Notes: a model not told the origin generated them from the letters alone. A DNA stretch of 64,000 nucleotides from Octopus sinensis (GCF_006345805.1 NW_021833229.1:16846-80845), one strand, 5' to 3'; counted from the stretch's first letter, positions 1-64,000 are shown. Translations and numbers: made by a program.

Positions 1-278
1 TATATATACACACACACATACATACATTATATATATATGTATGTGTGTGTAATATATATATATATGCATACATACATACATACATACATACACAACACAC
101 ATATGCATATATGGTTTATTAAAACTGAATTTTTATCACATGATTTGAGTTTTAACCCACCTTCATCTTCAGGCAAGAAGGCCTCAGTCAGTAGTGTGAA
201 ACTCAAATTGCAAGTTAAAATTTAAGTGTCAATGAACCACATACTCTACAACATATATTTAGCCCAATTCAATGTTTG

Positions 279-323
<45 letters not shown>

Positions 324-324
324 T

Positions 325-370
<46 letters not shown>

Positions 371-505
371 ATATATATGTGTGTATGTATATATATGTGT
401 GTATGTATATATTGTGTGTATAATATATATGTGTATGTATATATATAATATGTGTGTATATATATGTATATGTATGTATGTATATATATATATATATATA
501 TGTAT

Positions 506-558
<53 letters not shown>

Positions 559-590
559 AGTGTATGTATTATATTTATGTTTGTGTGTAT
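1..590. repeat. (TA)n/(TATG)n/(CA)n compound microsatellite
   Basis: Directly visible di- and tetranucleotide runs; the overlapping Y/I/C/V/M/H/T ORFs are translations of them. Confidence 0.95.
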
Positions 591-964
591 GTACAGAGCA
601 GGGAAGAGAATTTAGAAAAATAAAAAAAAAAAGCTGCTCCTCCCAAACAACTAAATTTTACAAATGTACCCGAAAATATGTGACAAAATTACTTCATAAA
701 TGATTAATGGAAAAACAAAAACCATATGAAAAAGAAAGTGAAAGTAAAAAAAAAAAAAACAAACAAGTGGGATTAAATATATCTTTTATCCAATTGGAAA
801 TATGTTTTTGGCTGCACTGTATATTTTTCATCACAAATTTGACTGACTGAATAAAGGTTTAAAGAATATGAGAGAGAAAGAGTGAGAGAGATAAGGGAGA
901 GAGAGGGGGGAGAGAGTGGAAAACAAGAGGAGAAAAATAGTGAGCATAATAATAATAATAGTAA

Positions 965-1180
965 TGATCTTTTCTACTCTAGGCACAGGGCCTGAAATTT
1001 TGGGGGTGGGGGTGGCTAGTTGATTACATTGATCCCAGTGCTTCACAAGTACTTATTTTATTGACCCTGAAAGGAAGAAAGGCAAAGTCAATGTTCGTGG
1101 AGTTTGAACTCAAGATGTAAGGATGGATGACATGCCACTAAGCATTTTGCCTGGCATGCTAACAATTCTGTTAACTCACC
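965..1180 (-). mobile_element. tRNA-derived SINE (family 1, ~200 bp), diverged copy
   Basis: Reverse complement matches the repeat at 12237, 12460, 17245, 43238 (gagttcaaa B-box-like motif, ttgcctttcatcctttcggggtcgataaa core); flanked by (TAA)n. Confidence 0.8.
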
Positions 1181-1501
1181 ACTTTAATAATAATAATAAT
1201 AATAATAATAATGCCTAACATTGATAATATTAATAAATAGTAATAATAATAATGATAATTAAATAAGCAAAAAAATATCTGAAATATCAAAACTTAATTA
1301 AAAGATAGAAATTTTTCTGTTAATTCATATGATCAAAATTGTGTTAATGATTTTACAAGTTAATGAGCCAAGTTTTTTTTTTTGTAAATGTCCTCAATCA
1401 AAACAATTAAAACAAACAAAATAACTCCATTTACGGTTCTGTACAAAGGTGTTGATTAAATAGTTATAGCATTATGTCTAAGGCCATGATGGAGCAGATT
1501 T

Positions 1502-1567
<66 letters not shown>

Positions 1568-1759
1568 ATATATTATACATGTGTACATACTTGTACATGT
1601 ATATGTGTGTCTGTGCATGCCACATGGAGTATATATGTATACATTTATATGTGTAAATGTGTATGTATTGAGTGCCATAGATATTAGGTAGAGGAAGCAA
1701 AATCACAATATTATTTTTAGTAAAAATGACAAAGATAACCAGATTGAGATTGAATACAT

Positions 1760-2225
1760 AAATAATTTTTTTGATAATAGGCGCCTTAGAAATGATTAAA
1801 ACACAGAACAAATACATAACTAAAATCCCAGGACTTACTGACACATATAACAGATATAAAATAGCCCTACTTGGTATTGTACACATGTAAATATTGCATA
1901 GAGTACTGCAGAATATATATATATATAAATTGACAGAATGAGATTAAAAAAAAAACCAAGGCAGTAAATAGACTTCATAACATTTATCAAGGAAAGGTCT
2001 TACAGCTGTTTCCAGGATATTTTATATATATCCCTTCATCAGAATCGGTGTGAGACAATGTTTGATATATTCTTAGGTAGTATATGTAATATTTATTCAT
2101 ATACAGAAACTTTAACAACTAGGTACACATATTGTATCATTACCTTCAGTAGAAAACGAAATACTGGTTATACCCAAGGTACATGGAATTACATTCAACG
2201 CAGTGGGAGTGTGCAATTAAAAACT
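1760..2225 (+). mobile_element. Old 3' fragments of R4/Dong-like LINE
   Basis: ataggcgccttagaaatgat...atagccctacttggtattgtacacat and atacccaaggtaca resemble the 3' end at 32622-32885. Confidence 0.5.
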
Positions 2226-2494
2226 GCTGAACAACAACAACTACAACAATTTCTAGAGTAGGCATAAGACCATAAATTGTTGGGAGGTGTTAATTGGGCC
2301 CCAGTTTTTTTTTATTGGTACTTGTATTTTATCAACTGTCAATTCTCCAGAGGAATGAATAGCATTTGAACTCAGAATCTTTATTCCAGGGCCTTATATT
2401 TGGTGGTCAGCTGATTCTGTCTATCCATACAATGATAATAATAATATAATTATAATGATAATAATCTGTGACTACAATTTTTTATGTGTCTTAC

Positions 2495-2623
2495 CCTTTT
2501 CTGTAAGATGGTAGGAAGATATGGCTCTTAATTCTAGAAGTTTCATCAACTGCATAGAAACTCCCTCTCATTGACTTCATTTGTAGTTTACTTCTGTTGT
2601 AATATTCTCAGAATATTAAGGGT
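2495..2623 (-). other. Candidate exon of an unidentified gene or lncRNA
   Basis: Minus-strand acceptor gtttccattgcag| and donor AAAGG|gtaag, plus an alternative acceptor tttctatgcag|. No recognisable protein. Confidence 0.3.
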
Positions 2624-5228
2624 CTGCAATGGAAACTTCAAAAACTGCAATGATTTTGCGAGACACTGATGATTTTTTTTTAATTAAAGAGGGAAGTGGT
2701 TTTAAATGAATGGCTGAACGTGATGTAAGGAGTCAACTGGAGTGTAGAAAAGGAATTAGCCCAAAACGCCTAAGGAGTTATCCATTTCCTTCTACTTAAT
2801 CATCAAACAATTTTTCTCATGAATAGTTGGATAAAAAAATAAACAGCAACATCATCAACTAATTCAATAGGTCATCAGTATATCTGACAGCTGAAAGTAT
2901 ATATTTAATGCCTTCAATACCAATCTACTTGAGATTGCTTCCGGTCTCATTCTGCTATCCAACCTTACATCATCTTAGGTTCCCTGTTACAAATACACCA
3001 AAACTGCTGATATTGAAATTAAATTCCAACCCAAAGCATATGAAAACTTGAAATTTCAATAAGTAAAAGTTTCATAATAGTTTTTTTTTTTTTTTTACAT
3101 GAAAACCTTTTGTTAAGCTGTGTTTCAAAATACCAACTTAATATACCAGAATATTAGATTACAGTTAGTTATCTAAACTTTATCCCAAAATAATTGAATC
3201 ATATAGGCAGTGTATTGTTGTTTGGAATAGGGTCATTAAAATGCTAAAACATTTATATATCTAAAATATATTTAGTCTTGATGTAGTGTAAATGTTAAGT
3301 GGAAATTTCACTATCGCTCATGTGACCTGTCAAAACTTAAGATTTATGTACCAAAATTTTATTCTATAGCAAGATTAAGGATGTTTTCTGTATAAAAAAA
3401 TATGTTTTTAATATATATTTGTTTTCATATACTGAAGCAATTTCTTGCAAATCTAATTAAGATGATAAATACAATGTTTATATTATTAAAAATATCTGAA
3501 TTGTTCAAATTTTAACCATTTGAAACTTCTCCTTTTTTTGAAAAGAATGGTGGAATTCTGAAATAAATATCATAAAATTTAATCCTTTTCTACTTACTCA
3601 GCTCAATTTTGGAGGGTCAACTGAGTGAGCTTTTCTCAATCCTGGATCTGATTTTAAAAAAATAGGATAAGTCATGTATTAATGTCAATTCAGTTGACTA
3701 CCCCTTTCCCCACTGCTGCCATTTCCCTTCTTATAAACACATCACATTTGTACCAATGATAGAAATTATTATTTAGATTCATTGCGCTATGTTCTGGGTT
3801 CAAATTCTACAACTAGTATGTTTGCCATTAATGCCTCCCCACCAATAAAATCAATAAATTGTCAATATCAATCTTGTATCAATGTTCAACAATCAATATT
3901 TTACTTTTTTTTTTTTACAAACAATTCATTTGTCCAGTTGATGTTAAATTTCCATTTATTTTCATAATCTCCTCATTCTGCATCTCAGAAATGGTAGGGT
4001 GGCTGGAATTTCAAATATAATTCTTCCAATATTTACCAGGTTTCTTCTTGAATTAATTAGATTGTCTTTGTCTTGCCGGTCTTGTAATTAGTAATTAGAT
4101 CCTCTTTAAATTAATCTTGGTATGAACTTTTATTGTCTCATTAATTTCACTCTCTCCTCTCCCACCTTGCTCCCCTTCTCTCTCTCACTCTTTGTTTATA
4201 TAAGCATATTGCCTTGAGGTTTGATGGATGATCAACAAGTCCCGAAAGGGGTCAACAGACCCTAGAGGTTCCTGGCCCTTGATTGATAAGACTATACAAA
4301 ACAAAAGACATTCAAATTATTTATTTCTAGTCAAAAAAATTTTTCATATTTTTTGTTCTATTTTTGTTTTGTTTTTCATTTTCTAATTCTTTTTTTTTCC
4401 AATTTTTCCACTAAATATACATTTATAATAAATGACCCATTTAAAGGATTTTTTATTCATTTTATTTTTGTTTTGTCTTATATTTTGTTTTTAATGAACA
4501 TATTCCTCCAATATGACAGGAAACTAATACATTTTAAAATGAAAATAATTTTTTTAAATCTGTGTTGTAGTATAGACCTAGATCATTCTTATCTTCATCT
4601 TAATCTTCACCACCACCATCATAGTAGCTTCCAGTACCATCAATATTATAATCACCATCAATACTACAACAACCACCACCATAAACTCAATCACTGCTTC
4701 TGCTAACAAGACAAAAACTAACATCAATGTAACAAGTGCCATCACTGTCACCACTACCATAAGCAAATGGGTTAGCTGCAATGTGGTTGTTTAACCTGCT
4801 TGAAATAGCAGCCAAACTTCTCTCAAATCTCACATTATTGTCTTATAAACAAGACACTGTAGATCACACAACACCTGATTGGGAAAAAAAAACTTTAATA
4901 ATAGCAGGTCTGGTAAATTAGAGCTAAACAACAGAACTACCACTATCACTGATGTTGATTTTTGATTAGGTAAACTAATATTACTAGCTTACTGGATAAC
5001 AGTATACATACATATACTTTACATAATCATGGTTGGGAAGCAAGATTTTTAACCACACAGCCACGTGTGTACCTCATATATATATATATAAAGACATTTG
5101 AGTAGGTGCAATACAGTGGGTTGAATTCTTGGTCATTATAGCAAAGCAAACTTAACTATTCAACCAGTAGTATCCCTTTCTGTCTTACTCTGTGTGAGTG
5201 TATACATACACATAGATAAATAGTGTGA

Positions 5229-5261
<33 letters not shown>

Positions 5262-7389
5262 AAATACAAAATGGGACAAGAATGCAAAACATCCATACAG
5301 GTGATACAAAAAGGGACAACAAAACATCCAGATAGATGATACAAAGAAAACAAGGACGGGTCATTCGAAGCCCTCTATCCTGAGTCAAGCACCAGATTAT
5401 CCTCGCAATTTTGGCTGATTATTCTTGAGATTGCTCCAATCTAGCCAGCCCCAAGAAAAACTAAGCTAAGAGCATTATATATATATAGATATAGATATGT
5501 GTGTGTGCATGCGTATATATATATATATATATATACAGTAAATAAAGCAATTTAAAATTGCACCTCTTCACTCTATGTTATTTCTATACATATATGTAAA
5601 TATAGATTTAGATATACTGACAGATAGATAGAGTTAACATATATTAGCAATATTCACTGGTATTTAACTTTTTTTTTCTTTACACTTCAAAATTATCATT
5701 TCCAGTGGTAAACCAATGACACAAATTGGAAAATTTTTTGAGCTTTAGTTACCTACACTTTCATCTCAGTACTAACAATTTTAAGGTTTGACTTATGCAT
5801 ATACGTAAGTGTGTGTGTATGTATGTATATACCTATTGTTTGATACTGAACAGTGCTAAATACAAATCAAAAGTACTAAATATGAACATAGAATTCAGTA
5901 GTTTGTTTAAGTCAGTCTAGTGTCTAAACTCTGGAGTTTCCACTGTATACAACCACTTTTTCAAGTAAGTCAAAGTGGGCTATTTTGGCTTGTTTGAACA
6001 CTATGAAAACTCTTGTGTAATAGGCAACTTAATTGGTACAAAACTAACGTGTGTTTGTGTGTGCATGTGTATTGATTGAAAAGGAACTGTTTTAGATGAT
6101 GGTTTGGTTGGTACAGTATATCAGTAAACAATTAGAATTTTTGTGACCATGTGTTAGCTTGAATGAAATGTCATTATTGTTAGAGATATTAGTGTTAAAT
6201 AATTCAGTTTAGAGAGTTTATAGGAAGTAAATAGTTGTGAAAAGTTGGGTGTAGAAAAGTAAGTGATTTTAATGGTATTTCAAATTATGTTGTGATGTAA
6301 AATGTTTCTCAACTAGGCTTAAGAAAGTTTTTGCAATGGGTGTAGCTAATGTTTGGTGAAAGACTTTCCAAACCCACTCTGGAGAATCGACTCTTCACCA
6401 CCCAGCGCAACATCTGGAATTTGAAGACTAGAAATACAACATACATTGAGACATTTTAAGTAGTACAGAAATAATAGACCCTGTAAAGATAGACTTTATT
6501 AATATCTTCACTCTCCACAAACATTTTGAAAGAATTTCATCCTGCATATGCAGAATGCAAATTTCAGACAATAAAAGACTTTAACATACATGTGTAGGTA
6601 TTATATATATATATATTGTAATTAACCTGCCTGATATAGTTCCATGTATCCCATTCTACACCAAATATACAATCATATGATCAAAATATATTCCACTGCA
6701 ACTTTAATTTAATTGGTATGGCACCACACTAGGTAGGCTAAGAGATAAGCGTAAGTTACAAATTGATGCAAAGGCCATTTTACTTTATTTTTATTTTACT
6801 TTATTACATTTGTTTTTTTTTTCATTTATTGAGCTGCTTAACTGTTTGAAAGATAGACATTATTCACATGACCATCTAATTTGTTCTTGAACAATTCAGA
6901 GATGATTATATTTATCATTATTTGCCAGTGTTTAGAAAAAGGAGTCCTAATTTGAAATCAGTTTCATAGGAGATTGCATGAAACTCTCAGGACTTAGGTT
7001 TGTAACATCTTCCAATTTACATGTGTGTGTGTGCGTACATCTGCGTGTGTGTGTATATATGAGGATAGAATTTCATAAATTAAGTACCTGTAGTGTTTAG
7101 GTCAATAGTTCATTTGAATACATTAACCCCTAGAAAAAATCTTTTTATATAGTGTACACATGTGTATATATATATGTGCGTGTGTGTATATATGTGTATA
7201 TATATGTGTGTTTGTTTATGTATAGATATATATATATATATGTATGTAATATACTCCATATAAGATTAGTGTATATTTAAACACAAGAGAGATGGCCTTA
7301 TATGGAGAATATGTTTTCTATTGACTTTTTATACAGGCTAGGCCATTGGTAGTAAAATTTCTAAAAAACTTGCTATCCTATATATTTTA

Positions 7390-7400
7390 CATATATGTGT

Positions 7401-7434
<34 letters not shown>

Positions 7435-7599
7435 GTATATGTATGTATTTATATATGTATGTATATGTATGTATTTATATATGTATGTATGTAATATGTA
7501 TGTATATATATGTATATATATGTATGTATGTATATATATTGTATATATATATGTATGTATGTATATATATGTATATATATGTATGTATGTATATATATG

Positions 7600-7630
<31 letters not shown>

Positions 7631-8820
7631 ATATATATGTATATATATATATATGCATACGTATTTATTTATTTATCACCCGACAAGATACATATGCACC
7701 ACCAGATACTCCTGAACCAGTTTTTTTATGTGTCCCACAGGAGGAGTCGATGCTAGATGTGTCGAAACAATTGTAGTGATTAATAATATATTCTTGTATA
7801 TTCCATCTTCTGTCTTTCATTTGTCATTTCTATATATGTATATATATATAAGTATATATGTATGTATATATATATGTGTGTGTGTGTATGTATATATATA
7901 TATGTGTGTTTGTGTATATATATATATATGTATGTATGTATGTATGTATATATGTATATATATATGTATATATGTATGTATATATATATGTATATATGTA
8001 TGTATATATATATGTATATATGTATGTATATATATATGTATATATATATGTATATGTATGTATATATATATGTATGTATATATATATGTATGTATATATA
8101 TGTATATATATATATGTATGTATATATATGTATATATATATATGTATGTATATATGTATGTATATACATATGTATGCATATATATATGTATGTATATACA
8201 TATGTATGCATATATATATGTATGTATATGTATGTATGCATATATATATGTATGTATATGTATGTATGTATATGTATATGTGTGTATATATATATGTGTG
8301 TGTGTGTATATATATATGTGTATATATATGTGTGTATATATATATATGTGTGTGTATATATATATGTGTATATATATGTGTGTATATATATATATGTGTA
8401 TATATATGTGTGTATATATATATATATGTGTATATATATATGTGTGTGTATATATATATGTGTGTGTATATATATATGTATGTATCTATATATATATATG
8501 TAGGTATATGTGTATGTATATGTCGGTGTATATATATGTAGGTATATGTATATATATGTAGGTATATGTATATATATATATATGTAGGTATATGTATATA
8601 TATATATATATGTAGGTATATGTATATATATATATATATGTAGGTATATGTATATATATATATATATGTAGGTATAATGTATATATAATATATGTAGGTA
8701 TATGTATATATATATATGTAGGTAATGTATATATATATATATATATTATGTAGGTATATGTATATATATATATATATGTAGGTATATGTGTATATATATA
8801 TGTAGGTATATGTATATATA
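7390..8820. repeat. 1.4-kb (TA)n/(TATG)n array, with a gtaggtatatgtata(ta)n higher-order unit at 8490-8820
   Basis: Directly visible. Confidence 0.95.
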
Positions 8821-9340
8821 CATTTGTGTGTGAAAGTGTGTCTGTGCAGCCAAAACAATATTTCATTGTTTGTAACAAAAGAATTTGTATATGTAAAACA
8901 AAATATATAGTACATAACTTGTTCTATCACTATTACTGATAATGGTGGTGGTGGTGGTGGTGGTGGTAGCAATGGTGGTCGTGGCGGTGACTTTAGTAGA
9001 GGTGGTGGTGGTGGTTGTGACAATGATGATGACGACGACGACGATGATGTTGATGATGGTGATGAAAATTTTGATAATAATGATGATAGAGGTAAAGTGA
9101 CGGTGATAATTATGATAATAATGATGATGGTGATGATGATGATGACATTTATACATGCCTCAAAGGTCGTACAGATTCAGTCATTAGAATACACTGCAAC
9201 ACATGCAGATAAATGAACATATAAAATAATGATGATGACAATGGAGGTGGTGAAGTTGGTGGTGCTGATGATAGGAACTGAAAGAAAAAAGAACGACAAT
9301 GGATGTAGAAAAGAATACAACATAAAAAAAAATCACAGTG

Positions 9341-9374
<34 letters not shown>

Positions 9375-10319
9375 GTATGATGCACACACAGATGTGTACA
9401 TACATGCACTTACATATACATACATATTAGCATACATATTTATACATAAAAATATATGCCCGAATTCTGTAAAACTGCCGGCCTCAAAGATCTGTTCTAA
9501 TAATATCTGTGTTCCACCACAGACTAACAATGTGTACAATATTACTTTATTAGTGCCAACGAAGTTTTACCTCTTCTATTCCTTATTTATTTTCATCAAG
9601 TTTTTTTTTTATTATTATTATTATTTTCCTGAAATGATCTCTAAAATTTTCATCAGATCTGGTAAACAACACTTTTTTCTAATATGAGGATAAATCCAAA
9701 TGTGTAACTGAAAAAAAAAAAAAAAAAAAAGAAAAAACAAATTGTTGTTTTTCTTTATTTTTGTTGTTTATTTATATTTTTTGTAATTACTTTATTGTGA
9801 ATGGGGTCAAAGTTGACATGTATCAAAAATAAAATGCTTTTTTTATAAAGAATTACAGGTTACATGTAAACAATTTATAACCACTGCTCCATTAGGTGAC
9901 ATCTTTGAGTATCTGCAGAGTAATAGCTTAGAAAATCTACTATTTCAATCCAAAAGAGAGATTAGCTGATACCCACTCTGAGAATTCAATAAGTATTCAG
10001 AACAGTAAAAATATACGAGATGTTTCTAAAATTCAACATGTATGATAGAAAAGTCTGGACCAGAGTTGCAACACATGACACAACAAAGCTTGTGTGGGAG
10101 CTTTGTCACCTACATTAATGTGTGGCCCCAGACATCTCTGGTAAAAATGTCGAGGGGTTGAAACACCTGAAGAGCTGCTTCACTGCCTGATGAGATGTCG
10201 ACTTCTACATTCAAGATGGAAACAGCAGCACACAAGTGTTTGTTCTAAAATTCTAATGATGGACACTTCATTTCATTGTTAGAAACCTTAAAATGAATTT
10301 AAGGAATTAAAAAAATCAC

Positions 10320-10750
10320 ATAAAATACACCAATCCAACTGTACGACAGGCACCCATGCCAACCCCCTTTGCTTGCGAAGACGTTGGGGCAAGCGAAATC
10401 GAAATCGAATTGAACCAGCCAGGATCCCTGGTCTGGTGGTACGTAAAAAGCACTATCCGACTCGTGGCCGATGCCAGCGCCGCCTCGACTGGCTTCCGTG
10501 CCGGTGGCACATAAAATACACCAATCCGACCGTGGCCATTGCCAGCCTCACCTGGCACCTGTGCAGGTGGCACGTAAAAAGCACCCACTACACTCACGGA
10601 GTGGTTGGCGTTAGGAAGAGCATCCAGCTGTAGAAACATTGCCAGATAAGACTGGAGCCTGGTGCAGCCTTCTGGCTTCCCAGATCCCCGGTCGAACTGT
10701 CTAACCCATGCTAGCATGGAGAACGGACGTTAAACGATGATGATGATGAT
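10320..10750 (-). mobile_element. Non-autonomous retroelement/SINE (family 3, gtttctacagctggatgcccttcctaacgcc core)
   Basis: Reverse complement matches 35445-35697; abuts an (ATG)n run. Confidence 0.75.
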
Positions 10751-11444
10751 GATGACTGATACACACATGTTTATGTAGAAAATGCCAATTCAGTTATCCA
10801 TTTTTGTTTTTTGGCTTATCTCTTTCTGCCAAACCATAGGAATTTGGAAGAAAGCAGTGACTGTGCTAAGAGAGTTGGAAAAGAAATTTGAGGTAGAAAA
10901 AAACAGACAGATGGATAGATAGGCAGGTAGGCAAATAGATAGATAGATGGAAGGTTGACAAAGTGAAAGGGAAAGAGAGAGCAGCAGCTAGCATGGGAAA
11001 AAGCACTCAAGCAAGCAGAAAGTGAAATATGATTTTGATTTTGATTTTTCCAGTTTCAGCTAATGAGCTGTGGCCATGCTGGGGCACCGCCATATAAGGA
11101 AGTTATGAAGAAAAGTGAAAGTAAAAGATAGCATGAATAAGAAAGGAACAGTGTAAAGAAGAAAGACTGAACTCTGGATTACAGCGTGTAAACTAGAATA
11201 CAATTAAAAGAGGTGCACTAATCAAAGTAAGAATTGTAGAGGGTGGAACAAACGACAGTGATAGAGTTAGAGAAATTCACCTTCAATTAAATTTTGTGTG
11301 TGTGTATGATAAGTTATTTTAAAACAATAACTGCTAAGCGTTTAATAATTATGTTCATACTCTAAGTTACAAATAGTGTGAAGATTAAATTTTCTTCTAT
11401 TGGCTACTTCTCCTCCTCCTTTATCTTCTTCTTCTTATTATTAT

Positions 11445-11880
11445 TGAGTGAGAGAGCAGCACATGCTGTCAAAGTATTACTAGGGCACAAACTGAAGCCT
11501 AATATACCCATCATGACCACACGTTTGATAAGGATACACCAAGCACATGTATCATAACCATATGTATGCAACATGGTGATCTCATATCAAGATAAACAGT
11601 GTATGACCTTGCAGGTAGGGCCCAATTAGAATTTTCTTCGGGTCAAGTATTCCAGCCTACTTAAAAGGACCCTATTTTTCATGTCTCCAGGGGTGAATTA
11701 TTCAAACCTCAAAGAATCTCCCTCAACACATGGCTATGATGCTCCCTCACTACTGCTTGCAACTAGTGTTGCACATATCATCAGCCATGAAGGAATATGC
11801 TCAGTTGGTTTTGTTCAAGCAATTCTGCAATATTGAGCAGAAAATTTGTTATAGCCAATCTTTCACACCAAGACAAGACA
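11445..11880 (+). mobile_element. Interspersed repeat (family 4)
   Basis: gagtgagagagcag...gatctcatatcaagataaacag...gcccaattagaattttcttc is shared with 17480-17725. Confidence 0.7.
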
Positions 11881-11882
11881 TG

Positions 11883-12102
11883 TACAAGAGGGTTCCAAAA
11901 AATTTCTGGCTTTGAGTAAAAGAAAATATATGAGGATCAATTAATTATGATTTTACTCAACATATCCCCCTCTCAGATTAACACACTTAGTGCAGTGGTC
12001 CTTCAGTTTCTTAAGACCCTGTAAAAGAACTTGGAAGCTGGGTCTGCAACAAGGCCTTTCATGATAACCTTAAAGCCAGGAATTTTTCAGCACATCCTCA
12101 TA
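11883..12102. mobile_element. Non-autonomous Tc1/mariner MITE
   Basis: Imperfect TIRs tacaagagggttccaaaaaatttctggcttt / aaagccaggaatttttcagcacatcctcata with TA at both ends. Confidence 0.65.
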
Positions 12103-12236
12103 CATGTTAACATTTCCAATCAGTTAAGATCACGAGCCATGAGAACCACTGCCTGGTATTGTGTAAGGACATTTATTATTATCATCATCATTATCTTTAT
12201 TATTATTATTATTATTAATATTAATAATAATAATAA

Positions 12237-12424
12237 AGTGGCGATGGCTGATTCCTTAGCATACTGGGGAAAATGTTTAGCAGCATCTCACTACTATTAT
12301 GTTCTGAGTTTTCAAATTCTGCTGAGGGTTGATAAATATGTACCAATTGAGCACTGAAGTCAATGTAATCAACTTACAACTGCCCTCAGAATTGGTGGCC
12401 TTGTACCAAAATTTGAAATCATTA

Positions 12425-12457
<33 letters not shown>

Positions 12458-12660
12458 AAGGCAGCAAGATGGCGCTGGATGAAATGCTTAGTGGTATTTC
12501 GTCCATCACTACATTCTGAGTTCTAATTCCGTTGAGGTCGACTTTGCCTTTCACTCTTTTGGGGTCGATAAAATAAGTACAATTTGAGCATTGAGATCGG
12601 TGTAATCGACTAAACCCCTCTCCCGAAATTGCTGGCCTTATGCCTATAGTAGAAAGGATT
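12237..12660 (+). mobile_element. Two tandem family-1 SINE copies separated by (ATT)n
   Basis: Both contain ctgagtt(c/t)taaatt.cgttgaggtcgactttgcctttca and end in (ATT)n. Confidence 0.8.
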
Positions 12661-12669
12661 ATTATTATC

Positions 12670-15600
12670 ATTTTGTTTGGCTGTGCTTCACATTGGCTTC
12701 TGAAGGTTTGTTCAATTTCACAGAAATTATTTATGTACTGTTGATCATTTTTTGTTGAAGCTTTTGGCTGTTCTTTCGCCTGTTTGGAAATATGGCGGTG
12801 ACAACGCCCACCAACAGATCCCAAAAAAGAAGGTTGTGGGGAAAATCTCATACCTCTGCAAGTTTGCGCAAAAACAAGCACAACAACAGTAACAGTTTCG
12901 ACAATGTTTTTAGTAACACAAACAACAACAGAAGCGTCAATAACAATAGCAATAACTATGGCATCAACAGTAATAACATCAGTGGGGAGTGCAACAGCCG
13001 CAACGACAGCAAAAATAAATGACGAAATAAGTGGTGGAGCGATTCTACGAGTAAGCAATCGCTCACTGGAATGGGGCGAAATCATGTCACCAAGGCAAAA
13101 CCGTTCGGAGGCGTGGAAGTCCTCTTCAAGAGCAAAACCTTTGCGTTGAAGCACCCCATAAGCAATAGGAAGCTCACCCTCTAGCAACTTATTTAGGGAG
13201 AAAGACCTGTTGCGTCAAGATAGAATTCCACCTGGGTTGGACATCTTGTGGTTGTTAGCTTATGTCATTTTAGAAGGAAGTGGTACATATCTTGAAGTAA
13301 AACAAGCGGGAGTTTTGGTATGGAACGACATTGAAGATCCTCCTCCAGATAAAATCGGAGGAGGTAGAAAAGCTCTCAAACCTTAGCCCCCACCACCCAC
13401 CCAACGGAATAAATTTTCGTGTTGCAGTTGAGGGTAGAAAGATACTGTACCACTTGTGCGATACAGAAGGCCAGTTCAGAGCTTTCTGTCCCCACACCAC
13501 CACAGCTCCAACAACAACATGCAGTCGTTATATCAGTAGCAACAACAGGGAAGGACAGCAGCAGCACCAACAACAACAGCACTAGCAACGGCAACAAAGG
13601 TGAACGGAACCATAGCCCGCCACCCAGGAAAATATCTCTACTACAACTACTACTACTACCACTCTCCTCCTACTCTCTCTCTCTCTTGCCCTCTCTCTCT
13701 CTCCCCCCTCTCTCTCTCTCTCTTCCCACCTTTTTTCAGACACGTACATGGAACACATACAAGTATAATTCTATGGCCTTTCGATTGAATCTTTCTGACA
13801 AGAAATAATAATTAGCTTGCAAGGAAAATAACGAAAATAAATAAATAAAATAAATAAAAATTTTACGAATATACATCTGTTTTGAACAAGCCAAACAACC
13901 ACAACAGCACCAACGAAACCATACCTACACCAAACACTGACAAATCTGCAATAACTCAAACGCCACAAACAACACTCACCTCTCCTTTTTATCTTTCAAA
14001 CAGCAAGGTGGTTCTGAGAGTGTGCTGTATAAAAATGCATGTGGACTGGGGTCACCCTGGAAGCAGGTTCACCCGCTCAATAACCTAAGGTCACTAGGTT
14101 TGGACGTGATAGCCGTCGGCGAGACAAGGATTTCTGACACAGTGTACTGGGTCCCATCTTTGATGATTTTGAGATCTTCGCATTTCTTATTTGGTCCGGA
14201 ATGAGGTAGCGGAGTAATGGTACCGTTTCGGAAAGGCCTTGATCTTGATATAAGGCCGACCTTCCTGGACCGGGAAGGTAAGATAATGGTCCTGGACTTG
14301 AATAGTAGCGAAGGTGGGGGCCTTTAGACAAGTCGCCAAGTAAGCCCTGACTAGAGCAAGGCGGGAGATCGGGGATTTCTTTAAAAATCTAAAGGTTTTC
14401 TTTGTAACGTCCTACTGCCCTGTGCTGGTGAGTGATTCGAACGGCATCCTAGATGCACATCTGGATTGTGTGAAACTAGCTGATAGGAGAGCTAGATGTA
14501 AAATCCTCGCAGATTTGTTCAGTCGTTTCTAGCTGGTTGACAGGTACCGACTGTATCTTCTGAATGTACCAATGTGAACGTGGCAAACATCGTTGTTTCA
14601 TCCAAATCGAGTCCGTACAGTCGACCATGATAAGCTTTCGTAGACAAAGAACCGGTTACTGAAAACAGAATGCGCCTTTTCCCGCTCGCAAAGTTTACAA
14701 CAGTCGGATCCAAGAACAAGTAAAGAGGGAGTTGACAGAAGAAATCATCATCAACTGATGGTGGTTAGCCATGAAAAAAGAGTTTATTAGATTAGAGTCG
14801 ATTGAATTTAGAAAGGAAATAGTGGTAGATAATTCTAGAATAGTGGTTGAACTAGCTAGTAACCCAGAAAAAGCGCTTAGAAAAGGCATTGTAACTGAAT
14901 GCTGGCAGCGAAATTTTCCGTTGACCGATTCTTTAATTCAAGATTGTATTATTACACGAAAGTTGTATTATTAGAGATAGGGCATGTGATTTAAGGTATG
15001 AAAGAACGAAAGCTGTTCGATGGATTCGGGGGGTAGAGGTGCATCGCAACAACAAACCCACAATTCGGTCTTCGACGTATCAGAGTAGAGTTGCGTTGTA
15101 GCCGATTCCAAACAGATGTGTACAGCCTTATCAGTGGAATTTCGCTCATATGTTTGGGTGGTCCATAGACCGGAGATACTTTGAACTTACCATAAACTTA
15201 CCTTGATGGTCTGCCACGATTCTCGACTGGAGACTCGAAGTTCTGCGAAATACCGACGAAATACGGGAAGCGACGACAGGCTGCTCAACAGACAAGTCGA
15301 CGGGTCCATATGATCTGTCTCACAAGCTCTATATTTATGTGCTAGACTCGTTCGGGTGTCTCTTGGAAAATGCAACTGGCAACAGAACAGATTCTAACTC
15401 CCGCAATAGGTGGTGCAATGCTGCTGAGAAACAACCTGAACATGAGGGATGATTTTAAGAACTTCAGGCCCTGCTAAACGCAGAGTTGGAGATTTTGACC
15501 AAGTTCTTAGCTAAAAGGTTGGCACTTGTCGACGATACTCTGGTGGATGAGACACAGATATGGGCTGTACCCCATATATCTATCCACGGCAATCTAATCA

Positions 15601-15844
15601 TCGCGATATATCATAGAAAGAGTAAGTAAAGAACCTGGCATGTGTGGGCCCTTCATTCATTTCAACAGTCGAAAGCTTTTGATAGAGTCAGCCATCATTT
15701 AGCGGCTGTCTTGAAGGCGGTAGGTTTTGCGTCCATCTCCAGAAGGTAATCGTGATATTTGTTCGGAGGTCAGATTAAATGACCATCGGTCGGAATCGTT
15801 CAGTATCATGCGACTGGTCCGACAAAGGTGCAATCTCTCTCTCT

Positions 15845-15941
<97 letters not shown>

Positions 15942-17060
15942 TTTAGAGCTACTATTGCAGAAGTTGGAGCATACCGCGAGAAACAGAATGCATAGGTAGG
16001 CAATGTCACCGTAATATTGTCGGACACAAAACACATCAAGTTGATTTGTACAGTTCTAAGGGAATACGATACAGTGACAGGAATAAAGATTAACCAAAAG
16101 TCGTTGGGCATACAGCTCGGCACTTAGAGAGGTAGGTCCATACTGTCCAACAGCGTTGATGGGCACTGGACGGACAGACCTGTTACATTGCTTGGGATTT
16201 GGTCTGGTCCAGTCCTCCAGGTGGACAATTACTGGAAAGCGGTGACGAATAGGGTGACTACTCTCACCCAGATATGAGCTGAAAGGAAACTATTTCTGAA
16301 GGGTTAGGCGAAAAATGAAAATACCTACATAGAATCGTCATCTAGTACTGACTACCCGTTGTGCCTTGTCTCGCTTCATAGCTGACCAGAATGGAACGCT
16401 TGTTCGTTCCCTTTTTGTGGAAGGGTCAGACGGCCCATTTGCTACCGAGATCTGCTGTGTGTAAGACTAAGCATGCCGTGGCTGATGAGACACGGACATA
16501 CACTGAGGCTATGACATCTCTAGCTTTTCCTTGATACCGTGTGTTAGACGCGCTTTTCCGTAGCTCGTGTCTTTGACAGAACTGTTTGTGAGGCACGTCT
16601 GTAAACAGCTCGTCTCTTTAACGGAGATGAAGTCATGGTATAAGGAGATATCAAAACTGAGCTTCTGGCACCTAGAATGTCGTCAAGGGCTACCTCAACC
16701 AGTGGGGCACTAGGATCGTTCCATTTTAACAATATATAGAGGATTAGGGGCGGGTAAGTGAGTCGACGAACTGACTAGTCTGTTCCGGAGAACTTTCCGG
16801 TGGGGGGTCTATCATGGATAATTTCCAGATGTTCTTGGCCCGGTAGTGCTACCGCAGGACACTACTGTTTCAGGATAAGCTCTACAGGCACGGACGTGCT
16901 GTCAGATAAGCTTGTCCATGGTGCGCACAGAACTACGAAACCATGCACTCGTTCAATGTCTTGGCAGTACTGACTTCTGGAGTAACGTCGAACAGCTGCT
17001 GACGAGTGTAGGACGAATCCGTCTGGCTATGATGCTCCTCCACTACTTCTGCACGTGATC
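12670..17060 (+). mobile_element. Degraded Tx1/L1-clade LINE (ORF1 ~12792-13600; EN-RT ORF2 ~14000-17060)
   Basis: MKILLQIKSEEVEKL...FRVAVEGRKILYHLCDTEGQFRAFC aligns by eye to ORF1 at 59820-60449. EN motif NLRSLGLDVIAVGETR and RT pieces (KAFDRVSHH, WLMRH) are present, with many stops and frameshifts. Confidence 0.85.
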
Positions 17061-17244
17061 AGAGATGCACATATCACCACCCACCAAGGGACATGGTCAA
17101 CTGGTTAAGGTCAAACAACTGACAAGGAAATCTGTGGTATTGAGTAGAATATTTGCTGTAGCCCATCTCTTTTTCTACCAAGACAAAACATGTACATGAT
17201 AACACATCCAATCAATTAAGGTGAGAAGCCATGAGAGCTAGTGC

Positions 17245-17725
17245 CTAAGGCGGTGAGCAGAACTTTTAGCACGCCGGGCGAAATGCTTGGCGGTATTTCT
17301 CCCGTTGCCTACGTTCTGAGTTCAAATTCCGCCGAGGTTGACATTACCTTTTATTGTTTCGAGATCGATAAATTAAATACCAGTGAAGCACTGGGTCGAT
17401 GTAATCGACTCAACCTCGGCCCCAAAACTGATGAAGCAAAATTTGAAATCATCATCATTATTATTATTATTATTATTATTGAGTGAGAGAGCAGTGCAGG
17501 CCATCAAAGTGATACTGGGGCAAAATATACGAAGCCAGTATACCCACCTACCCGTCTGATAAGGGTATACCAGGCACATGCATCACAACCATATGTGCGC
17601 GACATAGTGATCTCATATCAAGATAAACAGTGCATGACCTTGTAGGTGAGGCCCAGTTAGAATTTTCTTCAGGTCGAGTAGCCCACCCTACCCAAAAGGT
17701 CTCTGAATACGGGTTGTTTAAGGAT
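17245..17725 (+). mobile_element. Family-1 SINE followed by a family-4 repeat
   Basis: gttctgagttcaaattccgccgaggt head, (ATT)n, then the family-4 sequence. Confidence 0.8.
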
Positions 17726-17727
17726 GT

Positions 17728-18170
17728 TGTGCAGCGAGAATCAGTCCTTCCATTTCAGCTTTCAATCCAGAACTTTTGAGCCTCTCTGTCAAGTCTTGCA
17801 GGATATTGGCCATGGAGTGATTTTTCTTTCCATTCCTTTTTTAGTATTTTTTGTAATTCTCTTTTCATGTTATTGTTTGTCTTTTTGACTATTTCTGCTA
17901 TGTTGTTATCTGAGGTCAATGTATTAGCGTAGTTTGTTTCTGTTTTGTATTTTGTCGTCTCCTTGTGTATAGAGAAAAATATTTTCTTTCTCTCGTGTTC
18001 CTTTGTAATTACTTTCCTAGTCCAACTGTTGTTATTTTATAATAGTTCTCTATCTGTATCATGTCACAGCCACCTTCTGAACAGGGTAGATATATTCTGT
18101 CTGTGCCTGCTTTGAGTTGGTGATTTCGGTACGCTGTTTCTTGAAGAAATCGTGTTTCTTGACAGGGTGA
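17728..18170 (-). pseudogene. R4/Dong-like (RLE) LINE fragment, post-RT region
   Basis: Minus translation gives HQLKAGTDRIYLPCSEGGCDMIQIENYY and KAEMEGLILAAQ, typical of R4-clade ORFs. Confidence 0.75.
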
Positions 18171-18439
18171 AAATGATCAAACCTCTATAACATTTTAAAA
18201 ACATTTTTCTGGAAGAAGTTGACTAACTCCAGCAATTTAACTAGGAAAGGTACATTAATGTGCCAAATTATAAAATTTTCGATAAACTCTAATTTTTGAA
18301 ATGCTGGCAGCCAAACGAACTAGATCCGTATTTGATCCAGTAAAGACGTGTCATCTGACTCTGCTCTATTGACTTCTTCTCTTTGGGAATACCATACTGC
18401 CTTTCTAACGCCATCTGTAGAAATTCGCTTTCACATTTT

Positions 18440-20606
18440 CACTTTACTGATACCTCCAGTCAAGAAAATTTATCGACAATACAGTAGTGATTATTTATGA
18501 TTTGGATTTATTCCCTCTCCTCCCGTTATCAATGTGCCTTTTTTGCCATCAAATACTGACCAACGGAGCAATGAAACCTTCACGCTTGATGCAAAGCATT
18601 CTGACAAGAAGGACAAGCCGTTATCATACTTTTTGCAACTGAACTCCTCTTTCAAAAAGTAAATACAAACATTCAACACGCTAATCCAGGAAACTAGTAA
18701 ACAGGAGAATGGCGGATTGATTACATTGCTTGTTGCTAAGTCTGGGAAGTCCCACACAATTGGAGAAACATTACTTTGCCCAGTTATCGAAGAGGTTTTG
18801 TCAACTGTTGTGCACAAAATACCCGATAACATTATGAAGATCCCACTTAGTAAAAACACAATTTCTCGAAGCATCGATGAAATGACCAACGACGTCAAAC
18901 CTCAGCTCATTAATATTCTCCAGCGTTCTGAATTTTCTATACAAGTGAATGAGTCAACCGTTGTGGACAATCAATGTTTGATGATGGTATATGTTCGGTA
19001 TTTCAGCGAAGACCTTCAACCTTGTGAGGAAATACTGTTCACAGAGAAATTGCCGCTTGATTCAAAAGGTGCGATTATTTTTCACACTCTCAAGTCTTTC
19101 CTTTTTGAACATAATATCCCACTCAGTAATATTCTTGCCTGTGCGTCTGATGGAACCCCTTCGATGATAGGAAGATACAGAGGTCTTTCATCTCTCCCAA
19201 AGCGTGAAATTCCCCACCAGATACTAACTGTTCATTGCTTGGCACACCGGCAGCATTTTGTGGCAAAAAATATGAACAGTAGATTGAATGATGCGCTATA
19301 GTTAGTTACCAAGACTGTGAACAAATTGAAGTCCAGTCCCTTGTCTGATCGAATTTTCCGTCAACTCTGTCTGAGAAATGATGAGGACCATACTAAACTC
19401 TTATACCATACCGAAGTGCGGTGGTTGTCAAAAGGAAACTGTGTTTTATGCTTTGTTCAACTGTTTCATATAATCATATCTTGCTTTGAAGATGCTCTAC
19501 TATTCGCTTCATTGATAGCTGCAAGGTATGATATCTTTTTTCTTTGTGATATATTCACAAAATTAAATAATTTGAATAAGTTATTGCAAGGAAACAGAAA
19601 AATTCTCGTTGATTGTAAACCATTTATCACTACCTTCATTTTGTAATTGGTTTTGTATAAGACTAACATTTCAAAACGTCAATTCCATCAATTTCCAGAA
19701 CTTGAATCTTTGAAAGATGAATTAGTTGATGAGGATTTAACTACATATCGCAACTATTTGCAAGCATTGCACGATAACATGGTGGGGCGATTTCAAGATG
19801 TTATTGCGGTGAATATTCCAAATTGGTATAGCAATCCGTTTGAGGTCGATGCAGTCGATTGCGAGGGTGACGTTCAGGAGGAATTGATAGAATTACAAAA
19901 TGACAATAACGCCACAATACGATATTGCCGCAATAGCAAAGAAGGTTTGTGGTACCATCAGAGTATATTGAATTCCTATCCCAGTCTGTTGAAACTTCTG
20001 AAATTACTTTTGCTTGCCTTCCCTACCTCATGACTGGTTGAATCTGGTTTTAACCATGTTGGAATATTATTTTCCCATAAAAGAATCAGACTGGATGTGA
20101 TATAACGAGGAGACATGTGGCTAAAGTCGACAAGTTTGAAACCGAATGTATCTGCACTGGCTGCATCGCACCAGACACATGGTTCTCATTAAAAAGTTTT
20201 ATTCTTTTCCTTTATAATACAATCATTAATTATTTTTGCATCGGTAGTTCTAATCAATGGTTCATTTGGAGAAAATGAAAATCAGTGTAAAAGAGAGCGC
20301 AAGTTTCCAGAAGTTAATCTGTCTGCATAATATAGAGTTAATGCTAGAATTTTATGTACACTAATGGCAAAACTAAACCCACAATGTGGGATTTGTAAAC
20401 AACCGCATATTTAGTCCAAACGGCACTAACAGGGCAACGAATCTACGATATAGTGTGTATGACAAATGATACAAGGGTTCCTGGGGGATTTTGTTTTGGG
20501 GAGGTTGTGTCCGGGTTTTTTTTTCAAAAAGGTGGGCGATGGAGCATTTTTTAGCCGATAGGTGGGCGATATTGTAATTTGGCGCGAAAAGTTTGGGAAA
20601 CACTTG
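18440..20606 (+). mobile_element. hAT (Buster/Charlie, ZBED5/SCAND3-like) transposon with fragmented transposase
   Basis: ORFs 18717-19301, 19317-19646 and 19647-20033 (KSHTIGETL, IQVNESTVVDN, CASDGTPSMIG, HCLAHRQH, EVRWLSKG, LLLAFPTS). Right TIR-like gtttgggaaacacttg at 20591-20606; left TIR not found. Confidence 0.9.
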
Positions 20607-20618
20607 TGGCTAATAAAG

Positions 20619-20652
<34 letters not shown>

Positions 20653-20748
20653 CGCCGCCGCCACGACCACCACGACCACCAATACCACCACGACCACCAT
20701 CACCACCATCACCACCACCATCATCACCACCTTCCTCCTCCTCCTCAC

Positions 20749-20786
<38 letters not shown>

Positions 20787-20801
20787 CCATCACCATCATC
20801 A

Positions 20802-20855
<54 letters not shown>

Positions 20856-21059
20856 TATGTTTGACTTTTGCTTTATGTCTGTACAAGTTGGCTCCAAGTC
20901 TCACCCAGAGACCTCAAGAGACAACAGGTTGGAAGTTCTGTGCCATATATTTGGGGGGTTTTTTTTCTTTCTTTTTAGTGTTGTACTAGTGAATGTCTAA
21001 TACATAAAAACAAAAAAATAAATAAAGTAAAAAATAAATAAATAAATAAATAAAAATAA

Positions 21060-21765
21060 AATTTAAAAAAAGTTTGTTTTAAACCTTGGGATTACATAGA
21101 GAGTATTTTGCGTAGGATATGAGCAGTTCCCATGAGCACTATCTTTTGAATTTCTGCCATTTTGGGGTTTCCTGGTATCTGAGTTAGGTAGCAATCAGTC
21201 CCTTTCGCTATCATTCCCAGGGCACCTATGACAACAGGTATTGTTTTAGTCTTCAGCTTCCACATTTCGCTGATTTCTATTTCAAGATCTTTATATTTGC
21301 TCAGTTTTTGGTAGGTCTTGACAGATACGTTTATATCGATTGGGACGGTCATATCAATGAGGAGGCATGTTCTTTGTCTGAAGTCTTTCAATATAATGTC
21401 TGGCCTATTTGCATCTATCTTCCTGTCAGTTTGAATGGTGAAGTTCCAGAGGAGTGAGATGTGGTCATTTTCAAGCACAGGAGGTGGATTGTGTTCCCAC
21501 CAGTTTTTTTCATGGGGCAAATCCAGGTTTTTGCAAATTACCCAGTGAATATATTGTGCAGCTCTATCATGCCTACTGAGGTACTCTGTAGGCGCTAGAA
21601 GACTGCATTTGGAGACAACATGGTCAATGGTTTCATTTTGTTGTCGGCATATACGACATGTTGGGCTACTGCCGTTCTTTAATATGTTGGCCAGGTAGTT
21701 TCTTGTTGGTAGGCATTGATCTTGAGCTGCTATGATAAACCCCTCAGTTTCAGATTTTAAGCCAG
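21060..21765 (-). pseudogene. R4/Dong-like LINE 3' end with CCHC knuckle and restriction-like endonuclease
   Basis: IIAAQDQCLPTRNY...CRICRQQNETIDHVVSKC...NRPDIILKD...LIDMTVP...KLSKYKDL (ORF 21092-21520 plus upstream in-frame sequence). Confidence 0.9.
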
Positions 21766-21774
21766 AGGCTTATT

Positions 21775-21880
<106 letters not shown>

Positions 21881-22259
21881 TATTATTATTATTATCTGGA
21901 ATTACAAGAAAACTGTTAAGCAGTAGATAACTTACGACATTTAGTTGAATGTCTGTTTTTCACTCTGACTTCATGTTCACTGTCTGTTCTGTCAAATTTC
22001 CTAATATTTTGCAATTTCCACTCAACTAGGATGTATTTTTTATTGATATTTTGTATCATCTGTTCAAAGAGAAGCAGGTTATTCGAACTGACCTGCTTCT
22101 ATTCCAAGGAATTTCCGATTTGCCCCATTCTCCAGTAAGGAGAATTATCATCTGTTTAAAAATTGTTCTCTTTGCAAATTTACAATATTCTTGTAAAAAA
22201 GAAGAGAGATGGGGGGGGGGAAGGAAAAAGAGAAACATGGACCTGTGTGAAGAAGGAAT

Positions 22260-23095
22260 GGATCTTTTCCTTTTGATAGACGGAATTCAACACAATTTCG
22301 AGTTAAAAAAACAATTTGAAATTTCGTATACTGGTAGAATGTGTCAAAAGAAAACATTATTTTCACTTGGCTTTTTTGATAAATTTCTAATTCGTTTGTT
22401 TAACGTAGTTTAATTTTTCGAATTTTAACCAATCGTATGCTCTCTTTTGAGCTGAAATCATTTTCTGCGTTATCGATATTGATAAACAAACGAGGAGGCA
22501 TGTGCTAGAAACAACAACCATATCTCTTAAATCGATGAATTTCGTCACCCAATAAAAATATTAACGATATTTTTTGAATATTTTCTTTATTTTCTTTTTT
22601 TTACCAAAAAGGCTTCACCCATGGTTTTGAAGGGCCCAAAACAACAAAAACAAAACAATAATATGCCTAAATCGGTCTAGAGTGGGATATGAGGGTGCGA
22701 GTGGAGTGTGGATCGTATTGTAAAAATTTGCGAGGATATTTTTTCTTAAAAGGATGGCCCAGCTTGTCGGAGGCTGTGATATAAATTGGGGAAAAAACCT
22801 CGACACCAGTGCGTAATTGGTACTTAATTTATCGACCCCGAAACGATGAAACATTGATCCCCCATTTCTAGTTTATTTACCTTTTGTGTACATTTGTTCC
22901 GGCAAGGGGCAAAACACAGAGGGGACAAAGCATGAGATACAAAAGTATTAAGTCGATTCTATCGACACCAGTGCGAACTCACGAACGTGTATGTATGCTT
23001 GTGTGCGTATGTGTGCGTATGTATATCTCCGTTTGTATGTGTGTGTACGCTTATATATTAATTACTATGTGCTTGTGCAAATGTATATGCATGTG

Positions 23096-23148
<53 letters not shown>

Positions 23149-23514
23149 GTGACAGAGTGTGTGTGTGTGTGTGTGCAAGTGTACGTGTGTATGTATCTGA
23201 ATATATGTGTGTGTGTGTGTGTATGCGGCGTGCGTATATGCGTATAAGCATGTATCTTTGTGTATGTATGTGTATACTTGTCTGTGTGTGCATGTGTGTG
23301 TGTGTACGTATATTTACTTCTATATGCAGGCGCGCTAGTAAATGCAAGTGTTTCGAAAAATTAAACTACGTTAAACAAACAAATTAGAAATTTATCAAAA
23401 AAGCCAAGTGAAAATAATGTTTTCTTTTGACACATTCTACCAGTATACGAAGTTTCAAATTGTTTAGTTAACTAGAAATTGTGTTGAATTCCGTCTATCA
23501 AAAGGAAAAGATCC
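22260..23514. mobile_element. Non-autonomous DNA transposon with ~160-bp TIRs and 8-bp TSD (MULE- or Merlin-like)
   Basis: 22260-22422 is the inverted complement of 23352-23514; GAAGGAAT at 22252-22259 and 23515-23522. A related TIR copy lies at ~24095-24294. Confidence 0.8.
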
Positions 23515-24597
23515 GAAGGAATAATAATGATGTTCCCTGAAAAGGAATACGGTAAAGAGAGAGAGTGAATGGAATATACAATAGAAAGAACGAGATAGAG
23601 AGGCGGATAAATGAATCTGTCAGTAACGACGCGGTTGTTGTCATGCCGACGATAGTCAACGTCAGAGGTAAAAAGTTGGCCGTTTTCTGCTCCGATACAT
23701 TTGATATATAATGAGGAAAAAAAAAAAATTTAACAACTACAACAACTACAAAAAAAACAAAACAACTATAGATTCAACAACAGCAGCAGCAGCCGCAGGA
23801 ACAGCAGCGGCATCATCAACAACGACTACAGCAAAATTATTGGAATCTCAAAAGAATAGGGGAAATGTTTCAAGGTTTTCAATTCCAAAAGAAAAAAAAC
23901 CCAAAAAAACTGCTGCAATAGCACGTGTACAAATTAGATCTTTTCGAGTACCGCTACCATCGCTGCCATCACCACTACGTCACTCACTATAACGAGAAGA
24001 ACAGGGGAAATTTTACCAGAAACACAACAAAAGTCAACTCTTTTACAGGAGCTGCTCAAAAGAAAATGGAATAAATAGGTATGGAGGAATAATTTCAAAT
24101 GAAAACAGACAATACGATTGGTTAAAATTCGCAGATTTAAACTACGTTTAAACTTATAAAATACATTTTTGTCAAAAAAAAAACTAGTTGAAATTATTGT
24201 TTTCTTTTGACACATTCTACCAGTATACGAAGTTTCAAATTATTTAGTTAACTAGAAAAATCTGAAAAATCTAGCTTTCAAAATGAAAAGATCCGATTAA
24301 TGGCTGTCTATGAGTTGACAGGGACACAACCGCTCGATATTTTCAGCGATTGAGAAGCTTTCTAGGGGAGGTTCCGATCTCTAGTACTCCAAGGAGCCTA
24401 CTCCTCATTATAACAGTACGTTTAGAAGGAGGTTTCAGTGATAGTAGTAGCTAATTAGAAATTATTCCAGCAAGACTAAACAACCCTAGGAATGGAACAG
24501 TTAAGTTTCAATCTATCTGATAATTTAAACGTACTTGTGGTGTTGATTGGAAAGGAGATGAATTATTTGATTTGGCAGCGTGCTGCTCCCAAATAAA

Positions 24598-25077
24598 CGT
24601 TGCCCTTTTCAAGCCCAGCCAGGCTCATGGGCCCGGTTTCCCGGTTTCTCTGGCGCATATGTCCACCCCCACCCCCAGCTGGATGGAACGCCAGTCCATC
24701 GCAGCGTTACTCAAGAAACAAGAAGAGAGAGTGAGAGAAAGTTGTGGCGAAAGAGTACAACAGGAGTCGCCCCCGCCCCCCTGTCGGAGCCTCGTGGAGC
24801 TTTTAGGTGTTTTCACTCAATAAACACAAACAACGCCCGGTCTGGGAATCGAAACCGCGATCCTCCGACCGCGAGTCCGCTGCCCTAACCACTGGGCGCA
24901 ATAGAAAGTTGTAGCGAAAGAGTACAACAGGACGCCCCCGCCCCCCCTGTCGGAGCCTCGTGGAGCTTTTAGGTGTTTTCACTCAATAAACACAAACAAC
25001 GCCCGGTCTGGGAATCGAAACCGCGATCCTCCGACCGCGAGTCCGCTGCCCTAACCACTGGGCCATTGCGCCCACAC
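24598..25077 (-). mobile_element. tRNA-derived SINE with tandemly duplicated 5' part; 13-bp TSD
   Basis: Head tggcccagtggttagggcagcggactcgcggtcggaggatcgcggtttcgattccc (A and B boxes); TSD gctcccaaataaa at 24585-24597 and 25078-25090; 167-bp duplication 24736-24897 / 24903-25063. Confidence 0.88.
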
Positions 25078-25551
25078 GCTCCCAAATAAAACCAATCACA
25101 ATATTTTGATTTTATCGACATATTTATTTGCAGATTGATGTTACAATTACTACTCTACAAAAAGTTGTTATGCTGAATACCAGTTGCTAGTGTGTGAGAA
25201 TATATGCTTGGCGAGCAGCAGAGAAAATCTTATGCCTTTGTGGTGCATAGCGAGGGATGATCTTTTAGCAGCATTGCTAAAGAAAACCTTTACGAATCCT
25301 CTGGCTTGTATTTCCCGTGCATCGCGATTTATAACCATGATTTACTGCGAAACTGCATGGAACTTTCCATTAACTTTGATGCCGCATAAATGCGTTAGAA
25401 CAACGATTAGATGAAATGCGAGTCAAAATCACCCGATAAGGATAACCACCACCAATATGGAAACTGGTGTGATATAGCCTTTTCCTGTTACTAAATTGAC
25501 TGGGTTTTGAATGCTGAGTAGTGCTAAATATGTTCTTATCCTTATAAAAAA

Positions 25552-26065
25552 CTAGCAGTATCGCCCGGCGTTGCTCGGGTTTGTAAGGGAAATAACTATA
25601 TAAGCATTTTTAGAGAGTTACTTCCCTTATAGATGCCAATTCGGGCTTTCTTAGCCATTTCTGTTTTGGTGTCTTCAAACCATGAAGTCGTTGTTCTAAA
25701 AGAACGCTGGTCTCCTTGACAACGCATTACGACGTTGATTTCCTTACACTCCCTTCCCCACAGCTTCACGAGGGAGGGAAGAAGGGGGAAAAGCAACACA
25801 GGTGCAGGTGTGACCATGGACGCCAACTCCGCCGCCATCGACACACGAAAAATTATGCATTAAAATGGAATAAAAAATTATGTTAAATTATTTTTAAAAT
25901 CGTAGACTCATCGTAGACGCGCGCTAATAGCCAGACGGGCTCGATATGAATTACGACTATAAGATACCCGAATTTGGTTAAACTGCACCGCAAAATGTGT
26001 GAGTAGTTAGGAATCTAAATCGAAGGGGACAGACACTCACACAACTACAGTTTTATATAGATAGA
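25552..26065 (-). mobile_element. Non-autonomous Helitron
   Basis: Minus strand: A|TCTATCTATAT... start; CCCGAGCAACGCCGGG hairpin 12 nt before the end of CTAG|T. Confidence 0.88.
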
Positions 26066-26119
26066 TTTCCCACAATACATATTTTTTTATCGTTATTTTT
26101 ATCTTTTACTTTGATCTGT

Positions 26120-26380
26120 CATTGGACTGCGACCATGCTGGGGGACACCGCATTAAAGGTTTTAGTCGAAAAAATTAACTCTAGTACTTTTAAGTGTGGG
26201 ATTTAGTCTATCGGTCTTTTTTTTTTTACCGAACTGCTACGTTACAGGAATGTAGACAAGCTAATACACCAGCTGTCATTAACATAAAGACACGCAGCGC
26301 GCATGCACACGCACATATATACGACAGGCTTTCCGTCTACCAAATCCTCTCACAGGGCATTGGTCGGTCCGGGGCTGTAT
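26120..26380 (-). mobile_element. Family-2 SINE, internally deleted
   Basis: actgcgaccatgctgg and ctcacagggcattggtcggtccggggct match the reverse complement of 28121-28600. Confidence 0.65.
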
Positions 26381-26509
26381 AAGGAGACGCCCAAATTTAT
26401 GCGATTAACTGTTGCGCGTCGAGTACATCCAATCATGTGTGTGTGTGTGCGCGCGCGTGTGCATGTATGTATGTGTGTATGTATGTATGTATGTATGTAT
26501 GTATGCATG

Positions 26510-26559
<50 letters not shown>

Positions 26560-26905
26560 ATAAAAAAAAAAGAAGAAGAAAAAACACAAGAAAAAGCAAC
26601 AACGCAAGGACGTGGTACATGCAAAGTATTAACAGACGCTCAAGGAAGGAAAGAAATGTAGTTTTACGTTTCGAGCAAAGCTCTTCTTCAGAAAAAGGAG
26701 ACAGAGTAAAGTCCAAGAGAAAAGGAAGATGGTGGAAGAAAATCGCCAACGATCCCCAAGTAGTACCATTTTGAATATATAGTGTCTCATCTCCACTGTG
26801 TTAATCTGTAACAACCATATCCAGTGAGTGTTGATGCCACTACGTTATGCGATTTACCTTAGGTGTCGAAACCGCGAAAATCCCTGGAGAGAGGTCCTTT
26901 CTTTG

Positions 26906-26941
<36 letters not shown>

Positions 26942-27259
26942 ACACACACACACACATACACACACACACACACACATACACACACACACACACACACACA
27001 TACACACACACATGCTTGTGCGCACACAAGCATACACATACATACGCACAAACGTATACACACGCTCAAACACGATTAAGCACATTAAGCACACGCATTA
27101 ATTAATGTAAGCTGTATGTAACGATAGTAATGTAAAATTGACAACTGCTTGTGATCGTTAGTTGAACTCCTCCAATGTGAGAGTTGGAAGACAGACACCC
27201 AGTCAAACAGTGAGAGACTATCAGAAAGAAAGAAAGACTGTGAAAGGGGCAGAGAGAGA

Positions 27260-27292
<33 letters not shown>

Positions 27293-27478
27293 AGAGAAAG
27301 ACAGAGGGAAAGAGAAAGAGAGAGAAGTAGGCACAGATAGGTGAGCCAACGGAAAGAGTCTCAACATGGCCAATCGACTTGATAGACTTGATAGCAGCCA
27401 TTTTGTTTTTCAGATTACACTTCACTGTCTTAAAAATAGAAAGGGGGCATTACAAAATGTAATCACGTAAGCATAAAT

Positions 27479-27920
27479 ACAGGATGACACGGCCGGGTGC
27501 CTTTGACCATTTCTTTGCTCATTTAGAAGCGACCTGGACCAAAACGATATCAACAACAACACTATACTTGTTTGGTCATAGTACCATGTTCTTCGCAGCA
27601 TTTAAGGGAATCTACTTTGTCCCAAGCATTCGAGTCAAGCCTTATATTTCACTCTTTCAAAGGCTCCATAGAGGGTCATGGGTAATTAATGCGAGGACAT
27701 CTAGCTACAAGGACTAACAAAATTCCGCATCACAGTCAAAATACATCTGGCTGTAGGACGGATTGCATGCGGCTAGCGTATTGGAGAAGGTGATGCAAAA
27801 GCATCAAAAGTCTTCTCGGACATTTTCATCGAACATTTTCAGTCAGAAACAGGATTAGGAAGCTATCATTTTGTGCATGACTGCAATCGCAAGACGACAA
27901 AACAATAATGTCGACATTGC
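27479..27920 (-). mobile_element. Possible degraded Tc1/mariner remnant
   Basis: TACAGGATGACAC terminal-like motif; coding similarity is only suggestive. Confidence 0.25.
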
Positions 27921-27974
<54 letters not shown>

Positions 27975-28070
27975 GGAGTAAACACATAAATGTGAAACAA
28001 GGTGAAAAAAAGAGTACTCAAATTCTAGTGGTAGAGTAATATGCTTTATTTAAAGCAGCAGAAAATTCAA

Positions 28071-28120
28071 CAAAACCTGTTACTCTGAGTTTCCCGTTGC
28101 CGTTCATCGGACAGTTTTTG
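28071..28120 (-). ncRNA. Type I hammerhead motif, family C (CCGAUGA core), within a repeat at ~27972-28120
   Basis: CAAAAACUGU-CCGAUGA-ACG GCAA CGG-GAAA-CUCAGAG-UA^ACAGGUUUUG; A.G mismatch at the base of stem II. Confidence 0.7.
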
Positions 28121-28281
28121 CAGGAGTGGCTGTGTGGTAAGTAGCTTGCTAACCAACCACATGGTTCCGAGTTCAATCCCACTGCGTGGCATCTTGGGCA
28201 AGTGTCTTCTGCTATAGCCCCGGGCCGACCAATGCCTTGTGAGTGGATCTGGTAGACGGAAACTGAAAGAAGCCCGTCGTA

Positions 28282-28319
<38 letters not shown>

Positions 28320-28323
28320 TATA

Positions 28324-28370
<47 letters not shown>

Positions 28371-28599
28371 ATGTGTGTGTTTGTGTGTCTGTGTTTGTCC
28401 CCCTAGCATTGCTTGACAAACGATGCTGGTGTGTTTACGTCCCCGTCACTTAGCGGTTCGGCAAAAGAGACCGATAGAATAAGTACTTGGCTTACAAAGA
28501 ATAAGTCCCGGGGTCGATTTGCTCGACTAAAGGCGGTGCTCCAGCATGGCCGCAGTCAAATGACTGAAGCAAATAAAAGAGTAAAAGAGTAAAAGAGTA

Positions 28600-28600
<1 letters not shown>
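28121..28600 (+). mobile_element. Family-2 tRNA-derived SINE with internal microsatellite
   Basis: ggagtggctgtgtggtaag...ggttccgagttcaatccc head and aaaagagt tail; copies at 26120, 36236 and 39600. Confidence 0.88.
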
Positions 28601-28696
<96 letters not shown>

Positions 28697-29003
28697 ATAT
28701 ATGTTGTGTGTGTGTGTGTGTGGTGTGTGTGTGTGTTTCTAGCACATATTTCGCCTTTTAATGTACTGATATATGAATAATATATGGCCTGAGCTAGTTT
28801 CACCAGCGATAATAATTAATTTTATTTTATCGCAATTTGACTTGTTTACATATTTCTCGATAAATTTTGAGCGTTAGACAATATACCAGAAATCCCTAGT
28901 TTTGTCGGGACGTTCTGAGTCTGCGCAGTGATCTGATTAGTTAGAGAGAGCAAATCATTAGAAGCACATGCTTCTAGTGAGTTAGGATCTCAGAACAACA
29001 GGG

Positions 29004-29076
29004 CTCTTACCGATGAATTCTCCCTGAGCAAATAAATTATCTTATTGCTGAAAAGAACGAAACTGCAGTCTAAGAG
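29004..29076 (+). ncRNA. Type I hammerhead ribozyme, family B, copy 1
   Basis: CUCUUA-CCGAUGA-AUUC...GAAC-GAA-ACUGCAGU-C^UAAGAG: 6-bp stem I, palindromic stem III, GUC cleavage triplet after 29070. Confidence 0.8.
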
Positions 29077-29400
29077 GAACCGAGTTAGTAAATGTTCTTA
29101 TTTTCATTTCACTAAATTTATCTAGCTTCTGTGTTTCTAGCACATTTTCGCCTTTTAATGTACTGATATATGAATAATATATGGCCTGTGCTAGTTTCAC
29201 CAGCGATAATAATTAATTTTATTTTATCGCAATTTGACTTGTTTACATATTTCTCGATAAATTTTGAGCGTTAGACAATATACCAGAAATCCCTAGTTTT
29301 GTCGGGACGTTCTGAGTCTGCGCAGTGATCTGATTAGTTAGAGAGAGCAAATCATTAGAAGCACATGCTTCTAGTGAGTTAGGATCTCAGAACAACAGGG

Positions 29401-29474
29401 CTCTTACCGATGAATTCTCCCTGAGCAAATAAATTATCTTTATTGCTGAAAAGAACGAAACTGCAGTCTAAGAG
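29401..29474 (+). ncRNA. Type I hammerhead ribozyme, family B, copy 2
   Basis: Same motif; predicted cleavage after 29468, 398 nt from copy 1. Confidence 0.8.
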
Positions 29475-29649
29475 GAACCGAGTTAGTAAATGTTCTTATT
29501 TTCATTTCACTAAATTTATCTAGCTTCTGTGTTTCTAGCACATATTTCGCCTTTTAATGTACTGATATATGAATAATATTTGGCCTGAGCTAGTTTCACC
29601 AGCGATAATAATTAATTTTATTTTATCGCAATTTGACTTGTTTATATAT

Positions 29650-29732
<83 letters not shown>

Positions 29733-30624
29733 TATACAATATTTATATACATATATACATATATCTATGTACATCATCCTTCATCATTTCCATATCATTC
29801 GTCAACCTTACTGTGATTCACATCCCACACTTATTGTTTCGTTCAATCCTTCTGCTTCAAAACTTAAACCTCCTGGAACCCTCCTTACATTTTTTTTTCT
29901 GAAGACATCGATTTATAGATTGTTCAGGTTGATCACAAATAGCATCAATCACAACAACCTCAGAAGGTCTATCAAGGTCATTGGACATTGCGCATTGTTT
30001 CTCAGCAATTTCAGCGGACTCTGAAGCCCAGTAAAGAGGATACAGTTTCTACCTCATGATTAAAGAATAATCATATTATTATTCTTTGTCCGTTTGTTAC
30101 ACTTACATCAAGGGAGCTAATGACTCCAATGAAGAAATATATATTGAGAGAAAGAGCGAGAAAGAGAAGGGAAAACAAAGAGAAAGAGAGAAAGAGAAAG
30201 AGAGAGAGGGAGGGGGGGAGAGGTCTATATTATGCACTTCCGTGTTCAAATCGCAAGGTTAGTCGAAATATTTAACATAATGAATCAATCTCATGGAGAT
30301 CTATAAATTTATGCATTAAAAGATATATCGATAGATAGTTAAATTAAAGTGGAATAAATTTATCAAATAGTTGTGGATGTTACTAAAGGTTGTGCCATGC
30401 TGGAATACTGCCATTATTTATTTTTCAATTTTTGTATTAGTTTTAAATGCTTGTCGATATTATGTGAATAGAGAGATATATACGTCGGCGGAAGGATAGA
30501 TAGGTAGACAAACATACAGATAGAAAGACAGACAGACATACGGACGGACGGACGGACGGACGGACATACATACATACATACATACATACATACATACATA
30601 CATAATACGTACACATACATATAT

Positions 30625-30685
<61 letters not shown>

Positions 30686-31387
30686 CAATGATAATAAAGG
30701 GTAAAATTAATTAATCAATTAATAATTAATAATTAGTTCGGTATGTTAAAAGAACCGTTATCGGCAAACTTATACAAAAATTCTATAATTATGAGCATAA
30801 TTATAATTAGGGTTCAACAACATTTGCTTCACCACATATCGAAATTTAGAAATAATACTCAACAACTCACGCAGGTAAAGAGAAAAAATAACGAATCCAC
30901 CCGGCTTTGATTAACTGTATACGCGTTTCGGGGATAAAGAGATGTAAAATGATGTAAAGCAAATTTTGCTGCACCCTAATTATGATTATGTTAATAATTA
31001 TAGAATTTTTAATGGAGATTGAAACTTTTTAAAGCAAATTTTATCAGTGGCCAGCATATAAAAGGGAAGCGATTAAGGTGAAATTATATGTATAATTACA
31101 GGGGCTTAGAAAAGAAATTTTCTAGCATATATACAGAAAAATGGACGCTAAATCGGTTCACCACTCAAAGACATATGTGCTGAATTCGACGCAACAAGCC
31201 AACGGAAATTATTAATAAAATAGATATTCTTGTATTAGCTCATTCCTGGATCTGCCCAAAGGCTCTTCCGTCACTAGCAGGAATTCAGCACATGTGTTTT
31301 TGAGTGGTGAGTCGATATAGCGTCTGTTTCTCAGCATATAGGCAAGAAAATTTCTTTTCTAAGTCCTTATTATAATTATATATATTG

Positions 31388-31462
<75 letters not shown>

Positions 31463-31477
31463 GTGTGTGTATGTATG

Positions 31478-31508
<31 letters not shown>

Positions 31509-31534
31509 TATAGAGAGAGAGAGAGGGAGATAGT

Positions 31535-31600
<66 letters not shown>

Positions 31601-31739
31601 CTTAGGTCAGTCTGTAGATAGACCTATAGATATGCAGATAAAGAGATATATTAACAGGTATCCAAATAAATAGGTATCTAAACTGAAAGAAACGAAAATA
31701 AATTTAAATAATTTCAATTGTTAAATAACTTAAATAAGA

Positions 31740-32230
31740 ACTGACATTATTTACATTTGACGGATATTTGTCCTCATCTTTTTTGTTAACACAACGTTTC
31801 GGCTGATATACCCTCCAGCTTTCTTCAGGTGTCTTGGGAAATTTCGAACCTGGGTTCTCATTCCTAAGGTATTTTTCGATGTTATTATCATTATTATCAT
31901 TATTATCATCATCATCATCATCATCATCATTATTATTATTATTGTTCAGGTCACTGCTTGGAATAATACCTCTCTTTACACTGTATGGATAGTGGGAATT
32001 GAAGTTGAGGTATCGTCCAGTAAAGGTCGGCTTACGGTATACGGATGTCCTGAATCCATACTTGGTGCGTGTTATTAATACGTCCAGAAATGCCAGATGA
32101 TTGTCTTTTTCCTGAAGAAAGCTGGAGAGTATATCAGCCGAAACGTTGTGTTAACAACAAAAGATGAGGACAAATATCCGTCAAATGTAAATAATGTACG
32201 TAATTCCTCATCTCTTAAATGTAGAACTGT
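31740..32230 (-). mobile_element. Penelope-like element fragment: RT piece, pLTR and inverted pLTR
   Basis: Minus 31960-32104 translates DNHLAFLDVLITRTKYGFRTSVYRKPTFTGRYLNFNSHYP (PLE RT thumb); 31745-31830 is the inverse of 32110-32195. Confidence 0.85.
31788..31833 (-). ncRNA. Minimal PLE-type hammerhead, family D
   Basis: GACAC-CUGAAGA-AA-GCUG..CAGC-C-GAAACGUU^GUGUU with palindromic AACGUU stem III. The + strand copy at 32112-32152 lacks the 5' strand of stem I. Confidence 0.72.
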
Positions 32231-32621
32231 ATCATCTTGGACTGAACCTTCGTGGTTGTTGGTTAGCGAAAAGTGTCGTGTTTACACACACACACACACA
32301 CACACACACAAATACGTTTTATATTTTTAATTCATCTTTTATTTCCTTAAACTGCAAAGCACATCATATCTGTCAAACATATTATTAGAAGGTAAATAAT
32401 CAATATATTCTTAGTTCATTTCAATTATATTTGAAAGTACAGTTTTGATTAAGTGGCAAGATTTCAAAAGAAATAGATAACTCAGGAAAAGATAATAATA
32501 ATAATGATAATGATAATAATAACAACAACAACAACAACAACAATAATAATAATTATTATTATTATTACTATTGTTGTTGTTGTTGTTGTTGTTGTTGTTA
32601 TTATTATTATTATTATTATTA

Positions 32622-32984
32622 TTAAAAACAGAAACAATTCCTATCATAATAGGTGCATTAGGTATGATAAAAATTATTCAGAGAAATACATAACAAAAAC
32701 CAGGACTAACAAGTATATATAACACAGAAAATAGCCCTACTAGGCACCGCACACATCCTACATAAAACACTTTCAATACAGTAACCACATGAGCATCACA
32801 ACAAACCACAGCACATACCCAAGGCACACAGAGCTGCGCTCGGTAGTGCAGTGAAAGCACGTGATAAAAATAAACTACTGAATGATGATGATAATGATGA
32901 TGATGATAATGATGATGATGATGATGATGATGGTGATGGTGATGGTTATGGTGATGGTGATAGTGATGATGGTGGTGATGATGG

Positions 32985-33018
<34 letters not shown>

Positions 33019-33690
33019 CATGAAGAGAAGAAATATACTGTATAAACATAAAATTACTGAACAAGCTATACCTGACATAAAAGAACAGCTAAAGCGAGAT
33101 ATCCCCGCCAAAGCATAAAGAATCCACCGGTATGAAAAACACCAACGTTTCTTTGAACAAAACAAACAGTTCAATTCCTACCTCAAAAGGTTCTACCAAG
33201 AACTTAGCAAAAATAAAATACAGATCAATGCAGCACCAACAGCAGAAGCGGAATAATTTTGGAAAGGATTATGGTTAGTGATGGAACAACCTCAGAGAAT
33301 ATCTAACAAAACAATGAACAGAGCACCTGAACAACTCTGGACCCCTATAACAACTGAAGAGGTCACCAAGGCACTGAAAAAACTAAGCAATTGGAAGGCA
33401 TCCAGGCGCGACAAGATCCCCAACTTCTGGTTAAAATACCTAACAGGAAAACATAAAACGCTGGCTGAGAAACTTAATGAAATACTAGCAGAGCCAGAGA
33501 TAATGCCTGAATGACTCACGGAATGACATACAGAAAATAGCACTACTAGGTATCGTACACATCCTACGTAAAACACTTTCACTGCAGTGAAAATAAGAGC
33601 ACCACAACAAACTACAGTGCATATCCAAGGCACACAGAGCTGCGATCGGAGTGCAGTGAAAGCACGTGATAAAAATAAGACTTTAGCTGC
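32622..33690 (+). mobile_element. Two R4/Dong-like LINE remnants (3' end with (ATG)n tail; internally deleted copy)
   Basis: ETIPIIIGALGM and IALLGTAHIL 3' motifs; LWTPITTEEVTKALKKLSNWKASRRDKIPNFWLK (RT domain 0/1). Confidence 0.85.
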
Positions 33691-33734
33691 ATCTCTGACT
33701 GATGAAGTGCACCAAAATTTAGCTACATCTCTGA

Positions 33735-34301
33735 CTGATGTCATCTATACGAAGCACGTGAAACAAGATCTTCATTTGCGTAAAACGATGTTGAGCGTAT
33801 GGTAGGACTGGGAAGGGATTATCCAGTACAAATTGCTTGAACGGAACCAAACGATCAACGCGGAAGTCAATATTCAACAGATGGAACGACTCAACACGGC
33901 TATTCAAGAGAAAAAGACCTAATCGTAAGCATGAAGTTCTTCTGCTGCACGACAACGCCCACCTTCATATCGCCAATATGACCAAGGAAGCCATTCAAAT
34001 GCATGGCTGGGAAGTGCTGCCACAGCCGCCGTACTCTCCTGATTTGGCACCAACGGATTTCCTCCTCTTTCAATCTCTTTCAAATGCTATGCGCGGAGTT
34101 TCGTTCAATACTGATGCAGAATCAATTTTTCGAGTCGAAATCGGATAATTTCTACCAACGCGGTATTAAAAATCTTGTTTAACGTTGGGAAGAAGTTGTA
34201 AACAACAAGGGTGAATACATTATTGATTGATCAGTTGTTCTTTTTTATTTAACCTTTTGAAAAGTTTTTAAAACGGCGGGAACTTACTTGCCAACCTAAT
34301 A
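33735..34301 (+). mobile_element. Mariner transposase 3' half and right TIR
   Basis: LLLHDNAHLH...WEVLPQPPYSPDLAPTDF (ORF 33837-34148); terminal ggcgggaacttacttgccaacctaata. Confidence 0.9.
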
Positions 34302-34759
34302 ATTCCCAAAACATTTTAATCTATGAACATTGTCAAATGTACTTTAAATGTACATAACAGCAAACACTTTTTACTGTCGTTTTAAGATCATACTATTATC
34401 TAACATCAAATTAATCTTTTTTTAAACTTCTAAATTTCTTATGTTTTTACTGACACTCTCTCCGACAATACTCTGTGCAAAATCAAAAATATGGTATCAA
34501 AGTCGTAACACCGACTTAAACTTCTAATTTGTTATCTCTTGAGGTATCTGGATGAGATTTGGAGTGAAATTGTACAAATACAAAGCAAAAGCCAAACATA
34601 ATACAACAACAACAACAACAATCATTTCTTTATTAACCTCAAGGGGTTACATTAAGAAAATATTAGGGACAGCACAGGACAAAACAAAAAATGTGAGTGT
34701 GTGTGTAAGTATGTGTTGTGAGGATTTTGCGTGTAAACAAGACCAATCTTTTTTTAAAA

Positions 34760-35370
34760 TGAACAATGTGTGATCCCCGATAGGGAGGCGACGTTCGAAG
34801 GGCTGCTCATGGAAAACCCCATAAAATACAATGGGTACCCTGACTTTTGGGACAGGTACATTTTTCTCTCCTTTTTTCCAACTACAGGCGTATGCTCAGG
34901 GCAGGCCTGTTCACTCACACCATTCTTGCAACTTTCATCCACCTTTCAGCAAACTGGCTTGAAGACAACACTTTTCTCTCTACCCTTATTTTCCTTTTCA
35001 GGTGAAACTTGAAGTAGTTGATCAGGGATTGGCCGAAGAGAAAAGTGTTTGTCTTCAGCCCCTTCAATCTCGTCCACCATACAACCTATTTCGCCATGGC
35101 CACCAGGCATACAAAAACAGCTTTTCCTTCCCGATTTCAACTGTTGGCACTTCCATGCCTGAAGAGCTTGTCTCGAACAGGCAATGTCTGCCTGTAGCGC
35201 TGTCATGCCAAAGACTTTGGGAAATTCTCCATGCTCTTCGACCCGAAAGTCCTCCGGAAGAGAGCACTCAAACTTTTCTCGTCCCTTGGCCATCGTCGCT
35301 CATTTCCTCAATGAGCCTCCTATAGAAATCTTGAGTTGTTTTCCCGCTAACGGTTTTGTCCAGCGGGTAC
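34760..35370 (-). pseudogene. Tx1-like LINE 3' fragment
   Basis: GKTTQDFYRRLIEE and VVWWTRLKGLKTNTFLFGQSLINYFKFHLKRK parallel the C-terminus of ORF2 at 55943-56783. Confidence 0.75.
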
Positions 35371-35380
35371 AATAATAATG

Positions 35381-35444
<64 letters not shown>

Positions 35445-35445
<1 letters not shown>

Positions 35446-35695
35446 CGTTTAACGTCCGTTTTCCGCGCTAGCACGGGTTGGACGGTTCGACCGGGGTCTG
35501 GGAAGCCAGGGGCTGCACCAGGCTCTAGTCTGATCTGGCAGTGTTTCTACAGCTGGATGCCCTTCCTAACGCCAACCACTCCGCGAGTGTAGTGGGTGCT
35601 TTTTACGTGCCACCTGCACAGGTGCCAGTGGGGTCTGGCATCGGCCACGATCGGTTGGTGCTTTTAACATGCCACCGGCACGGAAGCCAGCCAAG

Positions 35696-35697
<2 letters not shown>
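35445..35697 (+). mobile_element. Family-3 repeat
   Basis: Matches the reverse complement of 10320-10750; flanked by (AAT)n. Confidence 0.75.
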
Positions 35698-35760
<63 letters not shown>

Positions 35761-35777
35761 TAAAAATAATATGATGG

Positions 35778-35808
<31 letters not shown>

Positions 35809-36235
35809 AATGATGATGATGATGGTGGTGGTGGTGGAGATTTATTTTATTTGCCACTAGGGTGAAGGATGAAGGACAATGCAAAGACAGACATAAGACT
35901 ATGGGGGTTTATATATAATAGAATGATAAAAAAAAACAGATTGAAGGAAAAGAATATACGGTATACATTAAAAGAAGGGAAATATACATAGTATACGACA
36001 CTAAAAAGAAGAAAGAAGAAAAAAGTGATAGTGATGGGGTCCTCCTAATACAGGAGGACCTCAAGGGATAATCGATGAATTTGAAGTCAGAACTTAACGG
36101 GCCGGAAGAAATGTCTCTAAGTCCAGCGTGCTAACGAATCTGCCAGCTCATCGCCTTAACGATAACAATAACAAATAAATATAAACAATACTAGTCATTA
36201 TGGTAGTTTTCTCCTCCCTTAGTAATTATTTTTCT

Positions 36236-36700
36236 TTTACTCTTTACTCTTTTACTGTTAAATCACTTTTTAAGGTTATACTCTCTTTACTCTTTTACAC
36301 TTTTACTTGTTTCAGTCATTTGACTGTGGCCATGCTGGAGCACCGCCTTTAGTCGAACAAATCGCCCCCCAGGACTTATTCGTTGTAAGCCTAGTACTTA
36401 TTCTATCGGTGTCTTTTGCTGAAGCGCTAGTTGCCGAGGACATAAACACACCAGCATCGGTTGTCAAGCAATGCTAGGGGGACAAACACACGACACACAA
36501 ACACACACACACATACATACATACATACATACATACATACATACATACATACATACATACAAATACATACACACACACATACATACATACATACATACAT
36601 ACATACATACATACATACATACATACATACATACATACATACATACACACACACAACATACATACATACATACATACATACATACATACCACTACATACA
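36236..36700 (-). mobile_element. Family-2 SINE 3' part with (TACA)n
   Basis: tttcagtcatttgactgtggccatgctggagcaccgcc matches the tail of the 28121 copy. Confidence 0.8.
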
Positions 36701-38252
36701 ATTATATATAATTAATATAATAATATTAGGGAATAAATCCAAACTTACAGGGAAAAATTAGATTTAGGATTAAATCCAATTTATAGTATAAATAATTATA
36801 TTATATTATATATATTAAATTAGAGATAAAACCACTATTAGGCAAATCAAACAGTGAAAAACATAAGCCAATACATAAAATTAATTTAAAAATATAAAGT
36901 TAAAAATAAAAAATTATTATTTAAATAATTTAAACTTACAAATTTTATATATATATACAAATATATATATATATGTATGTATATTTTTATATTATATATT
37001 ATTTTATTTATTTTATATATTATAGATATATATTATTATCAAAAGTATTAAAGTTTAATAAAAGATAAAGAGTAAAAACACTACGATCGTTTCATGGCTG
37101 TACCAATTCGAATAACAATAATTTAAATTCAATAATAATTCGAGTTATGGTTACAGTCAATCTTCAGGTTAATTGAAATATTTTAAAAATAATCAGAAAT
37201 ATTTAAACAATATTTTTAAGATATAAATAATATAATAATTTACTTATAATAAACTCTATTATCAAACTAGAAACTTAAAACTTAACAATTATGATTATAT
37301 CAAAATCGATTATAATGTTAAATATTAATTTTAATTTATAAGGTAGGAAACCCACCAATAATCTAATATCGGTAATAGTCTATATCTAATTACATAAATA
37401 TTTAAAAAAAGAAAAAAATGACTATTATATATAATTATCAATGAAAATATATAAATGTATATAAATATTATAATTAAGATCTAAAATAATCTCTATAAAT
37501 AAATATATGCACATATAATAAAAACCTAATAAATTAATTTTTCATATTTAAAGATGAAATAGCTAATTTCAAAAATACAAACAACAAACTTAAACGAACT
37601 TTCGGAAATCTTATGTAAAATACTTATAGAAATAATCAATTCGTAGTTATATAGTATCGAATAAATACTTAAATACAATTATCAAGGAAATAACTAGCGA
37701 ATATCAATTTAAAAAGACAATAACTAAGTTATGCTATTAAGTTAGACATGGCCTGGACCAATCTTAGTCGAAACATATCTAGTTATCAAAGTTTATCTTA
37801 TTTTAATTATAAGAAATTTAAACTACAATTAATACTATTAATACATGATATACAAAAGCCTAACTTTAGACACCTCGTATGCTTGCTATCAAACAACAAA
37901 TCTATCGCTAAGTAGTATCTTACGAATAAACTTAAATTAATATCTAATAATATAGAAAATTACGATAATTAGATCATTACATAAACACGATATTTACATA
38001 AGGAAAATATTATTACACCAAAGACTTATAAAATATTAAAATTTACAATTTAAAGATCTTTAATATAAATAAATACTTATCTTAGCGAGGTTTTGTAATG
38101 AACTAAAATTTTGAATCGGAAAACGTCTTTACAGCGTTTATAAGAATACTCGTGGAATTACGTTATTAGCAAAGATAAGTATTTATTAATATTTAAGATC
38201 TTTAAATTGTAAATTTTAATATTTTATAAGTCTTTGGTGTAATAATATTTTC
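36700..38252. repeat. Very AT-rich unclassified block ending in an 84-bp inverted repeat
   Basis: 38003-38086 is the inverse of 38169-38252, with an 82-nt spacer. Confidence 0.6.
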
Positions 38253-38694
38253 TACATGTGTGTTAGTGTGTGTGAGTATATATATGCATATATATACGTG
38301 TGTGTGTGTGTGTGTATGTGTGTTATACATACAGCCCATTAGCCCCTATGTCAAACACATCGTCACTATACAGACTAGTCTATATCTTCTCTCATACGTT
38401 TCCCTCTCTTTCTCTCCCTCACGTTCTTCTAAGGCCTTCCAACTCAAACCTTATTCACTTTAAAGATGGAACTAGTAATCTCCATTATCCTTTACTAGGG
38501 ATTCTATTCGAAACATTCCCAATAAAACTGATGATTCCTCGATCATGGAAATATCAAACACATCTATATTTTACACTGGACATTCCTTGGCTTCTCAAAG
38601 AAGTAGTAACTATATCTTCGATTAAAGATATTCCACATTTCTTCTTCTCTCTCTCTCTCTCTCTCTTTTCTCTCTCTCTCTCTGTCTCTCTGTC

Positions 38695-38725
<31 letters not shown>

Positions 38726-39101
38726 GATGCTGGCTTACTACTTAGCTTACATGGAATTCTTTACTCAATAACATATGATCCACATGCTTAGCTGTTCTAG
38801 AAACAGTTGTAAGAAACTTTACGTATCTATTATAACTACTCTGAACTATATTTATATTATAAAATAAATGTTCTAGAATTATGCTAAATGTTTTGCTTGT
38901 TCATTATCTGTTTTAATGTATGTCTACGCACTCAATGGCGAACCACTTCTAACTAGCTTTGATAGGCAATTTCAGCGCACATCTTTCAGTTGTAGTTCAA
39001 ACAGGGATTTTAGTGGTAAACCATACTGAGTACTCGGATCACATACCTATTAGATTATGTGAATGACGAAGATTATACAATATATATATATATATATATA
39101 T

Positions 39102-39176
<75 letters not shown>

Positions 39177-39546
39177 TATATATAAATACAGTGTACATTT
39201 AAGCACATAAGAGGTATCCGTCATATGACTACTTTCACGCTAGAAGGAACAGCTAAAGTCCAAACCACTATTAGGGATAGAAACTCGAAGGGAATGAAAA
39301 ATAAAAACATTTTCCATCTATCTCCTGGACCACAGTTTCTGCCTTTTTTTTTAGCAAATAAAATAATTTGCTAGGCGAAGTCTTCATCAACAGGTACGCC
39401 TAGATTAAACATATAAGTACGAGGCAAATCCAGTATGTGCCTCTTGCTTATACGTTATAGTTTGTATACATTATACATTGCTTATACATTATAATTTGTA
39501 TAAAAATTTCTAAAATCTTTATTAACCCTGATATTATATATATATA

Positions 39547-39588
<42 letters not shown>

Positions 39589-39599
39589 TATATATATAC

Positions 39600-39940
39600 A
39601 CTCTTTACTCTCTTGTGCTCTTTTACTTGTTTCAGTCATGTGACTATGGCCATGCTGGAGCACCGCCTTTAGTCGAGCAAATCGACCATGTTACTTATTC
39701 TTTGTAAACCTAGTACTTATTCTATCGGTCTGTTTTGCCGAACTGCTAAGTTACAGGGACGTAAACACACCATCGGTTGTCAAAACAAGCATCGGTTGTC
39801 AAAACAAGCATCGGTTGTCAAGTGGTGTTGGGGGGACAAACACAGACACACAAACATATACACTCACATACATATATACGACGGGCTTCTTTCAGTTTCC
39901 TTCTACCAAATCCACTCACAAGGCTTTGGTCGGCCCGAGT
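39600..39940 (-). mobile_element. Family-2 SINE
   Basis: Matches the reverse complement of 28121-28600; short internal duplication of gcatcggttgtcaaaacaa. Confidence 0.8.
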
Positions 39941-40501
39941 CTTGTTTGTGTATTATGTTTGTTATTCTATTTAACAGAAAACAGATGAATAGTGCAATAC
40001 ACCATTTTCATTGAAAAGAAAAAAGAAAAATTAAGGCATAATATTTTACTTGTGTTTCACTAGTACTACTCTTTCTCATACCTTAACAATGCACATGCAG
40101 CAAAGATAATTTGGGTTGAGAGTTATGGCACTTTATGGCAACGATAATAATACCGCCGGGGACGATAATAACGATAACGATGACGGTAATAGTGTCGGCA
40201 ACGGTGGCGATGACGATAACGACGACAACGACGACGACGAGGAGGAGGAGGAGGATGCAGACGATGACGAGGAGAGGAAGAGGAAGAGGATTAGGAGGAC
40301 GACGATGACAGTTACAGAGATAGGTAATGATAAGAAGAATGCCAAGTGTCGACAATGTCTTTGAAATTTAAAATAACCCACTCCTCCCTTTCTATTTTTT
40401 GTCTCACGCGTATTGCGTGCGCACACGCGCGCACAAACACACACACAAATACACACGCACACACATACACCCATATATATTTACATTGTGTTTTTGCATA
40501 T

Positions 40502-40542
<41 letters not shown>

Positions 40543-40699
40543 CGCGCGCATGTATATATGTATGTACATGTTTGAAGAACGAGTAAAATATAGAACAAAA
40601 GAAGAAAAGTTAAAAAAATATTTAAAATATTGTGGTTCTAGAAGTGAAATAGATTGAAATGAAATTCCTTTGGTAATTCAAGTCAAATTTCGTTATTCG

Positions 40700-41266
40700 T
40701 TTGCTATACATACATACATACATACATACATACATACATACATACATACATACATACATACATACATACATACATACATAAATACATACATACATACATA
40801 CATGCATGCATGCATGCATACATACATACATACATACATACATGCATGCATACATACATACATACATACATACATACATACATACATGCATACATACATG
40901 CATACATACATACATACATGCATACATACATACATACATACATACATACATACATACATACATACATACATGCATGCATGCATACATACATGCATCCATG
41001 CATACATACATACATAATGCAGGCAGACAGACATACACACACACATACATACATGCATGCATATATACATACAGAGAGAGAGAAGGGAAGGAGAAAGAGC
41101 GAAACAAGAATATGTGTGTGTGTGTGTGCGTATGTGTGCGTGTGTGTGTGTGTGTGCGTATGTGTGCGTGTGTTTACGCGCGTGTGTGTGTGTGTGTGTG
41201 TGTGCATAATATGAATAATAGACGAAAAATAAAAATGAATAGCAGTAAATAAAAAATAATAAATAC

Positions 41267-41333
<67 letters not shown>

Positions 41334-41335
41334 GT
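40700..41335. repeat. (TACA)n, (TG)n and (AAT)n arrays
   Basis: Directly visible. Confidence 0.95.
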
Positions 41336-41785
41336 GCTAATAGTAATAATAATAAAAGACATTATGGCTTTCAGAGTAAAATATAATATTTCATTTTGGT
41401 TTCGTGATGATAAAGAAAATGGATAGCACTTAAGAGCATCATATTTGAATCACATACGTATACACGGAATAACTCACACACACACACACACAGACACAAC
41501 AACAACAACAACAACAACAACAACACATACCCACACATAGACACGCATGCACATATATAATATATATATATATATATGAAGATAAATTAAATCGTAAAAA
41601 TTCAAGGAATCGTATCTGTGGAAGCAGACTGAGTTTTGTAGAAATGTAATCATGTGTAAATGTCTGAGAAAAGATAGCATTAAAAAAAAAAAATGTGGCG
41701 TTGATGGAGATGAAGAAAGAGGAGGAAGAGCAGAATGGTGGGGAGGGGGAGGGGTCGTCGGGAGAAAATGGTAAAAATTCCTTAC

Positions 41786-42688
<903 letters not shown>

Positions 42689-43192
42689 TTGCTTTTCTAG
42701 CTCTACCTTTTTGTGCGCAACGATGTTGTTAAACCTCCGTTAACAGTCCTTTCCGTTTTCTTTTGCGCACGGCTACATTTTTCACTATAGATTTTAATGG
42801 TCGCAAAGACACTACTATCGGTGGAAAGGCTAAAAAAAGGCCTTCATAGAGAAAACTGTCCTTGTTCCCACTGCAGACGACACACAGCATTACAAAAACG
42901 GACCGCACACTCACCTTCACATTCCATGACTACCACTAGGATCGATCAGGAACCGAGCAAAGATTCTGGATTATTTTTTCCTGTTTTTTTTACTTAATTT
43001 TTGAGAGCGGTCGGGTTTATTTTTAGTATTCTCGTTTGTGAGTCGAGTTTATTTAAGATATTCTCATTTTAAAAATCATCCCCGGCTAATCGGTGAGAGG
43101 ACATTGGTGTTACCTTGGCGGAGATTTGCGCATTATGAGTGCTCTTATTATTATTGTTGTTGTCGTCGTCGTCGTCGTCGTTGTTGTTGTTG

Positions 43193-43235
<43 letters not shown>

Positions 43236-43237
43236 TA

Positions 43238-43790
43238 AGGCGGCGACCGAATATAATCATTAGCGCACCGGACAAAATGCTTAGCGGCATTTCATCTGAC
43301 TTAACGTTCTAAGATCGAATGCTGCCGAGATCGACATTGCCGTTCATCCTTTCAGGGTCGATAAAATGAGTATCAGTTAAGTATTAGGGTAAATATAATA
43401 GACTAAATCCCTTCCCGTAAATTTCAGGCTTTGTGCCTTTAGTAGGAAGGATGGCGGCATTTCATCTGTCTTTACGTTCTAAGTTTAAATTCCGCGCTGA
43501 TCAACTTTGCCTTTCATCCTTTCTCGACCGATAAAAATAATTAGCAGTTGTAATCGACATGCCCTCAACCCGGAAATTGCTGGCCTTGTGCCAAAATGAG
43601 AAAGAATTATTACTGGTAGAATCGTTAGCACGCCGGACAAAATACTTTGCAGCATTTCTTCTGACTCTTTACATTCCGAGTTCAAATTCCGCCGAGGTCG
43701 ATTTTGCCTTTCATCTTTTCTGTGTCGGTAAAATGAGTAGCACTCAATTATTGGGGTCGATGCAATCGACTAGTCCCTTCAAAACTTCTG
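43238..43790 (+). mobile_element. Cluster of three family-1 SINEs
   Basis: ttgcctttcatc core repeated three times. Confidence 0.8.
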
Positions 43791-43899
43791 TTCACATATC
43801 TATAGTTGAAAAAAAAAATTATTGTTACTTTTACGTTGTAATCGCCTCTGCTTTCTGCCTAAAATGAGTGGCATTGTACCAACATTAGATATTGTGTTA

Positions 43900-44800
43900 T
43901 TATGATTATTCGACGACTACGCGGTGCACGTATCTATTGATCTACTCAGATCAGATCACTCCCCTGTGTTGTTTCGGAAATGCCTCGATCTAAAGTTACA
44001 GACAATCTTCCTAGACCAGGCTATTAAGTGAACAGCAACAAAAGCAGTGCCTTCAAATTAAGGGCCATTTATGATTCAAATATGAGGAGCCATAGGATTT
44101 CTGCAAGCACATAGAAGCGTTCTTGGGGGTCGTATCGATCTTTAATGCAGTTGTGGGGGCTTTTTGTCTGGTAGAAAAATTCCATAGCTCGTCGAGCTAT
44201 CTCATTGATCGAGCTATAATTCTTGGTCAAGCAAAAGACACAACAATTCACCAAGTATCTGGAATGCTATTAGTCACTCACAAGCCTCTACAACCAATGA
44301 ACTTTCTAGCTTTTTATCGAGGAAAATAGTAAAGAAGTGTTGTAGCAGATCTATCTGATCTGTTTGAGAGGATTTTCGGTCCAAGGACTGTGGATAACTT
44401 CCACAGTCACTAGTCCGGGTGTGCTATTGAAGGAAATCGGTGGTTTGTGGAAAACTTTACGACTTCACCATTACCGATAGAGGACCTGTCTGACGTGGAT
44501 ACAATGACAAAACGGGTTCTGTACACGATTGTTTAGCGCCTGGGTATTACTGTACTGCGGTATAGGGCAGATCTAGTTATCGACCGAGTCTGTCGTGAAG
44601 TTCAACTCACTACCCTTCTTTTGTCGGAAATGGCAAGTTGTTTGTCTCAAATAGCTATGGCGAAAAAGGTAATATGGTGGACGCAACAGAAAGGACTATT
44701 GTTAGATATTTTCTCCTTCGGTCAAGCTCTCATTGACTTTTCAGGATCCACTTAGAAAAGGAGAGGAGTGTATAAAGTGGGGTGATGTCTAACAGTAAAT
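43900..44800 (+). pseudogene. Old Tx1-like LINE 3' fragment
   Basis: AMAKKVIWWTQQKGL...FSFGQALID parallels 34760-35370. Confidence 0.6.
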
Positions 44801-44981
44801 TTATCAAAAGATGAGTAACAGTTGCGAACACAGACTGAGTGATTGTACCTGTAAGCAGGTGTGCTCTTGCTGTTGGTTTCAATGTTGGGTGTATATGTGT
44901 ACGTGCGCGCGCGCATCTAGCATCAATATATGTATATATAGATCTTATACACACATACACACACGCACACACACACGCGCG

Positions 44982-45048
<67 letters not shown>

Positions 45049-45149
45049 TACATTTATATATGTACGTATAGATATTCACATATACATACATGTATCTCAC
45101 CATCAAATCAGATGTCAACTGCCAAAGTAACCCCTCTTCGCACACTTTC

Positions 45150-45545
45150 TTATTTCTTTATTGCCTGCAAGGGGCTAAACATAGAGGTGACAAACAAAGA
45201 CAGACAAAGGGATTAAGTCGATTACATCGATCTCAGTACGTAACTGGTGTTTAATTTATCTACCCCGAAAGGATGAAAGGCAAGGTCGACCTCGGCGGAA
45301 TTTGAGCTCAGGGCGTAGCGGCAGACGAAATACCTATTTCCTTACTACCCACAAGGGGCTAAACACTGAGAGGACAAACAAGGTCAGACAAACGGATTAA
45401 GTCGATTATATCGACCCCAGTGCGTAACTGGTACTTATTTAATCGACCCCGAAAGGATGAAAGGCAAAGTCGACCTCGGCGGAATTTGAACTCAGAACAT
45501 TTCGCCGAGCGTGCTAACGTTTCTGCCAATTTGCCGCCTTCACAC
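45150..45545 (-). mobile_element. Two family-1 SINEs
   Basis: gaaaggatgaaaggcaaagtcgacctcggcggaatttga occurs twice. Confidence 0.82.
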
Positions 45546-46094
45546 ACTTTCTTATACTCCAGATTTTCCACCACCTTCTATAATTCACTGTGACCACAGT
45601 CCAGTTGTGCAACCAGGCTCACAGGTTGTGAGTCATCTGTCTGCACGAATCATTCCATCCATTTACTAATGATTCGCATCAGCTGTCGCACTTGATAGTC
45701 TCTCCACCGTGTAGTGTTTGCCTTCAATGCTGGTTTCCCCTTCTTTAAACTTATTCATGCCTCTCTGCACATTCTTCTCGCTTTAACATTTTTACAGTTC
45801 GTCTTCGTAAGAATTTCAGCGTGAAGCACACAGTCACACTAAATATTTCTTAGAAGGAACTGCTGGTAACCCATGTAGACATACTCAAAAGATATAAGGT
45901 GACGGTTATAAGCTAAACTTCACAGTTATACAAGAGAGTGGTGACACAGAATACTTTGGTAAATGACGATTTTTGAGGAAGAATTGACGTTCTTGTTTGG
46001 AAAGACTGAACTGACGTCTTCAAAAGCAGTCAATGCCTGTTTGATCCCAAATGATGTTGGTAATGCTGCCATTCTCGGCGGGCGGGAATGCTCT

Positions 46095-46129
46095 CTATAC
46101 ATACATACATACATACATACATACATACA

Positions 46130-46162
<33 letters not shown>

Positions 46163-46333
46163 GCCTACGTACGTACATGCACACATACATACATACATAC
46201 ATACATACATACATACATACATACATACATACATACATACGTACATACATACGTACATACATACATACGTACGTACATACACACATACATACGAACGTAC
46301 ATACATACATACGAATATGCATACATACATACA

Positions 46334-46385
<52 letters not shown>

Positions 46386-46410
46386 TACGTACGTACATGC
46401 ATGCATACAT

Positions 46411-46441
<31 letters not shown>

Positions 46442-46573
46442 TACATACATACATACATACATACATACACACATACATACATATATATATATATACGTAC
46501 GTACGAACATGCACACATACATACATACATACATACATACATACATACATACACGCATACATACACGCATACA

Positions 46574-46609
<36 letters not shown>

Positions 46610-46656
46610 TATATATACGTACGTACGTACATGCATGCATGCATACATACATACAT

Positions 46657-46687
<31 letters not shown>

Positions 46688-46950
46688 TACATACATACAT
46701 ATATATATATATAATATATATACGTACGTACGAACATGCACACATACATACATACATACATACATACATACATACATACATACATACATACATACATACA
46801 TACATACATACACGCATACATACACGCATACATACATACATACATACATACATACATACATACATACACGCATACATACACGCATACATACATACATACA
46901 TACATACATACATACATACATACATACATACATACATACATACATACATA
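46095..46950. repeat. ~850-bp (TACA)n array
   Basis: Directly visible. Confidence 0.95.
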
Positions 46951-47107
46951 CACCCACATCATAAGCTGCTGTCCGAAAATATCACGTTATTATCAACCGG
47001 TGAGACATGACCTCGTAGTCGAAACACTATACAATGAGATCCGTCGGAAAGATAATCATGAGAGCAAACTTATATGAACATCCAGTGCAGTCGAGATCAT
47101 AACTATA

Positions 47108-47501
47108 TCTCTATATATATATATATATAAACGGCAGTTTGTCTGTGTGTGTTTCTGTGTGTCTGTTAGGTTGTACCCTCACCCTGACCACGGCTTTCAA
47201 CCGATTCTGATGAAACTTGACACACACATAGCCCAATGTCATAATTCCAAACTAACGCAGCGAAAATTTTGAAAAGTTCCCCCAGTTCTGAAAAGAAAAT
47301 CGATAAATTCGACATGGGGTCGAGAATCAGAAACGCAAACCACAGACTGTCTAGGGGACGCAACTCGACCTTTTTTACTCTCAAAAAAATTTTACCATCA
47401 TTTTTTTCCCATTTTTTTGCTATTTTTTGGCTATAACTCTCTAAAAATGCTTTATAGTTATTTCCCTTACAAACCCGAGCAACGCCGGGCGATACTGCTA
47501 G
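47108..47501 (+). mobile_element. Non-autonomous Helitron
   Basis: A|TCTCTATATAT start; ...CCCGAGCAACGCCGGGCGATACTGCTAG|T end. Confidence 0.88.
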
Positions 47502-47927
47502 TTAATAATATAAAAGGGTATTTGATGGAAAGTCCCCATGAAAACCTCAGTAAACTACAAACATAAAAGAGTAGACGTGGAGATTTGGAATAGATAAGAG
47601 AAACTATGTATAGCAGTGGAAATTCTATTCTCAAAGTTATTCTTATACATTATAAACCAATTATAATTTCAATGTTACATTAATTAACTCCTGCACATAA
47701 GCACATGAGTATTCTGATTTTCTTCCTGCAATTATCCTGGAAATTTTTTCATGTTAGAGGGAGGACCCTGCTCTCAAAGAATTAAGGCATTATTTCCTCC
47801 CTCCTATCTCACTCTGCCAAATGCTTTGTTGTTTCTGCGAAGAGCAAATTTTGTCAAACTGTTTTCTTTTTGCTGTGTTTTTTTTTCTATTGCTGGATAA
47901 CTTTTTTGTGTGTTCAAGCAAATGTGC

Positions 47928-48025
<98 letters not shown>

Positions 48026-48479
48026 GTTGAAGAGCAACGAAACAGAAAACGACTACGATAAACAATTGAGAAATTTACGGATACTCCATCTGGATTTCAA
48101 GTTCATATTGGGACATTAAGATATGTAACCAACTGTTTCAGTCCCAATCTTAGAAATTAAGGTTCTCAAAACGAGAAAGGAGAAAACTATTTGCAAGACT
48201 ACAGATCAATGGAACTGTCAAACTACGTAAAACATTTAATCAGTTTAGCATATATGTGCATATGCACATGTCTAGACAAATAACTATATTTTATAAGTAT
48301 ACATACACCAAACAAAAACTTTCCAAATACTTGCACGTATACACAGTACATTGACAACTACCCTGTTGGTGCTGATGTAATTGCAATGAATTATTGAAAC
48401 TAGGTTAGAAACCGGCTCTTTCCGCATTGGCGAGAAATCTAGTAATAAAACTAAATAGCATACATACAGACAGGCAGAA

Positions 48480-48735
48480 ACACACACACCCGCACGCACT
48501 CACACACACACACATATACATACCAAATACATACATACACATATATATATACCTACCTACATACACACACATACAAACATACATGCAATCATTCATACAA
48601 ACACGCACACATCACATATGTAATTACTTACATAAACACACACGCACACACGCACACACACACATACACACAATTATATATGTACACGTTCGTGCACACA
48701 CTCACACTTACTCTCTGATTCAACACACACACACA

Positions 48736-48805
<70 letters not shown>

Positions 48806-49491
48806 TGTATATATGTCCATGATGAGTTCGTGAGCGTGTTTAAGACAGAAAAAAGGGGGAAAAAAGAGATATTGTAAGAGAAAATCCGTGAAATGTTGGT
48901 GAGAGGCGTGTCAGTCCAACATGGCTGACGTTTGAAAATGCCTGCAAAACATGAGTGAAAAATACCAAAAGATTATTACAAAATGGCAAACGTTACATCC
49001 GGGGTTTCATGATGAACGGTTTAGGCGGCTAATGTTTTCTAATCAAGAACAAAGAAGGAGAAATAATAATATTGAATTACGCGTGGTAAAAATTCCTCGT
49101 TGTAAGCCTCCCTACACCATTAAATAAACAAAATAAAAAAAATAAACGGTATAAATGTAGAAAGTATAATTGCTTTAACAAGAAACTATCAGATAGTTTA
49201 AAAACACACACGCACACATGCACACATACACGTATACACACACTTACACGCAGGTCGTTCCATACACGTGTAAATACATACGTACATGCATAATTACATA
49301 CATAGCACACGCACACATTCATCTTCTCTCTTAAATACACATACACACATATACAGATGTGTGTGTGTGCATATATGTTGTGTGTGCACAATACATCCAT
49401 ACTAGTACACACATTCAAACTCACACATACTCACATATACATACATACAAACACATATATATATACATATGCATATACATACATGCATACA

Positions 49492-49525
<34 letters not shown>

Positions 49526-51075
49526 CATACATACATACATACATACATGCATACATACATATATACATACATACATACATGCATACATACATACATACAT
49601 ATATACATATATATATAAAATCATGCATAAACACATACATAGATTCGTACAAACAACGTAGCGACCTACATCACAAACATACACATATATACATAAGCAC
49701 ATGCAAACATACATACATACATGAATATATACACATACATACATATACATACATATATACACTCGTTCATACATGCACATATACACATGCATACATACAT
49801 GCATACACTCACATATACACACATACATACATACATTACATACACACATACATGCGTAATACATACATGCAAACATACATTGCATACATACATACATACA
49901 TACATACATACATACTACATACATACATACATACTACATACATACATACATACATAAATACATACATACATACATGCATACATACATACATACATACATA
50001 CATACATACATACATACATACATACATACATACATACATACATACATACATACATACATACATACATAAAGTGATTGACTTTTATTGTGAAGAATTCAAC
50101 GGACAGAATTAAAACGTATGTGTGAGTGTGTGAGTGTGTGAGTGAGTGTGTATGTGTTGTATTGGTGTATATAAGTATACATGTATATATGTAAACATCT
50201 ATGAATACACACGCACACATACACATATATGCATACGACTACACACATGTACACATGTGCGTGTGTGAATGTTTTTGTATGTATGTCAGTGTGTGTATAT
50301 ATAAATATCTTTCAGTGCACGTATGTATGGATGTACCTATGTATACACAAATACATACATATATACACATACGTATATGCATGTATGTATGTATGTATGT
50401 ATGTATGTATGTATGTATGTATGTATGTATGTATGTATGTACGTATGTACGTGTGTATGTATGTATGTATGTATTTATGTATGTATGTATGTATGTATGT
50501 GTGTGTGTATGTATGCATGTATGTATGTATTTATGTATGTATGTGTGTTTGTATGTATGTATGTATTTATGTATGTATGTATGTATGTATGTATGTATGT
50601 ATGTATGTATGTATGTATGTATGTATGTATGTATGTATGCATGCATGCATGTATGTATGTACCTCAGTTTAATCTAATATGTTCTTTTAATAAGAAGCTT
50701 TTGTTTCGTGTCTCTGCAGAAATGTTCTCTTTTATATATTTATGCATTCATCATATCTGTTTCCATCATATGCTAGTTTAGACGGAAACATTTTTGTGTG
50801 TAGATTTATTAAAAATACAAGAGACGAATAAATAGGCTATATTAAATGTACATTATTCCTTTTGAGACGGTGAGAAAATTAAAATGGCTTTGAGTGCAGC
50901 AAATTTTAAACAAAATAAAAACAAAAACAAAAAAGGTAAATTTAAAATGAACATTTGTCGAGTGCGAATGAAAATTGTGTTGTTGATTACACCCGCGTCG
51001 TTTACATTTGAAATTCAATAGAACGCACTTGTAATTATAATTATTGTTAGCTACATAATAATAATGATAACAATG

Positions 51076-51139
<64 letters not shown>

Positions 51140-51146
51140 CAATAAT

Positions 51147-51182
<36 letters not shown>

Positions 51183-51274
51183 AATAATAATGATGATGAT
51201 GATGATGATGACGACAACAACAACAACAACAATAACGATGGTGATGTGATGGTGATGATAATGATTATGAAGGC

Positions 51275-51308
<34 letters not shown>

Positions 51309-51377
51309 GTGATGATGATAGAGGTGGTGGTGGTGGTGGTGGTGGGGTGGGGAGGTGATGGCGGTGGTGGTGATAGT

Positions 51378-51408
<31 letters not shown>

Positions 51409-51514
51409 GCAACAACAACATCAACAGTAACAACAACAGCATCAATACAGTCTGATATTAAGTTTCCGCTTTTACTCTAGACTAATATTACAGCAAACAA
51501 ATAAAAAAAAGAGA

Positions 51515-51589
<75 letters not shown>

Positions 51590-51730
51590 CATATATATAT
51601 ACATATATATATCTACATAATTATATATATACATATACATACATATATACATATATACACGTATATACATATATGTTACTATATATATATATATATATAT
51701 ACATATACATACATACATATATATATTGTT
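48480..51730. repeat. Compound microsatellite field ((CA)n, (TACA)n, (TATG)n, (AAT)n, (TA)n)
   Basis: Directly visible. Confidence 0.9.
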
Positions 51731-52254
51731 GATATTGTTTCGATATTGTTACGTATTTATGTCTTATTTTTCTTCAAATCGATGTGTGTGTGTGTGTGTG
51801 TGTGTGTGCATGTATACACGCATATACAATTACTGTGTACATATTCATACATACAAAATAAAACGTTGCCTGTCAGTGGTTCTGATATATTATTTTCTGA
51901 TGCCCAGAAAGAGTTACAGTGCGTTCAGTTTGACGGCGTCAACATGGAAGTCGCCTTGAGACTCTACCTTCGGAAATTCCTATAGGCTTTTTATTTGCAC
52001 TTCTAATTATTTTGTGAAAAAACAAAAATGCGTAGATATGTTAAAGACATATCTACTTTTTTTTTTTTTTAATATTTTTATTACTAGAAATGATTATGAC
52101 ATGACAAAATGATGCGAAAACACACACACACACAAAACAAAAACAAAAAATAAATAATAGAATAAAAGAAAGAAAAAACAATAAAGTTATGATACTACTT
52201 CAACTTGGCGTCAATAATAAAATCTTGTTTGAGGACATATCGCCAAAACCGACG

Positions 52255-52335
<81 letters not shown>

Positions 52336-53684
52336 TGATGATGATGATGATATTCGTATCGACGAAATTCCAAATTGAACGCATACATGTTAAACAGTGA
52401 GAAACAATATTCTGTCTATCTTATTCTAATCATAGAAACACATGGCTTAAAAGCTCCTTGCTTCTGCAATTAATTCTAGGTTTCTAAATCACTGATAACT
52501 TATTTTGTTAATCTCATATTTTATATCACAGTACTATAATTTGCTTCAAAGACTAGTTTCGTTCTTTTGACTCAGAAGATCTTTCCACCCTAAGCGACTT
52601 GCAATAGTTTGCTCCAAAGACCGGTTTTGGTCTTTGTAGCCTAAATCTATTTGCGCGAAACGACTGCTGTGTCTCATCAAAACTCAAGTGTGATCCACAA
52701 AGGGACACTTTGATAAATACACAGGTTTCGCACCCCAAACGTCTATGACTAATTTAATGAGTTACTAACACCTAGAGAAGAAGACATTTAGTCATGCTTC
52801 CTGTTACATTTATACTTTGGGCAACGTGGCCTATTTCAGTAAAAAGTGTTATTATTTGCAGCGATATATCTGGATGCCAGTGGTTTATCTTGAATTTATT
52901 GAAAGAATTTTTCCACGAATTGTTTGAATGTTATAAGGTCATCTTCTTCTCTTATGTATCATAGCATGTTGTGGAAGAAAACAAAGCTAGTTGATGTTGA
53001 AATAGTTCTAAGTATTGTGACGCGAGAGAGCTCAATTTTCGAAGAGGAAGAATGGCACGGGGCCAAGCTCTGGGGGAATTTTAAAGATGATACCAATATA
53101 ATTTGGGCAACGTTAATGGAAAAATTTTCACGCCATGCAAATGATAAAGCACTCACAGCTGCTATACAAGCAAATACTCTAAACTGCATCATGGAAAGCT
53201 ATTTGGTTATTTAGCAAGGGCAGACACCAACATATTCCAACCTCTATCCACTAGACAATCGGTCCCCTCAATTTGCTCTTTCTTCCACTATAACAGTGAC
53301 CATCAACTCACAAGATCTATCTCGTTACATACCTCCTCCACCAAAGCACACCAGCTCATCTGTCTCTCCTGCCGACACTCGCTCTGTATCTCTCCTTCCA
53401 TCTCCGCACTAAGCACTTCGTATCAGTCCTTCCACACCTCTGCTTTTCCTGCAGACGTTGTCTTATACATGAGTAATCTTAACCTCAACCGAAACAATTT
53501 TACCAGAATCGGAAGTCCTGATAGATGAAAGATATTATATGCATGCATGTATGTATGTATGTATGTATGTATGTATGTATGTATGTATGTATGGGGAGAA
53601 TTCACAAAATAAAGCAAAAGAAAAAGACAGGTGGTGTAGACAGCAAACAGATGTATTAGTATAACGCTCGGGAAGTGAAAAAGT

Positions 53685-53720
53685 CTTTAACGTTTCGAGC
53701 CTACGCTCTTCCACAGAAAG
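53685..53720 (-). ncRNA. PLE-type hammerhead-like motif, family E, with variant core CUGUGGA
   Basis: CUUU-CUGUGGA-A-GAGC GUAG GCUC-GAAACGUU^AAAG: stems I, II and palindromic III are present, but A6 is replaced by U. Confidence 0.55.
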
Positions 53721-53923
53721 GAACACAGAAAGAAATAAGGAGAGAAAATAAAGAGAGAAAATAAAGAATGTGTAGTGGCTAGCGATCTATCATGGCGAAG
53801 GCCGGACAGATGTATGTATGTATGTATGTATGTATGTATGTATGTATGTATGTATGTATGTATGTATGTATGTATGTGTATGTATGTATGTGTGTGTGTG
53901 TGTGTGTGGTGGTGGTGTGTGTA

Positions 53924-53961
<38 letters not shown>

Positions 53962-53989
53962 GAGCTCAACACTGATAAGCGACAATAGC

Positions 53990-54300
53990 ATAAGCAGAAG
54001 AAAAGGTATAAAGACTGTGTGAAGGAAAACCTGAAGAAACTAGATACGAACAAAAGTGATTGGGAAAGTGATGTTCTAGATCGGAACAAGTGGAGAGGTG
54101 CTGTTACGACTGGTTGCAATGCCTGGGAGGAAAAGATGATTCAGCACTCTGAGCTTAAAAGGGCCTGCCACAAAGGAACAGTTTGAACTGAAATCAGCAG
54201 TGAACGTTGGATATGTATATATGTGATCATGTTCTGATGTCAAAAGCTGGATTCGTGAATCATATGAAGTCACATGAAAGTTGAAATGCCCAGGTAGGTA
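53990..54300 (+). pseudogene. RTE-clade LINE 3' end
   Basis: KQKKRYKDCVKENLKKLDTNKSDWESDVLDRNKWRGAV is typical of the RTE C-terminus. Confidence 0.8.
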
Positions 54301-54741
54301 ATAATCTTGAACACCAACCGCCTCTTATGATTTGTGTCACAAAACTTGTAAGACAATATCTGGACATCAAAAACATGCTAGTTCACAAAATTATTCCTTC
54401 AGAATCAGATTCCAAAGTGCAAAGTTATAGAAAAAAGTTGAATAATATGTCACTTGTGTTTTAAACCCTGTCAGACAGCAGCTGGTTAAGGATTGTGCTG
54501 TGTGATCGGGTGTCGGATGTGTGTTGATGGGACTGCTGAATTTGAAGAAATATTTTATTTTTAGTGTAAGGGTCAATAAGTATGTGAATGTTTGGGAGTG
54601 TTTATGGGGATGCTTAGATAAAATATTTGTGTGTCTGTGAGAGTATGTATGATTGTATGTATATATGCGTGCGTATGTTTTGTGTGTATCAGTTTCTATA
54701 ATACGTCTAATTTGGATAATATTTATATATATCATCATCAT

Positions 54742-54790
<49 letters not shown>

Positions 54791-54883
54791 ATATACACAC
54801 ATCTTTGTATATATTTAATTTTGGGGGGAAATATTTTACTTCAGTAGAATATATATATATATATATATAATATATATATATAT

Positions 54884-54948
<65 letters not shown>

Positions 54949-55037
54949 GATGGATGGATGGATGGATGGATGGATATATATATATGTTTGCATATGTTTA
55001 ATTTTGGGGAAACTTCTTATTTCAATGAAGCGTATTT

Positions 55038-55104
<67 letters not shown>

Positions 55105-55105
55105 T

Positions 55106-55138
<33 letters not shown>

Positions 55139-55217
55139 GTTAATAAAATAGAATATATGCATATATATAAACATATATGTACGTACCTACCTCTACATGT
55201 ACTATACACACACCACA

Positions 55218-55249
<32 letters not shown>

Positions 55250-55255
55250 TATATT

Positions 55256-55288
<33 letters not shown>

Positions 55289-55311
55289 ATTTATATATAT
55301 ATAATATTTAT

Positions 55312-55350
<39 letters not shown>

Positions 55351-55404
55351 ATTTATATATATATATATTTATATATATATATATTATATATTTTATATAA
55401 TATA

Positions 55405-55449
<45 letters not shown>

Positions 55450-55602
55450 ATATATCGTGACGCATATTTGCCATTTGAATATGGCTTACCCATAAGGGTG
55501 GATGCTACTGTAGTTTGTAGCCCCAGGAAGATATCTCCTCCAGCTGGCTATAGACACACTATCTGTGTACACTCAGTATTTGTGAAGGGGAGTCATCCTC
55601 CC

Positions 55603-55685
55603 CGTCTTCAACACATGATACACACGTACCCGAGTTTCAAGGTGTTTACCTTTCATCAGCGTGTGACAATCATGGTTGTCGACGA
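55603..55685 (-). ncRNA. Type I hammerhead ribozyme, family A, intact canonical core
   Basis: CACACG-CUGAUGA-AAGGU AAAC ACCUU-GAAA-CUCGGG-UA^CGUGUG. Stem I extends through AUGAU/AUCAU, CAAC/GUUG and CGUC/GACG; cleavage predicted between 55627 and 55626. Confidence 0.9.
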
Positions 55686-55942
55686 ATTTCTTTATTACGA
55701 TTATAAAATCATTACATAGAAGGACAATACAGGACATACATACAAAAAACAGTTAAGTGGTTCGATTAAAAATTTTCCATAATATATGGATTATTCCTTA
55801 TACAAAATTTATATTTAAATTGTCCTTTGCATTGACTAATAGAACATTACAACATTACATAGCTTGAGATCTTACCGATATATTTTAAACCCCGGCAACC
55901 TATAAGGCCCCGCAGCTTTTCTTTCCTCTCCTCCATCCATAG

Positions 55943-58900
55943 TTAAGCTGGGTTTCTGACACCCACCTTTTTTGCCACTTCCTTCCATCTTTTTTCATAT
56001 ACACCTCGTGGTAAGATCTTCTTTTCCAGCCCCATTTTGCTCTTCAGATGATATCTGAAGTAAGTGAGCAAGCCGGGCCTGAGACAAAGGATCCTATTGA
56101 GACTCCTTCCATTCTTGTACGCCACATGCATTCTTTTACTACTGTAACCGTGCAGTGAAAACATGCCTCACCTTCCTTCGAGAGTCCAGTTGGCGGTATC
56201 ATCTTAATCATAGACTCAGCTGACAGCTGTACTCGTCCCAGATGCGATAACACGTGTTCTGCGTAACTTATCAAGTCTGACAACTTCCGACAGTGTACAA
56301 AAGCGTGCTGGATGGTTTCATCGTCCAACCCGCATCTTGGACACGTCGGTGGCACTGAAATTCCGTGCCGCGATAACTTCTCGCGAACAGGTAAAGCATT
56401 CCTATAACACTGCCAGGCCAGTTATCCAAATACCCCGTCCTGAAAGTCTTTTTAAACAGGTTGGTAAGCTGGTCTTCATCAAACCCCAGAGCCCTTCCTA
56501 GGACGTCGTCGTTCTTTGCCTCTACCAGCCTGCTATAAAATACCGAGGTGGTATTTCCGCAGCCGGCCTTGCCCGCCTTGTGGATCAGCGTGAGTGCCTG
56601 TCGGCACTCCTTTTGCCATAAAGTCAGATTCCGTCTTTTGATGTGACCGGGTTTAAAATTCACTAAGGAAGCCGGTCTCGGGAAAAATTCCCCTGCCAGC
56701 GGACTCCACACCTTATCACCCTCCAGGTGGTGCCAGAGATGCTTCAGCCTCAACGCATGCCTGCGCATCATCAACCAAGGCATTCATAACCCACCCTTTA
56801 ACGGTTCCTGGCAGCAAACGGAGCGCCTCACAAGTGGCTTTCCTCCCTTCCACAAAAAGCGGAAAAGGATTCGCTCCAACTTGCTAAGCCATGAATCGGG
56901 GCAAGGGACAGCGGTCAGGCGGTAAGTGATTACAGATGCAATGAACATCTGTGCCACCTCCGCCTTTCCTTTCAAGGACAGAGACCTTCCGGACCAGGTC
57001 CGTACTATGGCCTCCACCTTGTCCGTCACCTCACTCCAATTCCTCTCCGTTTGGGAGTCTGACCCAAACCAAACTCCTAGCAACTTAACAGGACCATCCG
57101 TTATCGACTTGCTCCTCCAGGTGCCGAGGCGCAAGCCAACCGACTTGTCCTTGTTAACCCTTGCTCCTGCCACCGCCTCGTATCCTCTGATAGCATCTTC
57201 TACACAAGGTAGCTCGGCCTCATTGGACACGATGAGGGTGACGTCATCCGCATAAGCAGTAACCGTCCTCCCACCTCCGATCTCATCCGGGTTACTTCCC
57301 AGCCTTTCCAACTTTCGCAGCAATGGCTCGAGAGCCAACACGTACAAAAGTAGTGACAAGGGGCACCCTTGACGAACTGAACATTCGATCGAAAACGGTT
57401 CCGTTAGGTAACCGTTTATCTGGACGGTGGACTTGATGCCGCTATACATAGCGGAGATCCACCCGCGAAATTCAGGGCCCAGTCCAGATACTTATGGTCT
57501 ACCCTATCGAACGCTTTACTTCGGTCTAAATGGACCATTACCCCGCCCTTGCCGGTTAATTTACCCACCCTATCTAAGGTGTAGCGTATAAGGTGAAGAT
57601 TGTCCTGGATCGACCTGCCTGAAATTGCACATGTCTGTGCTTTCCCTACAAGTTTCTCCACGACAATCGTCAACCTTTTTGCCAACACCTTGGCCAAAAT
57701 CTTTAACTCTACATTAAGTAGAGTTATGGGCCTGTAATTACTAATGTTATCCCCCTTGCTCGGGTCTTTCTGGATTAGCGTCACCACTCCCCGGCTTACA
57801 GAACTGGGAATTCTCCCATTCTGCGCAGTTCGCGTAGACGCTGCCCATATTCCCCGAACAAGTCCGGCATACTTTGGTAAAACTCGTAGGGCAGACCATC
57901 CAACTCCGGCGACTTCTCCCCGGCGCATCCGGCCATTACCCCCTCTATCTCCGCGGGAGTGATCGCTCCTTAACAGCACTCCACCTCTCGCACCGAGAGC
58001 CGCGGTCCGCCGGCTAGGAAGTCCTTTAAGGCCCTCCCCCGCTCCGGCGCCACACCACCCCCGAACGCGCGGGCGAAATGCTGGTGAAGAAACTTTTGCA
58101 TCTCCTCCTGTCCATAGATCTTTTGTCCCTGTTCGTCAGTTAAAGACTTGATTGAAGCTTTGTTACCTCTCTGACTCTCCACTCGACGGGTCCATCCGGC
58201 AACGTTAATACCTTCTCGTTTCCCAGCTCAAACTCTGCAACCTTCGTGTTTGGAGTTAAGGTGACGGTACAATACCATCCTTGCCGCCATCACTCCGGAT
58301 GCAGAGCCAGCTTCCATTGCCTTGTTTAGATTCTTAACTAAATCGCCCTCTATCCTAGACCTATCTAACCTTAGCTGATTGCTAAATCTAATGGACTCTG
58401 AACGAATGGCTCTTTTGAGGGAGTGCCACCATCTATTGTTAATGATGTGCCACACAATGCCCTCTGTACTAACACCTTAATCCGGGTACGGAAGTCTTCA
58501 CAATTCAAAATAGACTTGTTCAGCTTCCAGTACCCGGGTCCCTGTCTATGGCACTTATCTAATTGCACCCTACAAGTCAAAAATTTGTGATCCGTGTAAG
58601 GCACAATGTGAAACTGTGGACAACTAAACGTATCCTTATCTCTTTCCTAACGAATATCCTATCTATATACGATCTGTGTGAGCCGTCGTTGTTACTCCAC
58701 GTCCACTGTGGAACGCTCGGCTCATCCAGTCGATAACGGTCCACTAGATCAAAGCTCTCTAGTAGACCCTTGAGGCTAGGGTTCCCCTTCCTATTGGTTG
58801 AGCCAACACTGTCGACCCGCGCTTCAAGGACAGTGTTAAAGTCCCCTACTAAGAATACCGTTTTCGACGTCGCTAAAAAGTGCTCCAGATTCCGAAAAAA

Positions 58901-59256
58901 ACCCGCCTGCCTACACTCATTCGGAGCGTAGACAGCTACCAACCTGAAGGACTGTTTACTTACGTGGGTCACATCCAGAACGACCAGCCTGCCTTCTGGG
59001 TCCAGAAAGACAGTACTTACCTGCAAGTCCAAGCTCTTCCTGATAAGGACTGCCACGCCTCTTCCTCTTCCTTGGCTAGGAGAAATAAATCTCGAAACCA
59101 TTTAGAAGAGGCGAGAGAGAACGCTTGGGCCCCGTTCATCTTGGACTCGGTTACAATAGCTACGTCCACTCCGTATGTCGTGAGGTCGTTCAGGAAACAA
59201 ATTTGTTTCCATTTCGACCCCATTCCACGCACATTCACACAACCCAGCTTTGCCAT
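55943..59256 (-). CDS. LINE ORF2 (APE endonuclease, reverse transcriptase, C-terminal zinc knuckle), frameshifted
   Basis: MAKLGCVNVRG, VTESK, VYAPN, VGDFN, SYIDR, TDHK; YRPITLLN, KAFDRVDH, VRQGCPLS, AYADD; CPRC...ETIQHAFVHC. Split over several frames with small deletions. Confidence 0.9.
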
Positions 59257-59281
59257 TGTCGGAGAGAAAAAAAACAAAAAC

Positions 59282-60716
59282 TTACGGTTGGGACAGGGAG
59301 CATGACAGTTTAAATCTGCCTGCTTCCCCTTCTTCCTCCCTTTTGGTCGTAGCTGCAGGGCTCTTAACCGGCGTTGCCATCGGGCTCTGGGTAAGTGTGG
59401 TTGCCGGGGTTATAATGAGTTTACCCTCCAGTATTTCATTCGTTACATCTCTGATGAGATTATTCTTTAAATGTTCTTGTAGTGTTTTTTTTCCTTCCAC
59501 TCGTCTTCCTTTATTTTTGCAAAGCGAGTGGTTGATTTTATGTCTGTAGACTTACTGAATAGTTTAAATTTTGAAAATTTGAAATACTTGTACACCCTAT
59601 CGTTCTTCTCGTCAAATGCTATAATCTTTTCATTTTTTTTTATCAATTTTTTCAAATCTTGTTTTATGGGGAGGGGCTTGGCGAACTGTGTTCCAATGAA
59701 TACAGTGCCGTGGGGGTAGGGCTGGGGAATTTGTTTTGTATGTATCTCTGCGGTGTTCGCTGATTTTTTCTTTGTTTGGGGAGGGGAGTCCAGGGTGTTA
59801 TCTTTTTTTCTTTTGTGTGTCACCTGTGTATATTCCATCTGTTCATTTTCATCTTCCGTTTCGGTTCCTTTCCTTGTCGCAGTCTTGGGTTCTTTTTCCA
59901 CCTTTTCTTTTTCAGTGTTTGAAGCACTTTGAGGAGGGGCTTCGTTAATTTTCTTTTTTTTATGCAGTTTGAGCGGACGTGACCCTTTTCGCCACATTTG
60001 AAGCACCTAGGTCTGTGCCCCTCCACTGACACTCTCATTGAAGTTCCCTCCTCATTAAATACCCTATCGGGTAAGTTTTCTAGTATTTTATTTTCTGCTT
60101 GAACGAGGAGTTCTAGCGCTTGTCCTTTCCAGTGCACCTCCTCTTTCCTTCTCATCTGCAGAATTGAAACTTCCCGCTCTACGTTGTGCAGGACTGCCGC
60201 TGCTACCCACATTATATCATACCCTCTTGGTATATCCTCTACATGTAGTTTGGCTGTTCTTTTCCCCATATACGAAGGTAGCAACATGATATCCTCACTT
60301 TTCAAGGTCATTGATGACACCTCTCTTGCCACATCAGCCGAGTCGAAATGTGCTTCAACGGTAGCGCTGCGAGCACCTCGAACAACGTGGCGAATTTTGT
60401 TCCACACCGGGGACAAGCACTTTTCCACTATCTCGTTCTTGACATCCATTATTTTTTTTTCTTTGTTGCTATAAACTTTGTATACAACTGTCTTGCCTTT
60501 ATTTCCTGTACCTTCGCTTGCGGCGGTACCAGTTTAATTTCATTGCCTTCCGTTTTTACCAAGTTCCGGTATTCGAATAACTGTTAATCTTGAATCTACA
60601 TCCGTTACGGTTCCGCCCACTGCGGCCGAAAAAGACTGTTTTTTGACTTCGGTATCCTTTTGTTCACCTTTTCCCATCACGGGAAAGTCACTACTCGACG
60701 CCAAGTCGAACTCCAT
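59282..60716 (-). CDS. LINE ORF1 (gag-like, CCHC), frameshifted
   Basis: ATG at 60716 (MEFDLASSSDFP); CFKCGEKGHVRSNC; K/E-rich tail. Confidence 0.82.
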
Positions 60717-61462
60717 TTCTCAAATTATGAGAACAAATGTTTAAAAAAAAAAAGTTACCTCGAAGGTAATGACAATGTTTAAACACAGAATTTTCCGCCC
60801 CGTAGGGCGAAAATTACTGTTACACAACGGACAACTGTTCAATTCACGAGTAAACACAAACAACGACGAACAAAAAATACGAACTCACTCAACAAAAAGG
60901 CAGCAAAATTCTCAAAACGCAGATGAAAGAGGGGTCCCTAGACGAATAACAATCATGGTTGTCGACGAGAAGTCAGATCCCCTCACAAATACATATACTT
61001 TTTCCAGTGTCGATTGACACTGATATTGAAAAAGTGAAATCAAACAATGATAAATCTCAGAGCGAGTTATAAACAGTAGCGGTAACACATCGTGACGCAT
61101 ATTTGCCATTTGAATATGGGTTACCCATAGGGTGGATGCTACTGTAGTTTGTAGCCCCAGGAGATATCTCCTCCAGCTGGCTATAGACACACTATCTGTG
61201 TCCTCTCATCTCGTATTGTGAAGGAGAGTCATCCTCCCCGTCTTCAACACATGATACACACGTACCCGAGTTGGGATGATGACTCCCCTTCACAAATACT
61301 GAGAGGACACAGATAGTGTGTCTATAGCCAGCTGGAGAGATATCTTCCTGGGGCTACAACTACAGTAGCATCCACCCTTATGGGTTAGCCATATTCAAAT
61401 GGCAAATATGCGTCACGATGTGTTACCGCTACTGTTTATAACTCGCTCTGAGATTTATCATT

Positions 61463-61519
<57 letters not shown>

Positions 61520-61545
61520 TTTATTTAAAGCAGCAGAAAATTCTA

Positions 61546-61595
61546 CAAAACCTGTTGCTCTAAGTATCACGTTGCCGTTCATCGGACAGTTTTTG
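61546..61595 (-). ncRNA. Family C hammerhead, decayed (GAUA for GAAA, GCA triplet)
   Basis: CCGAUGA-ACG GCAA CGU-GAUA-CUUAGAG-CA-ACAGG. Confidence 0.55.
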
Positions 61596-61837
61596 TGTGT
61601 CATTTTCTATAAAGACGTCTAATTGGATTATATTTACATATATATATTCTATATATATATATATATATAATATCTATATATATATATATATATATCTATA
61701 TATATATATATATTATTACAGAGAGAGAGGGAGAGATAAAATACACTTCATTGAAATAAGAAGTTTCCCCAAAATTAAACATATACATACATCCATCCAT
61801 CCATACATACATACATACATACATACATAAACATACA

Positions 61838-61870
<33 letters not shown>

Positions 61871-62017
61871 GATATATAAAATATATTCTACTGAAATAAA
61901 ACATTTCCCCAAAATTAAATATATACAAAGATGTGTGTGTATATATATATATATATATAATATATATATATATATAGAATAATCCAAATTAGACGTATTT
62001 ATAGAAACTGACACACA

Positions 62018-62066
62018 CAAAACTGTCCAATGAACGGCAACGTGAAACTCAGAGTAACAGGTTTTG
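62018..62066 (+). ncRNA. Family C hammerhead, G5A variant
   Basis: CAAAACUGU-CCAAUGA-ACG GCAA CGU-GAAA-CUCAGAG-UA^ACAGGUUUUG; inverted relative to 61546-61595. Confidence 0.6.
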
Positions 62067-62236
62067 TAGAATTTTCTGCTGCTTTAAATAAAGCATATTA
62101 CTCTACCACTGGTATTTGAGTACTTTTTTTCCACCTTGTTTCACATATGTGTGTTTTACTCCTGTATATATAGAAATTATCGCTACCAGCGGCCTAGTGG
62201 AAAAGAGAAAATAGTCAAAGACTAAAATATAATATA

Positions 62237-62697
62237 AACAATTTAGGAGTGACCTTAACAGGCCATTCGTCCACCAGAAAGAGCAGCCATAACTCACACC
62301 GCCAGTAGTAGTAATTCAGAAATTAGGTGAAAATTTAAAAACATTTACCCTAATTCATCTTTTTACGATGCATCGTTTCTGTGTTATTAATGATTAAATT
62401 AGCTTAATTAAAAATTAAATAAGCTAATCTACCATAGGTCACACTTCATCAGTAAAAAACCATCAGGTTTTTTACTGTTTTTTACTGATGAAGTGTGACC
62501 TATGTAGATTAGCTTAATTTAATTTAATTAAGCTAATTTAATCATTAATAACACAGAAACGATTCATCGTCTAAAAGATGGAATTAGGGTAAATGTTTTT
62601 AATTTTCACTAATTTCTGAATTACTACTACTTGGCGGTGTGAGTTATGGCTGCTCTTTCTGTGGACGAATGGCCTGTTAAGGTCACTCCTAAATTGT

Positions 62698-62698
<1 letters not shown>
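62237..62698. repeat. ~460-bp near-perfect fold-back (arms ~225 bp) carrying a hammerhead motif in each arm
   Basis: 62237-62460 is the inverse of ~62477-62698, with a few indels and substitutions. Confidence 0.9.
62478..62578 (+). ncRNA. Type I hammerhead motif, family F, with long AU-rich stem II
   Basis: UUUUUUA-CUGAUGA-A-GUGU...ACAC-A-GAA-ACGAUUCAUCGU-C^UAAAAGA. The antisense-arm copy has the perfect palindrome ACGAUGCAUCGU. Confidence 0.68.
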
Positions 62699-62730
<32 letters not shown>

Positions 62731-62751
62731 ATATATATATATATATATATA

Positions 62752-64000
62752 TGCGCAACACTCCACCTGCATCTAATGAGGACTGCTGCATGCAGCAACC
62801 TGGGCCGCCGACCATCCCAGTGGACGCCAGTTCCAAGCAGTCGATCTTTTTGCGGGCGTCTGCCACCGCGTCATGGACCGGTTTTAACTTTCCAGGTGTT
62901 CCCGTCATCTGAACATCTCACAAGCTGAACTCTTGCCCTTCGATGTATCCGACGACGCACTGACATCATCATAAATCCGGCCGACATGGGTGGTGCCGTG
63001 GTGGTGTGGCACGCGGAACTCTACAAGGCGGAAGCTCTCTGCCAACTTCAAGACACCTCCTTCTACCGCCCTCTGCCCTCCGAACCCACGCCCAGCTACC
63101 AACAGACTTTTTCGTGTACTATCCATGACCTCATGTCCTCCTCTCGTCTCCCCCTACAGCTTCCAACCTCATTGTCCGCACCCCTCGCACCCCCACAATT
63201 TACTTCCCCCAAATCCACAAACCTAACAACCCTGGCCGCCCCATCGTCTTCGCCTGCAACTGCCCCACCGTACTCATCTCCAGATATCTTGACCGTGTAC
63301 TTGCCCCCCTAGTGGCTTCCCTCCCCTCTCACATCCATGACACGAACCATGCACTTCGTTTGTTCAACTCTTTCTCCTTCCCTCTAAACTTCTCTTCGCT
63401 CTCAACATCCATAACCTCACCACGAGGGGCTGCGTGCACTCCAAAATTTCCTTCACCTTCGACTCAACCCTTAACCTGACACATCCACACTCGTTCGTCT
63501 GGCCTCTCACTCAACTGCTTCTCGTTCGCTGGTGATTTTTACCAGCAGGTCTCGGAATGGGCATGGGAACGAGAATGGGCCTCAACTATGCGGACCTGTC
63601 CGTTGGCTACGCTGAGGCCCAGGTATTCTCAAATTTCACTGGTCCCACTCCCGAACTATACGGCCGTTATATTGACGACTGTATCGATGCGACCTCACTC
63701 TCCCGTGAACATCTAGACTCCTTCCTCTCTTTTGTCAAATCTTTCCATCGTGCACCCAACTTTTCCTGCACTATCTCTGACACTTCTGTCTCCTTTCTTG
63801 ACATTTCGGTCCGCATTCATCACTCCACTCCCACCACCTCCATCCACTACAAACACACAGACTCACACCCATACCTCAATTTCTCTTTCTCCCTCCCTTA
63901 ACACACCAAGCTTTCCCATCCCCTATTCCCAATTCCTCCGTCTACTAGGCTCTGCAGTGACGACCACAACTTTGAAACTCAGTCTCAACCCATGGCTCGC
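62752..64000 (+). pseudogene. Penelope-like element reverse transcriptase, frameshifted and cut by the window end
   Basis: DMGGAVVVW..LYKAEALCQLQDTSFY; MGTRMGLNYADL; YGRYIDD; VSFLDI; IHYKHTDSHPYLNF. Confidence 0.9.

What the first reader, a model, noticed from the sequence alone, without database searches (positions are those of the whole stretch)
55603..60968. Tx1-clade LINE inserted precisely into a hammerhead ribozyme stem: candidate ribozyme-targeting retrotransposon
Seen: the 20-bp TSD (sense UCGUCGACAACCAUGAUUGU) is exactly the distal 5' strand of stem I and ends 6 nt before CUGAUGA. The LINE is full length and co-oriented, and the TSD restores the downstream ribozyme completely. The target is quasi-palindromic (ACAATCATGGTTGT; GTCGAC). 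Established: the Tx1 clade includes APE-encoding families specific for multicopy targets (U2 snRNA, 5S rDNA, tRNA arrays, microsatellites, other transposons). Inference: this family may target retrozyme or Penelope hammerheads as a safe, transcribed, multicopy haven, a parasite of a parasite. I know of no description of such targeting. One insertion cannot prove specificity.
Basis: partly seen in the sequence, partly recalled or inferred. Interest (0 to 1): 0.92.

Follow-up and report, generated by a model that had tools for sequence, protein, structure and literature searches.

The report
Dead LINE inside a hammerhead repeat
A mutated, full-length L1/Tx1-type retrotransposon sits inside the outer stem of a hammerhead-ribozyme motif carried by a small Penelope-like repeat, but one insertion cannot show that this LINE family seeks out ribozymes.

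Summary
A perfect 20-bp target-site duplication (55666-55685 and 60949-60968) brackets a 5263-bp minus-strand LINE. The LINE has a CCHC-type ORF1 and an ORF2 with APE, RT and zf-RVT domains. The duplicated sequence is the internal loop plus distal 5' arm of stem I of a co-oriented type I hammerhead motif, which remains complete downstream.

The host is a 353-nt, low-GC, strongly self-pairing repeat with Penelope-like tandem and inverted architecture, lodged in (TA)n. That fits an animal non-LTR retrozyme.

Corrections:
- The LINE is full length only in extent; ORF2 carries at least 7 frameshifts and 3 stop codons.
- Rfam does not recognise the hammerhead.
- Tx1 membership could not be tested directly, though human L1 ORF2p is the closest solved relative.

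The targeting inference stays untested. No second copy of this family was found in the window or in any reachable collection. The LINE's sister clade does contain one strictly site-specific family (10 of 10 loci) and tandem LINE arrays. Other elements in the window with the same 12-nt tail sit in (CAT)n and (TTG)n, and one SINE sits in a non-repeat site.

I put sequence-directed insertion at about 45% and functional use of the ribozyme at about 10%.

The parts
55686..60948 (-). LINE body, 5263 bp, L1/Tx1-type. It is full length in extent but non-functional.
   Evidence: It is bounded by the 20-bp duplication. At least 7 frameshifts and 3 stops are shown. It is the only copy in the window.
60949..60968 (-). 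Upstream (5') copy of the 20-bp target-site duplication, sense TCGTCGACAACCATGATTGT.
   Evidence: exact match, 0 expected by chance.
55666..55685 (-). Downstream (3') copy of the duplication. It forms the internal loop and distal 5' arm of hammerhead stem I.
55621..55665 (-). Type I hammerhead core. Proximal stem I is CACACG/CGUGUG. CUGAUGA lies at 55653-55659. Stem II is AAGGU/ACCUU with loop AAAC. GAAA follows. Stem III is 2 bp with loop UCGG. The predicted cleavage site lies between 55627 and 55626.
   Evidence: descriptor hit; 0.05 expected per shuffled window. Rfam is negative.
55600..55620 (-). Distal 3' arm of stem I (U-AUCAU-G(U)GUUG...GACGGG), which pairs with the duplicated sequence.
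   Evidence: minimum free energy -32.8 kcal/mol, z = -3.95.
55686..55697 (-). LINE 3' terminal motif TAATAAAGAAAT, which contains AATAAA. There is no poly(A) tail.
   Evidence: The same 12-mer ends a LINE at 34624, an element at 20622 and an Octopus sinensis LINE in L017.
55943..59256 (-). ORF2, broken. APE lies at about 58549-59256, RT at about 57068-57754 and zf-RVT at about 56284-56421.
   Evidence: Pfam E-values: Exo_endo_phos 3.4e-13, RVT_1 2e-12 and 3e-12, zf-RVT 1e-10.
59470..60716 (-). ORF1 region, also interrupted, with a CCHC zinc knuckle at about 59964-60008.
   Evidence: zf-CCHC, E = 1.1e-4.
60969..61273 (-). Sense-strand host repeat upstream of the LINE. It begins inside a truncated hammerhead (AACUCGGGUA|CGUGUG) and is part of the single full 353-nt monomer.
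   Evidence: direct repeat of period 353, 93% identity. The monomer fold has z = -6.0 and GC of 43%.
55456..55620 (-). Second, partial sense monomer downstream of the hammerhead, ending at (TA)n.
61274..61462 (+). Inverted, 5'-truncated copy of the same repeat. It forms the palindrome 61046-61462.
   Evidence: 88% inverted match. The architecture is as described for Penelope-like elements (PMC8557442).
55072..55455 (.). (TA)n microsatellite flanking the host repeat on one side.
61462..61518 (.). (TA)n microsatellite flanking the host repeat on the other side.

Best explanation
**Order of events (shown)**
- A small non-autonomous Penelope-like or retrozyme-type repeat first inserted into a (TA)n microsatellite. 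Its monomer is 353 nt and carries a type I hammerhead.
- An L1/Tx1-type LINE later inserted into it by target-primed reverse transcription.
- The bottom strand was nicked 26 nt upstream of CUGAUGA and the top strand 6 nt upstream. This duplicated the 20 nt that form the internal loop and distal arm of stem I.
- Because the duplication carries that arm, the ribozyme motif downstream of the LINE stays whole.
- The LINE copy has since decayed.

**Most likely cause (inferred)**
- The site was chosen by the DNA-sequence preference of the LINE's endonuclease, as in its site-specific relatives.
- On this reading the repeat is a multicopy landing site, and the ribozyme is a passenger rather than the feature recognised.
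For: **The insertion**
- An exact 20-bp duplication brackets an element with defined ends.
- The host repeat has tandem plus inverted architecture inside (TA)n. This matches published Penelope-like structure and microsatellite bias (PMC8557442).
- Monomer size, GC content and self-pairing match animal retrozymes (PMC7229834).

**The preference**
- The window LINE and P0001 are sister, with 100% support, to a clade containing P0137, P0003 and P0005.
- All 10 P0137 loci lie in one ~193-bp repeat, mostly at one position, with a ~17-bp duplication and head-to-tail arrays.
- P0003 forms tandem arrays. P0005 lies in an LTR retrotransposon with a 22-bp duplication.
- The nick site, GTCGACGA/GAAGTC, is not T-rich, although hundreds of bp of (TA)n lie within 0.5 kb.
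- The LINE has a defined 3' terminus and no poly(A) tail.
- Two other elements in the window with the same 12-nt tail abut (CAT)n and (TTG)n, as microsatellite-specific Tx1 families do (PMC4494074).
- The only copy of the 20-nt site in the window is occupied.
Against: - There is only one insertion of this family. No other copy was found in the window or in any reachable collection.
- The site-specific relatives share only about 39% identity and form a sister clade rather than enclosing this LINE.
- Their targets contain no hammerhead.
- A SINE with a closely similar tail (CAATAAAGAAAT) sits at a non-repeat site.
- The genome is repeat-rich, so landing in a repeat is common. The host repeat is about 1.3% of the non-LINE window.
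Confidence: 0.45

Rival explanations
1. Chance insertion. The LINE family has no preference, or a different one, and this copy landed in an abundant repeat by accident. It is striking only because the repeat carries a ribozyme motif.
For: - There is a single copy.
- Elements with the same or a closely similar 3' tail have four different flank types in this window.
- The Octopus sinensis relative in L017 lies in an unrelated ~31-bp minisatellite.
- With thousands of LINE and SINE insertions per genome and a repeat share near 1%, some chance hits are expected.
- The finding was selected after the fact.
Against: - The nick site is not A/T-rich despite adjacent (TA)n.
- The sister clade contains demonstrably site-specific members.
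- Many Tx1-clade families show target preference (PMC4494074).
Confidence: 0.4
2. Functional ribozyme exploitation. The family homes to hammerhead stem I so that read-through transcripts are cut by the regenerated ribozyme 59 nt past the LINE end. That would give a defined 3' end carrying target sequence able to anneal to the nicked target.
For: - The LINE and hammerhead are co-oriented.
- The duplication regenerates an intact motif immediately downstream.
- The LINE has no poly(A) tail.
- From general knowledge: R2 elements use an HDV-like ribozyme on co-transcripts, and R1-type elements use read-through target sequence for precise priming.
Against: - No relative examined abuts a hammerhead.
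- The hammerhead has a 2-bp stem III and an A-U pair closing stem II, so it may cleave poorly as a monomer (compare PMC7229834).
- Rfam does not recognise it.
- No expression data are available, and the copy is dead.
Confidence: 0.1
3. The 'hammerhead' is a chance or decayed look-alike, so the LINE simply sits in an ordinary satellite-like repeat.
For: - Rfam gives no hit at E<=10 even on 81 nt.
- A control minimal hammerhead in L005 scores 29 bits, E = 3e-4.
- The core is present only once, so no covariation can be assessed.
- Stem II closes with A-U rather than the usual G-C.
Against: - All core nucleotides and the three helices are in the correct register. The descriptor gives 0.05 hits per shuffled window.
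- The context is exactly that of Penelope-like or retrozyme repeats.
- ACUCGGGU in stem III is self-complementary, as expected for hammerheads that act as dimers.
Confidence: 0.15

Closest known systems
Tx1-clade LINEs that target other transposons: Tx1L in Tx1D (Xenopus), Tx1-Mar in Mariner-N4_AMi, and Tx1-8_Crp and Tx1-4_AMi in LTR retrotransposons (PMC4494074)
   Same: It encodes an APE-type endonuclease and is nested in another mobile element. It has a defined 3' end without poly(A) and a long target-site duplication. Relatives show strict site specificity and tandem arrays.
   Different: The host would be a Penelope-like or retrozyme hammerhead repeat, a target I did not find described. 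Specificity is unproven for this family, and Tx1-clade placement was not tested against reference sequences.
Animal non-LTR retrozymes and Penelope-like pseudo-LTRs carrying type I hammerheads (PMC7229834, PMC8557442, bioRxiv 10.64898/2026.07.22.740005)
   Same: The host repeat has a 353-nt monomer, 43% GC and strongly self-paired RNA. Its type I hammerhead has a short stem III. It shows partial tandem plus inverted 5'-truncated copies and sits in a (TA)n microsatellite.
   Different: Only about 1.5 sense units are present and only one hammerhead core is intact. Rfam models do not score it. Expression, cleavage and circular RNA formation are untested.
R2 LINEs with an HDV-like ribozyme, which pair a site-specific LINE with a self-cleaving RNA (general knowledge)
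   Same: A LINE is co-transcribable with its target, with a self-cleaving RNA next to its boundary.
   Different: In R2 the ribozyme is encoded by the LINE at its 5' end. Here the ribozyme belongs to the host repeat and lies 3' of the LINE. No processing role has been shown.

Membership tests
Hammerhead ribozyme, type I | Conserved core: CUGANGA, GAAA, U16.1 and H17 in the correct order | tested here: met
   CUGAUGA...GAAAC...GUA|C at 55621-55665 on the minus strand.
Hammerhead ribozyme, type I | Three helices around the core, with stem I open | tested here: met
   Stem I has 6 bp, an internal loop and a distal helix. Stem II has 5 bp with loop AAAC. Stem III has 2 bp with loop UCGG.
Hammerhead ribozyme, type I | Match to curated covariance models (Rfam hammerhead clan) | tested here: not met
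   No hit at the gathering score or at E<=10. A control minimal hammerhead in L005 reaches 29 bits, below its gathering score.
Hammerhead ribozyme, type I | Compensatory base changes across copies | tested here: inconclusive
   The core occurs once in the window and no external copy was found.
Hammerhead ribozyme, type I | Self-cleavage at the predicted site | not testable with these tools
   Needs an in vitro transcription and cleavage assay.
Animal non-LTR retrozyme or Penelope-like non-autonomous repeat | Short (150-450 bp) low-GC repeat carrying a type I hammerhead, in tandem copies | tested here: met
   The period is 353 nt, the copies are 93% identical and GC is 43%. Only about 1.5 sense units are present.
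Animal non-LTR retrozyme or Penelope-like non-autonomous repeat | Partial tandem plus inverted 5'-truncated copy, with microsatellite insertion bias | tested here: met
   Palindrome at 61046-61462 and (TA)n on both sides. The features are as defined in PMC8557442.
Animal non-LTR retrozyme or Penelope-like non-autonomous repeat | Highly self-paired monomer RNA | tested here: met
   Circular fold of -117 kcal/mol against -86 +/- 5 for shuffles, z = -6.0.
Animal non-LTR retrozyme or Penelope-like non-autonomous repeat | Expressed as linear and circular RNA; sequence kinship to an autonomous Penelope-like element | not testable with these tools
   No transcriptome was available, and no Penelope-like ORF was found in the window.
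L1 superclade / Tx1-clade LINE | ORF1 with CCHC; ORF2 with APE endonuclease, RT and a C-terminal zinc-binding domain | tested here: met
   Pfam zf-CCHC, Exo_endo_phos, RVT_1 and zf-RVT. The best solved relative is human L1 ORF2p at 2e-56, against R2 at 1e-19.
L1 superclade / Tx1-clade LINE | RT phylogeny groups it with reference Tx1 elements (Repbase, RTclass1) | not testable with these tools
   No reference Tx1 sequences were available. The tree of database relatives carries no clade labels.
L1 superclade / Tx1-clade LINE | Target preference shown by many independent copies | tested here: inconclusive
   This family has n = 1. The feature is met for relative P0137, with all 10 loci in one target repeat.
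L1 superclade / Tx1-clade LINE | Hallmarks of target-primed reverse transcription (target-site duplication, defined 3' end) | tested here: met
   A 20-bp exact duplication and the terminal motif TAATAAAGAAAT.
L1 superclade / Tx1-clade LINE | Coding-competent (active) copy | tested here: not met
   At least 7 frameshifts and 3 in-frame stops in ORF2; ORF1 is also interrupted.

The most novel reading that the evidence does not exclude
A cephalopod-type Tx1-like LINE family homes to the stem I arm of retrozyme or Penelope-like hammerheads. Its target-site duplication rebuilds the ribozyme. The ribozyme then trims read-through LINE transcripts, leaving a 3' end that carries target sequence for precise re-insertion. 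This would be a parasite of a parasite that borrows its host's catalytic RNA.
Probability: 0.1. Interest if true: 0.75.

Novelty: new member of a known kind. Interest (0 to 1): 0.4.

Why it matters
If the family proves to prefer this site, it adds ribozyme-bearing retrozyme or Penelope-like repeats to the known targets of site-specific Tx1-type LINEs. It would also raise a testable question: can a LINE use a host element's hammerhead for transcript processing, as R2 uses its own HDV-like ribozyme? As it stands, this is one decayed, nested insertion in a repeat-rich genome. Both partners belong to known kinds, so the value lies in a cheap genome-wide check rather than in an established discovery.

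Tried and rejected
**Searches for further copies**
1. Rfam on the whole window, on 361 nt and on 81 nt found no hammerhead. I kept the motif on descriptor and context evidence, and I flag the failure.
2. blastn of the LINE and the host repeat against the window found only self-matches.
3. Three protein searches (stitched ORF2, a 221-aa RT ORF, the C-terminus) found no same-family copy.
   - L001, L013, L019-L022 and L023 end before the LINE 3' end.
   - L012 is an internal fragment.
   - L016 has only 145 nt beyond ORF2 and L018 ends at the contig edge, so neither gave a usable junction.
   - P0303 was not on record.
5. Exact-pattern DNA scans for the LINE tail and the hammerhead core in metagenome contigs (two scans) and genome contigs found nothing. 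Protein-based locus scans of genome and viral contigs also found nothing.

**Other checks**
6. I asked whether the P0137 target is a known RNA or a hammerhead. It is neither.
7. I looked for a shared cleavage motif between targets. GTCGAC in this window resembles GTTAAC in the P0137 target, and GTCGAC also occurs in L015. The spacing from the nick differs, so I treat this as coincidence.
8. I considered that the frameshifts might be assembly errors. I rejected this as a full explanation, because three in-frame stop codons lie within conserved sequence.
9. I looked for a Penelope-like ORF or other informative genes in the window. Pfam found none among ten large ORFs.


Full report
**Observation**

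The 20-mer ACAATCATGGTTGTCGACGA occurs exactly twice in the window, at 55666-55685 and 60949-60968. No shuffle reached even one match. The bases just outside the two copies differ, so the duplication is exactly 20 bp.

Between the copies lie 5263 bp (55686-60948) that encode a LINE on the minus strand:
- an ORF1 region with a CCHC knuckle;
- an ORF2 with an AP-type endonuclease, a reverse transcriptase and a zf-RVT domain.

**The LINE is dead**

Alignment to relatives P0001 and P0002 shows the reading frame changing at least seven times. Three in-frame stops fall within conserved sequence: TGA at 58230, TAA at 57972 and TGA at 56786. ORF1 is also interrupted. 'Full length' is therefore true of extent only.

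The element ends in TAATAAAGAAAT with no poly(A) tail and is joined directly to the duplication.

**The hammerhead**

The minus strand downstream of the LINE reads UCGUCGACAACCAUGAUUGU-CACACG-CUGAUGA-AAGGU-AAAC-ACCUU-GAAAC-UCGG-GUA|CGUGUG-U-AUCAU-GUGUUG.
- All core nucleotides of a type I hammerhead are in register.
- Proximal stem I has 6 bp, followed by an internal loop (UGU against U) and a distal helix.
- Stem II has 5 bp and stem III has 2 bp capped by a tetraloop.
- The duplication is the internal loop plus the distal 5' arm of stem I. In the minimum-free-energy fold, 16 of its 20 bases are paired there (z = -3.95).
- A descriptor search I wrote finds this site and yields 0.05 hits per shuffled window.
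- ACUCGGGU in stem III is self-complementary, as expected for short-stem-III hammerheads that act as dimers (PMC7229834).

Against this, Rfam gives no hammerhead hit at its gathering score, nor at E<=10 even on an 81-nt slice. A control minimal hammerhead from another genome (L005) scores 29 bits, E = 3e-4. Stem II closes with A-U rather than the usual G-C. The core exists only once in the window, so covariation cannot be assessed. I rate the motif as a genuine hammerhead at about 85%. Its activity is unknown.

**The host element**

Joining the flanks gives about 1.5 sense units of a repeat with a 353-nt period and 93% identity between copies. An inverted 5'-truncated copy precedes them, forming the palindrome 61046-61462 at 88% identity. 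The whole unit is embedded in (TA)n at 55072-55455 and 61462-61518.

The monomer has 43% GC. It folds far better than shuffled sequence: -117 against -86 +/- 5 kcal/mol, z = -6.0.

These traits match two published descriptions:
- Penelope-like elements show partial tandems, inverted truncated copies, hammerheads in pseudo-LTRs and a microsatellite bias (PMC8557442).
- Animal non-LTR retrozymes are 150-450-bp low-GC repeats with self-paired RNA (PMC7229834; bioRxiv 10.64898/2026.07.22.740005).

The LINE's duplication lies inside this repeat, so the LINE arrived second.

**What kind of LINE**

The best solved relative is human L1 ORF2p at E = 2e-56, against R2 proteins at about 1e-19. The element therefore belongs to the L1 superclade. 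No reference Tx1 sequences were available, so Tx1 membership remains untested.

Named relatives come from Octopus sinensis and a cuttlefish. O. sinensis loci hold LINE fragments at 66-75% nucleotide identity. The source is therefore probably a coleoid cephalopod. Both L1-Tx1 and Penelope elements are reported as abundant in that group (PMC8967140, PMC13282606).

**Is the family target-specific?**

No second copy could be found:
- none in the window;
- nothing closer than 54% identity full length, or 73-75% over short stretches, in three protein searches;
- no hits for the LINE tail or the hammerhead core in metagenome and prokaryotic genome contigs, and none in protein-based locus scans of genome and viral contigs.

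Indirect evidence in favour:
- In a tree, the window LINE plus P0001 is sister (100% support) to a clade of 15 relatives. The joint clade also has 100% support.
- Within that clade, all 10 loci of family P0137 sit in the same ~193-bp repeat, mostly at one position. They share a duplication of about 17 bp (TTAAGTTAACTCCAGCC), and several form head-to-tail arrays separated only by that duplication.
- L014 is another tandem LINE array.
- L015 lies in the 5' region of an LTR retrotransposon with a 22-bp duplication.
- An O. sinensis copy (L017, 50% amino-acid identity) lies in a ~31-bp minisatellite.
- The bottom-strand nick site here, GTCGACGA/GAAGTC, is not T-rich, although long (TA)n tracts lie within 0.5 kb.

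Indirect evidence against:
- None of those targets contains a hammerhead.
- Other retroposon ends in this window carry the same or a closely similar tail. One at 20611-20622 abuts (CAT)n. A LINE C-terminal copy ending at 34624 abuts (TTG)n. A SINE at 45152 abuts a non-repeat sequence.
- The host repeat is about 1.3% of the non-LINE window, so some chance hits are expected genome-wide.
- The case was picked after the fact.

**Weighing**

Many members of this lineage are target-selective, both here and in the literature (PMC4494074). I therefore estimate about 45% that this family prefers this site at the DNA level. I give about 40% to coincidence and about 10% to real use of the ribozyme, for example 3' trimming of read-through transcripts 59 nt past the LINE end. 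That last idea is mechanistically attractive, because the LINE and ribozyme are co-oriented, the ribozyme is regenerated and there is no poly(A) tail. It has no direct support.

**Novelty**

Searches of the paper library found no description of a LINE targeting hammerheads, retrozymes or Penelope-like elements. Tx1-type LINEs nested specifically in other transposons are well known. This is best filed as a new member of a known kind, with a cheap decisive test available in the source genome.

Noticed in passing
window 20611-20622 (+), 34624-34635 (-), 45152-45163 (-), 55686-55697 (-); L017 about 11064-11075: The 3' terminus TAATAAAGAAAT, often preceded by CCCTTGNGGN, ends several LINE and SINE copies here and an Octopus sinensis LINE. 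The SINE at 45152 has the one-mismatch variant CAATAAAGAAAT. This suggests a LINE/SINE partnership through a common tail. The flanks are (CAT)n, (TTG)n, a non-repeat sequence, the hammerhead repeat and a minisatellite.
   Followed up: partly
window 14034-17082 (+): A second, much more diverged L1-type ORF2 (28-40% amino-acid identity to the studied LINE). It appears to be interrupted or followed by a tRNA-like SINE at about 17240-17440 that ends in (ATT)n.
   Followed up: no
window 34885-35283 (-): A C-terminal LINE fragment closer to P0001 (60-69% identity) than to the studied LINE. It ends at 34624 directly on a (TTG)n microsatellite.
   Followed up: partly
window 45163-45500 (-): Two head-to-tail copies of a ~170-nt SINE. 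Its tail resembles the LINE tail (…CCCCTTGCAGGCAATAAAGAAAT).
   Followed up: no
L002-L011 (ENA ERZ21867824), LINE ends near 7750 and 14165: LINE family P0137 is strictly site-specific for a ~193-bp repeat of unknown type, with a duplication of about TTAAGTTAACTCCAGCC. It builds arrays of up to four head-to-tail copies. One copy in L006 uses a second site about 80 nt further into the same repeat.
   Followed up: yes
L005 14863-15300 (-): A tandem ~300-nt repeat with minimal hammerheads whose stem III is perfectly palindromic (ACAGAUCUGU). It starts directly at a (TA)n tract. Rfam Hammerhead_3 scores below threshold (29 and 21 bits). It is about 700 nt from a P0137 LINE but is not its target.
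   Followed up: partly
L015 781-802 and 7375-7396: A related LINE is inserted just upstream of the gag gene of an LTR retrotransposon. It has a 22-bp duplication, ACACCTGTGAACTGCGTGTCTT.
   Followed up: partly
L017 7700-9660 and 11076-20500 (Octopus sinensis CM016876.1): A 5'-truncated related LINE lies inside a long, degenerate ~31-bp minisatellite array.
   Followed up: partly
Proteins P0215 and P0303: Likely misannotations in public records. P0215, named 'secreted RxLR effector protein 78-like' in Octopus sinensis, is a LINE RT fragment. P0303, assigned to a Herbaspirillum MAG, is a LINE ORF2 C-terminus, probably from host contamination.
   Followed up: no
window 33349-33432 (+): A weak hit to my hammerhead descriptor (3-bp stem II, 44-nt loop 3), inside what reads like a degraded RT-coding stretch. 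It is probably a false positive.
   Followed up: no
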